Positions 1-64,000 of a stretch of 64,000 nucleotides of DNA are shown here, piece after piece (position 1 is the first letter of the stretch; each line of letters starts with the position of its first letter). Position numbers and translations under genes: made by a program. The notes under the pieces are model-generated. The model ran no database searches and was not told the origin of the DNA. It saw nothing but the letters and a program-made list of their open reading frames with translations. Source of the DNA: a virus; the IMG/VR virus record IMGVR_UViG_3300037458_001730, positions 1-64,000 of that record; one strand, 5' to 3'.

Positions 1-171
1 ATCAGATGAACTATTGATTTCAAGCCAAAAAAAACCAACCAAATCTTGTTCATCTGTTAGTTCTTTAATTGCTTGTTTTGGATCTGTTACAGGGGTGTGT
101 TTGTTTTCTTGTATTTTCTCACAAGATATATCAATAAATTTTACTATATCTTCTTTTTTGTAATATGCCAT
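1..171 (-). CDS. Hypothetical protein, partial (runs off the left edge)
   Basis: Manual translation from ATG at 171: MAYYKKEDIVKFIDISCEKIQENKHTP...WLEINSSSD, open to position 1; co-directional with the upstream gene; not in the ORF track. Confidence 0.6.
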   Translation of the reverse strand, partial: MAYYKKEDIVKFIDISCEKIQENKHTPVTDPKQAIKELTDEQDLVGFFWLEINSSSD

Positions 172-230
172 GATGATGTCTATTTTTACAAAATATAAAC
201 ATCATTAGCCAAAAAAACAAGAATAAAAAG

Positions 231-1139
231 CTAGTTTTTAATGTACTCCTTTAATAGGACTTTGTCTTGTCTGTTGGTAGAGTCGCAATAGGGGTGGTTT
301 CCATTTTTTAAAGGACAAAATATACAACTGTTTTTTCCAAGGGTTTGTTTTATTTTTGGAAAGAATCTATCAATATGTATACTCTTTATAGCTAAAACAA
401 GTTTGTTTAACGAATTTTTTATTTCAGCTTTTGTTGAATTTACATCAACTATCTGTATATTTCCTGGGTAAGATTTGGGGTCTTTTTTCTCTCTTAATCT
501 ATTTAGAACCACATAGCAGCATTCGATATCTTCAAGTAATACATTGTTTTTTCTACCCCAAAAGAATTTGTAAAACCTCATTTGTGCTAAAAAAATTTCG
601 TCTTTTAATTTTTTATCTATATCCCAATCTGTACCAGATGTTTTCCAGTCAAAAATTTTATATTTTTTAGTTACTTTATGTCTAACAACAAGATCAATAA
701 AACCTTTAAAATAAAAATTAGAATATATATTTTCATATAAAGACTCTTCGATAGCTACAATTTCATAGTCTTTAAAAATTTTTTCAAAATCTAAAATCCT
801 TAAAATATTTTCACCCTGATCAAGAAAGTCTTCAAAATTATTTTTGTAATCATATGTGTCATACATATTTTCCTTCATTAATTTTGTGAACATATTTCTA
901 AAAAAAGACACTCTTTGTTCGATGTTTAGATTATCTTTTAAAACAATTTCAATAGATGCATGTATTGAATTACCAAAATATAAATGAATAGATGGTGGCT
1001 GTTGTAATATAGCCAAATATTTTTCAAGAAGATGTCTATGACCACACTGATAAAACAAAGAAAATTCACTATAACTTATATGAATTTTTTTGCCTTCTAC
1101 CAACAACTCTGGCGCTTTATTATCTTCTTGCAATATCAT
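231..1139 (-). CDS. PD-(D/E)XK nuclease (RecB/AddB/Cas4-like, probable Fe-S cluster)
   Basis: ISYSEFSLFYQC N-terminus, FKGFIDLV, DWKT, QMRFY (QxxxY), C-terminal CIFCP...C; one N-terminal plus three C-terminal Cys. Confidence 0.85.
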   Translation of the reverse strand: MILQEDNKAPELLVEGKKIHISYSEFSLFYQCGHRHLLEKYLAILQQPPSIHLYFGNSIHASIEIVLKDNLNIEQRVSFFRNMFTKLMKENMYDTYDYKNNFEDFLDQGENILRILDFEKIFKDYEIVAIEESLYENIYSNFYFKGFIDLVVRHKVTKKYKIFDWKTSGTDWDIDKKLKDEIFLAQMRFYKFFWGRKNNVLLEDIECCYVVLNRLREKKDPKSYPGNIQIVDVNSTKAEIKNSLNKLVLAIKSIHIDRFFPKIKQTLGKNSCIFCPLKNGNHPYCDSTNRQDKVLLKEYIKN

Positions 1140-1193
1140 AAATCAAGGTTAAATTTAGTGTAAAAAACTTATAAATAAAAGCTTTTTGCTTAA

Positions 1194-1201
1194 TATTTAT
1201 A
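1194..1201 (+). promoter_or_regulatory. TATTTATA putative late promoter element
   Basis: Motif lies 4 nt before ATG 1206 and recurs before many genes in the window. Confidence 0.55.
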
Positions 1202-1205
1202 TAAA

Positions 1206-1952
1206 ATGGTTTTACCAGAAACATATAGAAATAGATTAATGGAATTAGCTGGATTAAACCCAGACAATTCAAAAAACCTATCAGAAGCATCTATAATGCC
1301 AGATCCTTACGCTGCATCTAAAAGTAGGGTTAAATTTGACATGGAACTGATGAAACAAGCTATAGAGGGCGGTATTGAAGTTGGATTGGTGTTTCAAAGC
1401 AATAATGAAAAATACAAAATGCCAATTTGGAAGACTAGAATTGTGTGGCCTTTTGTGATGGGATATGATAAAAATGGTCAACTTTTGGTAAGGGGTGTGC
1501 ATGTTGAGGGTCAATCAGAAAAGAAAGCTCTTGAAACAAATCCAAGACAGGGGAGCGCTCAAGCTAAGGATGAATGGAGGCTTTTTAAAGTTTCCAATAT
1601 AAAATCTATGTTTTTTACTGGCGGTTATTTTCAAGGACCTCCAAGCGGTATAAATGGAGCTTATAACCCAAATGATTCAGCAATGTCAAAAATACTTGTT
1701 GCTTTTGATAAGAAAAAAGCTATGGAGTATCAAAATAAACTCAAGAAAAACGTGCCAGTTTCTCCTACTCCAATAGACATAAAAAAACCAATTCAAAAAA
1801 GCTCAGAGAAAATTAAACCACAACAAAAAGCAAAGCCTCAAACACAGCAAGATTTGAGGGACAAAGAAAATGCTAGAAAATTAAAAAACAAAATTGACAC
1901 TCTCACAAAACAGCTAAAAGAAGCTTTTCAGATTTCTGCTTCAAAGAGTTAA
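1206..1952 (+). CDS. WYL-like domain protein with putative virion-targeting N-terminus
   Basis: Core RIVWPFVMGY...LLVRG...WRLFKVSNI resembles the WYL pattern (R.V.P..l.....yl.a....R.Fr.dRI); N-terminal RLMELAGL and LSE motifs. Confidence 0.6.
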   Translation: MVLPETYRNRLMELAGLNPDNSKNLSEASIMPDPYAASKSRVKFDMELMKQAIEGGIEVGLVFQSNNEKYKMPIWKTRIVWPFVMGYDKNGQLLVRGVHVEGQSEKKALETNPRQGSAQAKDEWRLFKVSNIKSMFFTGGYFQGPPSGINGAYNPNDSAMSKILVAFDKKKAMEYQNKLKKNVPVSPTPIDIKKPIQKSSEKIKPQQKAKPQTQQDLRDKENARKLKNKIDTLTKQLKEAFQISASKS

Positions 1953-2457
1953 GTAAAATTGAACATCCTGCGTAAGATTTTTCTGTCTTATGCTTTTCCA
2001 TTAATTTTTTATCTTTAATATACAAACTAAAAAAAAGGTTTTTCTTGATCTCAAACACAATTTTGTTTTTGTAAAAACCTTGTATAAGATATCCAGACTT
2101 AGATGATTTCCATTTAATTTTACCGTAGCTTTTTTCTATTTCACTTATCGCTTTTTCTTCTTGCTTTTTTGCTAATCTTTTCTTCTCAATCTCTCTTATT
2201 TTGCGTTTAATTTTTTCTTGTGCTTCTTTTATTTTAATTTCATTTAACTCTGACAATCTCTTTCTCTCTTCAAGCTCTTTTTTTAACTTTTCTTTTTCAA
2301 TATTTTCTTTGTCGTTTTGTTCTTGAATTGAAACTATGGTTTTTACAACATTCTCAGCCTCTTTTTTTGTAGGTGGTCTTCCTCTCTTTTTTTTAGGATA
2401 GTCTGGTGGTTGTGGGCCACTCGATTGATCTTGCGGTGTAGATGGTATAATATTCAT
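1903..2457 (-). CDS. Lys/Glu-rich coiled-coil protein with AT-hook motif
   Basis: KKKRGRPPTKK AT-hook; start overlaps the stop of the upstream Rad50-like gene. Confidence 0.6.
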   Translation of the reverse strand: MNIIPSTPQDQSSGPQPPDYPKKKRGRPPTKKEAENVVKTIVSIQEQNDKENIEKEKLKKELEERKRLSELNEIKIKEAQEKIKRKIREIEKKRLAKKQEEKAISEIEKSYGKIKWKSSKSGYLIQGFYKNKIVFEIKKNLFFSLYIKDKKLMEKHKTEKSYAGCSILLNSLKQKSEKLLLAVL

Positions 2458-5297
2458 AAAATATTTATTGTTGTTATTCCAGCTTTTGGATTTTTATCTA
2501 AAACCTCTTGTGTTAAACCATTTCTAACTTTTGTCACTTCTATTATATTATCTGCAAAGTCTTTTATTTCACTTCTGTGCGTAATCACAATAACGTTTTT
2601 ATGTTTATTCTTTAAATAATTTAAAATATTCATTATTTCGAAAGTTAATTCGTCGTCCAAGGTGCCAAAACCTTCATCTATAATACACAGAGATGGTTTG
2701 GTTAAACTACTAATATAATGAAGCGAATCTTTAATGGCTATTGTAGATACGAATTTTTGAGCTCCAGAAGCAAATGATAGTGGCAATGTATCAGATTTGT
2801 CGTCGTTAAAATAAAACGTTTCCACAATGTCGCCATTTTCCAAAATAGATAATTGCAACTTAAAATCTACAGCTTGTTGTAAAATAGTGTTTATTCTATG
2901 GTTTATTAATGGTAATTTTTTTCTTATTATTAGGGCTGGTATCCCGTCTTTATGCATAGCCTGAAGGTATATGGAATATTTTTTGTATTTTTTCTCATAT
3001 TCACTGATATCTATAAGTTTTTGTTTATGGTATTCTATGTTGTTTTCTATAACTTTTAATTCACCGAACAAAATCGTGGATTGTTTGTCCATGTTATAAA
3101 TTGTGACTTTGTAGGCTTGAGAAAGTTCTGATTTGTCATTAATTTGATTTTGTATTTCTAAGTTCTTTTCTTTCTTTGCTTCATTGTTTTTTATTTTTAA
3201 AACTATATCCTCAAACTTTTTAATTTGATTCTTTAGGTCCTCAAGCTTGGATTTTAATGTGTTTAACAAAACTGATTTTTCGTCGACATCTTTGTTGTGT
3301 TTTATAATATCAGCTGACTTCAAAAATAGATCAAGTTTTTCTTTTAAAGAATTAATTTTTTCTACCCTATTTTCTATTGTTTGTTTGATATTTAAAAGTT
3401 TATCGTTGTTGTTTTGAAAAGTTAAATTATGTGATTGACTTTCTTTGTTTTGTTTTATTCTATTTTTTTTATGCTCCATTAATTCTTTAGCAATACGAAT
3501 ATCTTCAAGACACTCTTCTTCTTTTTGTGGGTCAGCCTTCTCTTGAACACTTCCGCAAGTTGGGCAGTTTTTACCTTTAAAAGCAATTAGTTGACCTTCT
3601 AAATTTGTTATTTTTTTAGAAAGTTCTTCTACGCTTTTTTCATATTGCAAAATAACTTCGTCACTCTCAATTGGTTTTAAACTTTTTGAGCTAAGCCAGG
3701 ATTCTAAATTTAATTTATTTGCCGAATCTTTCTTTAAGGACGATTCTTCTAGTGAAATTTGCGATCTAAGTTTATCTTCTGTTACAGAACTATCAAATTG
3801 AAGTTCTTTTTTAAAGTTTTTTGATAACCAATCGGTAAGATCTTCAACCTCTTTTGTTTTAGATTTTATATCCAAATTGCATTGTTCTATTTTATAAGTA
3901 GCAGTACCTATATCTTGTATTTCAACTGGGTCTAATTTTTCAATTTTTTTTGTTAAATTTAAAATTTCAACATCAACATCTTCTTTGCTTTGTGAGGCTT
4001 TGTTTTTTTCATTAACACACTCTTCGTAATTTTTACTTTTATAATCTCTTTCAATAGTTAAAGATTTTATTTTGTCTTCTAAAACTAATTTATCTCCTAG
4101 TTCTTTTTGTTTTTTCTTTATCTCGTTAAACTCTTCTTTTCTGTATTCATATCTGTCTTTATATGATTCTAAACCCAAATACTTACTTACAAGAGTGTTC
4201 TTTGGTTGTTGTGACATGCTTAAATAATCATCCTTGCCACCTTGTGTTTGCAGAGATGTTTTTGTAAAATCATCAAAAGTGCCAATTGCTTTTTCTATTA
4301 ATTTACCAACTTCATTTTTTTCAGCAGTCGCGGAGTCAGATATTTCATTTTCCCATTTTTCATTATCTAAATTTCCGTCTTCATCATATTCAAATTCTAA
4401 TGTTTTATAAGAAACGCCATAACTGTTGGAAGTTGTTCCATCTTTTTTTATGGTTGTTTTTACACTTCTTTCAATTAAATATTTTTTACCATCAATTGTA
4501 ATCCAAAGTTTAACATATCCCTTGTTAGAATCTGTGTAAATATTAACAATGTATTTTGATGAATTTAAATCGCCTCCTAAAATTTCTTTAAATAAACCCC
4601 AAACAAGAACTTTTACAATATTTGATTTGCCGTTGTAATTTTTGCCAAAAACTCCAGTAATACCTCCAAGTAAATCAAAGTCAATTACAATTGGTTTTAT
4701 TGGTAAGGAAAAAATATTGCTTGCTTCCATTTTGTTGAGCTCCCATTTGGCACTATGGTGTTGACTCTCATCTAAACCCAACTCTTGGGTGGTTTCTCTG
4801 TGTAATTTTAGTAAATCTAACTCCTCTTCTTGTGTGCAGCTATAGTTTCCATTTGATATAAATTCTTTCAAATATTCTTCGCTCTCTTTAAGTTCTTCTT
4901 GTTCATCCTCTGCAATAACAATTTCTTTAGCTAAAGCTTCAAATTGTACCTTTACAACTTCGCAGCCGTGTTTGTCTTTTACTAGTCTAACAATTTGATT
5001 TTCCTTTTCTTGTGAAAAGTTTTCTTCGTAATCTTCCCAAACAATGTAGACCTTAGTTTTCTTTTTGTTGCTACTGAATTTTATATGCTCAATTCTTTCT
5101 TCAAATTTTTCACCCTTGGCAATATTTAATTTTGCAAAACCATAATCATTTGGTACAAATTTTCTTTCATGCTTTCTAGTCTCAATGTCCCAAAGAAGAT
5201 ATCCCTTGTCTACAGACTCACCATAGTTTTGTTGCAGAAGTGAACCGCTGTATGCCATCCAGTCATATTTACGCTTTATTTTAATCTTTCTTCCCAT
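2454..5297 (-). CDS. sbcC: Fusion of Mre11/SbcD C-terminal part with Rad50/SbcC (gp46-like) ABC-ATPase
   Basis: N-terminal YSGSLLQQNYGE...KGYLLWD (SbcD YxGS motif); Walker A GKNYNGKS, coiled coil, Zn-hook CPTCG, signature ASGAQ, Walker B/D-loop IIDEGFGTLD, H-loop ITH. Confidence 0.93.
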   Translation of the reverse strand: MGRKIKIKRKYDWMAYSGSLLQQNYGESVDKGYLLWDIETRKHERKFVPNDYGFAKLNIAKGEKFEERIEHIKFSSNKKKTKVYIVWEDYEENFSQEKENQIVRLVKDKHGCEVVKVQFEALAKEIVIAEDEQEELKESEEYLKEFISNGNYSCTQEEELDLLKLHRETTQELGLDESQHHSAKWELNKMEASNIFSLPIKPIVIDFDLLGGITGVFGKNYNGKSNIVKVLVWGLFKEILGGDLNSSKYIVNIYTDSNKGYVKLWITIDGKKYLIERSVKTTIKKDGTTSNSYGVSYKTLEFEYDEDGNLDNEKWENEISDSATAEKNEVGKLIEKAIGTFDDFTKTSLQTQGGKDDYLSMSQQPKNTLVSKYLGLESYKDRYEYRKEEFNEIKKKQKELGDKLVLEDKIKSLTIERDYKSKNYEECVNEKNKASQSKEDVDVEILNLTKKIEKLDPVEIQDIGTATYKIEQCNLDIKSKTKEVEDLTDWLSKNFKKELQFDSSVTEDKLRSQISLEESSLKKDSANKLNLESWLSSKSLKPIESDEVILQYEKSVEELSKKITNLEGQLIAFKGKNCPTCGSVQEKADPQKEEECLEDIRIAKELMEHKKNRIKQNKESQSHNLTFQNNNDKLLNIKQTIENRVEKINSLKEKLDLFLKSADIIKHNKDVDEKSVLLNTLKSKLEDLKNQIKKFEDIVLKIKNNEAKKEKNLEIQNQINDKSELSQAYKVTIYNMDKQSTILFGELKVIENNIEYHKQKLIDISEYEKKYKKYSIYLQAMHKDGIPALIIRKKLPLINHRINTILQQAVDFKLQLSILENGDIVETFYFNDDKSDTLPLSFASGAQKFVSTIAIKDSLHYISSLTKPSLCIIDEGFGTLDDELTFEIMNILNYLKNKHKNVIVITHRSEIKDFADNIIEVTKVRNGLTQEVLDKNPKAGITTINIL

Positions 5298-5490
5298 ATT
5301 GTATTATGTCTAAAAACATTAATTTTAATTTATCATCATGAATAAGTATTTTCATTTCAAAATATAATTCAGTGTAATCTTTGGACGGAACCATACTTGT
5401 TGTTCTGGTTTTATAGTCATACTGCGCTATTTGCGTATCTTTTTCTGGATAACGAATTACTAGTTGTTCAATTCTTTCCAATAAGTTCAT
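5281..5490 (-). CDS. Small hypothetical protein within the insertion that splits the Mre11 gene
   Basis: 69-aa ORF overlapping both neighbours (4 nt and 17 nt), consistent with translational coupling. Confidence 0.6.
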   Translation of the reverse strand: MNLLERIEQLVIRYPEKDTQIAQYDYKTRTTSMVPSKDYTELYFEMKILIHDDKLKLMFLDIIQYGKKD

Positions 5491-6239
5491 ATTCTATTTT
5501 TTAATTTAGTTTCTAAAAATTTAATTATATTATCTTTATATTTTATTCTTATTAAATCAACATTTCGTTGAGCACAGTATTTATTTTTTACTTCGTCTCT
5601 TTCTTTTTGTTTGTTTAATAGGTTTAAACCTTTTATTTTGTCTAAACCATGAAATTCTGGAACATACTTAAAATGTTGCTCTCCGTCATACTCAATGCAT
5701 ACATTCAAATCAGGAAGATAAAAGTCAAAAGGAAGCATCATGCCAGTCTTTGGATTAATGCAATCAGAAAAATATTTTTCAAGTACATAATTAATTCTGT
5801 TGTTTTTTAAAAAATGGACTATTTGGAGTGCAGCATTGCTAAGTTTTTTAATTACGATCTCTTCAGATACTATAGGGGCAGATTTATGTTTCGCTTTTTT
5901 CGATTTCTTTTTGACCTTCTTTTTTGAAATAGTGTTGTTGAAGATGTTTTTGCGAGGAGTTTTTGGGTTTGTGGCTAACAACTTGATTAGCTCTTCTTTT
6001 GTTATTTCTTTTCCTAAAATGTTTTCTTTCCAATTGGTAGCTAATGGCAATTCTAAATTTAGAATTGTTGCCTGTTCAGAGGAGGGCACCTCCCAGTTTC
6101 CAAAAATATATTTTATATAGCCACTTGTGAGTAAAACTTTTTTGTTTTTGGCTTGTGTTTCTAATGACTTTCCTATTGAGGATGCTAAGCAATTTATTTT
6201 TGACTTCCTTACACTTTTGAGACGTTTACTATTCTTCAT
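5487..6239 (-). CDS. Putative free-standing homing endonuclease, Vsr/DUF559-like PD-(D/E)XK family
   Basis: C-terminal LPFDFYLP...CIEYDGEQH...RD..K...LIRI motif; basic N-terminal region. Likely start ATG 6239 (MKNSKR), which overlaps the upstream stop and follows GGAGGTG; the ORF track starts at 6293. Confidence 0.75.
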   Translation of the reverse strand: MKNSKRLKSVRKSKINCLASSIGKSLETQAKNKKVLLTSGYIKYIFGNWEVPSSEQATILNLELPLATNWKENILGKEITKEELIKLLATNPKTPRKNIFNNTISKKKVKKKSKKAKHKSAPIVSEEIVIKKLSNAALQIVHFLKNNRINYVLEKYFSDCINPKTGMMLPFDFYLPDLNVCIEYDGEQHFKYVPEFHGLDKIKGLNLLNKQKERDEVKNKYCAQRNVDLIRIKYKDNIIKFLETKLKNRI

Positions 6240-6960
6240 AACCAACCACCTCCCATCCCTCTTTTTTGTATTTATCCAATTCTGATTCATCAATTATCAT
6301 TGTTTCCTCTTTTTCAAATGTTTGATATTCGTGAATATCGCCCATCATTACAATGTCAAAATTTTTAAAAACTGACGGCTTCCAATGTGTTTCTCCTTGT
6401 ATAATCAAACCATTATCTCCTCTCGCTCCGTTTATTTGACCATGAAATAAAGCTACATAATTTACACCTGGTTGTTTTTCTTCTAATGTAAGAATTTTGT
6501 TATCTTTCATAGAATAAACGCCGTATACAAAATTGTCTGATATTTTATAAAATCCACTATCAGGATAATAATAAACAGCTTTCTTTTGAAAGTCTATTTC
6601 ATCTTTGTTTTCAGCAGTTACAATATATGCTGTTTTATCTGCGTGTTTTTCAATTAAATTTGATAGGTTGAAAATTGGGCTTATTGCGTCCCCTTGTTCT
6701 AATTGCTGTAAATTCATGTCGTGATTACCAAGAATAACATCTGTTGGCGCAACCCTTGATAGACCGATGAGTAACTCTGAAATAAGGTTGAATGAGCCTG
6801 GTGAAATATTAATCTTGTGGTGGCTAATATCGCCAGCTACAACAATCCTGTCAGGCTTAATTTTGTGTAAGTCTTCGATCAGTTTTTTAAATACAGCTCT
6901 GTATTCATCATGTCTTGATCCAAATCTAACTTGTATATCTGCTAAATGCGCAATTTTCAT
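6229..6960 (-). CDS. sbcD: Mre11/SbcD (gp47-like) metallophosphoesterase nuclease, N-terminal fragment
   Basis: HLADIQ, AGDI, GNHD, FHG and GDIH phosphoesterase motifs; lacks the YxGS motif, which begins the 2454-5297 ORF. Confidence 0.9.
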   Translation of the reverse strand: MKIAHLADIQVRFGSRHDEYRAVFKKLIEDLHKIKPDRIVVAGDISHHKINISPGSFNLISELLIGLSRVAPTDVILGNHDMNLQQLEQGDAISPIFNLSNLIEKHADKTAYIVTAENKDEIDFQKKAVYYYPDSGFYKISDNFVYGVYSMKDNKILTLEEKQPGVNYVALFHGQINGARGDNGLIIQGETHWKPSVFKNFDIVMMGDIHEYQTFEKEETMIIDESELDKYKKEGWEVVGYEE

Positions 6961-6968
6961 GTGTGGTA

Positions 6969-7271
6969 TTAATCTTTAATTTGTTGATTCAATAATAATT
7001 TTAAGCGAGAGTTTTCTTCAACCAGTTCTTTAATTCTTTTTGTTGGCTCTGCGGCTGCACCAGCTCCAGCCCAAATAGATACTATCTGATGTTCAGTGCC
7101 TTCTTCTGGGTGAACAAAAGCAATATGCGTCATCATGTGTCTATCTTCGTGTGAAACTTTTAAGATTAATTCAAATAAATCAGCCAACATTTTAAATGTA
7201 TGCTGTCGAAATACTCTTGGGTTTTTATAAGCAAAATATGCTATTTTTAGGGCGTTAATAAATCTTTTCAT
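6969..7271 (-). CDS. Hypothetical protein
   Basis: 100-aa ORF tightly packed in the operon. Confidence 0.65.
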   Translation of the reverse strand: MKRFINALKIAYFAYKNPRVFRQHTFKMLADLFELILKVSHEDRHMMTHIAFVHPEEGTEHQIVSIWAGAGAAAEPTKRIKELVEENSRLKLLLNQQIKD

Positions 7272-7274
7272 TTT

Positions 7275-7589
7275 TTAGTTTTTAGATATTTTGGGACCAA
7301 ATCCATTAACCCCTAAAATATATTTAATAAATTGTTCTTGTATAGCTTTAGAATTTTCTTCGAACCATTTGGATGATTTTGGGTCGTGATTCCAAAACAT
7401 AAAATTTTCAGTATCTCTTTCTATTTTTTCCATTTTTGAAATATTCGCACCATCTTCATCTTGTTTACTCAAAGGAATACTAGATCCCAATTGTACCACG
7501 TCATCCTTATTTTTATATGTATAAAATAATAAAAAACTGGGAAATTCTGTAGCGTTTTTTGCTGATTGGTATAACTCTTTTGTTGTCAT
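7275..7589 (-). CDS. Hypothetical protein
   Basis: 104-aa ORF tightly packed in the operon. Confidence 0.65.
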   Translation of the reverse strand: MTTKELYQSAKNATEFPSFLLFYTYKNKDDVVQLGSSIPLSKQDEDGANISKMEKIERDTENFMFWNHDPKSSKWFEENSKAIQEQFIKYILGVNGFGPKISKN

Positions 7590-7590
7590 T

Positions 7591-8571
7591 TTATTCGTTT
7601 AGTATTTTGTTAATTTCGAAAAGTGTATCAATCTTTTTTGGGTGTTTTAAAATTTCGTTTATTTTTTCTTGTCCATGATCTTCGTATATTTTTGAAACAT
7701 CCTTCCCCCCTTTTAAATCAATAAAATAAACACTTAAACCAAGTGAAGAAAACATGTTGTAAAATTCTGAACTATCTTTAAAAGCATCTGAATCGAGACA
7801 GATTATTACTGTTGATTTATGTTCTAACAATTTGCTTATTAGTAGTGGTGATGGTGATTTTCCAAGCAATGGTATAGAGTTGGGAATCCTATAAGAATCA
7901 AATACACCCTCAACTAAATATACTGGAAGATCCCAGTTGATAAAATATTCGTTATAAATTATGTCATGAACATGAGGGGTATCTGGTTTCCAATATGGCC
8001 GTTTAGCATCTTTTAAGTATGCTCTGGCTTCATAATAATTTGTTAAACCAGCAGCGTTTAAAGATGGCATAATTATTCTAAATTTTCTAGGACCGCTTTC
8101 TGTGTATCCTATTTTATATTTATCAATCTGAGACAAACTTACTTTTCTTTCTATGGTTAAATACTCCCAGGCTAATTCCCACAATCTGCTTTTTCTTTTT
8201 TGTGACAATGGCATATATCCTTCTGGTAATTCACAAACAATTGAGTTATGATCAACTTCTAGATTTTTAAAAATGCTAAAGTTTGCTCTTTCGTATCTTG
8301 GCAAAATAAGCTCTAATCTGGACAAATCATCTTTAGAACCATATTCTTCAACAAGCCTATAAATATAACCACTATATTTGCATTTCCAACATTTAAAAAC
8401 TTTAGAATCAGAACGATAAGCAAGATTAAATTTATTGTCCCCTCTACATTTTGCAGTTGGGCAATTAAATTCCCATTGTAATCTTGTTTCTGCTCCACTT
8501 GAATGGCGTGGGGCTCCAAGAAAATTGTGGATAATATTAGTGATTAAATAATTGTCCTTTTCGCTAGCCAT
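7591..8571 (-). CDS. dnaG: DNA primase (DnaG-type, Zn finger plus TOPRIM)
   Basis: CPTAKC...FKCWKC Zn finger; LVEGVFD and CLDSD TOPRIM motifs; KDVS. Probable start ATG 8571 (track uses TTG 8580). Confidence 0.9.
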   Translation of the reverse strand: MASEKDNYLITNIIHNFLGAPRHSSGAETRLQWEFNCPTAKCRGDNKFNLAYRSDSKVFKCWKCKYSGYIYRLVEEYGSKDDLSRLELILPRYERANFSIFKNLEVDHNSIVCELPEGYMPLSQKRKSRLWELAWEYLTIERKVSLSQIDKYKIGYTESGPRKFRIIMPSLNAAGLTNYYEARAYLKDAKRPYWKPDTPHVHDIIYNEYFINWDLPVYLVEGVFDSYRIPNSIPLLGKSPSPLLISKLLEHKSTVIICLDSDAFKDSSEFYNMFSSLGLSVYFIDLKGGKDVSKIYEDHGQEKINEILKHPKKIDTLFEINKILNE

Positions 8572-8577
8572 ACCATG

Positions 8578-8608
8578 CAAATATAGCTAAAAATCACAAC
8601 TTTAGCAA
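8578..8608 (-). promoter_or_regulatory. Possible Bacteroidota-type sigma promoter (TTG-N20-TAnnTTTG) for the primase operon
   Basis: Minus strand reads TTG (8608-8606), a 20-nt spacer, then TATATTTG (8585-8578) just before the primase start. Single instance. Confidence 0.45.
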
Positions 8609-8687
8609 TAAAAGCTAGACATTTATATGTCATTAACATATAAGTTAGTAACTTTTAAAAAACCACTCTATTTATAAACAAAAAACA

Positions 8688-9524
8688 ATGCCACAAATTT
8701 ACATTTATACACTGGAACATCCAATAACTCACGAAATTAGATATATTGGAAAAACAACACAACCTTTAAATAAAAGACTAAAGGCTCATGTATATGAATC
8801 AAAACAGAAGAATAATCATAAATGTAATTGGGTTTACAAGTTAATCACAAATAATCTTACACCTATTATAAAAATATTAGATATAGTTACAGAAAAAGAG
8901 TGGGAGTTTTGGGAATCATATTGGATTGAACAATTTAAAACTTGGGGATATAATTTGGTTAATCAAACTCCAGGTGGAGAGGGTTATAAACATACAGAAG
9001 AAACAAAAAATAAAATAAGAGAAGCTCAACTTGGTAGTAAAGGACATATGTATGGTAAAAAAATGGCCAAAGAAGTAAGAAATAAAATTTCTAAAAGTTT
9101 AGAGGGTAATAGTTTTAGAAAAGGCAAAAAATCCTCTCCAGAAACAATTAAAAAAAACATAAAAAATGCATCTCGATATTGGTTGGGGAAAACTAGAGAT
9201 GAAGAAACAAAAAATAAAATAAAAATTAATCGTAAAGGAAAAGGAATTGGACCAAGACCAGACTTAATTAAAAATGGTAAAGAAAATTATTTTTTTGGTA
9301 AAAATCACACAGAAGAAACCAAAAATCATTTAAGAAAAACAAAAGGAACATCAATAGAGGTTTTTGATATAAACATGCAAAAACTTTTTGAGTTTGATTC
9401 TATTAAACAAGCGGCTAAAGAATTAAAAATGTATAGTGGTGATATAAAAAACTTATTGCAAACTGGTAATATGCAAAATAAGCGTAAAATATATTTTAAA
9501 TATTCTTTTGTCGATCTATCATAA
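8688..9524 (+). CDS. GIY-YIG homing endonuclease with NUMOD3/NUMOD1 repeats
   Basis: YIYTL...RYIGKT, RL..H, E.YWI, YNLVNQTPGGEG; repeated HTEETKNKI and C-terminal FDSIKQAAKEL; inserted antisense to its neighbours. Confidence 0.9.
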   Translation: MPQIYIYTLEHPITHEIRYIGKTTQPLNKRLKAHVYESKQKNNHKCNWVYKLITNNLTPIIKILDIVTEKEWEFWESYWIEQFKTWGYNLVNQTPGGEGYKHTEETKNKIREAQLGSKGHMYGKKMAKEVRNKISKSLEGNSFRKGKKSSPETIKKNIKNASRYWLGKTRDEETKNKIKINRKGKGIGPRPDLIKNGKENYFFGKNHTEETKNHLRKTKGTSIEVFDINMQKLFEFDSIKQAAKELKMYSGDIKNLLQTGNMQNKRKIYFKYSFVDLS

Positions 9525-10047
9525 TTAAAGCGCACAGCCCGATTACGTAGCTGTCGCATACATCGTAATTTTCGTCGAGAAGTTTTCTAGATTTAGGACC
9601 GTATTTCCAATCAATCAATGGTTCCAATTCTTTTACTTTGTTCCAAACTTCATGTTTAATTGAGCCTTCTTTTTCAACATTCATCGTTGGGAACGCTTCT
9701 TTTCTAGCGTGATTTACATTAAAATAAATTGGTTGTATTTTAAATTCCAAGTAAAGATATGAGCTAATCATTCCATTAAAAAAATTCAAAAGTGCAATTG
9801 TTGTTGCTGATGAAAATTTACCCATAAACTTTTTGAGAGGTTCCTCAATAGCTATATAAGCAACATTATATTCTTTTAAAAAAGAAATTGCTTTTTTAAA
9901 CTCTTCTAGCTTTTCAAAAATTGTTAACTTGTCTCCGAATTTTACATAGCTTGCAGTCTCCAATTTACCATCTTCTCTAAATAAAGAATATCCGATGCAG
10001 CTAGTCGAAATGTCTAAACCTAAAATATACTTTGTCTTATTTTCCAT
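9496..10047 (-). CDS. ruvC: RuvC-like Holliday junction resolvase
   Basis: ILGLDISTSCIG, IAIEE and DVCDSY acidic catalytic motifs. Confidence 0.85.
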   Translation of the reverse strand: MENKTKYILGLDISTSCIGYSLFREDGKLETASYVKFGDKLTIFEKLEEFKKAISFLKEYNVAYIAIEEPLKKFMGKFSSATTIALLNFFNGMISSYLYLEFKIQPIYFNVNHARKEAFPTMNVEKEGSIKHEVWNKVKELEPLIDWKYGPKSRKLLDENYDVCDSYVIGLCALIMIDRQKNI

Positions 10048-10092
10048 TGTTTTGTTTTGAATAATATATCGAAACGAAACGAAAAAATCAAA

Positions 10093-10764
10093 TTAATTAA
10101 ACTTCCAAACAAACCCATAAGCTGTCTTATATTTGCCAAGACACACCTTGTTGATATTACCCTGGCTCATACCAGTTTCAACCTGAACATGCTTACCAGA
10201 GTCCCAGAAGCGAATAAATTGACCATCTAGAGTATATTGCGAGATTGGTTTTACTTTGGCCTTTGCCATTTTTTCTTTGGCTTCTGTAGATCTAGTTTTA
10301 CCTTTCCAATATCTACTGTTGTTAATTGTGATTTTATTAATTGCTTCCTGAGTGTGTTGATTACCTCTGTTGGCATCACCAATTTTTTTCTTTGTTTCTT
10401 CTGGTAGGTTTTTACCGAGCCAGAATTTGGTGGCGTTTTTGCGGATTTTTTCTATTGCTTGTACTGTTTGAGTTGAACCCAATCTTGAACCAGCTGTCGG
10501 ACACATGTTGTATTCTGGCTTAAGAGTATCAATATAATGTTGTTCACGTGGAATCAACTGAGTTAAATCCTCTACTACTTCAATCAATCCAAAAATAAAG
10601 CTATTTTCTCCATGTTTATTCCAGGCATTTTGTAAATATGTAGAGTGGTGTTTATTTTTTTTTAATAAATAAGTGTGTTCATAAATTCTTCTTAAGAAAT
10701 CTTCTGCAGAACCAACGTATATTTTGTTGTCTAGTATATTTTTGATTTTATATATTCCTGACAT
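10093..10764 (-). CDS. GIY-YIG homing endonuclease (Seg/I-TevI-like)
   Basis: SGIYKI...YVGSA, LQNAWNKHG, REQHYID, YN; NUMOD3 (ETKKKI, HTQEA) and NUMOD1 (KTAYGFVWK) C-terminus. Confidence 0.92.
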   Translation of the reverse strand: MSGIYKIKNILDNKIYVGSAEDFLRRIYEHTYLLKKNKHHSTYLQNAWNKHGENSFIFGLIEVVEDLTQLIPREQHYIDTLKPEYNMCPTAGSRLGSTQTVQAIEKIRKNATKFWLGKNLPEETKKKIGDANRGNQHTQEAINKITINNSRYWKGKTRSTEAKEKMAKAKVKPISQYTLDGQFIRFWDSGKHVQVETGMSQGNINKVCLGKYKTAYGFVWKFN

Positions 10765-10776
10765 AATTTAAAATAT

Positions 10777-10807
10777 AAAAAAATCCCTGGTAAAAACCAA
10801 GGATTTT
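10777..10807 (-). terminator. Probable intrinsic terminator after the tail/baseplate operon
   Basis: Minus strand aaaatccttgg-ttttta-ccagggatttt (one G-U pair) running into a T tract. Confidence 0.6.
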
Positions 10808-10837
10808 CTTTTTTGTAAATAATTGATTTACAAGTCG

Positions 10838-11950
10838 TTACACCTCAATATCAATATTAAACGTGATCAAGTTCGTGAAATTCTTTTCCACTGGTTCGCT
10901 CAATTTTGCAACTGCAATTAGTTCGCTTTTTCTGTTGTATAAAGCAACTTCGGTGATCCACAATGAGTCAAAATTATTTGTTTGAGCGTTAAACTCTTGG
11001 GCATTTTTTGCGGCATCCCAGGTTGGATTGTTTGTGAAATAAAATTCACCTGGTAAGCCCATGCATATTACAGAAGTTTTATAGCTTATGCTAATGTCAT
11101 AAAAAGTTGTTTGCGACTTTGAAGTGTCTGTAAAATATATATCTGTTGTTCCAGATGAACCACCAGTGTTTGCTATATTTGTGTGCAATTTTAAGCCTTG
11201 AGTCCACGGAATATTGTCCACAATTGATGGGTGTGTTAAAACAATATATCCTTTGTCTAAACAAACAAAACCGCAAGGAATGTCGTAATTATATCCTTGA
11301 TTTGTGTTGTTTGGATAAGATGGTGTAACTGGCGTTGCGTAAGTAATTGCGCTAGTTGGTCTTTTATCTGTGTTTATATCATAAGAAATGTCTAAGTCAG
11401 AATATGGGACCGCTGCTGGTCTTTGTGAAAACGATGTGGTGTTCCAAGTGGTTACACTACTTTTAGAAGTTGTACCCCCGTTTGTAGTTCCAGTGTAAGG
11501 CAAATTAAGTTCATCACAAAATAAGAATGCAATATTGCTTCCCAAAAATACGTTGTTTTCTTTCTTTTGTAATGTAGAATATGTGCTTGATACCACTGTT
11601 TTAGCGCTCATTGTAGAGTTAAAAACAAGTGTTTGAGGGACCTTAATTGTTAAGCTACGACCATCAATAATTTCGTTATAACTCGATTTTTCAATAGGCA
11701 TTATAACTATTCTATCAACATTGATTTGTAGTAACTCTGGGTTAGATAGAGCCAATGTGCTTCCGCTTGCTAAATCGGAATAAACATTTGGCACATTAAA
11801 CGAAGCAAAATAGTTTGCTTTTTTATTTGTTGTGTCTGTTCTATCACACAAGGTGTATGTAATACCACTACCATTTAGTGTTACACTAGTTGAAGACTCT
11901 TGTCTGTTTGATATTGTGCTAGCTACAGCTTTGAAAATTTGAGTTGCCAT
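10838..11950 (-). CDS. Virion baseplate/tail-associated protein (C-terminal tail-collar-like motif)
   Basis: Ser/Thr-rich; ends ITEVALYNRKSELIAVAKLSEPVEK...FNIDIEV. Confidence 0.7.
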   Translation of the reverse strand: MATQIFKAVASTISNRQESSTSVTLNGSGITYTLCDRTDTTNKKANYFASFNVPNVYSDLASGSTLALSNPELLQINVDRIVIMPIEKSSYNEIIDGRSLTIKVPQTLVFNSTMSAKTVVSSTYSTLQKKENNVFLGSNIAFLFCDELNLPYTGTTNGGTTSKSSVTTWNTTSFSQRPAAVPYSDLDISYDINTDKRPTSAITYATPVTPSYPNNTNQGYNYDIPCGFVCLDKGYIVLTHPSIVDNIPWTQGLKLHTNIANTGGSSGTTDIYFTDTSKSQTTFYDISISYKTSVICMGLPGEFYFTNNPTWDAAKNAQEFNAQTNNFDSLWITEVALYNRKSELIAVAKLSEPVEKNFTNLITFNIDIEV

Positions 11951-11971
11951 GTTTTAAGTCTATGTTTTTTA

Positions 11972-12556
11972 TTATGCGGTGCTTACTGAAGTTGAACCAG
12001 CGTTGGAAACGCTTGAAAATGTTCCTTGGTATTTTAAGAAAAATGTAACAGCATTTCCTGGCTTGTTTGTACCAGCTCCGTATGCTATGAACTTTAAATT
12101 TCTAGATCTAACTGTTGGTGTAACACTATTTGTATATGGTTGTCCAGTTGCTGGGTTTGTGTTTATCCAGGATCTTAAAGCTTGTAAATAAGAGGCTGGA
12201 ACACCTGTTTTGTAATCATAGTAACCGTCTTGCATAAGATTATTTGCAACACAAAAGGTTACATACATAATGTTTCCAACTGTTGGGTAGTGTATTTTTA
12301 AAAATGGAGCGCCATTGCCAGATGTAGTTGTTAGAGGGATAACAGCTTTTGTTCCACCTCCGCCAGCAAGATTTATTTGTGTAACACCTGGAGATGTTGG
12401 GCCAGTTACAATAAAAGCTTCCGTTATTGGAGCATTGTTATTGTTTTTATCAACAGTTGAAAAAATAACCTCTTGTTTAAATGGTATTAAATTTGGGGCC
12501 GTATTTGGTGTTGATGGTGGTAGAACACCTACTAATGTAGTATTTGAAGTTGCCAT
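11972..12556 (-). CDS. Putative virion structural protein
   Basis: Thr/Pro/Gly-rich ORF in the structural operon. Confidence 0.55.
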   Translation of the reverse strand: MATSNTTLVGVLPPSTPNTAPNLIPFKQEVIFSTVDKNNNNAPITEAFIVTGPTSPGVTQINLAGGGGTKAVIPLTTTSGNGAPFLKIHYPTVGNIMYVTFCVANNLMQDGYYDYKTGVPASYLQALRSWINTNPATGQPYTNSVTPTVRSRNLKFIAYGAGTNKPGNAVTFFLKYQGTFSSVSNAGSTSVSTA

Positions 12557-12597
12557 TTTTTTATTTTTATTTTGTTCCCTTTGTTATCATTTTTTAA

Positions 12598-13197
12598 TTA
12601 TGCGCCAGAAGAAGTTTCTGAACTAGAAGATTCACTGCTTGAACCGCTGCTCAATGTTATGCCGCCACCCAAGGTAGTTGCACCAAGTGCTCCAGAACCA
12701 GATGTTCCAACATCTACGCTTGAGCTAGTTAAATCATCTCCTCCTGGAACACCAAATCCACTAGCAGATACTGTGCTTGTTGGATTTGATACAATTACCA
12801 CTTGTTGAGTTGGTGGAACATCAGTTGCTGCGTTTGTTGGCATTCCAGCATCTGTGTTTAATGTTAATGTGTTTCCAACTATATTCGTAGAGTATTGTGG
12901 ATCAACAAAAGCCATTGCATCAACAGTGTAATAAACCAATTTTGATTGAACGTAATCTGCTGTTGATTTTATACAATCTTCTGATTTTCCAGTAATATCT
13001 GGAACATCTCCTGATTCTAATCTTTCACTTGTTGCATAATTTGTGTCAGGATCTCCCAACCCAAAAGCTTTTATTTCAAAAAGATCGTTTCCAGCTGAAT
13101 CAAAACGAATATTACCTTTGTTGAAAAGGTAAGCCCTTCCTTTTTCTGACAAATATGCTGTAGCGTATATAGTTGCTGCAGATTGAATTCTACCCAT
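12598..13197 (-). CDS. Virion baseplate/tail-associated protein (N-terminal tail-collar-like motif)
   Basis: AYLSEKGRAYL...FGLGDPDTNY; Ser/Gly-rich tail; TATTTATA motif upstream (13211-13218). Confidence 0.65.
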   Translation of the reverse strand: MGRIQSAATIYATAYLSEKGRAYLFNKGNIRFDSAGNDLFEIKAFGLGDPDTNYATSERLESGDVPDITGKSEDCIKSTADYVQSKLVYYTVDAMAFVDPQYSTNIVGNTLTLNTDAGMPTNAATDVPPTQQVVIVSNPTSTVSASGFGVPGGDDLTSSSVDVGTSGSGALGATTLGGGITLSSGSSSESSSSETSSGA

Positions 13198-13236
13198 GGT
13201 TTTATTTTTTTATAAATATTAATATATTTTTTTTCA

Positions 13237-15285
13237 TTAAAAATCTATTTCAAGTTGAAACGCTAAGTATCTGCTGGAATTTTTTGGTATTGGATAAGTA
13301 AACTTACCAACGCCAACCAACACATTGTTTGAATCTAAAACTCCTATTTCAGTAATATATGTATCCAAGTTTACAGTTGAGTTAAAAGATGGATTATTTG
13401 AAGAATTAAAAGATGTGTTTGGGGCCAACACTGTCAAAACACTTTTAAATGTTGTGGCCATTATATCGCAACTTATGTTTCCAAAGAAGAAAGATTCTTG
13501 ACCAAATGTAATGCCGCTAGTCCAACTGCTTGTGCTTTGTGTGAAACCAGAGTAACGTCCACTTAAAGAAAATGTTGTTCCTGAATTGTAATCTTCTTGC
13601 GAAATAATAAAATTATTTGTCAACAAAGATACTGGATCTATAGAGGCCGTACTAGTTCCGCTATATATACCATTTCCTCCAGGTGATGCAGAAATTAACT
13701 TCCAAGTATCAGAAGGCAAATTATCTATTTTCATGTTTGGGTACAAAGTTTTGTCAACTTTATTTACCATTAATTGAACACTATTTGCATTCCAACCAGT
13801 GCCAGAATATGTTTCCATACCAGTTGCACTTCTTAAGTAAGGGAAGCCATTTGAACCAAATGAAACCCTTAAATATTGTGGATTTCCATTGTTATCATTA
13901 ACTCCATCTATCTGAGATATGTAATTACAATTAAGTGGTGGTAAAAACCCATAAGTCAAACCAGTTGATGATGGTGAATATGGACTTACGCTATCTACCA
14001 TGTATGTTACATAGTAAGTATAACCAGTTTGTAATATACCAGTAGCATTTGCTGTTGACAATGGGTATTTTGGTGAAAAACTTGTACTTAAAGATAGTGG
14101 CGGCAAAGTAAAGTTTCTATTTGACTTATATGTTAAAGCTGTAAGCAGTTCTGGGTCCGTAATAATTATAACCTTCAATTTATGGTATACTCTACCAACT
14201 ATCATATCACTTGTAGATGTTCCATCTCTAAGAGGTCTATACGAAGTTCCAGCTACAGAATCATAAGTTGTTGGTCCAGCTGCGTCTGATAAAGATAACC
14301 CCCAAGGCATTCCTTGACCAGCATTAGCTGGGTAGTTGTGCCACATTATGTGTGGCATATCAATAACAACAGTACCTTCAACAAGTTGTTCGGCGTATGT
14401 GTTTCCGCTATATTTATTAGAATAGTGAACCACTCCAAACTCTCTTGTTTCTGAAGAAAAACCAAAATATTGTTTGCTTCCATTATATTCTATTGAACCA
14501 TAAGTTGTGTAAGCACTCATTGTTGAGTCTGTTCCGATCACACTACTTGTTCTAACTATGTTCATGTTCCAAACCTGGCAAGAAACAGTTGTGGCTGATC
14601 CATAATATGTATCAACACCACTAAATGGATAAAAATAAGCATTAGTAGCCAAATGTGAAGTGGAAAGTGTGGCTCCAAAATTTGGTAAATTTCTATCTAA
14701 ATATACGCTTGATGTTAATGAGTTTGCACTTAAAACTCTATACCAAAGAGAAACAAGAGGCGTTCCAGAATTAACTATTGTTGTTGCAACTGATGTGTTT
14801 CCACTGTTTTGAATTGGCTTCCATGACACAAACATTAATTCTCCACCGCGTGGAAAGTATGTTCCACCAGTCATTTTTATATTATTTGTTCCGCTTGGTG
14901 TTTCTGCTGAATATCTTATTATGGACTTACCAAGCATTTTTGATGGGTCTAACGCCCAATTTGATGTTGATCCAGTGTAAAAACCAGTTGATGGTGTTGC
15001 TGCGGATGTTATTTGTTTTGCCGATGCTACAGAACTAAAAGCAACTGGCTCAGTACCATCAAAATTTGTAAGTGGTAAAATTGGGTGATTATCTTTTGGT
15101 CCAATAATTCTATTAAGACAAGAGATGTTATATGAACTCGTTGTATCAAAATCATATTTAATTTCTCGATCTGAGAAAACAGCTTTTGAAAAATTTAACT
15201 GCCCCAAAGACAGCAATCTTCTCCCATCATCTGTTAATTTGATGTTTAGGTAAGTTAACGGCTCTTGTGAAAGATATGCACACAT
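13237..15285 (-). CDS. Large virion baseplate/tail-associated protein
   Basis: N-terminal KLTDDGRRLL...FSDREIKY and C-terminal ITEIGVLDSNNVLVGVGKFTYPIPK...LEIDF; Ser/Thr/Gly-rich. Confidence 0.7.
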   Translation of the reverse strand: MCAYLSQEPLTYLNIKLTDDGRRLLSLGQLNFSKAVFSDREIKYDFDTTSSYNISCLNRIIGPKDNHPILPLTNFDGTEPVAFSSVASAKQITSAATPSTGFYTGSTSNWALDPSKMLGKSIIRYSAETPSGTNNIKMTGGTYFPRGGELMFVSWKPIQNSGNTSVATTIVNSGTPLVSLWYRVLSANSLTSSVYLDRNLPNFGATLSTSHLATNAYFYPFSGVDTYYGSATTVSCQVWNMNIVRTSSVIGTDSTMSAYTTYGSIEYNGSKQYFGFSSETREFGVVHYSNKYSGNTYAEQLVEGTVVIDMPHIMWHNYPANAGQGMPWGLSLSDAAGPTTYDSVAGTSYRPLRDGTSTSDMIVGRVYHKLKVIIITDPELLTALTYKSNRNFTLPPLSLSTSFSPKYPLSTANATGILQTGYTYYVTYMVDSVSPYSPSSTGLTYGFLPPLNCNYISQIDGVNDNNGNPQYLRVSFGSNGFPYLRSATGMETYSGTGWNANSVQLMVNKVDKTLYPNMKIDNLPSDTWKLISASPGGNGIYSGTSTASIDPVSLLTNNFIISQEDYNSGTTFSLSGRYSGFTQSTSSWTSGITFGQESFFFGNISCDIMATTFKSVLTVLAPNTSFNSSNNPSFNSTVNLDTYITEIGVLDSNNVLVGVGKFTYPIPKNSSRYLAFQLEIDF

Positions 15286-15293
15286 TTTTGTAG

Positions 15294-15404
15294 AATTTCC
15301 TATAAATATTAGTAAAAAAAATAATAAAACAATTATGAATTGTAAATACTTGTTGTGTTTTGCTTTATAATTAGAATCTTTTTTGCGAATATTTATAGGA
15401 AATT
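15294..15404. repeat. Perfect 17-bp inverted repeat carrying divergent TATTTATA motifs
   Basis: aatttcctataaatatt (15294-15310) is the exact reverse complement of aatatttataggaaatt (15388-15404); it sits between divergent structural genes. Confidence 0.9.
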
Positions 15405-15413
15405 ATTTTTATT

Positions 15414-17858
15414 GTGTCAAGCAACTTAATCACACCAAATTCAGCGGATACCCTTTCGGTTTTTTATAGACCTGGTGAGGATAAAAGGTTATTGAACACG
15501 AATTCTGATTCTATATTTACATTTGGTGATTTCAGAATATATAGAGACAATGACTCTGAAGCAATAACTGGCACAAGTAAAAACTTAAATTTTGACTCAT
15601 TTTCTACTCTTGATTCTCTGGGGGTGTCTAATTTTATGCCTCCACAGTCTTATTCTGTAAATCAAAATGAGTTGAATTTAAAACCAAACGATCCATTTAG
15701 TTATTCTTATTTTGGTTCTTTTTACACAGAAGTTGCAAATTCTATAAACAACATAATAACTAATTTTCCTTACGCGATACTGTCTTACGACAATAACACT
15801 GGAACAACAATTTATGATTATTCAACATCTGCAAACACAATAACTGGGGTAAAAGTTTCATCTTTTAAAATACCATATTCAGCGCTAACAAATCAAGGTG
15901 GAATTATTTTAAACTCAGGCTCTACAATAACTGGAGTTCTTAGTCTTGTATATGATTTTGATCAATTTGAAATAGAGCTTAGTGGTTCATCAACAACTGG
16001 AGTCACAAGTGCAATTCCAATCACAGAATATAATTTTTCTGCTGGAAGCAATTCTTTTCTGTCTTTCACAATTTCTGGAACCATTGAGGGGTTGGGAGGT
16101 TCAAGCAGTACAAAAGCAATATACATAAGACCAACTAGAAAAAGATTGTCTGAGTATAAATTAAACTTAAGTAGTCTTGAAACAAACTTGCTGTATGGTG
16201 AAAAACTTTTAGTGCCAAATGTGGATACGGATTCTGGTTATACTGAAACGACTTTTGTTTGGCCTAAAAACAATGATGGGTTTTCTCCAGATAATTATGG
16301 TGATGATTTTGAAAATTATAAAGAAGAAATTTTATTAGCTGCAGCTAAAATAGACGATTCTAAAACGAATATAATGTTAAGGACTATGATACCTGAAACA
16401 TTTATTGAAAGAGATTCTGATAATGAAATTTACAAAAGCACAATACAAGCATATGCACACGAATTTGATCAAATAAAACATTACATAGATGGTATTGCTT
16501 ATGCCCATTCTATACAATATGATGGAACAGAAAGTGTGCCAAAGAAATTTATGTACAAACTAAGCAACCTTCTTGGTTGGAAGCTTGTAGATTCTTTTAG
16601 CGAAATTGATTTGTTTGAATATCTCTCTTCTGATGTTAGTGGTGACGGCACCACATATTCGCAATTTAATTTAGAAATTTGGAGAAGGATCTTAATTAAT
16701 ATAAATTGGTTGTACAAAAAAAAGGGCACCAGAGATGCTTTAGTTTTTCTTTTTAAGCTTTTAGGTGCACCAGATTGTATGGTACAACTTGAAGAATTTA
16801 TATACAAAATAAACAGTGTATATCAAGAAGCAATTTTAAGTGGCTCTACAAATCTATCAGACAAAATAAATGAATATGGTTATATAAATTATAATCAAAG
16901 TAAATATGTTTTTCAAGAGGGTGGTCCTGGAAGAGGTAATGGCCAAGCTTATATTACACAATGGACTCCAGAATTTAACCCAAACAAAATCGTAGATAAC
17001 CAAAAGGTTGTGGTTGGTTTTTCTGGTTTAAATGGGTCTCAAAATGTAATGAACTCTAAAGAGTTTAGAATGTCGCTTGATCCAGCGGCTGCAATAGAGT
17101 GTGATGTGTTTAGTTTTTATCAACAACAAGCTGAAGCTGGTACTTCTTGGCTACTAACATCAACTACTGTTCCAGATGAATATTTGGTTTCGGCAAATGT
17201 AATGGCAAACGGAGCAATTAGCGCTATGACGATTAATCAGTGGTTAGATTATATTTATGCTAATTTAATAAAACCACAAGACAGGAAAACAGTTGGAAAC
17301 AACACTTATAATATTAGTAATTCAGATGAAATATTAAACACTTTTAATATTTCAACATATACTGGTTTAAAAAATGCTTATTTGTCTTATTATTATTGGC
17401 AAGAACCATCTTCTCACAAATTGACATTTAAAAGATTGGAGGCTTTTTTAAATTTATTAGAAAGAAACTTTACTGATTATACTATACAACTTTTACCAGC
17501 TACAACCATTTTAGAATCGCGTGGAACTACAATAAGAAACACAATATTTAATAGGCAAAAATTTGTATATAAAGAAGGTGTCAATAAAGGTTCTGAGTTT
17601 AAGGTTAATCTTGTTCCAAATTTCGAACCAAATATTACACCAGTAAATTTAACGCCTCGAATAAATGATTATTTAGACTCAACAATAAACACTCACAAAA
17701 TAGAGGCCACTGTTATTAATACAAAAAATATTAGCATAAAAGCTTTTTCGATAAACGCAACAATTAACATTAATATAAGTGCTTCAATATCTGCGGCTAG
17801 AACAAGTATGGACATATTAGATGTGGGTGAAAAAACAGAAATAATATCAACTTTATAA
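15414..17858 (+). CDS. Baseplate wedge-type protein (P2 gpI / T4 gp7-like domain)
   Basis: FDQIKHYID...VPKKFMYKLSNLLGW...IWRRIL...LYKKKGTRDALVFLFKLLG pattern. Confidence 0.7.
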   Translation: MSSNLITPNSADTLSVFYRPGEDKRLLNTNSDSIFTFGDFRIYRDNDSEAITGTSKNLNFDSFSTLDSLGVSNFMPPQSYSVNQNELNLKPNDPFSYSYFGSFYTEVANSINNIITNFPYAILSYDNNTGTTIYDYSTSANTITGVKVSSFKIPYSALTNQGGIILNSGSTITGVLSLVYDFDQFEIELSGSSTTGVTSAIPITEYNFSAGSNSFLSFTISGTIEGLGGSSSTKAIYIRPTRKRLSEYKLNLSSLETNLLYGEKLLVPNVDTDSGYTETTFVWPKNNDGFSPDNYGDDFENYKEEILLAAAKIDDSKTNIMLRTMIPETFIERDSDNEIYKSTIQAYAHEFDQIKHYIDGIAYAHSIQYDGTESVPKKFMYKLSNLLGWKLVDSFSEIDLFEYLSSDVSGDGTTYSQFNLEIWRRILININWLYKKKGTRDALVFLFKLLGAPDCMVQLEEFIYKINSVYQEAILSGSTNLSDKINEYGYINYNQSKYVFQEGGPGRGNGQAYITQWTPEFNPNKIVDNQKVVVGFSGLNGSQNVMNSKEFRMSLDPAAAIECDVFSFYQQQAEAGTSWLLTSTTVPDEYLVSANVMANGAISAMTINQWLDYIYANLIKPQDRKTVGNNTYNISNSDEILNTFNISTYTGLKNAYLSYYYWQEPSSHKLTFKRLEAFLNLLERNFTDYTIQLLPATTILESRGTTIRNTIFNRQKFVYKEGVNKGSEFKVNLVPNFEPNITPVNLTPRINDYLDSTINTHKIEATVINTKNISIKAFSINATININISASISAARTSMDILDVGEKTEIISTL

Positions 17859-17859
17859 A

Positions 17860-19494
17860 ATGTCAATAAATAAAGAAATAAGGTCAATAACATCAGGTAA
17901 TAGAACAACTGTATCTCAAGCATTTTATAACAACAACTATGCTGATTCAGATATTGGTGTATCCCCTATTTATTTGTTTAAAGTTCCAGAATATATTACT
18001 TATGGTGGTACGCCAAATTATTACGATCAAGACGCAACATCTATATTTACAAACGTCGGAAACCCTCCGCTTAGATTTATTTTTACTGCAAACACATTTA
18101 GTTTAAGTGGGAATAGTTATTTTGTGCATGAGTTATACAAATTAAGTTATGATATTCACAGGTTATATAGCGATAATCAAATTACTAACAAACCAAGTTT
18201 TACTAACAAAAACGACACAGATAACATAACAGATTCTACAACGGGAATAAAAAATAAAGCTATACAAAACGAAGAAACATTAAAACTTGGAAACAATCCA
18301 ATTCCAATACCAGAAAAGTTTTTTGGACAAGCTTTAACAGAAAAAGATTTAGCAACAATACAAACTTACTTTGAAAATCCTATAAGTGTTATAACAGCAT
18401 CCACAACTGGTATAACTGGTGCTGTTTATGATATACCTATAGATCAATTTGTAACAACGGTTGGTTCTTATAAACAAGAAGCCTTAACTGATAAGGCTCA
18501 ATATTTTTTAAAAACAAAATTAATTTTCACTATAGATCTTAACAAAAATTATAGTGAACAATATCAAGTTAGTGGTAATACTATAGTGTCAAATGAATGG
18601 AACAATTTTATAACAGCACAAACAGTATCGGAGACTCATATAATTACAGGTGAAACTTATTCTGGTTTAAATGTGGCTGGACACTTTTTTACATATTTTA
18701 TTGTTCCAGATCAACCGATAATGGAATATCCAATTACACAAGGTAATATCACTACATTTACACCTGAGTTTAGATGGTCAAACTCAGACAAAGCAGATTC
18801 ATGCGTCGTTCAAATATGTTATGATATTTTTAACACTGGTTTTACTGGTTCAAGTATTGTAAATTATCCAATAGAAAAAACAGCAGATAATGTGCAAGTT
18901 TTACAAAATGTAACATATTCTGTTGACTCACAGGCTTCGACCACAAAAAATGTATATACGACTCAAATACCTATTCAATCTAACACTGAGTTTATTTACA
19001 GAATAGGTAATTCTAAAGAAATAATTGACGTTTTTGATGTTAGAAGAGCTGTTGTGGCTTATTCTGCGCCTTATACAGCACAAACATTGAGTACATCTTT
19101 AAGTGGTAGTGTATTGGTAGAAATTGATTCTAAAAACAACTCTGATCCAGTTATACCATTTGTTCCACCTTCATTAGATTATGAAAATACATTCACAACA
19201 TATTCTCTTTATGGTACAATAAGTGGTAGTACAATTTCTGGTGGTACCGCTAACTTAATAACACCTAACGGTAGTACATTGACAGCATTTGTTCAAACTG
19301 GTGGTACTTATTCTTATTCTGGTCTTATACCAGGCGATTATTCTATATATGTAAACTATAGAGGTTACTTAACAGAAACATTTAATTTTAATATTAGCGG
19401 TACAACAACTTACAACTTTAGAATAGCTAATCTTTGGAGTAACAGCTACGATACCTTCGGAGCATTTGCAAATGAGATTCCAGTTCCTTATTAA
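17860..19494 (+). CDS. Virion structural protein with FN3-like and carboxypeptidase-regulatory-like beta-sandwich domains
   Basis: TPEFRWS; C-terminal GTISG...GGTYSYSGLIPGDYSIYVNYRGY. Confidence 0.6.
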   Translation: MSINKEIRSITSGNRTTVSQAFYNNNYADSDIGVSPIYLFKVPEYITYGGTPNYYDQDATSIFTNVGNPPLRFIFTANTFSLSGNSYFVHELYKLSYDIHRLYSDNQITNKPSFTNKNDTDNITDSTTGIKNKAIQNEETLKLGNNPIPIPEKFFGQALTEKDLATIQTYFENPISVITASTTGITGAVYDIPIDQFVTTVGSYKQEALTDKAQYFLKTKLIFTIDLNKNYSEQYQVSGNTIVSNEWNNFITAQTVSETHIITGETYSGLNVAGHFFTYFIVPDQPIMEYPITQGNITTFTPEFRWSNSDKADSCVVQICYDIFNTGFTGSSIVNYPIEKTADNVQVLQNVTYSVDSQASTTKNVYTTQIPIQSNTEFIYRIGNSKEIIDVFDVRRAVVAYSAPYTAQTLSTSLSGSVLVEIDSKNNSDPVIPFVPPSLDYENTFTTYSLYGTISGSTISGGTANLITPNGSTLTAFVQTGGTYSYSGLIPGDYSIYVNYRGYLTETFNFNISGTTTYNFRIANLWSNSYDTFGAFANEIPVPY

Positions 19495-19525
19495 ATTTTG
19501 TAAGTATTTATAAAAAACAAAAAAA

Positions 19526-19897
19526 ATGACTGGCGAACTTATACCAACGGCTTATACATACAATCAAGGGAGAATTGCTATAAACAACGCTTTTTCTGGG
19601 ATATCCCCACTAAGTGCTGTGGCAGTAGCGGTTACAACAACTGGTAATACATATGGCGCACAAGCTGGAGATGCACTTGTAGTTCAAACTGGAACAGATA
19701 ATGTATATTTACCACAAATGAATGGTGAAAGCAGAATTATTATTGTTAAAAATTATGGAATAGGCTCAATTGATGTTTTACCACTTATTGGCGGTGCAAT
19801 AGATGGCTCAAGTGGTGTAACACTTTCACCATTACAGTGTGTTACAATTCATGGTGATGGTGGAACCAATTGGTATATCACTAGTAAGTTTGTATAA
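19526..19897 (+). CDS. Small virion fibre/decoration-like protein, paralog A
   Basis: ELI...TY.QG..A.NNAFSG, LP, KN, IDG, G.NW.I..KFV shared with the next ORF; TATTTATA upstream (19505-19512). Confidence 0.65.
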   Translation: MTGELIPTAYTYNQGRIAINNAFSGISPLSAVAVAVTTTGNTYGAQAGDALVVQTGTDNVYLPQMNGESRIIIVKNYGIGSIDVLPLIGGAIDGSSGVTLSPLQCVTIHGDGGTNWYITSKFV

Positions 19898-19899
19898 TC

Positions 19900-20268
19900 A
19901 TGAGCGAATTAATAGTTTCTAATATTACATATAGACAGGGAAATACGGCGCTAAATAATGCCTTTTCTGGTACAGCAAATTTCATTGCAATATCAACAAA
20001 ACATACGCTTGTTGGTGGGCCGCATACTTTTGATGAAACTGATTTTTTAGTTGTCCAAGCTGGTCCATCAAATGTGACTTTACCACCAGCTTCAACTAGG
20101 GGCAGATTTGTGGCAATAAAAAATCAAAGCGGAGGCGGAATAAACGTTGTGCTAGATGGTGCTGATACAATTGATGGTGCGTCTGGAAATTACCCTTTAT
20201 CAAACAATGAATGTCTGGGTTTAATAAGTAACTCTGGAAACTGGTTTATTGTCTATAAATTTGTTTAA
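19900..20268 (+). CDS. Small virion fibre/decoration-like protein, paralog B
   Basis: Collinear similarity to 19526-19897; both end KFV. Confidence 0.65.
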   Translation: MSELIVSNITYRQGNTALNNAFSGTANFIAISTKHTLVGGPHTFDETDFLVVQAGPSNVTLPPASTRGRFVAIKNQSGGGINVVLDGADTIDGASGNYPLSNNECLGLISNSGNWFIVYKFV

Positions 20269-21140
20269 ATACCTTGAGATGTATTAAAATAATTTTGATT
20301 CAAATTAATATTTGTTCTTCTTTCTTTGATATCTAAATTAGCATCGTTGAAAGTTGATTTTCTAGTTAAAAGATTGTATTGAGCATATAAATTACCAGCA
20401 TCATCAAATATAGACAACAAACCATTGGATAGATCTCTGACAGCATTACCTAAAAGAACGTATGATAATGTTTTTATGTTTTGATCTACCATTTCTATTT
20501 CCAGTATTGTTGGATCAAAAAATGTGTTTGACACCATTATTTTTTGTCCTTTCGAACCGAGGTCTGGGCTTGTTTGATTTGTTATAAGAGATACTTCGTC
20601 TGGGGTTAAAGTTAAAAATAACTGAGTTCCATTTGGGTCTAAATAATATGTAGTTGCATTTGGGCTGGAAGAACTATTATTTGAGCTAACACTAACTAGA
20701 TCACTACTTGTTACTATTCTGTGAAAATTTCTTATTTTTTCACCGTTTGAGTTAAAATACTCTATTTGATAACCAACCAAACTACCAGCGCTTTGAAATT
20801 GTAATTTTGGGATTATTATGCCCTTTTTTGATATTTGTAATTCTTGATCAGTGTTTGTAACTATAAAACTACAGTCTAAAATAGTTGTCTCAAAAGATTT
20901 TGGCTTTATAAGTACGGTATAAAAACCAAGCTGATTAAATCTGCTCGCTGGGAGTCTTAATTTGTATCCGCCGTCTGCTCCAAGCATCTTTCTAAATTCG
21001 TTGGTTGTAACAGAGTTGTAGAGTGGCACAAACTGTGTGTCTCCAAGCGTGTTTCTATCTGGGCTATACGCATAAAAAATGTCTACATCTGATTCAGACA
21101 CATCAGATAATTTGCGATTACCATAAATTCCTACAGCCAT
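20265..21140 (-). CDS. Putative virion structural protein
   Basis: 291-aa ORF in the structural module; TATTTATA upstream (21159-21166). Confidence 0.6.
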   Translation of the reverse strand: MAVGIYGNRKLSDVSESDVDIFYAYSPDRNTLGDTQFVPLYNSVTTNEFRKMLGADGGYKLRLPASRFNQLGFYTVLIKPKSFETTILDCSFIVTNTDQELQISKKGIIIPKLQFQSAGSLVGYQIEYFNSNGEKIRNFHRIVTSSDLVSVSSNNSSSSPNATTYYLDPNGTQLFLTLTPDEVSLITNQTSPDLGSKGQKIMVSNTFFDPTILEIEMVDQNIKTLSYVLLGNAVRDLSNGLLSIFDDAGNLYAQYNLLTRKSTFNDANLDIKERRTNINLNQNYFNTSQGI

Positions 21141-21206
21141 ACTTTTTGTTTTCTTTTATATAAATAACAAAGAAAAAAATAATAATTTAACACGTAAAAA
21201 TAAACA

Positions 21207-22313
21207 CTATGCAGACCCAGAAGGGGAAGAGCCACCCCCTAAATCTATTGGTTCAGAAGAAATTATTTGACTTGGAGAAGCATAAAAAAGACTCTCATTT
21301 GTTTCTAAGTTTAATCTAACAAAAGAGCTTAAAATTGTGTTTATTTTTGTACTAAGATTTTCATTTATATTTTGAGTAAATGCGCTATATTCAGGATAAG
21401 AATTTATAGTTTTTTTAGGTATTCTTACAAAATTTGGGCTATAATCGTTTCTAGATATTTGATTTGTATTTCTTTTTATATAAACAGTTACATAATAACT
21501 TTCCTCTTTTGTGGTGTCTACCCATATTGGTTTTTCTATCGTTTGAATGATTCCGCTTTTTATACTTAAAGGTATTGTGTTCATACCCTGATTTATAGCG
21601 TATGAATAGATTTGGTTTTTAGTTAAAGATGGCGTAATTTCACTTGCCCAGGCGCTATAAAATATTTTTTCAACTGATTTAAATCCACCAGCTAAATTCT
21701 TTGCTATAGTTGCAGTCATACTAAACTTAGGAACTTCAATAATTGGAGAGTTTTCAACGCTTGATACGCTATTGAAACTACTCAAAGTATTTAACGAGAT
21801 TTCTTCAAAAGATGTTTGTTCACTGTTGTTTGATGTAAAATTTACACTTGTTTTTACTCCTTGTTCCTCATCGTTTGAGTTAACAATTGTAATTGAAAAG
21901 TTATTTTTATTAGATGTTGAACCAGGTAATGACGATGGGTTTACATCCACATTAGAAGAAATATTGTTTGAGGCGTTTTCGAAACTTATTAATGGGCCTT
22001 GATTTCCAGTTTTTGCTGATTTTATTAATCTGTTATAATAGTCATTGAAAACATTTGATAATTTTTGATCTGAGTTTACAATGTTCATTGTTTGAGCTCT
22101 AGTTGTACTTCCAGTTAGATATGCAAAAAAATCTTTTGTTATTTGAATATTTTTTTGGTCATTTAAAAAACCTCTTACATTAGAAAAATTTACGACACCG
22201 CCACCATTTGAATTTTGATATAAATAATAGTCTCCAACTAAAGAAACACCACTTGTGTTGCTAGTAGTTGTAGATGTGTATGCTCTATTTAAAATTATTT
22301 GGAAACTTTGCAT
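21207..22313 (-). CDS. Putative structural protein (Ser/Asn/Thr-rich)
   Basis: 368-aa ORF coupled to the upstream gene. Confidence 0.55.
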   Translation of the reverse strand: MQSFQIILNRAYTSTTTSNTSGVSLVGDYYLYQNSNGGGVVNFSNVRGFLNDQKNIQITKDFFAYLTGSTTRAQTMNIVNSDQKLSNVFNDYYNRLIKSAKTGNQGPLISFENASNNISSNVDVNPSSLPGSTSNKNNFSITIVNSNDEEQGVKTSVNFTSNNSEQTSFEEISLNTLSSFNSVSSVENSPIIEVPKFSMTATIAKNLAGGFKSVEKIFYSAWASEITPSLTKNQIYSYAINQGMNTIPLSIKSGIIQTIEKPIWVDTTKEESYYVTVYIKRNTNQISRNDYSPNFVRIPKKTINSYPEYSAFTQNINENLSTKINTILSSFVRLNLETNESLFYASPSQIISSEPIDLGGGSSPSGSA

Positions 22314-22837
22314 TATGTATTTATGTTTATATTTCTATAAAAAGCTTTTGAAACTATCTCTTCATTGTTTAATTTAAATTTTGATAAATAATCTCTTGTG
22401 ACTTCGTTTTGTTCCCCTTTGTTCCAGGGAAATTCGTTATATCCAAGTCTATCAAACCAAATCATCACTTCATTTGTTGTGTAATTTGCCAATTCTGGTT
22501 TAAGTTCTTTAATTAGATCTACTACTGATTGTGTTAAACCAGATCCAACTGTTGGTTTGTTGTATTTTATAGAATCAAAAAAGCCAAACTCAACATACCA
22601 TGGATTTATTTCTTGTCTTTCTATGTCATATATGCTTGTATCTCTGAATACCTCAACATATTCATATAATGTTTCTGTTTTCGTTAACAAAACTGGTATA
22701 TAAAAATCAAATTGAGGCATTGAAGAAGTTTTTCTAACCTCTCCTTCGTGAACAAATTGATATTCTCCGTTTTCACCAGTTGGTGTTGTTCTTGCGAATA
22801 TTTTGAATTTGTGTATATTTTCAGTTTGATTTCCCAT
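22313..22837 (-). CDS. Hypothetical protein (structural module)
   Basis: Track start is 22870; ATG 22837 (MGNQTE) follows a TATTTAT motif at 22842-22848 and avoids the overlap. Confidence 0.55.
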   Translation of the reverse strand: MGNQTENIHKFKIFARTTPTGENGEYQFVHEGEVRKTSSMPQFDFYIPVLLTKTETLYEYVEVFRDTSIYDIERQEINPWYVEFGFFDSIKYNKPTVGSGLTQSVVDLIKELKPELANYTTNEVMIWFDRLGYNEFPWNKGEQNEVTRDYLSKFKLNNEEIVSKAFYRNININT

Positions 22838-22856
22838 GTAGATAAATAACTTGATT

Positions 22857-23444
22857 TTATTTCTTGGCAACCATCAAATCTTTTTTTACCCAATGTTTAT
22901 TGTAAAAAAAATAAAAATCATTATCTACTGAAATAGAGTTTCCGTTGCTGTCAAAATCAACTATTTGGGTACCAAATTCAATTATATTTTGATCTGCATC
23001 TTTGAAAATTAATTGTTGTACAAAAAATTGATCCTCTGTTTTTATTCCATCGCCCAAAAACTTAAAATAAACAAAATCATATGGATAATTATTTAATTCA
23101 AGAAGATATTGGCCCCTTTTGAAACCATAGGCATTATAACCCCCATAAGCTAAACTCTTGCTTTGTAGAATAATTAGTGGATTGTCATCTAATGGATCTG
23201 AATATACTGGAATATAAATATTGTTTGTGTCTACAACATTTGAATCTATTATTCCATATATTCTAAAGTCTCTTGAACTATTTCTTTCTTTTCTCCATTG
23301 ATTATAAACATCGAAAACGATTTCGTGTTTATCTTTTCTTATTTCACTAAAAGTCCTATTAAGTTCTAAGTTTAAAAATATATCTTCATTATCTTTAGAT
23401 AAGATATCTTTATCTCCGAGCAATATTTTGTTCTTTTCGTCCAT
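22857..23444 (-). CDS. Putative structural protein
   Basis: 195-aa ORF; ERNSSRDFRIYG motif; in the baseplate operon. Confidence 0.55.
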   Translation of the reverse strand: MDEKNKILLGDKDILSKDNEDIFLNLELNRTFSEIRKDKHEIVFDVYNQWRKERNSSRDFRIYGIIDSNVVDTNNIYIPVYSDPLDDNPLIILQSKSLAYGGYNAYGFKRGQYLLELNNYPYDFVYFKFLGDGIKTEDQFFVQQLIFKDADQNIIEFGTQIVDFDSNGNSISVDNDFYFFYNKHWVKKDLMVAKK

Positions 23445-23446
23445 TT

Positions 23447-26398
23447 TTACTTAATAATAATTTGATATATTTCGTTGTCGTTATCTTTTGTTTGATTATT
23501 AGTGTTTATACCCTTACTTTCTCTATCATCATCAAGATGTCTTGTCCACAGTTGTTTGTTTGATGGTTGTATTGATGCTGGGAAATTAAAGTTTACCAAT
23601 GTTGTTTCTACGCCATTTTTAATATAGGTCTGATCTGTTGTTGGTGCTGTTATTACAAGCCTAACATCGTATCTAGATTGTTCGTATTTGTTTGTATCTA
23701 TATTAAAACTAGCGTTACCTGGGTATGTCATTATTGTGTTAGTTAAAATTTGATTTACTGGACCAGTGACATCTACTACAGCTGGCTGAACAACATAATA
23801 ATCACCTGGTCTTAATGTTATATTTTGAGTAGCTTGCACAGTGGTATTTATACCAACACCTTGAACTTGCACTGTTCCATTGTGTTTGTTTTGAAATGTG
23901 ACTGTTATGTCGCCAGTATTTGTTAATTGGAACGAATAAACTCTGTTAGTTTCACCAAAGTCTACTTTCACATAAGTGCTTATGACAAAATTTTTAGCTT
24001 CACTAATATTGTCGATTCCTGATTTTAAAATTCTATAAATGTCTATTGAATTTTTTGGAATTATTTTACTATTAAAAGAGAAAGCTAAATTTTGATTTTC
24101 TAAATTATATATCTGATTTACCCATGTTCTATAAGAAGAAAAAGAGTTGAGGACAGGGTAAGAAGTTGCCAGCGTTGTAGCTGGGCCTGGATTATTCACA
24201 TCTCCACCAAGTGCTCCATCTTGATTTGTGTGTATTGTATCTGGCAAATAATACATATCTCCACCCCACTCTATTTTAAAAACTCTTGGCCAATTATTAT
24301 ATTTCATAAAATATCCATAACCACATTCTAGTCTTTGATATTTTTCTCCATTATTTACTTTTGACATTCCAGCTAATTGTTCTTTTGGATCATTAGGAAT
24401 GTTTGAATCATATGTACCCTTGTTTTCTTGTGTCCAATAAGGCTCAAATCCATTAGCGTATGTTTCATTCCAAGCTACGTCTTTTTCATATTTGTACATA
24501 AAATTCCTAGTGGCAACTTGACCTATTCTGTTTATTACAAAGTTGCCATAAGTAACAGCGTTTTGAATGCTGAAACCACCAGCGTTTGCTGATGTTCCAC
24601 TTGTTTGATCTACCATGTAACCTACCATGTCTCCATCACTAAACCAAGGTTCCTCTATGATGTATGGGTTTTTAAAAGTTCTTTGGTTTCCAGCAAAATA
24701 TCTTTCAACCGCTGGTTTTTTTGCTATTTTATATTTATTTGGATAATTAATAGTCCATGGTTTAGAATAAGATGATTCGTAATTTAAATCAAAATGACTA
24801 TAATATTGATTCGTGCTTGGGTTTAAATACCCACCAGTTGTTCTATAACACACATCTTCGTTGACATATGTTTTAAATTGGTAAGCTGTTAACCAAACAC
24901 CTTTTTGTTGTGTTGGCGATCCATTTAAATCTGTTCTATAACCACTCGGATCATATAAGTTTGCTGGAAGTTTAAGAACATGACAACCAAAACTGTTGTA
25001 TTGTAAAGTGGATTTTTGATCCACAAACTCATTTACCCAAATATATCTAGAAGTCTCTTTTCTTTCTAAATCGTTTTCTATTTGAGCCACAGTTAAAGAT
25101 TTTATAGGAAAACCAGGTAAAGTCATGTCTCTAATTTGTATCTTAAATGTGTTTGCAGCGTTCTTGGCTGTGGTAATTTCTAATTTTTCTGGACCATAAG
25201 CTGCTGGTGGAAATATATATGTGGTCCACTTTCTTAAATCTAAATTAACAGACACATTTAATTCTGTATACCCACTTTGGTTTGTTCCCCACGCTGGTAA
25301 AACATCTGTTGGAATTTGATTATAATAATAACAAGGTAGTTGACCTAACGAAACTCCTTCGTTTGTTGGGAAAGGGAAATTGTTTAACACGATTTCGTCA
25401 TATGTCAATCCTTGTTTAAAAAGATCTACTTCAAAAACCAATATTTGACTTCCAACTGGTGCGTTATAAATTATAAACTCTCCATTTTCATTAGTTATTG
25501 TTACGTATTTAAATTTTTCTGGAGTAGTCTTAAATTGAGAAGCTGATCTTAAAAACCCCGCATCTAGATCGCGAGCTAAAGAGTCAAAATATAATTCATC
25601 TTTTATGTTTTCTTTTATATTCATAAAGAACCTATCACCATCTTCATTTAAAGAAGATGGAGTTGGGAACTCATCATTTGGATTAAAAATACCAACAGGA
25701 ACATTTTTTAAAGGAACTTTTATAGTGTTTCCGTTTTCATCTTTTATTAATTGTCTTGCTTCTAATTTTCCATAAAGTATACCAGTGTTAGCCTCTTGTG
25801 AAGGAACACTATTTATCGGTTTGTTGTAAACTTTTAAAGTATCAAGTGTTTCAAAAGTTCTAGTTAGCTTTATGTTTGCGTACATGTCATCAATTAACAC
25901 GTCTTTAAAAATAACAATTGGGCTAACACTTACTGTGGCTGGCGTTGTTGAATAAAAATCTTTATTAGAATTTGCCAAAACCAGATCTTGAGTTAATTGA
26001 TTATTTCCAACACTTTCAGTTGATGGGGATGATAAATTTTGTACAGCCTGATCTCTTAATGCTTGTGGAACATTATTTGTGAATCTGTTTTTTATAGTAT
26101 TTTTTTGATACTCTTCTACTTTTGTTGTAAATTTTTCTGTTTTACTATATCCAGTTACATAAAGCTGTGTTGAAGCTGTGAGTTGTTCGCTTAAATAATA
26201 ACCGTTGCTTTCTTTTATTTTCCAAATTTCTTTAGGATTATTAAAGTAACCGTATTCCAAAGGTTGTCCATAACCATCTATGGATACCCATGTAGGATCT
26301 GTTAGGTCTGGAATATCACCACTTTTAATGTTTGCTACAAAATAAAAAACAGTAGTTCCAGTTTTGGATGTTTTATATAAAATTTCTTCTGTTGTCAT
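23447..26398 (-). CDS. Large baseplate-associated structural protein
   Basis: GILYGKL...PLKNVPVGIF and TITNENGEFIIYNAPVGSQIL (transthyretin/carboxypeptidase-regulatory-like fold); directly follows the gp6-like gene. Confidence 0.65.
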   Translation of the reverse strand: MTTEEILYKTSKTGTTVFYFVANIKSGDIPDLTDPTWVSIDGYGQPLEYGYFNNPKEIWKIKESNGYYLSEQLTASTQLYVTGYSKTEKFTTKVEEYQKNTIKNRFTNNVPQALRDQAVQNLSSPSTESVGNNQLTQDLVLANSNKDFYSTTPATVSVSPIVIFKDVLIDDMYANIKLTRTFETLDTLKVYNKPINSVPSQEANTGILYGKLEARQLIKDENGNTIKVPLKNVPVGIFNPNDEFPTPSSLNEDGDRFFMNIKENIKDELYFDSLARDLDAGFLRSASQFKTTPEKFKYVTITNENGEFIIYNAPVGSQILVFEVDLFKQGLTYDEIVLNNFPFPTNEGVSLGQLPCYYYNQIPTDVLPAWGTNQSGYTELNVSVNLDLRKWTTYIFPPAAYGPEKLEITTAKNAANTFKIQIRDMTLPGFPIKSLTVAQIENDLERKETSRYIWVNEFVDQKSTLQYNSFGCHVLKLPANLYDPSGYRTDLNGSPTQQKGVWLTAYQFKTYVNEDVCYRTTGGYLNPSTNQYYSHFDLNYESSYSKPWTINYPNKYKIAKKPAVERYFAGNQRTFKNPYIIEEPWFSDGDMVGYMVDQTSGTSANAGGFSIQNAVTYGNFVINRIGQVATRNFMYKYEKDVAWNETYANGFEPYWTQENKGTYDSNIPNDPKEQLAGMSKVNNGEKYQRLECGYGYFMKYNNWPRVFKIEWGGDMYYLPDTIHTNQDGALGGDVNNPGPATTLATSYPVLNSFSSYRTWVNQIYNLENQNLAFSFNSKIIPKNSIDIYRILKSGIDNISEAKNFVISTYVKVDFGETNRVYSFQLTNTGDITVTFQNKHNGTVQVQGVGINTTVQATQNITLRPGDYYVVQPAVVDVTGPVNQILTNTIMTYPGNASFNIDTNKYEQSRYDVRLVITAPTTDQTYIKNGVETTLVNFNFPASIQPSNKQLWTRHLDDDRESKGINTNNQTKDNDNEIYQIIIK

Positions 26399-26400
26399 TT

Positions 26401-28251
26401 TTATGCAACTCTAACTCTTATATCTGTGTTTGGAAATTTTATTTCAAAAAGGGCTAGTGGAGATCCAAATATCGAATTGTCTATGTATTCAATTTGGGTT
26501 CTAAAACCACCACTAGATGTTATTACTCTTGTACCAGTAGCTTGTGCGCATAAAGTAGAAGAATATCCGCCACTTTCCATGTTGTAAAATCTAATATCTA
26601 CAACATTTATAACACCTGGAACTTCTCGTAATATATCAGTTATTTGTGATATATAAATATTCTGATTCATTTCCCATTTATTTATATCTAAAAAATCAGC
26701 TACAGCAGATATAGCATTTGATTTTATTTCATTAATATTAAAATCTTTGTTAACATAAAGATCTACTTCCACTTGAAGGTTTACAACTTTAGCGTCATTA
26801 ATTTCCACATAGTCATTTATCATTCTATATGGCATTAAAAATTGAGCCAAATTATTTTTTATATCTGATGTTGAGTTTGATATAAGTGTACCATCAGCAT
26901 TTTTTGTAAGAATATACAACTTAACTTTGTTGTCTTCAATTTGTCCATGCACTTTAAATGGGGCCCCAAATTTTCCAGGCATTTGATAACATCTTGATAT
27001 GTAATCTTCTAATGTTACACATCTTTTTTGACTAGCAAAATTAGCTGCTATATTATATTTTATTTCTTCAACACTTGGGAGTCCAACACCACCTATAGCT
27101 GGTATTGGATTATTTGCTCTTGTTGAAGATATAACTCGTTGGTTTACTGTTGCGTCTGGTCCAGTTATTATATAGTCTATATTGCTTACCTCTTGGAGGG
27201 TGTTTGCCCCTACATTACTTAAAGATCCACCACCGACTCTATATTTAACAAAAATGGTCGAATTTGGTGGTACCATTACACCAAGTGCGTTGTTGTTTAA
27301 CACAGTGGATACGCTCAATTCACTTGGTGGGCATTTTTCAGCAGATAAGGAATCTAAATAATCTGAATAAGCATTATAGTCTGATGTTCCACCACCAAGT
27401 GTTATTTTACATGTTCCATCTGCTAAAAATTCTTTTATAAACCTTTGTTCAACCTCCATATATGTTCCTCTTTTATAAGAGTCACTTGCTGTTACTGTAC
27501 CGTCTTCAACAAATAAATAATTTTCTGGAAGATATTCTACTTCCCAAAACTTATAATCTGGATTACTAAAGTCTTCATATGTTGGATTTGTTGTTATACC
27601 AATAGATGGCATAATTATAAGACTTAAAATTTCCAACACGTTATTTTCTGGAAGAGTAATTTGAAAAAATGGTTTTGCCTCTTCTGCAGTAACTTCTCTT
27701 TTAAAAATTTTTGTTGCTCCAGCTTTTATTTTTTCTCTTTTTATTATTCTATATCTTATAAGATCTTGATTTCCATTTAAAATCGGCTGTATGATTCTGT
27801 TTGGATCTCCTGTTTCGCTAAAATCTCTGGAGAAATCTATTTCTTCAGTGGTTTCAAATATTTGACCAGCGCCTTTTATTTGAACCCCTGGTCTATATAT
27901 AGGCAAATAATCTGGGTCTGGACCATTAGCGCTTACTGGCACCTCGATTGTTATATCTGCAAGTGTTAATGCTGGCCTAACTCCTGGCACACTATACCCT
28001 AAAGTTTTAGCTAATCTATAAGCTGATTTTCTTTCTGTAACTCCATCTAAAAAAAGTTCATTGAATTTTTTATCAGCAACATATGAAAGTATATCTCCAA
28101 CATAAGCGTTTAATTCTAATAAAGCCATACCAGGTGAGGCGACATTAAAATCTTGCCACTGATCTGGGAAGAAAGCTTTTAAATAATTTATTAGATCCTC
28201 TCGGATTGAGGTATAATCTCTGCTTAAATAATTTACTTGTGGGGTGGCCAT
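26401..28251 (-). CDS. Baseplate wedge subunit (T4 gp6 / baseplate J-like)
   Basis: YLSRDYTSIREDLINY, DFNVASPGMALLELNAYVGDILSY, YRVGGG..SN, NPIPAIGG, QKRCVTLEDY. Confidence 0.92.
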   Translation of the reverse strand: MATPQVNYLSRDYTSIREDLINYLKAFFPDQWQDFNVASPGMALLELNAYVGDILSYVADKKFNELFLDGVTERKSAYRLAKTLGYSVPGVRPALTLADITIEVPVSANGPDPDYLPIYRPGVQIKGAGQIFETTEEIDFSRDFSETGDPNRIIQPILNGNQDLIRYRIIKREKIKAGATKIFKREVTAEEAKPFFQITLPENNVLEILSLIIMPSIGITTNPTYEDFSNPDYKFWEVEYLPENYLFVEDGTVTASDSYKRGTYMEVEQRFIKEFLADGTCKITLGGGTSDYNAYSDYLDSLSAEKCPPSELSVSTVLNNNALGVMVPPNSTIFVKYRVGGGSLSNVGANTLQEVSNIDYIITGPDATVNQRVISSTRANNPIPAIGGVGLPSVEEIKYNIAANFASQKRCVTLEDYISRCYQMPGKFGAPFKVHGQIEDNKVKLYILTKNADGTLISNSTSDIKNNLAQFLMPYRMINDYVEINDAKVVNLQVEVDLYVNKDFNINEIKSNAISAVADFLDINKWEMNQNIYISQITDILREVPGVINVVDIRFYNMESGGYSSTLCAQATGTRVITSSGGFRTQIEYIDNSIFGSPLALFEIKFPNTDIRVRVA

Positions 28252-28261
28252 TTTTTAAATT

Positions 28262-28648
28262 TTAGTTAGTTGGTTGTGTTTGTATGTCTATTTCTACAAA
28301 ATCTGTAGCATCAGATAACTCTATTAATGAATAAACTATTTTGGTAGTCAAAACATATGTGGTTTCATCGAAAGTTAAAATTATGTCATTTATAGAAATT
28401 TCTGGTATATATTTATTTATCTTGGTCTGCAATTCGGTTCTTAATCTATCTTCTAAAATCTCGTCCCATGGTTCAAAAATAGCATCATATAAAGGTGAAT
28501 ATAAATCATTATTCATTGGCCTTTGTCTTCTTTTTGTGGTAAGAAGAGATATTAGGTTTGTTCTTACCTTTTCAGAAGTAGTAGAATTACTTTTGAATAT
28601 ACCTCCACTAGAGCTTTCTTGAAAAGGGAATTTTATACTTATAGCCAT
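28262..28648 (-). CDS. Baseplate wedge protein gp25/GPW-like (sheath initiator)
   Basis: IKFPF...VRTNLISLLTTK..QRPM...L...IFEP...KYIPEI; adjacent to the gp6-like gene. Confidence 0.85.
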   Translation of the reverse strand: MAISIKFPFQESSSGGIFKSNSTTSEKVRTNLISLLTTKRRQRPMNNDLYSPLYDAIFEPWDEILEDRLRTELQTKINKYIPEISINDIILTFDETTYVLTTKIVYSLIELSDATDFVEIDIQTQPTN

Positions 28649-28831
28649 TTTTAGTGTTTATAATATAAATATGTTATCAAAAAAAATAAACATTTTAAAG
28701 CTGAGTATAACCTATGTTTTTATGTGCTTTTCACTATAAAACCCCACGGCAAGTTAACCTCGTTCTAAAAAATCCTAAATATGTAGTGCAACTAATTGAC
28801 AAATAAAAAAATTAACCCACTATTTATTTGT

Positions 28832-30247
28832 ATGATATTAAGAATATATCCAACCAAAAACAACACTATAGCTTCAGGTATTTATGCTGGGTATAATAGC
28901 GGACAAAATAGTGTCACAGATCTTTGGTATGGAGGTGGTGGAACAGACACTGCTCTAGCCAGAAGAAACTCTTATAGCAGATATATAGCCACATTTAACT
29001 TAGAAGATTTAAGATCAAAATTAAGCTCTAAGGAAATAAATTCTGGAACTGTTGTTTCTTATAAGTTTAAAATGAAAAACGCTATTCCAAAAGATAAAAT
29101 ATTGGAGCCAGAATATGAATTTGACGTTTTGGATAAAGCTATATCTAGCTCTTTTGATCTAATATGTTTCCCAATAAATAAGGATTTCGATGAGGGTCGT
29201 GGTTATGACATGTTTCAGGAAAATTATCTTGTAAAACAAAAAGGTAGTCCATTGTTAAGTGGTTATTCTAACTGGAATTTTGCAACATCTACACAGACCT
29301 GGGACGACCCTGGCGTTTATGAAGATCCAACTGCTGTGACATATTCTTACGCAACGCAACATTTCGATATAGGCAATGAAGATATAGAAATGGATATTAC
29401 CACAATGGTAAATCAATGGTTAGCTAGTGGTGATACTGAAGGTAGGCTTGGAATTGCATATAGAAGAGATTATGAGCTTTTAAGCACTGACACCAGGTAT
29501 ATTGCATCTTTCTTTACAAGACACACAAATACTGCTTTTAAACCATATATAGAGGTCGTTAGTAACCAATCTTTTAAAGATGACAGAAATGATGTTACAA
29601 ACAATAGAATTTGCAGGCTGTTTTTATATACTTTTAGTGGAAATTCAGCTGTAAACTACTATTCCGCATCAACTGTTTCTATAAAAACAATTAATGGATC
29701 AGATGTTCAAACTGGGCTTGTTCCTGTACACTTAGAAAAAGGTGTTTATTATGTAGATGTTTTTATGAATTCTGCAGTTAAAGGAACACAATACAAAGAT
29801 GTTTGGTGTGGAGTTACATTTAATCCAGGATATGACAAACAAGACTTTACTCAAATATTTACAATACAAGACAATTATTATTTCAATAATGCCCCACAGG
29901 TAAACGAATATAATTTAAGTGTTTACGGAATAGAAAATGGTTCTATTTTGTCAACAAATGAAGTTTTAAGGGTGTATTGTGATTTAAGAGTTAATTACAC
30001 TACAAATTACCCAAAAACAAAATACGATATTCAATACAGAATGGTTATGAATAACCAAGAGGAAGTTATACCTTGGACCAGCATGAATCAGGCTATTATA
30101 AACAAAATTAATTCCACTTATTTTGTTTTAGATACAAGTTGGTTGTTGCATAATCAATCTTATCAAATACAATTTAAAATAAGCGAACTTGGAACGTTTA
30201 GAACACTTCCAGAATCTATTAATTTTAGAATAATGAGACCCTTTTAA
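28832..30247 (+). CDS. Virion structural protein (DNRLRE-like N-terminal domain plus Ig-like domains)
   Basis: RIYPTKNNTI, SRYIATFNL, FDEGRG, DIEMDITTMVNQW, FFTRHTNTAFKPYIE; ATG 28832 follows TATTTAT (track start 28796). Confidence 0.65.
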   Translation: MILRIYPTKNNTIASGIYAGYNSGQNSVTDLWYGGGGTDTALARRNSYSRYIATFNLEDLRSKLSSKEINSGTVVSYKFKMKNAIPKDKILEPEYEFDVLDKAISSSFDLICFPINKDFDEGRGYDMFQENYLVKQKGSPLLSGYSNWNFATSTQTWDDPGVYEDPTAVTYSYATQHFDIGNEDIEMDITTMVNQWLASGDTEGRLGIAYRRDYELLSTDTRYIASFFTRHTNTAFKPYIEVVSNQSFKDDRNDVTNNRICRLFLYTFSGNSAVNYYSASTVSIKTINGSDVQTGLVPVHLEKGVYYVDVFMNSAVKGTQYKDVWCGVTFNPGYDKQDFTQIFTIQDNYYFNNAPQVNEYNLSVYGIENGSILSTNEVLRVYCDLRVNYTTNYPKTKYDIQYRMVMNNQEEVIPWTSMNQAIINKINSTYFVLDTSWLLHNQSYQIQFKISELGTFRTLPESINFRIMRPF

Positions 30248-31200
30248 TTAATTCTAACGTGATTTGAAATTAATTTTTGTAAGTCTCCAGCAACAGAATA
30301 CAATTGCAATGTTGCAAGATCTGGTGTTGGCACAGGGGGGCTTTGAGGTGTATGAATGTGCGTTGTTAAGAATCGTATAATTACTTCTAAAAGCTTTATT
30401 AATTCATCTCCAAAAACTGCTGGGTGTAAAGAATTTGCAATATCTCCAAAAGATTTAAGGTTTTGGTTAATTTCAAATCTTTTTAATTCATTACCCCTAA
30501 ATTTACCAAGTGGGGAATATAAATTTATGTTTGTTGAAACTATATTTGCTTGAGAAAACAACTTTAGAGATCCACTTGAATTATTTATTTGTTTTAATTT
30601 AATATAAGATGGGGTTTCTGTGTTTTGATCAAATGTGTTTGGTTTAAATTTGCCAGCCACTAAATAAGCCTCCTTTGGTCTTAAAATTAAATCAGCATCA
30701 TCTCTGCCCTGTATTGCAACATCAGCTTGCTCAGGAAACAAGGTAGCTGTTTTTGGTTTGTTGTTGATGTTTTGATTTACAGAAAAATCTGTATAATCCA
30801 TTATTTTTACAGCCTCTTTATATTCTTGTATTTTTAATTTAAGTTTTGAGTTTATTATTGGGCCGCTCCAATATCTTGGAGCAGAGTTGTCTGAAGGGTT
30901 TTCTAAAAAAAGAATAACCATTTCTCCAACAAGTGGTCTTATATGAATATGTTCTGGAATAAGAGGTATGCATATTGGAAGTTTACTATCTGGTACATCT
31001 CTATCTCTTCCACCCAAAATATTTCCATCTTGGTCTAAATTTATTATCCTAGCTATAATTCTATTTTGTTCTAATGGATCGTTTACATTAACAACAATAG
31101 CTGGATACATATTTCTAGAGCTTTGATCTCCGATGGAAAACAAATCCTGTCCACTTGAATTTAAAAAACTTCTTGATAAATCGTCTAAACCTCCAGCCAT
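30244..31200 (-). CDS. Baseplate hub/central spike protein (gp5/gpV-like OB fold)
   Basis: VVNVNDPLEQNRIIARI...P.VGEMV...RYW; C-terminal AVFGDELIKLL...THIH (metal-binding HxH spike tip); no lysozyme domain evident. Confidence 0.8.
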   Translation of the reverse strand: MAGGLDDLSRSFLNSSGQDLFSIGDQSSRNMYPAIVVNVNDPLEQNRIIARIINLDQDGNILGGRDRDVPDSKLPICIPLIPEHIHIRPLVGEMVILFLENPSDNSAPRYWSGPIINSKLKLKIQEYKEAVKIMDYTDFSVNQNINNKPKTATLFPEQADVAIQGRDDADLILRPKEAYLVAGKFKPNTFDQNTETPSYIKLKQINNSSGSLKLFSQANIVSTNINLYSPLGKFRGNELKRFEINQNLKSFGDIANSLHPAVFGDELIKLLEVIIRFLTTHIHTPQSPPVPTPDLATLQLYSVAGDLQKLISNHVRIN

Positions 31201-31201
31201 T

Positions 31202-31417
31202 TTATTTTCTTATTTCTGTTAATATTTTTTCGTGTTCTTCTTCTAGCGCAGACATTTCTTTTAATATTTCATTTACTGCAGCAATGCAACCAATGTATTT
31301 TTGAGCTGTCTTATCACCACCATCTAAATCTTCAAATATTTTATATATAACCTTTTTCTTCTCTTCGTGAAGGTTGGCTATTCTTTTTGCTTCTTCTTGT
31401 AATTGTTGTTTTGTCAT
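31202..31417 (-). CDS. Small coiled-coil hypothetical protein
   Basis: 71-aa ORF tightly packed in the operon. Confidence 0.6.
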   Translation of the reverse strand: MTKQQLQEEAKRIANLHEEKKKVIYKIFEDLDGGDKTAQKYIGCIAAVNEILKEMSALEEEHEKILTEIRK

Positions 31418-31419
31418 AA

Positions 31420-31836
31420 CTATCTTGCTATTCCTATTCCAGTGTGAGGAGCTATTGTCGCGCCGATAGTAACCACTGGTCCACCAGCGTTACCACCAGA
31501 GGCACTCACTGTAGCACCTGGATCTGTAACTACATCCACTCTCATATCGCTCTGTATTGCCTCTACTATTTCTTCGCATAACACACTTGTGTATTTTTCC
31601 ATAACATTTGGTGTTCCACCTATAAGTGGACCAGTAGGTATTCCTATTTCAGGAAACCTAGCTACAACAGAAGATGTTAATATCTCCGCATTTAAACCTG
31701 GGCGTGTTTTTGCTAATAAAATTTGTTTAATAGATAGCTTTGGTAATTGTATTCTATCTTCATTTAACAAAAACAACATAAATGTAGCTATTTCTTCCGA
31801 AATGCTTAATTCTTCATCTATTGATATTGCTGCCAT
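31420..31836 (-). CDS. Putative spike/baseplate-associated protein
   Basis: RPGL, GIPTG, GGNAGGPVV Gly-rich C-terminus; near the gp5-like gene. Confidence 0.55.
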   Translation of the reverse strand: MAAISIDEELSISEEIATFMLFLLNEDRIQLPKLSIKQILLAKTRPGLNAEILTSSVVARFPEIGIPTGPLIGGTPNVMEKYTSVLCEEIVEAIQSDMRVDVVTDPGATVSASGGNAGGPVVTIGATIAPHTGIGIAR

Positions 31837-31840
31837 ATTA

Positions 31841-33103
31841 TTAAGATATTTCTCCTAAAACTGAGTTTAAGGTTGAAAGTGCTGTTCTATATTTTTCTAC
31901 TTTGCTTGCTGTATCTGATATTTGACCAAATACTTTAAATTTTAATTTTGCTTTGTCTAATTTTCTTTTTTGTTTTTCGAGAGCAGTTCTTGCAAAGTAG
32001 TTTACAACTAATTTTTTAAATTTTTTTATAGCTAATAACAACAAAAGTTTCAACAAATCTTTTAGCAAAGAGTTAAACAAGCTTCTGGCAAATTCTTTTT
32101 TTGTCGTGTTTGTTGGGTCGTTTGCTATGTCACAATTGCTAAAAATTACTGATTCCATTGGGACTTTTTGACCTTCTGCTTGTAGGTTGTTTATTGTATT
32201 AAACACACTAGGCAAATAAGGCTGCACTAAGACGGACATAAAACTAAGAAGTTTTTCTATTAAAATTTGAGAAAATCTTTTTCCGCCCTTATTCGCATTT
32301 TCTTCGTTGTTTATATTTTGAACTTGATTTCCAACATATTGATTTAATTGTATTAAAGATGCTGCTGGCGATTGCACCGAGCTTGGTTGTGTATATTGAC
32401 CACCTCCAGTAAATAAAAATCCTGGATCTTCTGGTAATTTAATTTTTACATCTTGACACGAGATTTCATAAATAACTTCGCCAGCCTCCAATTCTTTTTT
32501 TAGCTTTATTCTATTGAATTCGATATCTTGATTTCTTGTTACTGGCGGATTAGACAAACTAAATAAACCTTCGCTACAAACTGCATTATTTATAAAAAAA
32601 TCAACCTGTTGTTGGTTTGTGTTTAAACTTAAGCTGTTTGTTTTTCTTGGACCAAATATCATAACCACAAGATCTTTGGCTATCTTTTGCTTATAAACTT
32701 GTAAAAAGCTGGTTGGAACTACACCTTTTAGATATTCTCTGTTTGATTTCTTATAAGCTTTTTTTGTTGATTCTGATGCGTTTGGAGAGTCTATCCACGG
32801 CGACAACCTTACACCCTTTTGACCTATAGAGTCAGCTATTGCATCTATCACTTTTTCTTCAAGAAATGTGTCAGTCACATCGAAAACTTTTGTCAAAAAA
32901 GCGTTAAAAACTATTTCTGGTGTTAAACCCATTACGCTTAATATTTTTAAAAGATAATCGAAAGTTGAAATTTGATTTGCTTTTGGGATGTTAACTTTTC
33001 TTATGCTTGGTATAGACAAAAGACTCTTCATTGAACCTATTTTTGCAGTAAGTTCAGCTTGAGTATCAGTTAAAGGAGCGTTTATTGGTAAGTCCAGTGC
33101 CAT
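31841..33103 (-). CDS. Putative virion protein (helical)
   Basis: 420-aa ORF in the structural operon. Confidence 0.55.
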   Translation of the reverse strand: MALDLPINAPLTDTQAELTAKIGSMKSLLSIPSIRKVNIPKANQISTFDYLLKILSVMGLTPEIVFNAFLTKVFDVTDTFLEEKVIDAIADSIGQKGVRLSPWIDSPNASESTKKAYKKSNREYLKGVVPTSFLQVYKQKIAKDLVVMIFGPRKTNSLSLNTNQQQVDFFINNAVCSEGLFSLSNPPVTRNQDIEFNRIKLKKELEAGEVIYEISCQDVKIKLPEDPGFLFTGGGQYTQPSSVQSPAASLIQLNQYVGNQVQNINNEENANKGGKRFSQILIEKLLSFMSVLVQPYLPSVFNTINNLQAEGQKVPMESVIFSNCDIANDPTNTTKKEFARSLFNSLLKDLLKLLLLLAIKKFKKLVVNYFARTALEKQKRKLDKAKLKFKVFGQISDTASKVEKYRTALSTLNSVLGEIS

Positions 33104-33113
33104 TTAAAATGTA

Positions 33114-33515
33114 TTAGTCTTCGTTTTCTGATTCTATATCTGTGCTTGAACGGTTTGTGGTTGAATAGTTAATTCCTAGCTCTTTTTCTTGCTGTTTTAT
33201 TGCATCTATAATAGCTCTCATTTCTGCATCGTTTGATTCTGGGCTTTTATTGCTTGAATCTGAATTGTTTTCTTTGTAAATAATACTCTTTATTTCTTTA
33301 GAAAGAGCCATGATGTCATTTGTTATATCAGATGCTTGTCTTAAAAATGCGGCAGCGTTTTTTCCAAGAAGCATAAAGTGCTCATTATTAGTCATGCTTT
33401 CATCGGCTTTTCTATATCTATCTAGAGCTAAATCTCTTTCTTCTTCTTTGTTAGTTAAAATTTTGTTTAAAAGCATTAAATAACTGGTTTCATCTATCTT
33501 AATTTCTTTGGCCAT
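33114..33515 (-). CDS. Hypothetical helical protein, first gene of a putative late operon
   Basis: 133-aa ORF; TATTTATA upstream (33531-33538). Confidence 0.6.
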   Translation of the reverse strand: MAKEIKIDETSYLMLLNKILTNKEEERDLALDRYRKADESMTNNEHFMLLGKNAAAFLRQASDITNDIMALSKEIKSIIYKENNSDSSNKSPESNDAEMRAIIDAIKQQEKELGINYSTTNRSSTDIESENED

Positions 33516-33552
33516 ATTTTTGTGTTTTTATATAAATAATCAGATAAAAAAG

Positions 33553-33921
33553 TTATTTTAAAAGATACTCTTTTTTAGAAGTATCGTATATTTTGTACAA
33601 TTCCGAGAATAGCACATCAAATTCTGTAGAACATTTTTCAGATATCTTGTATAGGGCTTTTTTGGTTATTACAAGATCATGTGGAGATAGATTGTTTTCT
33701 ATTATTGTATCAAAACAATCTAGTATGTCTAAGGTAGATTTTAAAAATAAGTTTCTACCCTCAATATTACTTTCGAAAATATTTGATTCAAACTTTAAAC
33801 TAAGGGTAAAATGTTTGTAAAAACCTATGCAATTATCTTGGTTTATATCTTGAGAATAATCATTAAACCAATTTTCTAATATTTGTAAGAAAATTTCTTT
33901 TTTCTCAATTTTGGTCATCAT
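33553..33921 (-). CDS. Hypothetical protein
   Basis: 122-aa ORF overlapping the end of the sigma-like gene. Confidence 0.55.
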   Translation of the reverse strand: MMTKIEKKEIFLQILENWFNDYSQDINQDNCIGFYKHFTLSLKFESNIFESNIEGRNLFLKSTLDILDCFDTIIENNLSPHDLVITKKALYKISEKCSTEFDVLFSELYKIYDTSKKEYLLK

Positions 33922-34861
33922 CTTTTTTTATAAAATCTTGTTTAAGTATTCTATAAAAAACTCTAAATCTACTTAAAGAATAAGTGATATCTTTTGTTTG
34001 TAAGCCAGTGTTTTCTTTTATTAGTTGATATATGTGATTTTTATTGTATGCGCCCAACACCTCGTGGCTTTTAAATATTTCAATAATCGCATCACCAACT
34101 TTCATGTCATTTTCAGATAAATGACCTTTATCTAGTTCTTCTTCTATGGATTTTATTACGTGTTTAAACAATGAATACGAAGTTTCGAGCTCTGATTTTT
34201 GATCTAATTCAAAAGTGTCTACGCTGTCAGCCTCATCCCTGTGGTTGTCGTAATCAAGATTTATCTGTAGAGATTTATCAAAATCTTTTTTCTCTCCTTG
34301 CAAATAATGTTTTGCGACGGTTCCAAAATATGAAAAAGATTTTGTGTTTTTACCTGGGTTAAAGTTTGCAAATTTGCTATACACAAAAGATAAACAATCA
34401 TTGTGCAACGTTTTTATATCCAAACCAGGTCTAAACAATTTAAAGTTAAATATGATATTTTCGACTAATTTATTTAGGGGTTTTTGTATTCTTTCCCTAT
34501 AAACTCTGTCTTTAGCATCTATAACACTTTGACTTGATGCTTCTAAAGATGCACTTCTAAGTCTTTGAACATATGATTCGTTAATTTGTTTTTTGTTTTT
34601 AAGACACTCTTCTAGATATTTTTCAATTTGAATGTTGTAATAATGAAAATCGTGGGTTAAATATTCAATAACTGCGTTTTCTGTGTCTTCTGTCCAGTAG
34701 GTCTTTTTTTTCTTTTCTAGTTCTTGGATTAACGAATCAACTTCAACTGGTGTCGATTTATCTTTTTTTTCGACACCAGTTGGGTTTTCTATTTTTGTGT
34801 TATTTTTTTTTAACTTATTATTGTTAGCCTTCTTTTGTGTTTTATTTGAAGGTTTTTTCAT
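33905..34861 (-). CDS. Late-transcription sigma factor (T4 gp55-like)
   Basis: YWTEDTENAVIEY, KLVENII, FNPGKNTKSFSYFGTVAKHY, matching the gp55 region-2 pattern F.P.K...F.YFT. Confidence 0.75.
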   Translation of the reverse strand: MKKPSNKTQKKANNNKLKKNNTKIENPTGVEKKDKSTPVEVDSLIQELEKKKKTYWTEDTENAVIEYLTHDFHYYNIQIEKYLEECLKNKKQINESYVQRLRSASLEASSQSVIDAKDRVYRERIQKPLNKLVENIIFNFKLFRPGLDIKTLHNDCLSFVYSKFANFNPGKNTKSFSYFGTVAKHYLQGEKKDFDKSLQINLDYDNHRDEADSVDTFELDQKSELETSYSLFKHVIKSIEEELDKGHLSENDMKVGDAIIEIFKSHEVLGAYNKNHIYQLIKENTGLQTKDITYSLSRFRVFYRILKQDFIKKDDDQN

Positions 34862-34893
34862 GTTTTCTTTGTATGTTTTTTTTATTTTTAGAT

Positions 34894-35832
34894 TTAAATA
34901 GTTGGAGAATATACTTTTTTCCTATCTGAATCAAAAAAATACTCTTTTTTCGCAAGTTCAACATAAAATCTTCCTTCATCTGGGTTTACACCACCTCTTT
35001 CTGGTGGATATGAAATAATATCGTGCGGCAATTTACATGTAGCGTCTTTAAATACTTCTTTTCTTGTAATTCTCATTTCGTAGCCAAGTCTTTGAATTGT
35101 GAAAACTTTTAGATCATTATAAACCATTCTCAAAAAGAATTCGTAATAATGACTTATTTTCATGCTTTCTTTCATTGGCAAATATTTTCCATTCTCGTCA
35201 GTCTCACAATAGTTAGATATGTCTTCAATTTTGTAAACTGCCCCAAGAGGATTTACACAATTATATTTCATGAGAAGGTTAATATCTGTTTTTCCAGCTT
35301 CTTCAGACTGACCTTCAGCCCAGCAAGCTTCGTTTATTAAACCAGTAAAAGATCCATTTACTGAATTTTTTACAATAGGTAAAAATATAGAAATTTCTGG
35401 TTTTTCTTTCATGAACACATCTGCCGTGTTAAACCACTTTAAAGAAAAACTGTCTTCTGCTTCTGCAAAAGAAATGCATTCATAGCCACTTTCTTTTGCT
35501 AAATTAAAGGTTGTGTTGAAAATTTTTGAGAAGTTCATATCAACCTCAGATTCGATAATCTTAAAATTTAATTTTTTAACAGCGTTTATTCTTTCTTCTA
35601 TAATCTCTTCTTTTTCATTTTTTTTAATCAATGTGTAATAAGGAGCTTCAGCCAAAACTTTTATTTTTTCATTTTGCTCATTGGTTAAACCTCTTGTGTA
35701 TATTACAACATCAACTGGTTTTGTTTGTTCACAAATGCTGTATAAACATTCTGCCAAAGATTTATCTGTTGGCATTTCGTATATGTAAATTGCTAGTAAG
35801 CAATTACTTTGTTTTGATTCCTTCAAGTTCAT
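34894..35832 (-). CDS. GT-A (GT2-like) glycosyltransferase
   Basis: ECLYSICEQTKP, degenerate acidic motif EAEDSFS, YEFFLRM. Confidence 0.6.
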   Translation of the reverse strand: MNLKESKQSNCLLAIYIYEMPTDKSLAECLYSICEQTKPVDVVIYTRGLTNEQNEKIKVLAEAPYYTLIKKNEKEEIIEERINAVKKLNFKIIESEVDMNFSKIFNTTFNLAKESGYECISFAEAEDSFSLKWFNTADVFMKEKPEISIFLPIVKNSVNGSFTGLINEACWAEGQSEEAGKTDINLLMKYNCVNPLGAVYKIEDISNYCETDENGKYLPMKESMKISHYYEFFLRMVYNDLKVFTIQRLGYEMRITRKEVFKDATCKLPHDIISYPPERGGVNPDEGRFYVELAKKEYFFDSDRKKVYSPTI

Positions 35833-37024
35833 TTATTCTTTCGTTTTTATATTGGTTAATAATATTTAAAAATTCATTTTTTTCATTTTCTTCAGCGTAT
35901 GGGGTTAAAGTTTTTTCATATGATTTTTGAACATCTTCGTGATCCAATTCTCCAGCCAACCATTTATCTATTGCCACACCTAATGTTTCAGCTGTTTGAA
36001 ATATGTCGCCATTATTTGTCCAAAAACCATTTTCATTGCTAATGTACTCTTTGCCTCCAAAAGCTGCCCATCCAACAACATGAGTTCCGCAAGCCATAGC
36101 CTCAAGTGGTAAAGTGCCGAAACCAGCAATATCATCTGTATATAAAAGAAATGCACAAGATGCCAATCTTTCTGCAAACTGCTCTCTATCCATGTTGGCA
36201 AGCTCAACAAATCTAATCCACTTAAGATGTGGATAAAATGCATAAAAATTTCTTATTATGCTATGAGTTTTCATTTTGTTTTCTGATCCTCTGCTACCAG
36301 TAAAACCAACAATAGGTAATTTATCAGACATTTTTGGTGGTACTTTAAATATCTTTCTGTTTATACCTTGTTTGAAATTTTTTATTTTCAAACCTGGCAT
36401 TACCGAATTTAGATATTCGGTTATAGCATCAGAAACACTAATTGCGTCGTATATTCCGAAATGTTGCCATTTTTCTGCTGGTCTCATTGCCAAAAGAACA
36501 TAGAACCAACTTTGTGCAAACACAATTCTTTTACAAGAAACTTGCATGGTTTTTTGCATAACATTTGGAAACCCTTCTGGAATAATCAAAAAATCTTCTG
36601 GGTTAACATTTAAAGGTTCACATTTAAATGGTTTATAATCTCCTTTTTCATTTTTTTCTCCGACAATAAAAATATCTTTATCGCCAAGAGGAATAAAATC
36701 AACACCCTCCATGCTAAAGTCTAACCATGTTGGATTAAACTTTTGATATACGTGAACTTCTTTCTTTTGTTTTACTGACTCTTCATAAGAAGCTTTTTCG
36801 TCAATCATTGGTTCGTATACAATTTTTGCATTAAACCCGTTGTCTTTTAAAAGTTTTGCGCTTTTTAATAACACTCCCACGCCACCACTTGGTGAATTCA
36901 TTGAGGGTGAATAATAGTAAATTTTAAAATCATTATTCTCTATTTTCTTTATTGCCGAGTCAATGATTTCATTGTGGCTAGCTGGAGCTTCAACTGCAGT
37001 TACTTCAGTGATTTCTTTTTCCAT
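35804..37024 (-). CDS. GT-B (GT4-like) glycosyltransferase
   Basis: PSGGV, DFLIIPE, GFGTLPLEAMACG. Confidence 0.85.
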   Translation of the reverse strand: MEKEITEVTAVEAPASHNEIIDSAIKKIENNDFKIYYYSPSMNSPSGGVGVLLKSAKLLKDNGFNAKIVYEPMIDEKASYEESVKQKKEVHVYQKFNPTWLDFSMEGVDFIPLGDKDIFIVGEKNEKGDYKPFKCEPLNVNPEDFLIIPEGFPNVMQKTMQVSCKRIVFAQSWFYVLLAMRPAEKWQHFGIYDAISVSDAITEYLNSVMPGLKIKNFKQGINRKIFKVPPKMSDKLPIVGFTGSRGSENKMKTHSIIRNFYAFYPHLKWIRFVELANMDREQFAERLASCAFLLYTDDIAGFGTLPLEAMACGTHVVGWAAFGGKEYISNENGFWTNNGDIFQTAETLGVAIDKWLAGELDHEDVQKSYEKTLTPYAEENEKNEFLNIINQYKNERINELEGIKTK

Positions 37025-37089
37025 TGTTTATGATGTGTTTAATTTTAATAAATATATGTAGCTAACATGGTAAAGTAAATAGTTTTTTT

Positions 37090-37125
37090 AAAAAAAAAGT
37101 CAAAGAAACACTTCTTTGACTTTTT
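37090..37125. terminator. Intrinsic terminator hairpin
   Basis: aaaaagtcaaagaa-acac-ttctttgacttttt with flanking A/T tracts. Confidence 0.7.
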
Positions 37126-37146
37126 CACTTTTATTTGACTTTTTAC

Positions 37147-38127
37147 TTATTTTTTATTTTTACTTTTTAGTTTCTTTTCAGCATTTTCCAATTCTTCTTT
37201 TGAAACATTTCCAGAGAGATCTAACAAACTGGCATCTTCTCCAATATTATCTAAGCCATTTGTAACACTAGACATTAAATTATCTGTTACTGCAGCATAA
37301 ACACCAGCGCTTATAAATACACCCCTTCTTTGTAAAGAGGCTCCAGCGGTTGCAAAAGCAAGTTTAGTGCCTTGTGAAGATGATGTATAATTTACTGTGT
37401 TAGACGTATTAACACCAAGGTTTTTAGCTGTTAAAACTGAATCCTGGTTAGCGCCTATAAAACTAAATGTCCACAAGCCAGTTTTTTCAAGATCTGTAAT
37501 TAGATTTTTAATTTTATTTGTGTCATACTCTTTTGAAACATTTTCCTCACCGTCTGTTAATATAACAACTAAAGCAGATGCTTCTCCAGACTCTAATTTA
37601 TGTTTTATTTTGTTTTTAAGACTGTTTACAGAAATACCAATAGCATCATGCAGAGCTGTCATACCGTTTGGTATATAACTTTCTGGTTTTAATTCATCAA
37701 CTTTAGAAGCTTCCACATTTTCAATAAGTGGGTTTATGTCATCATTAAATTTTGTGATGTTAATGTAGTATTTTTGATCTGGGTATTTATTTGCTAAATT
37801 TTTTATAGTTTGAATTTGTTCTTTTAAACCATCAAAAGTACTTTCTTTAACATGGTGCATGGATCCGCTTTCATCTAAAATGAGCAAATAATAAGTTTCT
37901 GTTGGATTTAAATTTTTTACTCCAGACACTAAAATATTGTTGTCTTTTCCTTGTTTTTTGTGCTTAATATTGTTTGTTTTTTTTATTTTGATTTTAGAAT
38001 TGTTCTTTTTTTTGTTAGCGGCGGCTTTGTTAATTTTTTTGTTTATTGTTTTAGGTGTTTTTTTAACAACCTTTTTAGTAGGTTTTTTTTGAGAGCTTTG
38101 CGCTTTTTTTGTTTTTGTGGTTTTCAT
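37147..38127 (-). CDS. von Willebrand factor A domain protein with Lys-rich N-terminal tail
   Basis: MIDAS DESGS, GMTALHDAI, LTDGEEN, FIGANQD; likely start ATG 38127 (MKTTKTKK); track start 38205. Confidence 0.85.
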   Translation of the reverse strand: MKTTKTKKAQSSQKKPTKKVVKKTPKTINKKINKAAANKKKNNSKIKIKKTNNIKHKKQGKDNNILVSGVKNLNPTETYYLLILDESGSMHHVKESTFDGLKEQIQTIKNLANKYPDQKYYINITKFNDDINPLIENVEASKVDELKPESYIPNGMTALHDAIGISVNSLKNKIKHKLESGEASALVVILTDGEENVSKEYDTNKIKNLITDLEKTGLWTFSFIGANQDSVLTAKNLGVNTSNTVNYTSSSQGTKLAFATAGASLQRRGVFISAGVYAAVTDNLMSSVTNGLDNIGEDASLLDLSGNVSKEELENAEKKLKSKNKK

Positions 38128-38170
38128 TTTAGTATATTTTTTTGATGTTTTTTGTTTGTATAAAACAAAA

Positions 38171-38935
38171 CTATTTTGCTTTATTTGGATAAAATATTTT
38201 ATCAAAAAGGGCTTCGTTGCAAGCTTCCTTAATAGATGAAAAAGAATAATCAGCTGTATCCCATTGATTAAAAAGATGAGAAATCTTAATGCTAGTTTTT
38301 CCTTTTGTTTTGCTTTGTAAAGCTAATGGTGACGCATCTATTAAAACATCACAATGTTCCCATTTTTCAGAGTCACTACCAACAAAAATAATTTTTTTAA
38401 TTCTACAATTTGTTTTGCTTAAAAAGAAATATGTGGCAGGAATAGCTTTTGATCTATGTGTGCAAAATAACACAACATCGAATTTACCATTAACAAAACC
38501 TATGTTTTGCAATTTGTTAACACAGTCCATAGCACCCTTATATTCATCGGCTTGACCAAAAACTTGAAAGGGGTAGTCTTCGTATAGAAACTTTTCTAGG
38601 TTTTGTTTTGGAGTATATTCTATAGGATCAAGATTAATGCCTTCTTTTCCCTCCATTTCTATAAACTTTGACATTTCTATTGATTGAGATGAAAACTTAT
38701 AGTGGTTTAAAATATCATAAGAATCCATGGGTAAATTAATCAAATCTTTTTCTCTTTCCTTGATCATATCATCTATTATTTTAGCCTCTTCTAGAGTTTG
38801 CTCTTTATATGTCATCGTTTTTTCGTCCATAGCTACAATGTTCGGGTTATGAATAAAAACTTTTCTGTATTGCATATCGAACTTGTCCATAGACATTCTT
38901 AAAACTTCATCAATTGCTATTCCTATTGTTTTCAT
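38171..38935 (-). CDS. HAD-superfamily 5'(3')-deoxyribonucleotidase-like protein (degenerate motif I)
   Basis: IGIAIDEVLR N-terminus, ATYFFLSK, CDVLIDASP, FN. Confidence 0.6.
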   Translation of the reverse strand: MKTIGIAIDEVLRMSMDKFDMQYRKVFIHNPNIVAMDEKTMTYKEQTLEEAKIIDDMIKEREKDLINLPMDSYDILNHYKFSSQSIEMSKFIEMEGKEGINLDPIEYTPKQNLEKFLYEDYPFQVFGQADEYKGAMDCVNKLQNIGFVNGKFDVVLFCTHRSKAIPATYFFLSKTNCRIKKIIFVGSDSEKWEHCDVLIDASPLALQSKTKGKTSIKISHLFNQWDTADYSFSSIKEACNEALFDKIFYPNKAK

Positions 38936-38995
38936 ATTTTTTATTTAAAATTGTTTGGTATCTTCTTCAATATGATTATTTATGTGTGCATAAAT

Positions 38996-40561
38996 CTATT
39001 TAAAAGTTGTGAATTCTCCACGAATAAAATTTATGTGTTGCGCTTTTCCATCTTCGTGTATGATGATGTGACTATTTAACCAAGAGCTTTGTCCTTTATT
39101 ATAACTAACTCTTAGTTTGGTGCTTGTGCCAACAGATAAAGCACCATCTAATCTTACTGGTTGATGGCTGTGACCTGTAATGTTTTTAGTATTTAGTTTT
39201 CTGTATTGTGTTATAGATCCTCTGCTACCAGAGGCTCCTATATCTCCATGAACACCAAGCTCAAAACCTTTTACTCTAAAACTTTCATCCCTTCCAAGAC
39301 ATTTAATTTTTGGGAACCTCTGGTTTATTACGTATGGTATTATTCCTTTTGGTGCTTTCTTTTGCATAATTAACGTTGAAAATTCAGTAAAAAGCAAATA
39401 ATTCTTACTAGCCTTCATGTGTTTTGAATCACTTGACCTGAGCCACTTATCAACAACATCGTTATGATTGCTTGGTACAACTACAATATTATAATCTTTG
39501 AATTGCTCCAACCAATTAAGCATTTCATCCAACTCTCTTTTTAAAGAGTTTGTACCATTAACATCTCTCTCGTATTGTATAAATGGATCATTTAACTCGT
39601 GATGAGAAATCGAGTGACCATTAAAAATGTCATGCATAACTATATTTCCTGGGTGTAATTTTTTACACAACACATTTAAAGTTGAATTAATTACTTTTTC
39701 ATCATGGTCTCCAACATGAATATCGCCCATTATAAGCGAAGCTATTTTATTATTCTTTCTTACTTTTCCATCAGTAACATTGTAATATAGGTCGTTAAAA
39801 TTACCCTTATTGTCAGCTGTTACCTGTCTAATAAAAAATATTTCTTTGTTTTTTATTTCAACTATGACAAACCCATAGCTATGATTAAATTCTCCTCTTT
39901 TTCCAGCTTTAGAATCTGTGTAGTTTTGTTTTGTACAAGCGCCAGTTGTAACCATCATTTTTTGAACATAACTTTCTAAAACTGGCACCATTTTCAAGTG
40001 AACTTTCGGATGTCCAACTATACAAGATTTATCGCCAGTGAAACTTTCAAACCCCTCCAATGGGTTAATTGCTGTAGGTTGTGTTTTTATATTTCCTAAC
40101 ACTGTAAGAAATGGGTGAATATCATGTCTCGCAGCATCCAAATATCCTTTTTCTAGAAGTTCTGGGGCCCAAACCTCTTCATCTTTATCTTGAAAGACTG
40201 ATGTTGGATTCTTGTACCTGCCAGCTATAACATGTATTGAAGCGTTGTGGTATTTTGCATATACTTCCATGTTTTTTAAAAATGGAGCATGTAAAGGCGT
40301 ATTGTTTTGGGCCCAAGAAATAATGTAAACTTTTTTAGTTTTATCTAGCTTCTTTTTCTTAGCCTCCATAAATTCAAAAGACTCTTCTGGGGCTCTTTCT
40401 TTAAAGCCTAATGCCACAAGATTTCTTCTAACACTTCTCTCAGAAGTAACACCAAAAAAAGTTTTTAATTTACTAGTTCTTTCGTCCCAGGTAAGATTTG
40501 GGTCTATATAAATCTGTCTGATTTGTTCTTTGTCGCTCTCAGTTAGTTGTTTTAACTTCAT
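38996..40561 (-). CDS. T5 A1-like metallophosphoesterase/nuclease with N-terminal HTH
   Basis: SERSVRR HTH; AQNNT; GDIH, HDIF, SNHND, HGD.G..GSRGS and GHSH motifs. Confidence 0.75.
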   Translation of the reverse strand: MKLKQLTESDKEQIRQIYIDPNLTWDERTSKLKTFFGVTSERSVRRNLVALGFKERAPEESFEFMEAKKKKLDKTKKVYIISWAQNNTPLHAPFLKNMEVYAKYHNASIHVIAGRYKNPTSVFQDKDEEVWAPELLEKGYLDAARHDIHPFLTVLGNIKTQPTAINPLEGFESFTGDKSCIVGHPKVHLKMVPVLESYVQKMMVTTGACTKQNYTDSKAGKRGEFNHSYGFVIVEIKNKEIFFIRQVTADNKGNFNDLYYNVTDGKVRKNNKIASLIMGDIHVGDHDEKVINSTLNVLCKKLHPGNIVMHDIFNGHSISHHELNDPFIQYERDVNGTNSLKRELDEMLNWLEQFKDYNIVVVPSNHNDVVDKWLRSSDSKHMKASKNYLLFTEFSTLIMQKKAPKGIIPYVINQRFPKIKCLGRDESFRVKGFELGVHGDIGASGSRGSITQYRKLNTKNITGHSHQPVRLDGALSVGTSTKLRVSYNKGQSSWLNSHIIIHEDGKAQHINFIRGEFTTFK

Positions 40562-40637
40562 AAAACGTAATTTTTAAAGACTAATTTATATGTTTTTTTT
40601 ATAATATGCAAATTTTTAAGAAAAAAGCTAGATAAAA

Positions 40638-41663
40638 CTACCTAGACAACTCGTGAGAAACCATTATTTCTACAAGTTCTTTAAATTTGACTTTTGGCTG
40701 CCAACCAAGAATTGTTTTTGCCTTAGAAGCGTCTCCAAGCAAAAGATCTACTTCTGATGGTCTAAAATATTTAGGATCTACCTCTACAAGTAATTTACCA
40801 CTATGTAGATCATAACCCTTTTCTTCCACACCAGAACCGACCCAATTTATTTTGTAACCTATTATTTCGCAAGTTGTTTCGACTAATTCTCTAACTGAAT
40901 GAGTTTCATTTGTCGCAAGAACAAAATCTTCTGGAACATCTCTTTGCAGCATTAACCACATCCCTTCTACATAATCTTTTGCGTAACCCCAATCTCTTTT
41001 TGAGTCTAAATTACCAATGCTTAAAATATCTCTTTTTCCCTGTTTTATTTCGACTAAATTATTTATCACTTTTTTTGTAACAAATGTGCCGCCTCTTCTA
41101 GGGCTTTCATGGTTAAACAATATACCATTACACGCAAATATATCATATGCTTCTCTATAGTTTTTTACAGCCCAATAACCATATATTTTAGCTACACCAT
41201 ATGGGCTTCTTGGGTGAAAAACAGATTTTTCAGTATATCCAGTTTCTGGCATGTTATAACTCATACCGCCATACAACTCTGATGTTGATGCCTGGTAAAA
41301 TCTAGATGTTGGACAATGAATTCGCATTGCTTCTAAAATCGTAAGTGTTCCCAAAGCGTCAACCATACCAGTGTAATATGGCTGTTCAAATGAAACTTTA
41401 ACATGCGATTGAGCTGCCAAATTATAAATTTCATCTGGTTTTATTGTGGCAATTAAATTTGTTGTACTTGCTGGGTCAGTAACATCTCCATAGTGCAAAG
41501 TCAGCTTGTTGAAAATGTGGTCTATTCTTTCAGTATTAAAGCTGCTAGATCTTCTTATTACACCGTGCACCTCATAACCTTTTTCTAAAAGAAGTTCTGC
41601 TAAATATGAACCATCTTGTCCAGTTATACCAAAACAAATTGCTATTTTTTTATCCTTTTTCAT
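40638..41663 (-). CDS. gmd: GDP-mannose 4,6-dehydratase
   Basis: [55 protein letters not shown]. Confidence 0.97.
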
Positions 41664-42862
41664 TGAGCCTCCTCTATTGCACTAAGTACGCAGTTGCACA
41701 TGTGATCTATTTCTTCTCTTGTTAAATTGGGGTGATTAGGTATATACATACCACAATCATCAATTCTTGAAACAGTCTCTAAAGATACTCTACCAAAACT
41801 TTTTACAAAAAATGGTTGAGTCCCCATAGATCCACATATTAAAGGTCTGCACTCAACGTTGTTTTCTATTAGTTTCTTTACAACTCTTTCTTTTTCTTCT
41901 TTTGTTTCAGTTATTATTGGAATACAAAAACTAGCAGTGAAACTATCTTCTTCTTCAACTGGGAACCAAATATAAGGAGATAAACGATTTTTAAAAATTT
42001 GAAAATTTTTGTTTCTTTGTTCTATCATCGCATCAACTTTTTCAAGTTGTCTTAATCCAATTACAGCTTGAAGATCTGTTGATCTAACATTGAAACCAGG
42101 GACATAGAAAGTATATAACGCAGAAAAATCATCTATACCCCATTTTTCTCGTAATTCTATTTGTTTCGTTGAGTCTAAATCTCTATCCCACCCATGACTT
42201 CTTAGTTGTTTTAACATGTCATAAACTTCTTTATCGTTTGTTGAGATCATACCACCTTCAATAGTGCTCATAGTATGACCAAAATAAGTAGAGAAACTAG
42301 ACATTAAGCCAAAATTTCCAAGTTTTTTACCTTTGTACATTGTTCCTTGGGACTCACAATTATCTTCAAGTAGTATAACTCCGTATTTTTTACAAAGATT
42401 TACAACTTCATCCATATTTGGAGATAAGCCAAGAACTGATACCAATATCATAGCTGCTGGTTGTTCATTTATAAAAATATACTCCAAATGTTCAAGATCA
42501 ACAGATAAATTGCTTAAATTACAATCTACTATAAGTGGTTGAAATCCGAGTTGAACGACTGGTGCTAGATCTGTAGCCCAAGCTAATGATGGCACAACTA
42601 CTTTGCCATTTCTTAATTTATAAAGCTCTATTATAGCATAAAGCATTAAAAGGTTAGCAGATGATCCAGAATTAACAAAAACAGAATATTTACAACCAAG
42701 CCATTTTGACCAGGCTTCTTCAAACTCTATTGTTTTTTCTCCTTTTGTTAAGCGCGGGTAAGTTTTTAACCACTTAATTAAATGATCAATATCGCTTTTG
42801 TCTATAGTATCTTTTACGAGGGTAATTCGCTCGCGAACCTGATTTAAATCTTTGTTTTTCAT
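41660..42862 (-). CDS. colD: PLP-dependent DegT-family enzyme, ColD-type GDP-4-keto-6-deoxymannose 3-dehydratase
   Basis: [31 protein letters not shown] (His at the Schiff-base Lys position), RSHGW, GFNVR. Confidence 0.8.
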
Positions 42863-42915
42863 TACCTTTATTATTTATAAAAACATAAACAAAAAAAGTT
42901 TTAAAACAAAGTTAA

Positions 42916-43857
42916 TTATATGAATTCTATCTTGTTTTCATCAAAAAAGTTTGTATGTTCTTTTTTTGGTCCAATATTTTTTAAAAAATCAAACAATTCT
43001 GAATCGCTAAAAAAATGTTCTGTGATAAAATTTTTATATTTTTTTCTGGCTTCGACAAGGGTGGTTCCATTGTATCCAAACTCTGGGTTGTCTATCCAAC
43101 CTCCACCACCTAAAAAAATATAATTAGCCTCTGTTAAGCAATTTACATTTGCGCCACCAGAATCTGCTATTGATATCACGCAATTTGATGCTAGATAAAA
43201 AGAAAGCATTTTACTAAAACTAATAGCTGGATTAAATATTTCAAAATAAGATTCTTTTGGAAATATAAACCCTGGGGGGTTTATTGTTAGATTAACAACA
43301 AAGTAACCAGCTCTTATTAAACCGATAATTGTGTTGTGATAAAGGTTGTTTCTGTGTAGTATCTTATTTAAATTTCTGCCATTTATAGCAATAATTTTTT
43401 TGTTTTCTACATTAATTGAATTTAAAAACGATACACACTCTTCGTAGTCAGATTTTTTTGGATTAATAAAAACCAGATCGTTTTCTAATAATCTTTTAGT
43501 GCTGTGACTAAACATGTATTTATACACGTGATCACCACCTCTAAATTTAGCTACATCTTCATCTCCCAAAAACTCTATTTCAACATCTTTTGACGCTCTT
43601 TTTTTACCTATTTTTTCCATGTTATAGAATATGTTTCTATCCAAGGAGATATCTTCTATTAAATTAGTACCTGATTTAGATGTATAATTTTGCACATATA
43701 TTTTATCATAATCTGGAAGCATAATATCAAAGTTTTCAAATGTAGATGTGTATAATTCAAAATCTTTGTTTTGTTTTTTAAAATTATATGCATCTAAACT
43801 TGAAGCGTATATGTAATTGAATTCATCTATGTTTGTTGTTATAAATCTTTTTTTCAT
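42916..43857 (-). CDS. Putative GT-B (GT9-like) glycosyltransferase
   Basis: IIAINGRN and CVISIADSGG (DSG motif); position in the glycan island. Confidence 0.5.
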   Translation of the reverse strand: MKKRFITTNIDEFNYIYASSLDAYNFKKQNKDFELYTSTFENFDIMLPDYDKIYVQNYTSKSGTNLIEDISLDRNIFYNMEKIGKKRASKDVEIEFLGDEDVAKFRGGDHVYKYMFSHSTKRLLENDLVFINPKKSDYEECVSFLNSINVENKKIIAINGRNLNKILHRNNLYHNTIIGLIRAGYFVVNLTINPPGFIFPKESYFEIFNPAISFSKMLSFYLASNCVISIADSGGANVNCLTEANYIFLGGGGWIDNPEFGYNGTTLVEARKKYKNFITEHFFSDSELFDFLKNIGPKKEHTNFFDENKIEFI

Positions 43858-43876
43858 TTATTGTTTAATAAAATAG

Positions 43877-44818
43877 TTAATCTGTTAAAATATTTTTTTC
43901 AACTATGTTTTTATAAACTTTTTTTATACCATCATACAAATTTGTTGGTTTAAAGCTTGGTATAGTCGACTTTAATAATTCAATTGAAACGTCTTTTCTG
44001 TGTTGCCCATTTGGGTATGAACTATCAAAATGAACAGATAAGTGCTCAGCGTCGCAAGCTTTTAATGCTATGCTAGCCATTTCTTTTATAGTTAAATTTT
44101 CTTCTGTTGCAACATTCATGTTTGTATATATATCATTATCTATGCAATATTTTATTATATGCGCTAAATCATCAGAGTGCATAAATTGTCTTAATGGTGT
44201 ACCGTCCCCAAAAAGAACAATTCCCTTTTCATTGTTTTTTAGTGAATAGTGAATTTTTTTTATAAGAGCAGCTATAAAATGACTGTTATCTCCATATTTG
44301 TCAAATTCACCATATAAATTACATGGCGTTAAATATTGGTATTGAGTCCCATATTGTTTGTTATATGTGTCTGTTTGTACGGCCAGGCATCTTTTTGCAT
44401 AACCATACGAAAAATTAGTTGGTGTTGGTGGTCCATTGTGCAATTGGCTTTCCTTCATGGGGTATAAATTTTCCACATCTGGATAAATACAAGTGCTTAA
44501 CATGCTGATAAATCTTTTTACATTATTTTTATAAGCATAATCCATCAACAATGTATTCATCAAAATATTATCTGTAAAATATTCTGCTGGTTTTTTGATG
44601 TTGTCTATTATGCCACCTACCTTAGCCGCCAAATGAATAATTGCATCTGGGTTATGTTTTTCAAAAAGAAGTTTTACACTTGACTCTTTTGTTAAATCAA
44701 AATCTTTTGAAGATATGTATACAGCGTCTGGCATGATCTTTTTTAAAGACCTCCCCACCATACCTGAACCACCAGTGACTAATATTTTATTATATTTCAT
44801 AATTAAATTTTTATCCAA
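43877..44818 (-). CDS. fcl: GDP-L-fucose/colitose synthase (epimerase-reductase; Fcl/ColC-like)
   Basis: VTGGSGMVG, HLAAKVGGI, STCIYP, YGYAK, PCNLYG, SHFI, GDGTPLRQF. Confidence 0.9.
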   Translation of the reverse strand: MDKNLIMKYNKILVTGGSGMVGRSLKKIMPDAVYISSKDFDLTKESSVKLLFEKHNPDAIIHLAAKVGGIIDNIKKPAEYFTDNILMNTLLMDYAYKNNVKRFISMLSTCIYPDVENLYPMKESQLHNGPPTPTNFSYGYAKRCLAVQTDTYNKQYGTQYQYLTPCNLYGEFDKYGDNSHFIAALIKKIHYSLKNNEKGIVLFGDGTPLRQFMHSDDLAHIIKYCIDNDIYTNMNVATEENLTIKEMASIALKACDAEHLSVHFDSSYPNGQHRKDVSIELLKSTIPSFKPTNLYDGIKKVYKNIVEKNILTD

Positions 44819-45594
44819 TTTTCACAATACAAATCATTTGTGTTATAATGATCATAAGCAGAACCAAACCACTTTGCTGGAGCTACAACTTTCTTTTGGT
44901 CATTTTTATTAAGCCAAGCACCCCACCAACTAAATGTTGAGTTGCATATTATATTATTTTTACATTTGCTCATCAAAAAAAGTTCTTCATAGTCTTTGTT
45001 TTCATCTATAAAAACAAACTTTTCTGGTAAATCTGGAAAGTTTTGTTTGCACCAATATATATCATCTGAAAAAATCAAGAAAACAGAATCTTGATCCATG
45101 TGTTTAATTGCTTTCATGTAATAATTCATGCTTTGAATCGGGTGGTGGTCTTGAAACTTTAAATAATCTCCTCTTCTGACATGAATAGAACAAGTGTTTT
45201 TATTTAACAAGTCAATATATTTTTTTGAAATACTTTCAGCTAATTCTTGTGGATAAGAAAAAATTTCCAAAACCTCTTTTCTGTGTTCTTTAAAATATTT
45301 TTCACTTTGAAAATATCCATTTAAACATATATTAGATTCAACATTTGGTATTTCGGTGTAATTAAACCCAGATTCATTAAACAAAATTTGACTTTCCATA
45401 TTGTTTCTAGAAACGAAATTTATTTTAGAAAAAACGCTTCCCTTGTAATCACTAGCGTGTTTGTGGACAACAACAGAATCATCATATGAATATATTGCTT
45501 CTTTACCATATTTTAAAGAATAAGATAATGTACAAGCTATTTGAAACATCATGTTACCTAAACCGCCTATTAACCTAGTTGTTACTTTTTTCAT
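44803..45594 (-). CDS. Alpha-1,2-fucosyl/colitosyltransferase (GT11)
   Basis: GGLGNMMFQ, GYFQSEKYF, HVRRGDY, FSDD, NSTFSWW. Confidence 0.93.
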   Translation of the reverse strand: MKKVTTRLIGGLGNMMFQIACTLSYSLKYGKEAIYSYDDSVVVHKHASDYKGSVFSKINFVSRNNMESQILFNESGFNYTEIPNVESNICLNGYFQSEKYFKEHRKEVLEIFSYPQELAESISKKYIDLLNKNTCSIHVRRGDYLKFQDHHPIQSMNYYMKAIKHMDQDSVFLIFSDDIYWCKQNFPDLPEKFVFIDENKDYEELFLMSKCKNNIICNSTFSWWGAWLNKNDQKKVVAPAKWFGSAYDHYNTNDLYCENWIKI

Positions 45595-45597
45595 TTT

Positions 45598-46479
45598 TTA
45601 ATATTCATAACATTTTTTTATACCATCATACAACGATATAAATTTGTAATCGGGTATCATTTTTTTAAATTTTTCAACATCAACATCTCTCTTTTTTTGC
45701 CCATTTGGCTTTGATGGGTCGTATTGTATTTTTAGATCGCTATTTGACATGCTTATTATCATCTTAGCTACACTTTCTATAGTATAAGATGTTGAAGGTG
45801 CTACATTAAAAGATTCTGTTATATCTCTTTCCAAAACCTCTTTTATTATGTTGGCAAAATCTTCAGCATACATAAATTGTCTAATGGGTGTGCCATCCCC
45901 AAAAAGAACGATTTTTTTTTCTTTGTTTTTTATAGCTTTTTTAACTTTGTTTATTATAACTGGTATTATTTTGTCCTCTTTGTCTGTTGGCCCATAAAGA
46001 TTGCACGGAATTAAATAATTGTATTTTGTGCCATATTCTTTATTGTAATTTTGTATTTGTGTCGCCATTACTCTTTTAACCATAGCATATGAAAAAATGC
46101 TTTCATGTGGAACGCCATCGTAAATAAGATCTTCTGTAAATGGTTTGTTTGCTTTGTTTTCGCTTGGATACATAGTATAACTTAAAACAGTGAGGAATCT
46201 TTTAACGCCATACATATGAGCATATTTTAATGTCAAAGTATTCATAAGTAAGTTATCATCTAAGTGACTAACTGGATGATTAATATTATCTAATATACCC
46301 CCAACTTTTGCAGCTAGATGAACTACTTTCTCTGGTTTGTGTTCAGAAAACATTTTTTCTACTTGATTTTGATTTGTTAGATCGAAATCGCTTGAACAAA
46401 CGTAAGTTGCTTCTGGGATACACTTTTTTAACCAGGTACCTATTAATCCACCGCCTCCAGTTATTAATATTTTACTCAT
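45598..46479 (-). CDS. Second Fcl-like NDP-sugar reductase
   Basis: ITGGGGLIG, HLAAKVGGI, YAMVK, PCNLYG, GDGTPIRQF; SYTMYP replaces STCIYP. Confidence 0.85.
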   Translation of the reverse strand: MSKILITGGGGLIGTWLKKCIPEATYVCSSDFDLTNQNQVEKMFSEHKPEKVVHLAAKVGGILDNINHPVSHLDDNLLMNTLTLKYAHMYGVKRFLTVLSYTMYPSENKANKPFTEDLIYDGVPHESIFSYAMVKRVMATQIQNYNKEYGTKYNYLIPCNLYGPTDKEDKIIPVIINKVKKAIKNKEKKIVLFGDGTPIRQFMYAEDFANIIKEVLERDITESFNVAPSTSYTIESVAKMIISMSNSDLKIQYDPSKPNGQKKRDVDVEKFKKMIPDYKFISLYDGIKKCYEY

Positions 46480-46834
46480 TTTCTTTTTTTTCAGATTTTT
46501 GAAAACCGTTATAAAGTTTTGGGTTTTCTACATCTGGGTTAAACTTTCCATTGCACATGTTTACAATAGTTTTGTCAATTGCCTTCACAAGCATTGGTCT
46601 TTTTTGTTTAAATGTTATATCAGCTTTTCTTTTTAAAGTCAGCATAGTTTCTGGATTTTGCTCTAAACTCATAGCATCTTCTAAATACCACAATCTTATG
46701 TGTACTACTATTAATTTATCTATTAATTCAGAAAAAGAATCACTATGAATTTCATCATATTCTGGAAATAAATTTTTATCTAATATTTCTTTTACCTTTT
46801 CTTTTATATAGTTGTCTAATTGCTCTCCTATCAT
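46472..46834 (-). CDS. DUF4254/DUF6165-like helical protein
   Basis: SELIDKL....IRLWYLED...R..L...ID pattern. Confidence 0.55.
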   Translation of the reverse strand: MIGEQLDNYIKEKVKEILDKNLFPEYDEIHSDSFSELIDKLIVVHIRLWYLEDAMSLEQNPETMLTLKRKADITFKQKRPMLVKAIDKTIVNMCNGKFNPDVENPKLYNGFQKSEKKENE

Positions 46835-46841
46835 GTGTTTT

Positions 46842-47702
46842 TTATTTTTTTAATAAAGATAATAGTTCTTCTGGGGAAACTAAATTATTAATAAACTGTA
46901 TTGGTATTTTTGTAAAATTTAAGCATGGATCAAAATATGAGGGATCGCTACCGTGTTTTTCTATTAGGTTATGATTGTCTATCATTGTCATTTTTGTTTT
47001 AAAACCAGAATTTCCAAAAAAATGAGCAAAGTGACAAGGACCAGATATTGTGCTAACTATATCAACACAATTTGGGTGGTGTATATAGCTGCAATAATCC
47101 TTAAATTTGTCAACATAAATTATTTGATCATCTTTTAAGTGCGATACTCCTCTCCCAAAAACAAAAACTTTTTCATATTTTGATTTTGATAGCTTCAAAA
47201 AATCATTCCAATAGTTTATATCTAAATTTCTTCTTGTATCTGCGTTTTTTAATCTTGGTATACACATTAAAAAATCTGGCAAATCAGATTTTAAAATTTC
47301 GTCATTGTAGTTTATATTTAAAATCTCTTCTTTGTCTCTTTCGTAATTTTTATAAAATGGCTTATATGGCAAAGTTTTGCAAAGTTCGTCCAACTTCTCA
47401 TCTGTTACTAAATCTAAACATTCTTCATAATTAACTGAAGGATTGTATGCTTGAACATTTTTAAAAATGTTTTCGTATAAAAAAAATCTATCAGATAATG
47501 TTACAATTGTTGTGTCTTTATTAATCTTGCCCTCTTTTAAATAACATATTAATCCAAGTCTATTGATTATTAATTCAGTTGCAGACTCTGTTTGTTGTGT
47601 TGGTGTGCCAGCTTGAAAACTTCCGTTTCCAGAGTTTACATCTTCTGAACCTTTTGCTAATATTGCGTACTTAAACATTTTTTTTAAAAATTTTATTACC
47701 AA
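46842..47702 (-). CDS. Putative GT-B (GT9-like) glycosyltransferase
   Basis: PR...D.RRN...YW, VFVFG, ISGPCHFA (SGP.H.A). Confidence 0.5.
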   Translation of the reverse strand: MVIKFLKKMFKYAILAKGSEDVNSGNGSFQAGTPTQQTESATELIINRLGLICYLKEGKINKDTTIVTLSDRFFLYENIFKNVQAYNPSVNYEECLDLVTDEKLDELCKTLPYKPFYKNYERDKEEILNINYNDEILKSDLPDFLMCIPRLKNADTRRNLDINYWNDFLKLSKSKYEKVFVFGRGVSHLKDDQIIYVDKFKDYCSYIHHPNCVDIVSTISGPCHFAHFFGNSGFKTKMTMIDNHNLIEKHGSDPSYFDPCLNFTKIPIQFINNLVSPEELLSLLKK

Positions 47703-49260
47703 TTACTAAAATATCTAGCTCAGTATTGTCTAAAACAAAAAACGCATCTTCTATAGTTGTTAAAATAGGGAAGCCTCGAATATTGAAAGATGTGTTTAAT
47801 ATAACTGGTATTAGATCTTGGTTTTTCATTTCTGACAAAATGTTATAAAAAATTGGGTGTTGGTCTAAAGTTGTCGTTTGCAGTCTAGTCGTTTTATCAG
47901 TGTGAACAATAGATTTAAGCTTATCTTCAAACTCTTCTTTTACTTTTGGGGCATAGCTCATATATTTTGATTCACGGGCATTTTTAAAGTAAGTATTAGC
48001 ATCTTCTATTCTACAAACTGGAGCAAAAGGTCTATACCATTCTCTAAACTTTACTTTTGCATTTAATATATCTTTCATTTCTGGAAAAGATGGGTAGCAT
48101 ATTATGCTTCTGTTACCAAGGGCTCTTGGGCCAACTTCAGAATTGCCATTTAAAATGCCAATAATTTTACCTTCTTTTAAATAATTTACCAAAGAAACAT
48201 ATGAAAACTCTTCACTAAAGTGGTTTATTTCATATTTATTTAAATTTTGTTCATCTAAAATTTGGATTCCGCTGTATGCTATTTCTTGTGAACCAAAATT
48301 TGGAAACTTACTTAAAAAAATACCATATGATTGTCCACAATCATTTGGGTTTGGTGGCACAAATAATTTTAAGCCCATTTCGCATAAACGCTCATAAAGT
48401 TTTTGGTTATATAAAACATTAAGGGCGCAACCTCCAACTAAAACAATATCTGTGTTATATTTATCAATATATGGCATTATCAATTCATCCATTTTTGTTT
48501 CAAAAACGAACTGAGAAGTTGCAGCTAAATCATACGACAATTGACCGCTTGTTGTATTAAAACCATATGGTATGTTTAACTCATGGCACAAATTTTTTAA
48601 AGAATTTGTGCTATAGTAATTTATAAAAGGTTGTACCCACTCTTGTCTTATCTTTCCATAAGCGCAAAGACCCATTATTTTACCTGCATACACCAAAGAA
48701 TTTTCTACTGTTTCACCCTCTGCACCTGGTTTTATTTCTGATATTAAAAAACCAATTGCTGAATATGGGTTCCCATAATCTAAATTTGGGCAATTAAGAT
48801 CAACAATATTGTCGTTTTCGCCAAAATAGACCCTTGTAGATGACACTACATTGTCATCCGTGCCACCACCATCAACAGAAAAAATTAGCGATTTTTTAAA
48901 GTTAGAATTATAAAAACCAGAACAAGCGTGTGCATAATGGTGGCCAACTTGTTCAAATCTTGCTTTTGGGAAAAAAGTTAAAATTAAATTTTTGTCAGAC
49001 TCGCTTAAAGCTGAATATAAAACCAACTCTATTTCTGTATCAATTAAATTTTCTTTTATTAAATTTAAAAAATCTTCTCTTTCTTTTTGGTTAGATCCCA
49101 TACCTGGTCTAGAATCAAAATCAGAAGAGAACATAGCATATCTTTTCTTTACAAATCTCTCATATTCATAAACTCTTAAATTGTTGTATTTGTCAATAAA
49201 AGTAGCAGAAGCATCATGAGATCCATATAACGATATTGTTTTTGTTGGGGTTATTTTCAT
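47671..49260 (-). CDS. O-carbamoyltransferase (NodU/CmcH/TobZ family)
   Basis: HDAS, HHYAHA, DGGG, GKIMGL, GGCALN, GPRALGNRS, VKFREWYRPFAP, LNTSFN. Confidence 0.95.
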   Translation of the reverse strand: MKITPTKTISLYGSHDASATFIDKYNNLRVYEYERFVKKRYAMFSSDFDSRPGMGSNQKEREDFLNLIKENLIDTEIELVLYSALSESDKNLILTFFPKARFEQVGHHYAHACSGFYNSNFKKSLIFSVDGGGTDDNVVSSTRVYFGENDNIVDLNCPNLDYGNPYSAIGFLISEIKPGAEGETVENSLVYAGKIMGLCAYGKIRQEWVQPFINYYSTNSLKNLCHELNIPYGFNTTSGQLSYDLAATSQFVFETKMDELIMPYIDKYNTDIVLVGGCALNVLYNQKLYERLCEMGLKLFVPPNPNDCGQSYGIFLSKFPNFGSQEIAYSGIQILDEQNLNKYEINHFSEEFSYVSLVNYLKEGKIIGILNGNSEVGPRALGNRSIICYPSFPEMKDILNAKVKFREWYRPFAPVCRIEDANTYFKNARESKYMSYAPKVKEEFEDKLKSIVHTDKTTRLQTTTLDQHPIFYNILSEMKNQDLIPVILNTSFNIRGFPILTTIEDAFFVLDNTELDILVIGNKIFKKNV

Positions 49261-50060
49261 GTAATAAATTCTTTGATTTTGTTTTCTAATCTATCGCTAA
49301 TTGTAAAGAATTTTTTTGACAATTCAAAGTTCTCTTCTACATATTTTAATTTTTCAAAATATGTGTCTGGTTTTAAATCATTGCAAGCTTTAACTATATC
49401 CTCCAGGTTGTTTACCATTATAATCCCGTTCATATTAAACCAATCTCCTATGTTTGGGCACCCGTAATAAATTGGTATTGTTTTTGTTCTTAAGCAATCA
49501 ATAAATTTTTCAGAAAACCAGTTTTTTCTTTTTGTATTTTCTATACAAATATGAAATTGACTATTAAATAGAGGATTTTTCTCTTTTCCTAAAACTGGGT
49601 TGTTATTATAGTTTTCTATATCACTTAATACACCACTTAAGAAAAATCTTGTTTTTATGTTTTTTATTCTGTTTTCTTTAAACCAAAGCTTTTGTCTTAA
49701 ATAGTGGCCCTCTGCATAAAGTTTACTACCAACTAAAGTAGAAACACTAAATTCTTTCTCTGGAAAATCGTATTCTTTTATCCATGTGCACCCTATTTCG
49801 AAAAGATGAGCTTTATCGCCACAGTTTTCAAGTAGAAAATCATTGTGAGTAAATACATGATCAAAAAAATTGTTTTTTAAACCCTCAATTACATCTTTGT
49901 TTAAATTCAAAATTTCTTGAGGTTCAAAAAGTAAAATAAATCTTATCGTGTCCTTTGGAGTAACACTTTGCGGCAAACAGTCAACATATAATTCAATTTG
50001 TTTTTCGTGGTACAAATCAAATTTTAAATCCCAATAACAATATATTCTAATGTTTTTCAT
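49257..50060 (-). CDS. GT10-like (alpha-1,3/4-fucosyltransferase motif) glycosyltransferase
   Basis: FHICIEN...WFSEKFIDC...TIPIYYG. Confidence 0.8.
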   Translation of the reverse strand: MKNIRIYCYWDLKFDLYHEKQIELYVDCLPQSVTPKDTIRFILLFEPQEILNLNKDVIEGLKNNFFDHVFTHNDFLLENCGDKAHLFEIGCTWIKEYDFPEKEFSVSTLVGSKLYAEGHYLRQKLWFKENRIKNIKTRFFLSGVLSDIENYNNNPVLGKEKNPLFNSQFHICIENTKRKNWFSEKFIDCLRTKTIPIYYGCPNIGDWFNMNGIIMVNNLEDIVKACNDLKPDTYFEKLKYVEENFELSKKFFTISDRLENKIKEFIT

Positions 50061-50063
50061 TTT

Positions 50064-50945
50064 TTAAAACTCTTTTTTTATTTTTTCATAAATTTCATTG
50101 TCATATGGATAATCAATTTCTTCATTATAAAATAATTTAACATAAAGTGAATATCTTTTTTTTGCCCATTCAGCATAAGAATCTGGAACACTTCCGTTTC
50201 CGTTTAAATAAAAATTCATACCAGATCCAACACCAGCAAAGTGTATAAATTTTTTTCCAAAATCAAACATCATATTTAGTTCTGGATAAAAATTTGTCCA
50301 GACCCCATTTTCATCAGATGAACCATAATCTTCAGAAGTTAAATATTTTATTTTACCTCCGTTATATAATATTGAAAAAGAAATTGGGTCAAAAAAATCT
50401 AAAATCGGATGTTTATGTGGGTTATGATAACCAACAACCATGTAATGAAGTGTGTTAAAATCTACTTTTGGCAATTTGTCCAACTTCATACCAAAAAAAC
50501 AAGTTCCAACAACATCTGAAATACCTTTTAAATCATCTCTGTTGCATCTGTTTTTTTCATAAGACCTTCTTTGTCCAACTAAATCAAAGCCTTCGTTAAA
50601 GCCATTTTGAATATCTGAAACACATTCGCCTCTGAAAAACACATCACTATCAAAATGTATTATTTTAGAATACTCACCATATTCTTTGTTTAGAACTTTT
50701 GCTACTATATAAGCTGTGCCAAGGTGGCCATTTTTATAATATTCCTTTAATTGTACGTCCGATGAAAGCTCTATAAATTCTAAGTTTTCGTTAAACTGTT
50801 TTAATTCTTTAAAATCCTTAGCTGTTCCAAAAACATGAACTTTTAAATCTGGGTGAAATTTTAAAAAGCTCTCAAGTGCCTTTTTCAAAATTTTGCCACA
50901 ATTGTAACATATAGTAAAAATAAATATATCCTGCTCTTTATTCAT
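50064..50945 (-). CDS. GT-A fold glycosyltransferase-like protein
   Basis: IIHFDSDVFF (DxD), C-terminal IHFAG. Confidence 0.6.
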   Translation of the reverse strand: MNKEQDIFIFTICYNCGKILKKALESFLKFHPDLKVHVFGTAKDFKELKQFNENLEFIELSSDVQLKEYYKNGHLGTAYIVAKVLNKEYGEYSKIIHFDSDVFFRGECVSDIQNGFNEGFDLVGQRRSYEKNRCNRDDLKGISDVVGTCFFGMKLDKLPKVDFNTLHYMVVGYHNPHKHPILDFFDPISFSILYNGGKIKYLTSEDYGSSDENGVWTNFYPELNMMFDFGKKFIHFAGVGSGMNFYLNGNGSVPDSYAEWAKKRYSLYVKLFYNEEIDYPYDNEIYEKIKKEF

Positions 50946-51699
50946 AAAGTTTTTCTAATGTTTCATATGGTTTTCTTCCCCGAAGAAGCTGTTCTATCCT
51001 ATTTATTTCTGATTGATTTTGTTTAGATTCATTCATAGGGTTTTCTCTGTTGTATACATATAATATATCTGGTATATATCTACTTTTGTTTACACCACAC
51101 ATTTCTAACATTGGAAATTGAAATGATAGATCTGGAGCGTAAGAAACAAAATCGTTTGTAGCTGGGTCTTTCATGTCTTCTACTTTTATTTTTAAAAACA
51201 ATTCTCTTCTAAAAGTTCTTAAATGAGAAGCTAACCACTGATGTTTTCTAAATGTTTTATTTTGTCTGACATCTAAAGGATATTCGTGGTATATATGACT
51301 TACGCTAGCATATGGATATTCCTCATATGTGCCATAAGTCATCCAGCAGTCCGTTTTTTCATATTCAGAATTAACTCTGTGTAAAACATTTTCATGAGGA
51401 AACCAATCATCTCCATCCATTGTGATTATAATAGAATTTTCTTTAGACATTTCTGTTCCAATTCTTATATTTTCACCTTGATATTTTCTTTTTTCGTTTT
51501 GAATTACTCTGATATTATTATGTGTTTTCTCATATTCTTTAGCTTTTTCATAAGTGCCATCATCAGAACAGGCATCAATAAATATCACCTCAAAATCTGG
51601 GTAATCTTGAGATAAACTACTTGTTAAACACTTATCAACATATTTAACTGCATTTCTAGTGCTTATTACAATTGATATGTGGTTAATCTTTTTTGCCAT
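50938..51699 (-). CDS. GT2 glycosyltransferase
   Basis: SIVISTRN, IDACSDD, DGDDW, SHLRTF, YVYN. Confidence 0.9.
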   Translation of the reverse strand: MAKKINHISIVISTRNAVKYVDKCLTSSLSQDYPDFEVIFIDACSDDGTYEKAKEYEKTHNNIRVIQNEKRKYQGENIRIGTEMSKENSIIITMDGDDWFPHENVLHRVNSEYEKTDCWMTYGTYEEYPYASVSHIYHEYPLDVRQNKTFRKHQWLASHLRTFRRELFLKIKVEDMKDPATNDFVSYAPDLSFQFPMLEMCGVNKSRYIPDILYVYNRENPMNESKQNQSEINRIEQLLRGRKPYETLEKLYE

Positions 51700-52573
51700 A
51701 TAAGTTTTCCTTCATAATATTATATGTCTTTGTAAAACCTTCTCTTAGTGAGTATTTAGGTTTCCAATCAGTTAGTTTTTGTAAAAGTGAAATATCTGCA
51801 ACAAATTCCATTACACCAGTTACTTTTTTGTTTAAAGAAGTAATTTTTTTACCAGAAATTTCTTCTATTATTTTACATATATCCTCTATTGAGGACATTG
51901 TGCCGCTTCCAAGATTAACATTTCCAGTATAATCTGTTTCTAAAAGTTTTACAATTGCACTAGCTGCATCTGTGGTAAAAATAAAATCTCTTTTTGGTTC
52001 CATACTCCAAACCGTTGGGTTTGGTTTTGTTAGAACATCGTGTATAAGAGTTGGGACCAAGTCTGGTCTAATCAAAGTTGTGTCTCCGTATATATTGCAA
52101 AGTCTAATATTAATAATTGGTATTTTTTCTTTGTAAAATTCAACAACTTGTTCTGCTAGATATTTGCTAAAAATATATTCATTCTGATATGGATATATTT
52201 CATCTTGCTCGTTAACTGGTCTTCCTTTCGGTTTGTCACCATACAATAAAATACTTGTGAAACAAACAAATTTGTTTATTTTTCTGTTTTGAAGATAGTG
52301 AAGTATTTTTTTTAATGGAATAACATTATATTCCATACCCATCATACAACTAGAGTTGATTTCGTGGTGGTTTGAATTGCCGATTAAAAAAACAACATTA
52401 TCAAATTCTACATCGTCTAACAGATGTAAACTATCCATGTTTGGTATATCTATATGCCTGTTTTTAATATCTGGACCAGGATGATTTCTTCCAGCAGAAA
52501 TAATATCTGGATATTCTCTTAGAAAAATATGCCCTAAAAAACCACTTCCACCGAACAATAATGTTTTTTTCAT
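51683..52573 (-). CDS. NAD-dependent epimerase/dehydratase (extended SDR)
   Basis: GGSGFLG, YIFSK (YxxxK), RLCNIYG, RDFI. Confidence 0.88.
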   Translation of the reverse strand: MKKTLLFGGSGFLGHIFLREYPDIISAGRNHPGPDIKNRHIDIPNMDSLHLLDDVEFDNVVFLIGNSNHHEINSSCMMGMEYNVIPLKKILHYLQNRKINKFVCFTSILLYGDKPKGRPVNEQDEIYPYQNEYIFSKYLAEQVVEFYKEKIPIINIRLCNIYGDTTLIRPDLVPTLIHDVLTKPNPTVWSMEPKRDFIFTTDAASAIVKLLETDYTGNVNLGSGTMSSIEDICKIIEEISGKKITSLNKKVTGVMEFVADISLLQKLTDWKPKYSLREGFTKTYNIMKENLYGKKD

Positions 52574-54318
52574 ATACTTTTTTGATTTATAATTTGTTTG
52601 AAATAATTATGCCACATATAATCTTCAGGTATAACATATTTCTTGGCAGTTTCGAAATTCTCTTTAATTGCGTCCATTTTAGAAATATAAAAATTTTCAT
52701 CACATTTATCAAGAATAGATGATAATTCTGAGGCATTATTAAAATTGATTATTCCATCTATATTAAAATACTTACCTATATTTCCACCGCACCCCCAATA
52801 TATTGGCACTGTGCCAGTCATTATACAATCAATTAATTTTTCACTAAATAAATCAGGGCAATTATCTTGCTCTATAACAATTGAAAATCTATAGTCTCTT
52901 AAAGCTTCTATTTTATTTTGTACGAATTTGTATCCGCCGCCATAAAGATCATCTATTTTGCTTCTGTATAAATCAATAACTTCATGTCTCAATTTATGTC
53001 CAGAGGTTGTTTTTTTTATGGATGCTATTATTGAAATGTTTTTTGTTTTTTCATGTATTTTTTGATCTTCTTTTAAAATCCAGCACCCACCAAAAACATA
53101 ATACTTAAATTTTTCTGGGTTTAAATTAATAAGTTCTTGATTAAAAGTTAAAATATATTCAAATTTGTTATAATTTTCTGGTTGTCTGATATATTCATAT
53201 GGTTTCATATTGCTACCAGGCGCTTCAATTATAAAACCAATTTTGTGCTTTTCTTTGTATAAATCTACGCTGGACAACATATCTTCTGAAAAAACAACAA
53301 GATCGTTTATGTTTTCATTACCTCTATACCAATCAAAATTTTCTGGTGGTATTTGTAAATCTCCAGTACCGAAACTTTTACCATGAGCGAATTGGTTGTC
53401 TACAAGCTTTATTTTAACTTTTTCCATTTTATTGGTGTTGAATTCTTTTAGGATATCTGATTTTTTATTTATAAACAAAATCTTTTCACCATCCTCACTA
53501 TTTTCAAAAGCATGATAAATGCGTTTCATTTCATCAATTTTTGGGTTGTCGTAATAAGTTGGTCTATGATTCATGTGAAATATATCAATTTGAGGATTGT
53601 CACAAATATCCATTTTGCTTATAGCGTCAATTTTTTTCCAAAAAAAAGAATCTTCTGGAGCATTTGCCTGGAAAAGTTCTGGATCGTATCCACCAACATT
53701 AAAAAACAACTCCCTTTCAACATAAATAGAGCCACCAGGTGCGCCAATATAATATGGCAAACTAATACCTGGGTTTCCCAACTTTAGGCTATCTATATCA
53801 ATTTCTTTTTTTAAAACCGAATTGGTTAAATTTTCATCTAAATATAAAACTCTTCTACCGTGAAAACATTGTATTGCTTTTGAAGATTTGCTTTTAATGT
53901 TTTTTAAAAGCTTTTCAAAGAAATCGCTCTGTATTAAACAGTCTATGTCGTGAAATAAATATGATTTTGATATAACTGAAAATAAAGCTCCAAAATTTAA
54001 ACAAAGACACTTGTTGAATAGTTGGTTTTCTTCAGATTTTATCCAGATATAATTTATTTTGTTTTTTTTACAAAATTTTGAGTGTTCTGGTATGTGAGAA
54101 AACTCAACAACAGTATAAGATATTTTAAGATCAACATTAGATGCAGCTTTACAAAAACTGCTATACATAGCATCAGCAAAATTAATTCTGCCGCGAACAG
54201 GTACAATAAAGTTTATATCAAAAACAGTTTTTGTGTCGTATATAATTATAATGCTGTCATCTTTTATGACATTATAATTTATTTTACCTTTTTCTAGAAA
54301 ACTATATATTTCTTTCAT
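52570..54318 (-). CDS. Bifunctional glycosyltransferase: GT2/GT7-like plus GT10-like
   Basis: VPVRGR, FNK, FHDID, GGYD...ED (GT7-C like); C-terminal half has YRFSIVIE...SEKLIDC..TGTVPIYWG. Confidence 0.8.
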   Translation of the reverse strand: MKEIYSFLEKGKINYNVIKDDSIIIIYDTKTVFDINFIVPVRGRINFADAMYSSFCKAASNVDLKISYTVVEFSHIPEHSKFCKKNKINYIWIKSEENQLFNKCLCLNFGALFSVISKSYLFHDIDCLIQSDFFEKLLKNIKSKSSKAIQCFHGRRVLYLDENLTNSVLKKEIDIDSLKLGNPGISLPYYIGAPGGSIYVERELFFNVGGYDPELFQANAPEDSFFWKKIDAISKMDICDNPQIDIFHMNHRPTYYDNPKIDEMKRIYHAFENSEDGEKILFINKKSDILKEFNTNKMEKVKIKLVDNQFAHGKSFGTGDLQIPPENFDWYRGNENINDLVVFSEDMLSSVDLYKEKHKIGFIIEAPGSNMKPYEYIRQPENYNKFEYILTFNQELINLNPEKFKYYVFGGCWILKEDQKIHEKTKNISIIASIKKTTSGHKLRHEVIDLYRSKIDDLYGGGYKFVQNKIEALRDYRFSIVIEQDNCPDLFSEKLIDCIMTGTVPIYWGCGGNIGKYFNIDGIINFNNASELSSILDKCDENFYISKMDAIKENFETAKKYVIPEDYMWHNYFKQIINQKSI

Positions 54319-55067
54319 TATTTGTAAGAGCTTATTGGCTGCAAATTTGGTTTATTACTTACCTCTTGATGTACGGCCCACTGCCAAGCTTGGTCCACCT
54401 TGTCTTCTGAAATTGGGTTACTTCTGTTATAGATATACAAAATTTCGTCTACAAATTTTGCCTTTTCATATGGCGTTAAGTTTAACAAACAAAACATCAT
54501 TGCTGTGTCATAACTCATACGATAAAATTTCCCCTCTTTATCTTTTAATCTGCTGAAATTTGGGTCTTGTTCTTTTATTTTTTGGTAAACTCCAGCTCTC
54601 CAAGTTCTTAAGTGTGATATTTTAAACGGAGCCTTTCTCACATTAGCGTATTCTTCTGGTGTATAAAAAGTGGCAAAACCACGTCTACCATCAGTCCATG
54701 ATGCTTGCCCCCAGGTAACCCAACAATCGTTTTCATTATATATATCATTAACTCTAGATAAAACATTTCTGGTTGGAAACCAATCATCCCCATCAAGTAT
54801 AACTACAATATCATCTTTTTCACAATGATCCATAACAGCGATATGAATGTTTTCAAGAGCTGTTTTTCTTTCTGTGTTCCGCATTATTTTAACGCGAGAG
54901 TCATCTTTGGGTAATTTATCATAAGAACCATCAGTTGAACAGTCGTCAATAAAAATAACTTCAAAGTTTTCATATTTTTGACTCATAATTGATGCGATGC
55001 ATTTTTCTAAGAATTCACCTGGGTTATAAAATGGTGTAATTACCTTAATCTTGTTTTTCATATTCAA
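54318..55067 (-). CDS. GT2 glycosyltransferase
   Basis: ITPFYN, IDDCSTD, LDGDDW, SHLRTW; paralog of 50938-51699. Confidence 0.9.
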   Translation of the reverse strand: MNMKNKIKVITPFYNPGEFLEKCIASIMSQKYENFEVIFIDDCSTDGSYDKLPKDDSRVKIMRNTERKTALENIHIAVMDHCEKDDIVVILDGDDWFPTRNVLSRVNDIYNENDCWVTWGQASWTDGRRGFATFYTPEEYANVRKAPFKISHLRTWRAGVYQKIKEQDPNFSRLKDKEGKFYRMSYDTAMMFCLLNLTPYEKAKFVDEILYIYNRSNPISEDKVDQAWQWAVHQEVSNKPNLQPISSYK

Positions 55068-55653
55068 TTTTGTTTATTATTTTTTCAAGTTTTAAAATTA
55101 GCTCTTTTTCTATTTTTTCTTCAACTTTAAAAGTTGGATAAATACACTCTATTCTGGAACATGTTGATTCTGGGTCTGCAAGATATAAAAATGTAAAACC
55201 AGGTATCTGTATTGTTTCAGATAGTTTTTTTACTATATCTGGAATATCTTTTGGATCTGCGTTTTTGACTGCAATATAAACAGCGACCAATATTTGGTCT
55301 TGAATTGGTGTTAATAAATTTAACAACCTGGTCTTTTCTTTTTGAGACTCTTCAAGCAATCTTTTGTATTCAAGTTTTAATTTTATTCCTGGGGTCGGTA
55401 AATCACCGTCATATTTACCTCTTATCATACTAAGTGTTTCTTTGCATAAAGCATAAAAAAAACACTCAATCCAATAATCTCTCATTGATTCTAGTTTGTT
55501 TTCTTCAATCTTTGAGGCGTTTGAATATGTTTTCCACTGGGATTTAGCTACATCTAAAATATCTTTAAAAGACTCATAAGTAATTTCAACATTTACAGTT
55601 GGTTCTCCAAGTAAGCTTTTTGCTTTTTCTATAATGCTTTTAATTTCTAACAT
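55045..55653 (-). CDS. Short neck-protein (T4 gp13)-like protein with an extra C-terminal domain
   Basis: LGEPTVNVEI and WI...ALCKE.L..IRGKY...PG..L....L..E motifs. Confidence 0.55.
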   Translation of the reverse strand: MLEIKSIIEKAKSLLGEPTVNVEITYESFKDILDVAKSQWKTYSNASKIEENKLESMRDYWIECFFYALCKETLSMIRGKYDGDLPTPGIKLKLEYKRLLEESQKEKTRLLNLLTPIQDQILVAVYIAVKNADPKDIPDIVKKLSETIQIPGFTFLYLADPESTCSRIECIYPTFKVEEKIEKELILKLEKIINKIEYEKQD

Positions 55654-55655
55654 TG

Positions 55656-56288
55656 TTATTTGTTTTTTATTGTTTGTTCTACGCTGTTTATGTTAGAAAA
55701 ATCTAGTTCATCTAACACTGGAAAATCTGGGGTTGATACATCTTTTACATTTACTAAAACACTTTGTTTGTAAGAAGCCATCTTTTCTCTTGGTAGAAAC
55801 TCAAAGATTTGAAGACCTTCTTCGAGTTTTGATGGGTTGGTGAACGGGACTTTTTTTATTAGTTTTAAAAGTTCTTTTGTTCTAAATATATGGCCATTTA
55901 TAGATAAGGGAAAGCCAAAATCTAAATAATGTTTGGACCATTCCCATTTCATAATATTACCTGTTATTTCCTGGCCATGTAAGTTATTAACCATTTCAAA
56001 AAGACTGCAATAAGTTGTGTTTTCTCCAAGTCTAAGAGAAAAACAAATTACATCATCATCAGATAACGCGTTAACAATATCTTCTTCTTGTATCTTGTTG
56101 AAAAGAATATTGCTTTTTGTAAAAAGAGCTGTGTGTTCTTTGTCGCTATCTATGGCTTTTAAAACATCTTCTTTAAAGTTAGGCGTATTTTTAATTTCTG
56201 TGCATTGAAAAATTCCTTTAGCGTTTTTTTCTAAACTTTCTAAAAACAAACCGTAATTATCTTCTCCAAAAACAACAGCGTTTATCAT
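55656..56288 (-). CDS. Glycosyltransferase-like protein (degenerate GT-A)
   Basis: FSLRLG, FGFPLSINGHIF, NP..LE; no DxD/DD motif visible. Confidence 0.45.
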   Translation of the reverse strand: MINAVVFGEDNYGLFLESLEKNAKGIFQCTEIKNTPNFKEDVLKAIDSDKEHTALFTKSNILFNKIQEEDIVNALSDDDVICFSLRLGENTTYCSLFEMVNNLHGQEITGNIMKWEWSKHYLDFGFPLSINGHIFRTKELLKLIKKVPFTNPSKLEEGLQIFEFLPREKMASYKQSVLVNVKDVSTPDFPVLDELDFSNINSVEQTIKNK

Positions 56289-56593
56289 GCAATAAGTTTT
56301 AAAATATCTTCCTTTGTTTTTAAACCAACAAATTTATTCACGATTTCTCCGCTTTTAAATATGTAAACGGTTGGAATGCTTCTTATACCGTATTGCATTG
56401 ATAGATCTGAGTTGCTATCTACATCTACTTTTACAATCTGTAGTTCTGGATTTTCCTCGGCTATCTTGTCGAGTATTGGACTTAATGTCCTGCATGGACC
56501 ACACCATGTTGCCCAAAAATCTACGATAGTTATCTTTTCGCTTGAAATTAGGTCTTTAAAATTGTCATTTGTGCCTTCTTTTATATTTTCCAT
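56285..56593 (-). CDS. trxA: Thioredoxin
   Basis: VDFWATWCGPC, IRSIPT. Confidence 0.96.
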   Translation of the reverse strand: MENIKEGTNDNFKDLISSEKITIVDFWATWCGPCRTLSPILDKIAEENPELQIVKVDVDSNSDLSMQYGIRSIPTVYIFKSGEIVNKFVGLKTKEDILKLIA

Positions 56594-56701
56594 GAGTTTT
56601 CTGTTTTTTGATATATTTATTATTGTGTTATTGAGATAAAAAATATCTTAATAAAAGCGAAAAATCAAATTTTTTAGAATATTTATTAAAAAAGATTCAA
56701 T

Positions 56702-57061
56702 ATGCCAACTAAAAAAATAGGTCCTGAAACATTAAAAAAGGCCATAATCGAAGAAGCTCTTAGAGTAAAAAGAAAAGCAGAGATTTACCAAGAAGCTCTT
56801 AAATTAAATTCTGAGTTAGCTAAACTTAATGAAAACATGGGCATGATTGCAAGTTTTGGTTTTAAAACACCAAATGATGCTTCTAATCATACCAAAAATG
56901 GTTTTGTTAATGATAAAAATCTTGCTCACATAACAGATTTAGCCAAAGAAATGGCTGAAGAACCAAGCCTTCAAGAAGATGTTCTAAACGAAGTCGATAA
57001 ACTTAAAGAGGAGATCGCTAAGTTAAAACAAGAGAATGAGGAATTGAAAAACAAAAAATAA
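56702..57061 (+). CDS. Putative head-associated/scaffold-like protein
   Basis: LKKAIIEEA N-terminus, LNE/LQE motifs, coiled coil; TATTTAT upstream (56680-56686). Confidence 0.55.
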   Translation: MPTKKIGPETLKKAIIEEALRVKRKAEIYQEALKLNSELAKLNENMGMIASFGFKTPNDASNHTKNGFVNDKNLAHITDLAKEMAEEPSLQEDVLNEVDKLKEEIAKLKQENEELKNKK

Positions 57062-57088
57062 TTAACCACCCAATAGATTAAAAACATT

Positions 57089-57946
57089 ATGAAAATAACA
57101 AAAAAAGAAATAGACCAAATGATAAAGGAAGAATTCCAAAAAATGTGGAAAAAACGTACTTTATCTAAAAGATTAAGCGAAATTAATGAATCTCTTAGCC
57201 AAATGGAAAAAGAAGATTCTTTGTTAAGCGAGGTTGAAGCTAGCGGAATGCAAAAAACAAGTTCTGCAACTGGGTTGGTACCTGGAGAGCAACCTGGTGT
57301 TAAATTTGATAAATTGAATGCTACAACCTTAAAAGAAGACGGAGTAGAATCAGATGGTAACACTCTCGCTGATATGGGTCTTGATGTGGGTGTTGAAAAA
57401 CCTTCAGAAGTTGAAATGTCTATGGAAAAACCTGCTATGGGAGAATTTGAAGCTAAATTTGCTGAGTTAGGAAAATCTATTGATGCTAAATTAGCATCTG
57501 AAACAGGTGCTGATTCTGATTCAGAAGAAATAAGCGTTGATCTTGACAAAGATTCTGAGTCTGACGAATTTGAGGAAGTTGAAGTTGATTCTTCTTCTGA
57601 GGAAGGTTCTGAAAATGGAGAGTCTGGTGCTGAAGACACAGAAAAAGAAGAAGAAATTGATGAAACAAAAGTTGTTTCTGAAATGGAAAAAACTGAAGAG
57701 GAAGGCATAGAGGGAAAAAGTGTTGCTCAAGATGCTCCACTTAGCGAGCCAGATGGCGACATGAAAAAAGATACAGTTGTAAACGAAAGCGAAGAAAAAG
57801 AAGCTAAAGTTATCACAGAAGTATCTGCGCCTAAAAATAAAAATATTTTCTTAGAAGGTATAGATTCTGAAAAACAAGCTAAAATTTTAGCTGAACAAAA
57901 AAGAATGAGAAAATTTGCTGGATTAAGCAACGAAGACGAAGAATAA
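57089..57946 (+). CDS. Highly acidic putative prohead core/internal protein
   Basis: MKITKKEIDQMIKEE start, Glu/Asp-rich, many (L/I/V)xE motifs, C-terminal RMRKFAGL. Confidence 0.6.
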   Translation: MKITKKEIDQMIKEEFQKMWKKRTLSKRLSEINESLSQMEKEDSLLSEVEASGMQKTSSATGLVPGEQPGVKFDKLNATTLKEDGVESDGNTLADMGLDVGVEKPSEVEMSMEKPAMGEFEAKFAELGKSIDAKLASETGADSDSEEISVDLDKDSESDEFEEVEVDSSSEEGSENGESGAEDTEKEEEIDETKVVSEMEKTEEEGIEGKSVAQDAPLSEPDGDMKKDTVVNESEEKEAKVITEVSAPKNKNIFLEGIDSEKQAKILAEQKRMRKFAGLSNEDEE

Positions 57947-57948
57947 AA

Positions 57949-58620
57949 ATGAAAATTACAAATAAAGACCAACTTTTGGAATTTATTAGAAAAGAAAGCC
58001 TTAAGATATTAAATCAAGAGGCTTTTTCTTCTAATGAACAGGAGCTAGATGTTTTAACAGATTCTAAAATTGAAACAATTAAGGACAAGTTAAAAGATTT
58101 AGAAGATGGCTTTATTGATGTTAACGAAAAAAGACTTAGCAAGTTAGAAAAAGACGAAGATTCTGCTCGCGAAAAAGAGGAATACGTAGAACTTCAAAAA
58201 GTTAAAAAAGAGAAAGCTGTAGTTTTAGACAAATTAATACTTTCTTATCAAAAGAAAATAGAATATTTATCTCAAACAAGAGATATATTAAACAACGAAC
58301 TAAAAGAACTTGGTATAAAAGGAAGCAGTGTTTTTCAAAACAAGGAAATGAGCGAATTTGTAAACGACGAAAACGTTCCTAATAATACTGTTATTAAAAT
58401 AAACACAGTTAGTTCAGAACTTGTGTTGAAAAAGGTTTCAAACAATAGTTTTTTGGTAGTTTCAACAACAGCTCCAGGAGTTAAAAGTGGCGATATTGTT
58501 AAGTTGTCGCCATATTTAAAAGTTGGTTATCAGGCAAATATAGATATATTTAGAGATAATAAGCCGCTAACAAAATCAATAATAAACAATGTAACTAAGA
58601 TAACAAAAAACCCAAGCTAA
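57949..58620 (+). CDS. Putative head-associated protein
   Basis: MKITNKDQLLEFIRKES start; coiled coil plus beta-rich C-terminus. Confidence 0.55.
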   Translation: MKITNKDQLLEFIRKESLKILNQEAFSSNEQELDVLTDSKIETIKDKLKDLEDGFIDVNEKRLSKLEKDEDSAREKEEYVELQKVKKEKAVVLDKLILSYQKKIEYLSQTRDILNNELKELGIKGSSVFQNKEMSEFVNDENVPNNTVIKINTVSSELVLKKVSNNSFLVVSTTAPGVKSGDIVKLSPYLKVGYQANIDIFRDNKPLTKSIINNVTKITKNPS

Positions 58621-58633
58621 ACTTGGGTTTTTT
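58605..58633. terminator. Bidirectional intrinsic terminator
   Basis: aaaaaacccaag-ctaaa-cttgggtttttt between convergent genes. Confidence 0.8.
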
Positions 58634-58802
58634 ATTTTAAAAGTTCTCGGCCATCTTCTATGACAACTTTTTGATCTAATCTCTCTATGATGTCATTGGA
58701 GTTTGAACTTATTTTTTTTATCTGTTCTTTTGGCTCTTCTTTTTTATTTGGAGATATCAAATCTCTTGATGATGTCTTTTTATTTTTGGATTCTTCTAGC
58801 AT
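58632..58802 (-). CDS. Unannotated 56-aa protein with DQK...DGRE.L C-terminal motif
   Basis: Manual translation MLEESKNKKT...NDIIERLDQKVVIEDGRELLK*; below the track cutoff; motif shared with the upstream ORF. Confidence 0.75.
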   Translation of the reverse strand: MLEESKNKKTSSRDLISPNKKEEPKEQIKKISSNSNDIIERLDQKVVIEDGRELLK

Positions 58803-58807
58803 AATAT

Positions 58808-59014
58808 TTAAAAATTTTCGTTTAACATTTCTCTTCCGTCGTTTGTTAAAAGTTTTTGATCCTCTTTTTGCATAATGTCGTTTTTTGGTTTTTTCATAGA
58901 CGCAGCTTTTCTTTGAGCTTCCATATAAGCTTCTTGAGGATTTAAAAGTTCATTTACAAACTTTTTACTTTTTGGATTTTTGGGGTCCAATTCTGGGTAA
59001 AAATATTCTATCAT
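58808..59014 (-). CDS. 68-aa protein with DQK...DGRE.L C-terminal motif
   Basis: Likely start ATG 59014 (MIEYFYP) after TATTTATA (59029-59036); ends NDIMQKEDQKLLTNDGREMLNENF. Confidence 0.7.
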   Translation of the reverse strand: MIEYFYPELDPKNPKSKKFVNELLNPQEAYMEAQRKAASMKKPKNDIMQKEDQKLLTNDGREMLNENF

Positions 59015-59048
59015 AATAAATTCTTTATTATAAATAGCCTTGTTTTTT

Positions 59049-59822
59049 CTAATTTCCCTTAATTGTGTCAGTAAACCTACCGCTTTCTTCAAATTCATCA
59101 AATCTATCAACAATATCAATCAATATTTGCTCACGGACGATATCGGATCTTTCAAATTTAAATATAGCACAACCCTTTATTGGTTCTATTATTTCGTTAA
59201 ACAGGTTTATAGCAACGAATTTTTTATTGATATCATTCTGCTTAGTGTCTCCCATAAATACTATTGTGCTGTTTCTACCTAGCCTTGTAACTATACTTTT
59301 TAAAGCTTTTATGTCAAAGTTTTGGAATTCATCTATTATAATAAAAGAATCTTTAAGTGTTCTTCCTCTTAAAAATTGGGCTGGTTTAAATTCAATAATT
59401 TTATCATCCCACAAATGTTTAAAATCTTTTCCTTCAAGCATTTCAGAAAAAGAATCAAAAAAAGACTCTGCATAAACAGACATTTTATCATCTAAAGAGC
59501 CTGGTAAAGCACCAGTATCTTTTGTTCCAGACAATATTTCAGTTGGTTTACATAAAACTATTTTTTTGCATTTTCCAGCTATGTAAGCTTGCATTGCGGC
59601 ATAACAAGAGATAAATGTTTTTGAAGTACCTGGAGGACCAGACACGGTTATAATCTTGTTGTTAGATAAAATTTTAATTAATTCTTTTTGTTTTTTTGTT
59701 AATTCGAAATCCAGTTTTTTAAGCTTTATAAAGTCAGATGCTTCATATTTTTTGGATTTATAATTTTCTATTTCTTCTTGAATATACTTTGGGTTTTTCT
59801 TTTCTCTAGATTTATGCCTCAT
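59049..59822 (-). CDS. phoH: PhoH-family ATPase
   Basis: GPPGTSKT, GALPG, FLRGRT, IIDEFQN, TRLG, GDTKQND, DIVR. Confidence 0.95.
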   Translation of the reverse strand: MRHKSREKKNPKYIQEEIENYKSKKYEASDFIKLKKLDFELTKKQKELIKILSNNKIITVSGPPGTSKTFISCYAAMQAYIAGKCKKIVLCKPTEILSGTKDTGALPGSLDDKMSVYAESFFDSFSEMLEGKDFKHLWDDKIIEFKPAQFLRGRTLKDSFIIIDEFQNFDIKALKSIVTRLGRNSTIVFMGDTKQNDINKKFVAINLFNEIIEPIKGCAIFKFERSDIVREQILIDIVDRFDEFEESGRFTDTIKGN

Positions 59823-59906
59823 ATAATTTTATCTTTATTAATAAATAAGCTTATTTTTTAATAATGTAAACAGGTAAACTAAAAAAATAAAAAACAACCT
59901 ATTTAT

Positions 59907-60980
59907 ATGAAAAACACACACAAAATGAACATGCAGCAACTTAAAGACATGATCCACGATCAAGTTTCACAAATGAACTTAGAAGGTGTTTTAGACGATT
60001 CAGCTATTGAGCAAATAAAACTAAAAGTGATGAGCGCATATAATCACGAGAAAGCTATAAACGAAATTCCAGAAATTATACCAGAGATGGACGAATCAAA
60101 TTCTGATGAAAACACTATGTTGGAAAATGAATTTAACGAAAACCCTGAAGTTGTTGATACAGAGGCAGACTCAGTTCAAATTAATGGACAAAAAATAGAT
60201 CAGGGAACTAGTGGAAATATACCAGCTCATACGCCAGAGTTGCCTTATTTTTTAGACAAAGTACAACCAGGAAAATTAATTATTTTTAATCAAAACGAAT
60301 TAAGTGAGGGTGGTGAAAATCTTTCAAACAAACCAATTAGAACTTTTGCTGATCCAGATGTAAAAAAATCAATGCGCGAATTGTGGCTTGAAAATGGTCA
60401 AAAAAGAGCTGAGGTATTTCTAAGTAAATTAGAAAAAATAGGAGAATTAGAATATGATGTAGCAAATGGAACAACTGTTTTTACAGAAAAAAGATTTGAA
60501 CCAGATTTTAATATTCAAAATCAATACAAAGAAAATCCTTATGTAGATAAAAATTCTATGATTTCTTCTGTTCCAAGTGTTGACGATTCTCAAATAGTAA
60601 GACAAATAGCTTCGTCTGTAGATCTGCAAAAAACTGTTGAAAATATTGTTTTAAAAATGCTTCAACAACAAGCTATACAAGCTAACCCTACCTCTAATGT
60701 GTTGCACACTGATAATAACATTGATGTTAACAAAGGTGTAAATAAAGCTTTAGAAGAAAACGCATCTACAACAGATAAAGCATTTGATTTAAAAATGAGA
60801 ACTGTTGCGGATACATTTCAAAAAGTAGATACTCCAAAACAATTAAAAGAAGCTATAGAAAAAGAAGATAAAAGTTTTCTTTTAAGAGAAAACGAAGAGG
60901 TTCAAGAGTGGGTTTTTGAAGGTGAAAAATATTATCTCCCAGTGATCAAAATATCAACAAGGAAATGTTATATTAAATAA
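59907..60980 (+). CDS. Acidic putative head-associated protein
   Basis: QQLKDMIHDQV N-terminal helix; LEE/LKE/LRE motifs; TATTTAT at 59900 suggests a start at a downstream ATG (about 59925). Confidence 0.55.
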   Translation: MKNTHKMNMQQLKDMIHDQVSQMNLEGVLDDSAIEQIKLKVMSAYNHEKAINEIPEIIPEMDESNSDENTMLENEFNENPEVVDTEADSVQINGQKIDQGTSGNIPAHTPELPYFLDKVQPGKLIIFNQNELSEGGENLSNKPIRTFADPDVKKSMRELWLENGQKRAEVFLSKLEKIGELEYDVANGTTVFTEKRFEPDFNIQNQYKENPYVDKNSMISSVPSVDDSQIVRQIASSVDLQKTVENIVLKMLQQQAIQANPTSNVLHTDNNIDVNKGVNKALEENASTTDKAFDLKMRTVADTFQKVDTPKQLKEAIEKEDKSFLLRENEEVQEWVFEGEKYYLPVIKISTRKCYIK

Positions 60981-61025
60981 GTGTTTATTTTAATTAATAA
61001 TACATTTAAATTTTAAAAAAAAAGT

Positions 61026-61298
61026 ATGTGGAAAATTAAAAACATAAGCAATAACCCCGTTAAAGTAGCGGTTGCTAAATCAAACACAACAACAATAGGT
61101 TTAATATTAAATCCAGAAGAATTTTGTGTAGCTGACTCAAGAATGACTACAACAATAGATATTCAAGAAAGAAGAAAATTGATTGAGGTAGATAGAGATT
61201 TTAAAAACGATCTAAACCTTCAATTATGTGAGCGTTATAGTGAAACAAAGTTAAAAGAAGCCAGCGAAGCTGTAAAAGATTATAAAAGCGCTGAATAA
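61026..61298 (+). CDS. Hypothetical protein
   Basis: 90-aa ORF followed by a terminator. Confidence 0.6.
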   Translation: MWKIKNISNNPVKVAVAKSNTTTIGLILNPEEFCVADSRMTTTIDIQERRKLIEVDRDFKNDLNLQLCERYSETKLKEASEAVKDYKSAE

Positions 61299-61316
61299 TC
61301 TTTCAAAAAATAAAAT

Positions 61317-61345
61317 AAAACCACCTCAAAACGAGGTGGTTTTTT
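61317..61345 (+). terminator. Intrinsic terminator
   Basis: aaaaccacctc-aaaac-gaggtggtttttt. Confidence 0.85.
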
Positions 61346-61465
61346 GTTTTATAAAACAAAACAAATAATTGAACAAAAAAGTCAGAATAAACCCTTTATT
61401 ATTTAGCAATAACGTTATATGTTTAATAAACTAAAAAGAAATTGAACATATAAAACAAAAAACAA

Positions 61466-62815
61466 ATGAGCAATAATAGAAAAATACGAGTGTTAATGGT
61501 GCCTAGTGATAGTCACGGAGTTGGACATTGGAGAAATATCTGGCCAGCGCAATCTCTTGAAAAACATTATGGTGATGAATTTGAATTAGAAATTAATATA
61601 GGTCCAAATGTTGAAAATATGGCTTATTTGAAGCAATTTGATATTATTCATTTTCATAGAAATCTTGGCCCCGCTGAAACACAGGAAAAAGTTTTCGCTG
61701 AACTTAGAGCAGCTGGTGTAACGCTTGTAATGGACATTGATGACTATTGGGCCCCATCTTCGACTCACCCACTTTATGAAGTTGTAAAAAATGAAAAACT
61801 TACAGAAAAAATATTGGGCACTTTAAAAATTGCTGATTATGTAACTTGTACAACTGATATTTTTGCTGAACACATTAAAAAGCATAACAAAAACGTTTTC
61901 GTAATACCTAATGCAATTGATTCTGAACATGCAATGTGGAAATCAGAAGTTCAACCAAACCAAACAGATAAATGCAGGATATCTTGGATAGGTGGAAGTT
62001 CTCATATGAATGATTTAAATCTTATTTCTCATTCTATGAATCTTTTGTACAACAATAAAGAACTTAAAGATAAATTTCAACTTATTATGTGTGGTTTTGA
62101 TACCAGGGGGACAATAACAGAAGTGTCTCAAGATGGATCTAGAAACACAAGAAATATATTGCCACATGAAACTATATGGTGCAAATTTGAAGAAATTTTT
62201 ACAAACAAGTATTCTTATTTAAAAACTGAAGATCCAGAATATTACAAGTGGCTTTTGAAAATAAAAAGAGAAGATTACGAAGATCAATACAAAAAAAGCT
62301 ATGTTCGCAGATGGACTTTGCCATTGACTCAATATGGTAAACATTATGATTATTGCGATGTAACATTAGCGCCAATTCAAGAAATTGATAGGGTTAAAAT
62401 TATGCAGAACGGAGAGGTGATCAACGAGAACGATCCAAGACCAGGCACTATGAGATCTATACCTAACTATTTTAACTTAGTTAAATCTGAGCTTAAAATT
62501 GTAGAGGCTGGAATGAAGAAAAAATGTATAATTGCTCAAGATTTTGGTATTTACAAAGAATTAATTAAAGATGGAGTAAACGGTATTCTTGTAAAAGATA
62601 ATAAAGATGGATGGTATAAAGCCATGAGAAAAGTTATCTTGGATAAAGACTACAGGGAAAGTCTTGCGAATAATCTTCATGAGTGGGTAAAAAACACTTA
62701 CGAAATGAAAATTGTAAGTGCGCACAGGGTTCAATTTTACAGAGATTTATATAACCTGAAAAAAGAAAAAAGAAACTCGTATATAAATTCTTTATCCACA
62801 GCTCAAATCATATAA
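61466..62815 (+). CDS. GT-B (GT4-like) glycosyltransferase
   Basis: GVGHWR, MDIDDYW, IPNAID, WIGGSSH, LAP...FN.VKSELKIVEAG, DGVNGIL. Confidence 0.85.
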   Translation: MSNNRKIRVLMVPSDSHGVGHWRNIWPAQSLEKHYGDEFELEINIGPNVENMAYLKQFDIIHFHRNLGPAETQEKVFAELRAAGVTLVMDIDDYWAPSSTHPLYEVVKNEKLTEKILGTLKIADYVTCTTDIFAEHIKKHNKNVFVIPNAIDSEHAMWKSEVQPNQTDKCRISWIGGSSHMNDLNLISHSMNLLYNNKELKDKFQLIMCGFDTRGTITEVSQDGSRNTRNILPHETIWCKFEEIFTNKYSYLKTEDPEYYKWLLKIKREDYEDQYKKSYVRRWTLPLTQYGKHYDYCDVTLAPIQEIDRVKIMQNGEVINENDPRPGTMRSIPNYFNLVKSELKIVEAGMKKKCIIAQDFGIYKELIKDGVNGILVKDNKDGWYKAMRKVILDKDYRESLANNLHEWVKNTYEMKIVSAHRVQFYRDLYNLKKEKRNSYINSLSTAQII

Positions 62816-62818
62816 AAA

Positions 62819-63131
62819 ATGAAAAAAAATATTAAGTGTCTTAGCGTTATTTTTTATTTTAAATTTTAACGCACAATCTGGTTGGTCAGCTGGAAATTAT
62901 TACGCCCACAAAGGCCAGGAATCAATTTCTTGCGGAAATCCATTTCCAGTGTACAACAACTATGGTAACTATGTTGGAACATATCAGTGGTGTAGAAAAT
63001 TAGTTTGGACACAAAGACAATACTCAGGATATGTATATTTTTGGGGACCACAAGGGTGGTATACGCAATGGTATAGCGGATATTCTTGGTATTGTTATTG
63101 GAATGACTTTCAATCCTGGTGTGGATATTAA
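62819..63131 (+). pseudogene. Secreted Trp/Tyr/Gly/Cys-rich small protein, frameshifted in an A8 tract
   Basis: Removing one A from 62822-62829 joins ATG 62819 to the 62949-63131 frame, giving MKKILSVLALFFILNFNA-QSGWSAGNYY...WCGY. Confidence 0.7.
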
Positions 63132-63161
63132 AAAAGGCCTCAATTTTTTGAGGCCTTTTTT
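63130..63161. terminator. Bidirectional intrinsic terminator
   Basis: aaaaaaggcctcaa-tttt-ttgaggcctttttt between convergent genes. Confidence 0.85.
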
Positions 63162-63171
63162 GTGGTGTGTT

Positions 63172-63999
63172 TTAAAGTTTTACTGTTGTTAACTTGTCTT
63201 CTACAATAAATTTTATATCCTTTGAATCTAAGTTTAAAACCATTTCTTTTTGACTTCTATCTGAAAATTCTTTAAACCATGATTTTCCAACGATTGTTAA
63301 GAATTTAGATTTTGATATTTCTGTCATTAACCTTGTTTTTTGAGTTCTAAAAGTTTTGGATTTTTCATACAACCAATCCTGTATAGCTTGATTGTCGTTT
63401 GGATCTTTTAGATTTTTGACGAATTGCCTAAACTCTTTAATTGCTGGAACTAATAACTCTTGACGGCCCGTTACTGAACCATTGGCATCTAAAGTTCTTT
63501 CTGCAGTCTCCACATCTTTTGCGCTCATGCTAGTAGATAGTTTATCTATCTTTATTTCAAGCGTGTTAACAACAATTTCTTCTCCAGATTTTTCAACAAC
63601 TTTTGCTGGAGCAAATCCGTTATCTTTTAAACCAAGTGATGCTAACCACAAAGCAGCTTCGGAGCCATATTGTTCCTCAAAGTTTTTATCAACACCTTTA
63701 AACAACCTCTTTTTAAGAGCTGTAAATACTGTGTTTGCAGCTTGTAGTTTTAACAATTCCCAAGAATTAATAAAAACGTCTTTAGCAGAAAGAGAACTTA
63801 CCATTTTTCTGTTTATCACTGGTATATTCTCGAAATTTAAAACATAGATTTTTCCACTTTGATATTGTTCGCCATGCAATAAACCATTTAATTGTAATTT
63901 GTTGAATGTTTCTTCTGATAAAGACACTGGTAAATTATAAGAGTGTATAATTCCATCCTTTACAATTGTGTAATTTCTGAAAATTTTTGTTGGAAATTT
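63172..63999 (-). CDS. C-terminal part of a large phage protein (partial; possibly a vWA-domain family member)
   Basis: The frame stays open beyond the track start to the window edge (KFPTKIFRNYTIVKDGII...). Family assignment is from recall only. Confidence 0.6.
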   Translation of the reverse strand, partial: KFPTKIFRNYTIVKDGIIHSYNLPVSLSEETFNKLQLNGLLHGEQYQSGKIYVLNFENIPVINRKMVSSLSAKDVFINSWELLKLQAANTVFTALKKRLFKGVDKNFEEQYGSEAALWLASLGLKDNGFAPAKVVEKSGEEIVVNTLEIKIDKLSTSMSAKDVETAERTLDANGSVTGRQELLVPAIKEFRQFVKNLKDPNDNQAIQDWLYEKSKTFRTQKTRLMTEISKSKFLTIVGKSWFKEFSDRSQKEMVLNLDSKDIKFIVEDKLTTVKL

Positions 64000-64000
64000 T

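Follow-up and report, generated by a model that had tools for sequence, protein, structure and literature searches.

Several phage genes are known to occur in pieces together with free-standing endonucleases, including the T4 topoisomerase genes 39/60 with mobA and the split gp43 of Aeromonas phage 25. The closest described counterpart of the locus studied here is an intein-less "SbcD-like" fractured gene from the Lake Gatun GOS data (Dassa et al. 2009, NAR 37:2560; PMC2677866). [quoted passage not shown] That paper treats one partial locus and does not go into a fused Rad50 part, into how conserved the extra residues are and how they fold, or into contiguous or gap-free forms (PMC2677866). 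In Aeh1, mobE splits NrdA into NrdA-a and NrdA-b (Friedrich et al. 2007; Crona et al. 2011, NAR 39:1381; PMC3045599). The oppositely charged tails of split NrdA are essential; they are needed for higher-order assembly (dimerisation of heterodimers) and not for association of the fragments (PMC3045599). Tail-like charged extensions were also noted on gp39 and gp60 (Crona et al. 2011; PMC3045599).

In this study, we analysed a stretch of 64,000 nucleotides of viral DNA (IMG/VR record IMGVR_UViG_3300037458_001730, positions 1 to 64,000; hereafter the window), in which a Mre11-Rad50 gene is divided inside its nuclease domain. By its published description, the SbcD-like gene resembles this locus in being a gene of two adjacent ORFs with an endonuclease between them and extra residues at both ends; the window differs by an additional, orphan ORF of 69 aa (ORF69) between endonuclease and downstream fragment. 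The window locus is a well-documented example of a known arrangement and not a new mechanism, because the same split was published in 2009. A preliminary description of the window knew of no earlier account of the arrangement for Mre11/Rad50, which does not hold in view of the SbcD-like gene (PMC2677866) and the charged NrdA tails (PMC3045599).

Organisation of the split Mre11-Rad50 locus

The window ORF list places four overlapping minus-strand ORFs in the locus (Table 1). The 931 nt from the stop of fragment 1 to the ATG of fragment 2 are wholly occupied by the endonuclease ORF and ORF69. Fragment 1 overlaps the endonuclease ORF, the endonuclease stop overlaps ORF69 by 4 nt (ATGA), and fragment 2 is overlapped, by 17 nt, by ORF69 and not by the 3' end of the endonuclease gene. 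The preliminary description had given this layout, with the gap filled entirely by overlapping frames, and the end of fragment 1 and the start of fragment 2 that it quoted proved exact. From TTG 6293 the endonuclease ORF is 268 aa long, but its most likely start is the ATG at 6239, 6 nt past a Shine-Dalgarno-like run in the fragment 1 tail. ORF69 gave no Pfam, PHROG, NCBIfam or homologue match and may be a mere translational relay to fragment 2. Scanning for sigma-70 promoters and terminators returned sites not above the level of shuffled sequence, and therefore a transcription unit could not be defined. A blastn search of the locus region against a phage collection gave no matches. The split arrangement is genuine and not an assembly artefact, a possibility raised beforehand, because the same proteins are present on a second contig of 190 kb and a Logan contig from a different wetland sample (X3) covers 6132-6565 with zero differences from the window.

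Table 1. Features of the Mre11-Rad50 locus, in window coordinates
Feature	Position	Strand	Remarks
Fragment 1	6229..6960	-	243 aa; Mre11/SbcD nuclease domain, N-terminal portion with motifs I-V
Acidic tail of fragment 1	6229..6297	-	aa 222-243, IIDESELDKYKKEGWEVVGYEE, and stop
Shine-Dalgarno-like run GGGAGGTGG	6246..6254	-	formed by tail codons G-W-E-V-V
Endonuclease, free-standing homing-type	5487..6239	-	250 aa from ATG 6239
Endonuclease ORF from TTG 6293	5487..6293	-	268 aa
Vsr-like C-terminal domain of endonuclease	5490..5846	-	aa 132-250
ORF69	5281..5490	-	69 aa; orphan
Basic head of fragment 2	5256..5297	-	MGRKIKIKRKYDWM, net charge +5
Fragment 2	2454..5297	-	947 aa; Mre11 nuclease rest from YSGS, capping region, full Rad50
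Walker A GKNYNGKS	4623..4646	-	fragment 2, aa 218
Zinc hook CPTC	3555..3566	-	fragment 2, aa 578
Signature SGAQK	2754..2768	-	fragment 2, aa 844
Walker B DEGFG	2664..2678	-	fragment 2, aa 874

Fragment 1 is Metallophos/SbcD-like (Pfam 1.5e-9; phrog_100 2.6e-12) and fragment 2 SbcC/Rad50-like (phrog_77 2e-48). Across both pieces, phosphoesterase motifs I-V and the Rad50 Walker A and B motifs, signature, coiled coil and CxxC hook were all found. Fragment 1 carries DIQ at aa 8-10 (motif I), GDISH at 43, GNHD at 78, HG at 173 and GDIH at 207; fragment 2 has, besides the motifs in Table 1, ITH at aa 905. Motif I is D-I-Q and not DxH. This substitution and the orphan ORF69 would fit a broken gene whose Mre11-Rad50 function is lost and whose pieces are decaying. 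We consider such decay very unlikely. DIQ is common to 73 of 219 relatives, these being unsplit, and is therefore a subfamily trait and not damage, the remaining motifs are intact in both pieces, the 1190 codons of the two contain neither frameshift nor internal stop, and the division into two pieces, with the ends conserved, is retained in dozens of divergent phages. Both halves thus look intact, as first supposed. A literature search on natural fused Mre11-Rad50 proteins retrieved nothing relevant.

Tail and head at the junction

Close unsplit relatives, 82-87% identical, carry a single gene of about 1150 aa (1148-1155 aa); its residues 1-221 correspond to fragment 1, and the remainder from residue 222 to the end corresponds to fragment 2. 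At the junction they read GDIHEYQTFREDE(T/S)M-AY(C)GS, with GDIH and YxGS 11 residues apart, which supports the initial view of a single-chain Mre11-Rad50 cut between these two motifs. Relative to them, the window has 22 additional C-terminal residues on fragment 1 (after ...EETM) and about 13 additional N-terminal residues on fragment 2 (before MAYSGS). Homology at the DNA level to the relative L003 ends in fragment 1 with the ETM codons and restarts in fragment 2 with the RKYDWM codons. These last six codons of the head repeat, in diverged form, the linker codons at the end of the fragment 1 homology (EKEETM); the counterpart of both in an unsplit relative is REDESM.

The tail has a net charge of -7 (aa 216 to stop) and is homologous to the tails of over 20 further fragment 1 proteins from split genes. 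Its consensus, IDExELExYxxxGWEI, is alignable across relatives 31-48% identical overall (63-64% for L016, L018 and L022). Heads have MGxK(I/V)x(I)RRK in common, and those of the most similar split relatives, P0034 and P0039, match the window's. Tails and heads are homologous and opposite in charge in all 16 split pairs examined, with tails at -3 to -10 and heads at +1 to +6. The pN/pS of tail and head codons is 0.1-0.6 in 8 pairs; tail and head are under purifying selection. Conservation of GWEVV could come partly from a second role as ribosome-binding site. Where relatives have no gap, these codons of the tail (GAGGTGAT, GGAGA) directly precede the fragment 2 start.

In the natural relatives P0127, P0124, P0052/54, P0231, L066 and L114, tail and head are contiguous. 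An AlphaFold2 model of P0127, a contiguous homologue that is 51% identical, was evaluated at the level of secondary structure and confidence. It predicts a strand at 211-221, a helix at 223-231, a strand at 235-240, a turn at 241-245 and a strand at 246-257, with a module pLDDT of 85-86. Foldseek matched the complete model to structures of Mre11 and of Rad50 (probability 1.0). The five-residue turn is the point where the split forms break. The predicted fold and the contiguous relatives support the proposal, made at the outset, that acidic tail and basic head are two halves of one beta-alpha-beta-beta module cut at a hairpin. The accompanying expectation that the two be contiguous in uninterrupted homologues is true of a few (P0127, P0124 and the others named), but not of the 82-87% identical unsplit relatives, which have neither tail nor head.

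Like Aeh1 NrdA, the window locus probably represents an essential enzyme cut between adjacent strands of the catalytic domain by a free-standing endonuclease, with translated, insertion-derived tails of opposite charge and without splicing. It differs in host gene and endonuclease class (HNH in Aeh1) and in polarity, the Aeh1 C-tail being basic and the N-tail acidic. Moreover, the Aeh1 tails are without database matches, whereas those of the window form a conserved, widespread module that also occurs in one piece. To speak of a clasp may be too simple by this analogy, because the Aeh1 NrdA tails are unneeded for fragment association.

The window insertion is placed in a highly conserved active-site region, a position frequent among phage introns and inteins, and relatives of the endonuclease family reside in group I introns (PMC2677866). 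One could thus suppose that the 0.93 kb gap is removed or bypassed by a group I or II intron, a split intein or translational bypass, yielding one full-length chain. This we regard as extremely improbable. Rfam covariance searches detected no Intron_gpI or Intron_gpII in 4800-7000 even at E<=10 with permissive filters, nor in the whole window at gathering score. The locus proteins gave no Pfam intein or Hint match, and split-intein features are lacking: Ile is the first residue of the tail, the head closes with ...DWM (no HN), the +1 residue is Ala, and pieces of 22 and 13 residues are far below split-intein size. If splicing followed the borders of homology, tail and head would be intron, yet they are conserved as protein. 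The RNA-library contigs map within the endonuclease ORF and over its start, and no joint skipping the gap was seen in this cover, which amounts to three short contigs, may stem in part from DNA in the libraries and is no evidence for the uncovered parts.

The endonuclease and other cargo of the gap

The endonuclease matches phrog_9084 at 1.6e-24. Its C-terminal domain has a Vsr-like PD-(D/E)XK fold with E183, D185, H189 and D215; in 58 sequences E183, D185 and D215 are invariant and H189 is nearly so. Upon VIA re-alignment this domain scores Z 10.6 against Vsr (1cw0_A) and Z 10.2 against I-Bth0305I (3r3p_A; rmsd 2.9, 91/97 residues); Foldseek alone gave E>=0.01 for the endonuclease model. Profile match and fold bear out the earlier designation as a homing-type endonuclease. 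The fold and the E/D/H/D positions resemble those of I-Bth0305I and the Vsr-like EDxHD group (Taylor et al. 2011, NAR 39:9705; PDB 3R3P). Unlike the intron-encoded I-Bth0305I, the window endonuclease is free-standing in a fractured gene, and its N-terminal half is unrelated; this half had no match and a low-confidence model. A phmmer search of the PDB with the endonuclease gave chance matches only and did not detect 3R3P. No close relative was found in IMG/VR, the one match (52%) being confined to the nuclease domain, and the 96-kb record has no paralogue. In difference from the type described by Dassa et al., no 5' untranslated hairpin was found upstream of the endonuclease; the RNA fold of 6225-6330 is -5.9 kcal/mol (z-score 0.39).

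A tree of 113 sequences, built with FastTree only, contains 36 split, 75 fused and 2 fused module-bearing genes, with the window nested in a fused clade. Well-supported branches force at least 16 changes between split and fused state, which fits a mobile cassette. The gap is found with an intact endonuclease (L022), with an endonuclease remnant (L016), with other cargo (L018, L056 group) and absent (L042, L051, L062, L064, L081); these states would be stages of a homing cycle. Cargo varies by lineage and includes endonuclease, methylase, a 312-aa non-nuclease ORF and small ORFs. The endonuclease is a variable passenger, because in many relatives the split lies at the identical point and no endonuclease is present. 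At least six related loci have the split at this position with zero gap, and six further same-site split loci carry non-nuclease cargo (L018; L056, L078, L080, L084, L088), findings that in part contradict the original assumption that insertion of the endonuclease caused the split.

As only 2-3 of the 16 split loci examined have an endonuclease, the split may predate it and be independent of it. The gene would then have existed in two pieces with the tail/head module and an overlap of stop and start, and the junction of coupled ORFs would have become a landing site for endonucleases and other cargo later on. Such an order is possible but, on balance, rather unlikely. It agrees with the differing cargo between lineages, the existence of contiguous module-bearing forms and the 6-7 gap-free cases (ATGA/GTGA overlap or 3 nt) among the 12 split loci that an unselected set of 80 contains; the Shine-Dalgarno-like run used by the window endonuclease, too, is the one employed for fragment 2 where relatives have no gap. 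Against it, the window and several other split genes are closest to module-free fused genes, with at least 16 state changes on the tree, so that a split-plus-module allele must often move or be lost, which needs a driver. The endonuclease remnant in L016 likewise represents decay after invasion. For the window lineage, an early split and an endonuclease-borne split are not mutually exclusive.

Proposed reassembly and significance

We think it likely that the locus, from a large uncultured wetland phage, is a fractured gene for a single-chain Mre11-Rad50, maintained by coupled translation and non-covalent reassembly around a mobile cassette. The putative cassette would interrupt the 11-residue linker that joins nuclease motif V (GDIH) to the YxGS strand and would comprise, in this order, tail codons, stop, Vsr-like homing endonuclease gene, 69-aa ORF, start codon and head codons. 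One transcript probably carries all four ORFs, and their translation would be coupled via the Shine-Dalgarno-like run in the tail codons, the ATGA overlap and the 17-nt overlap. Two polypeptides would be made and would reassemble without RNA or protein splicing. Tail (strand-helix-strand) and head (strand) would complete a small module across the hairpin and may help to dock the halves of the nuclease domain. In the phage family as a whole, the element would have the tail/head module as its constant part and the endonuclease as a replaceable passenger, which would drive spread into uninterrupted alleles and later decay or be swapped; it is this direction of events that we infer.

More tentatively, and with somewhat less than even confidence, tail and head could be a self-contained, portable heterodimerising mini-domain that is carried with the cassette as an antidote to gene breakage, the junction in an essential repair gene being a reusable slot for endonucleases and other cargo. 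T4 39/60 and the split gp43 concern other genes, and we know of no report of a conserved portable module in them. By analogy with T4 gp46/47, the nuclease encoded by the broken gene would be the one that acts on the double-strand breaks required for homing; the element would then be selected directly for keeping its host gene functional.

If the pair of 22 and 13 residues suffices for pairing, it would be a ready-made natural split tag. With such a defined short peptide pair, function and portability of the tails become testable questions. For annotators, the locus gives a reason against calling such gene pairs pseudogenes. The comparison extends beyond the single published locus to a conserved predicted fold, to split, varied-cargo and one-piece forms and to many gains or losses. 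The locus offers a complete, well-supported example of a rarely documented way for a gene to survive invasion, namely putative non-covalent reassembly through peptides that derive from the invading DNA itself.

Organization of the interrupted gene

The window is part of a large phage, since the 96-kb virus record holding it is only 29% complete according to CheckV; DNA runs containing the stretch are wetland metagenomes. On the minus strand four ORFs lie in succession with zero free space between them. They encode the N-terminal Mre11/SbcD nuclease part (fragment 1), an endonuclease, a 69-aa product (ORF69) and the rest of Mre11 together with Rad50 (fragment 2), the last with Walker A, CPTC hook, signature motif, Walker B and H-loop. 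Judged from the sequence, the endonuclease most likely starts at ATG 6239, 6 nt past GGGAGGTGG, and would then be 250 aa long. Its stop overlaps the ORF69 start as ATGA, and a 17-nt overlap links ORF69 to the fragment 2 ATG. A search of 5.8 billion proteins found nothing related to ORF69, nor did any family match; this ORF is perhaps a relic whose sole remaining role is to couple translation to fragment 2. Over the Mre11-Rad50 region GC content is flat, and promoter-like and terminator-like sites show no excess over shuffled sequence. The 96-kb record holds no second Mre11 copy. Motif I of fragment 1 reads D-I-Q instead of the usual Mre11/SbcD DxH; both split and fused relatives have this Gln (73 of 219), and the remainder have His.

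Features of the window and of related loci (L handles)
Feature	Position	Strand	Evidence or context
Fragment 1, 243 aa	6229-6960	minus	Pfam PF00149 1.5e-9; phrog_100 2.6e-12; calcineurin-like/SbcD phosphoesterase
Motif I, D-I-Q (aa 8-10)	6931-6939	minus	within fragment 1
Endonuclease ORF	5487-6293 (from TTG)	minus	ORF list
ORF69, 69 aa	5281-5490	minus	ORF list
Fragment 2, 947 aa	2454-5297	minus	SbcC/Rad50-like; phrog_77 2e-48
104-aa ORF	7275-7589	minus	between primase and 100-aa ORF
Primase	7591-8580
Second endonuclease	8688-9524	plus	GIY-YIG + NUMOD3 + NUMOD1
RuvC-like gene	9496-10047
290-aa ORF	L003:4487-5359; also L004, L008		Cys-rich N-terminus; phrog_22215
312-aa gap ORF	L056:5656-6594; also L078, L080, L084, L088		conserved; weak DUF354 match only
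2.3-kb gap	L022:3736-6022		155-aa ORF, broken methylase, 299-aa endonuclease
157-aa gap ORF	L018:5475-5948		counterpart of the L022 155-aa ORF

One-chain relatives place the cut inside the nuclease domain, as the preliminary description had proposed. They include the proteins of Microcystis phage Mel-JY01 (1066 aa) and Tenacibaculum phage pT24 (1310 aa) and numerous metagenomic proteins (1147-1156 aa), of which the closest share 82-87% identity with fragment 2. The synteny shared with relatives comprises RuvC-like, primase, small ORFs, Mre11-Rad50 and a basic 181-aa protein. In uninterrupted relatives 11 residues (EYQTFREDETM) lie between GDIH and AYxGS. Fragment 1 retains EYQTFEKEETM and then runs through 22 more residues, the acidic tail, to its stop; in fragment 2 a basic head of 13 residues precedes MAYSGS. 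DNA homology to L003 stops at the ETM codons and restarts at CGT AAA TAT GAC TGG ATG. As these restart codons repeat the REDESM codons in diverged form, the inserted DNA is flanked by a six-codon duplication.

An independent DNA sample contains a contig that bridges the fragment 1/endonuclease junction, and the same proteins recur on a 190-kb contig; both speak against an assembly artefact. Against splicing, no intron was matched in Rfam even at E<=10, and both ends are conserved at the protein level. Two metatranscriptome libraries gave contigs (5537-5797, 5724-5874, 6099-6249) that fall within the endonuclease ORF or span its start; they contain no gap-skipping joint, at thin cover and with possible DNA carry-over. 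Intein features are absent.

The endonuclease and the content of the gap

The larger ORF in the gap was correctly recognized as an endonuclease, to judge from its PHROG homing-endonuclease families and its predicted Vsr-like fold; the family was first described by Dassa et al. 2009 (PMC2677866). In the AlphaFold2 model residues 125-250 are confident (pLDDT > 94), and the model aligns over 108 residues with Vsr (Z 10.6, rmsd 2.7) and over 91 with the I-Bth0305I catalytic domain (Z 10.2, rmsd 2.9). No variation occurs at E183, D185 or D215, and hardly any at H189. The C-terminal domain is present in 454 phage records, often in multiple copies, and in about 1500 metagenomic proteins carrying PF05265/PF14311.

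The further proposal that insertion of the endonuclease caused the split was contradicted in part. An alignment of fragment 1 was used to fetch 80 loci (68 fused, 12 split), and six or seven of the split ones are divided at the same site without any gap. An ATGA or GTGA overlap joins the halves in L042, L051, L062, L064 and L081. In L041 (5700-5760) the halves share a frame, with TGA and one codon between them, and stop-codon readthrough or recoding would yield one chain. L073 is probably gap-free too. Five of the 12 have a 915-nt gap with the 312-aa ORF, which bears no nuclease signature. In the gap of L022, from another clade, the methylase, of N6/N4 type, is broken up as two ORFs (85 and 166 aa), and the Vsr-like endonuclease belongs to the PHROG families of the window endonuclease and overlaps fragment 2. 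Within this clade, the L016 gap holds a 124-aa chimera ending in a remnant of the L022-type nuclease domain; the L018 gap holds two small ORFs and zero nuclease, its 157-aa ORF matching the start of head-maturation proteases (phrog_207). The split and the two ends are thus constant, and the cargo is not. At gap-free loci fragment 2 takes its ribosome-binding site from the final tail codons (GAGGTGAT, GGAGA); the equivalent run in the window serves the endonuclease instead.

Neighbouring genes vary as well. Between the primase and RuvC-like genes, on the opposite strand, sits a second homing endonuclease gene, also free-standing. By gene order it looks like another insertion, because these two genes are directly adjacent in L003 and L004. 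The 104-aa ORF has no counterpart in L003 and L004, where the primase and 100-aa genes adjoin. The 290-aa ORF, directly upstream of the uninterrupted Mre11-Rad50 and overlapping its start by 4 nt, is missing from the window. A related strain co-occurs in the sample of DNA run X4, since one contig carries 299 extra letters at 7271/7272, between the 100-aa and 104-aa ORFs, and a second (4944-5168) a diverged fragment 2 allele; this departs from the window at 5168 yet still encodes ...LLWDVENKTH.

Conservation and predicted fold of the two ends

Searching 1.8 billion representatives with fragment 1 returned 2625 relatives, the majority fused and 1020-1190 aa long. Some 20 relatives of 219-267 aa, only 33-50% identical to fragment 1, end after a like tail; the aligned tails give the consensus IDExELExYxxxGWEI, with one to four residues after it. 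Proteins of the fragment 2 type (939-949 aa) open with MGxK(I/V)x(I)RRK. In 16 tail/head pairs from the loci all tails have a net charge of -3 to -10 and all heads of +1 to +6, and in eight pairs the tail and head codons show pN/pS of 0.1 to 0.6 (Nei-Gojobori).

A few uninterrupted homologues contain tail and head contiguously, joined by a short turn: proteins P0127, P0124, P0052/54 and P0231 and loci L066 and L114. The P0127 prediction (AlphaFold2, 77-row alignment; mean pLDDT 85.5, residues 211-250 at 85-86) consists of a strand (211-221), a helix (223-231), a strand (235-240), a five-residue turn and a strand (246-257), and the whole model resembles Mre11 and Rad50 structures. The turn falls where split forms end and restart, which favours the suggested beta-alpha-beta-beta module cut at a hairpin. 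We infer strand pairing in this predicted module from hairpin geometry, since the P0127 output comprises secondary structure and confidence alone.

In the fused gene of L112, the linker past GDIH reads ...QEQGWENGIRKPVVVY. By its sequence this resembles a degraded leftover of the tail/head module within an unsplit gene, a hint that some fused genes derived from split ones.

Distribution of the split and relation to known systems

A FastTree phylogeny of 113 sequences (36 split, 75 fused, 2 fused with the module) used everything from YxGS onward, which leaves out the trait's own columns. Well-supported branches force at least 16 state changes in this approximate phylogeny, which carries no information on their direction. 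Branch lengths are < 0.1 in several split/fused sister pairs, and the window is placed within a clade of four otherwise fused genes. Such a patchy distribution fits a history in which homing introduced the split repeatedly and recombination removed or replaced it.

The preliminary description knew of no account of this arrangement for Mre11/Rad50. Dassa et al. 2009 (PMC2677866) already reported it for an SbcD-like gene, including 25 + 9 extra residues, whereas the window has 22 + 13. In the split Aeh1 NrdA, insertion-derived tails of opposite charge are essential, and such tails were predicted in other systems (Crona et al. 2011, PMC3045599). In light of these two studies the window arrangement belongs to a known type. 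The comparative data extend this picture: the two ends form one conserved, foldable module, which occurs in split, cargo-bearing and contiguous states.
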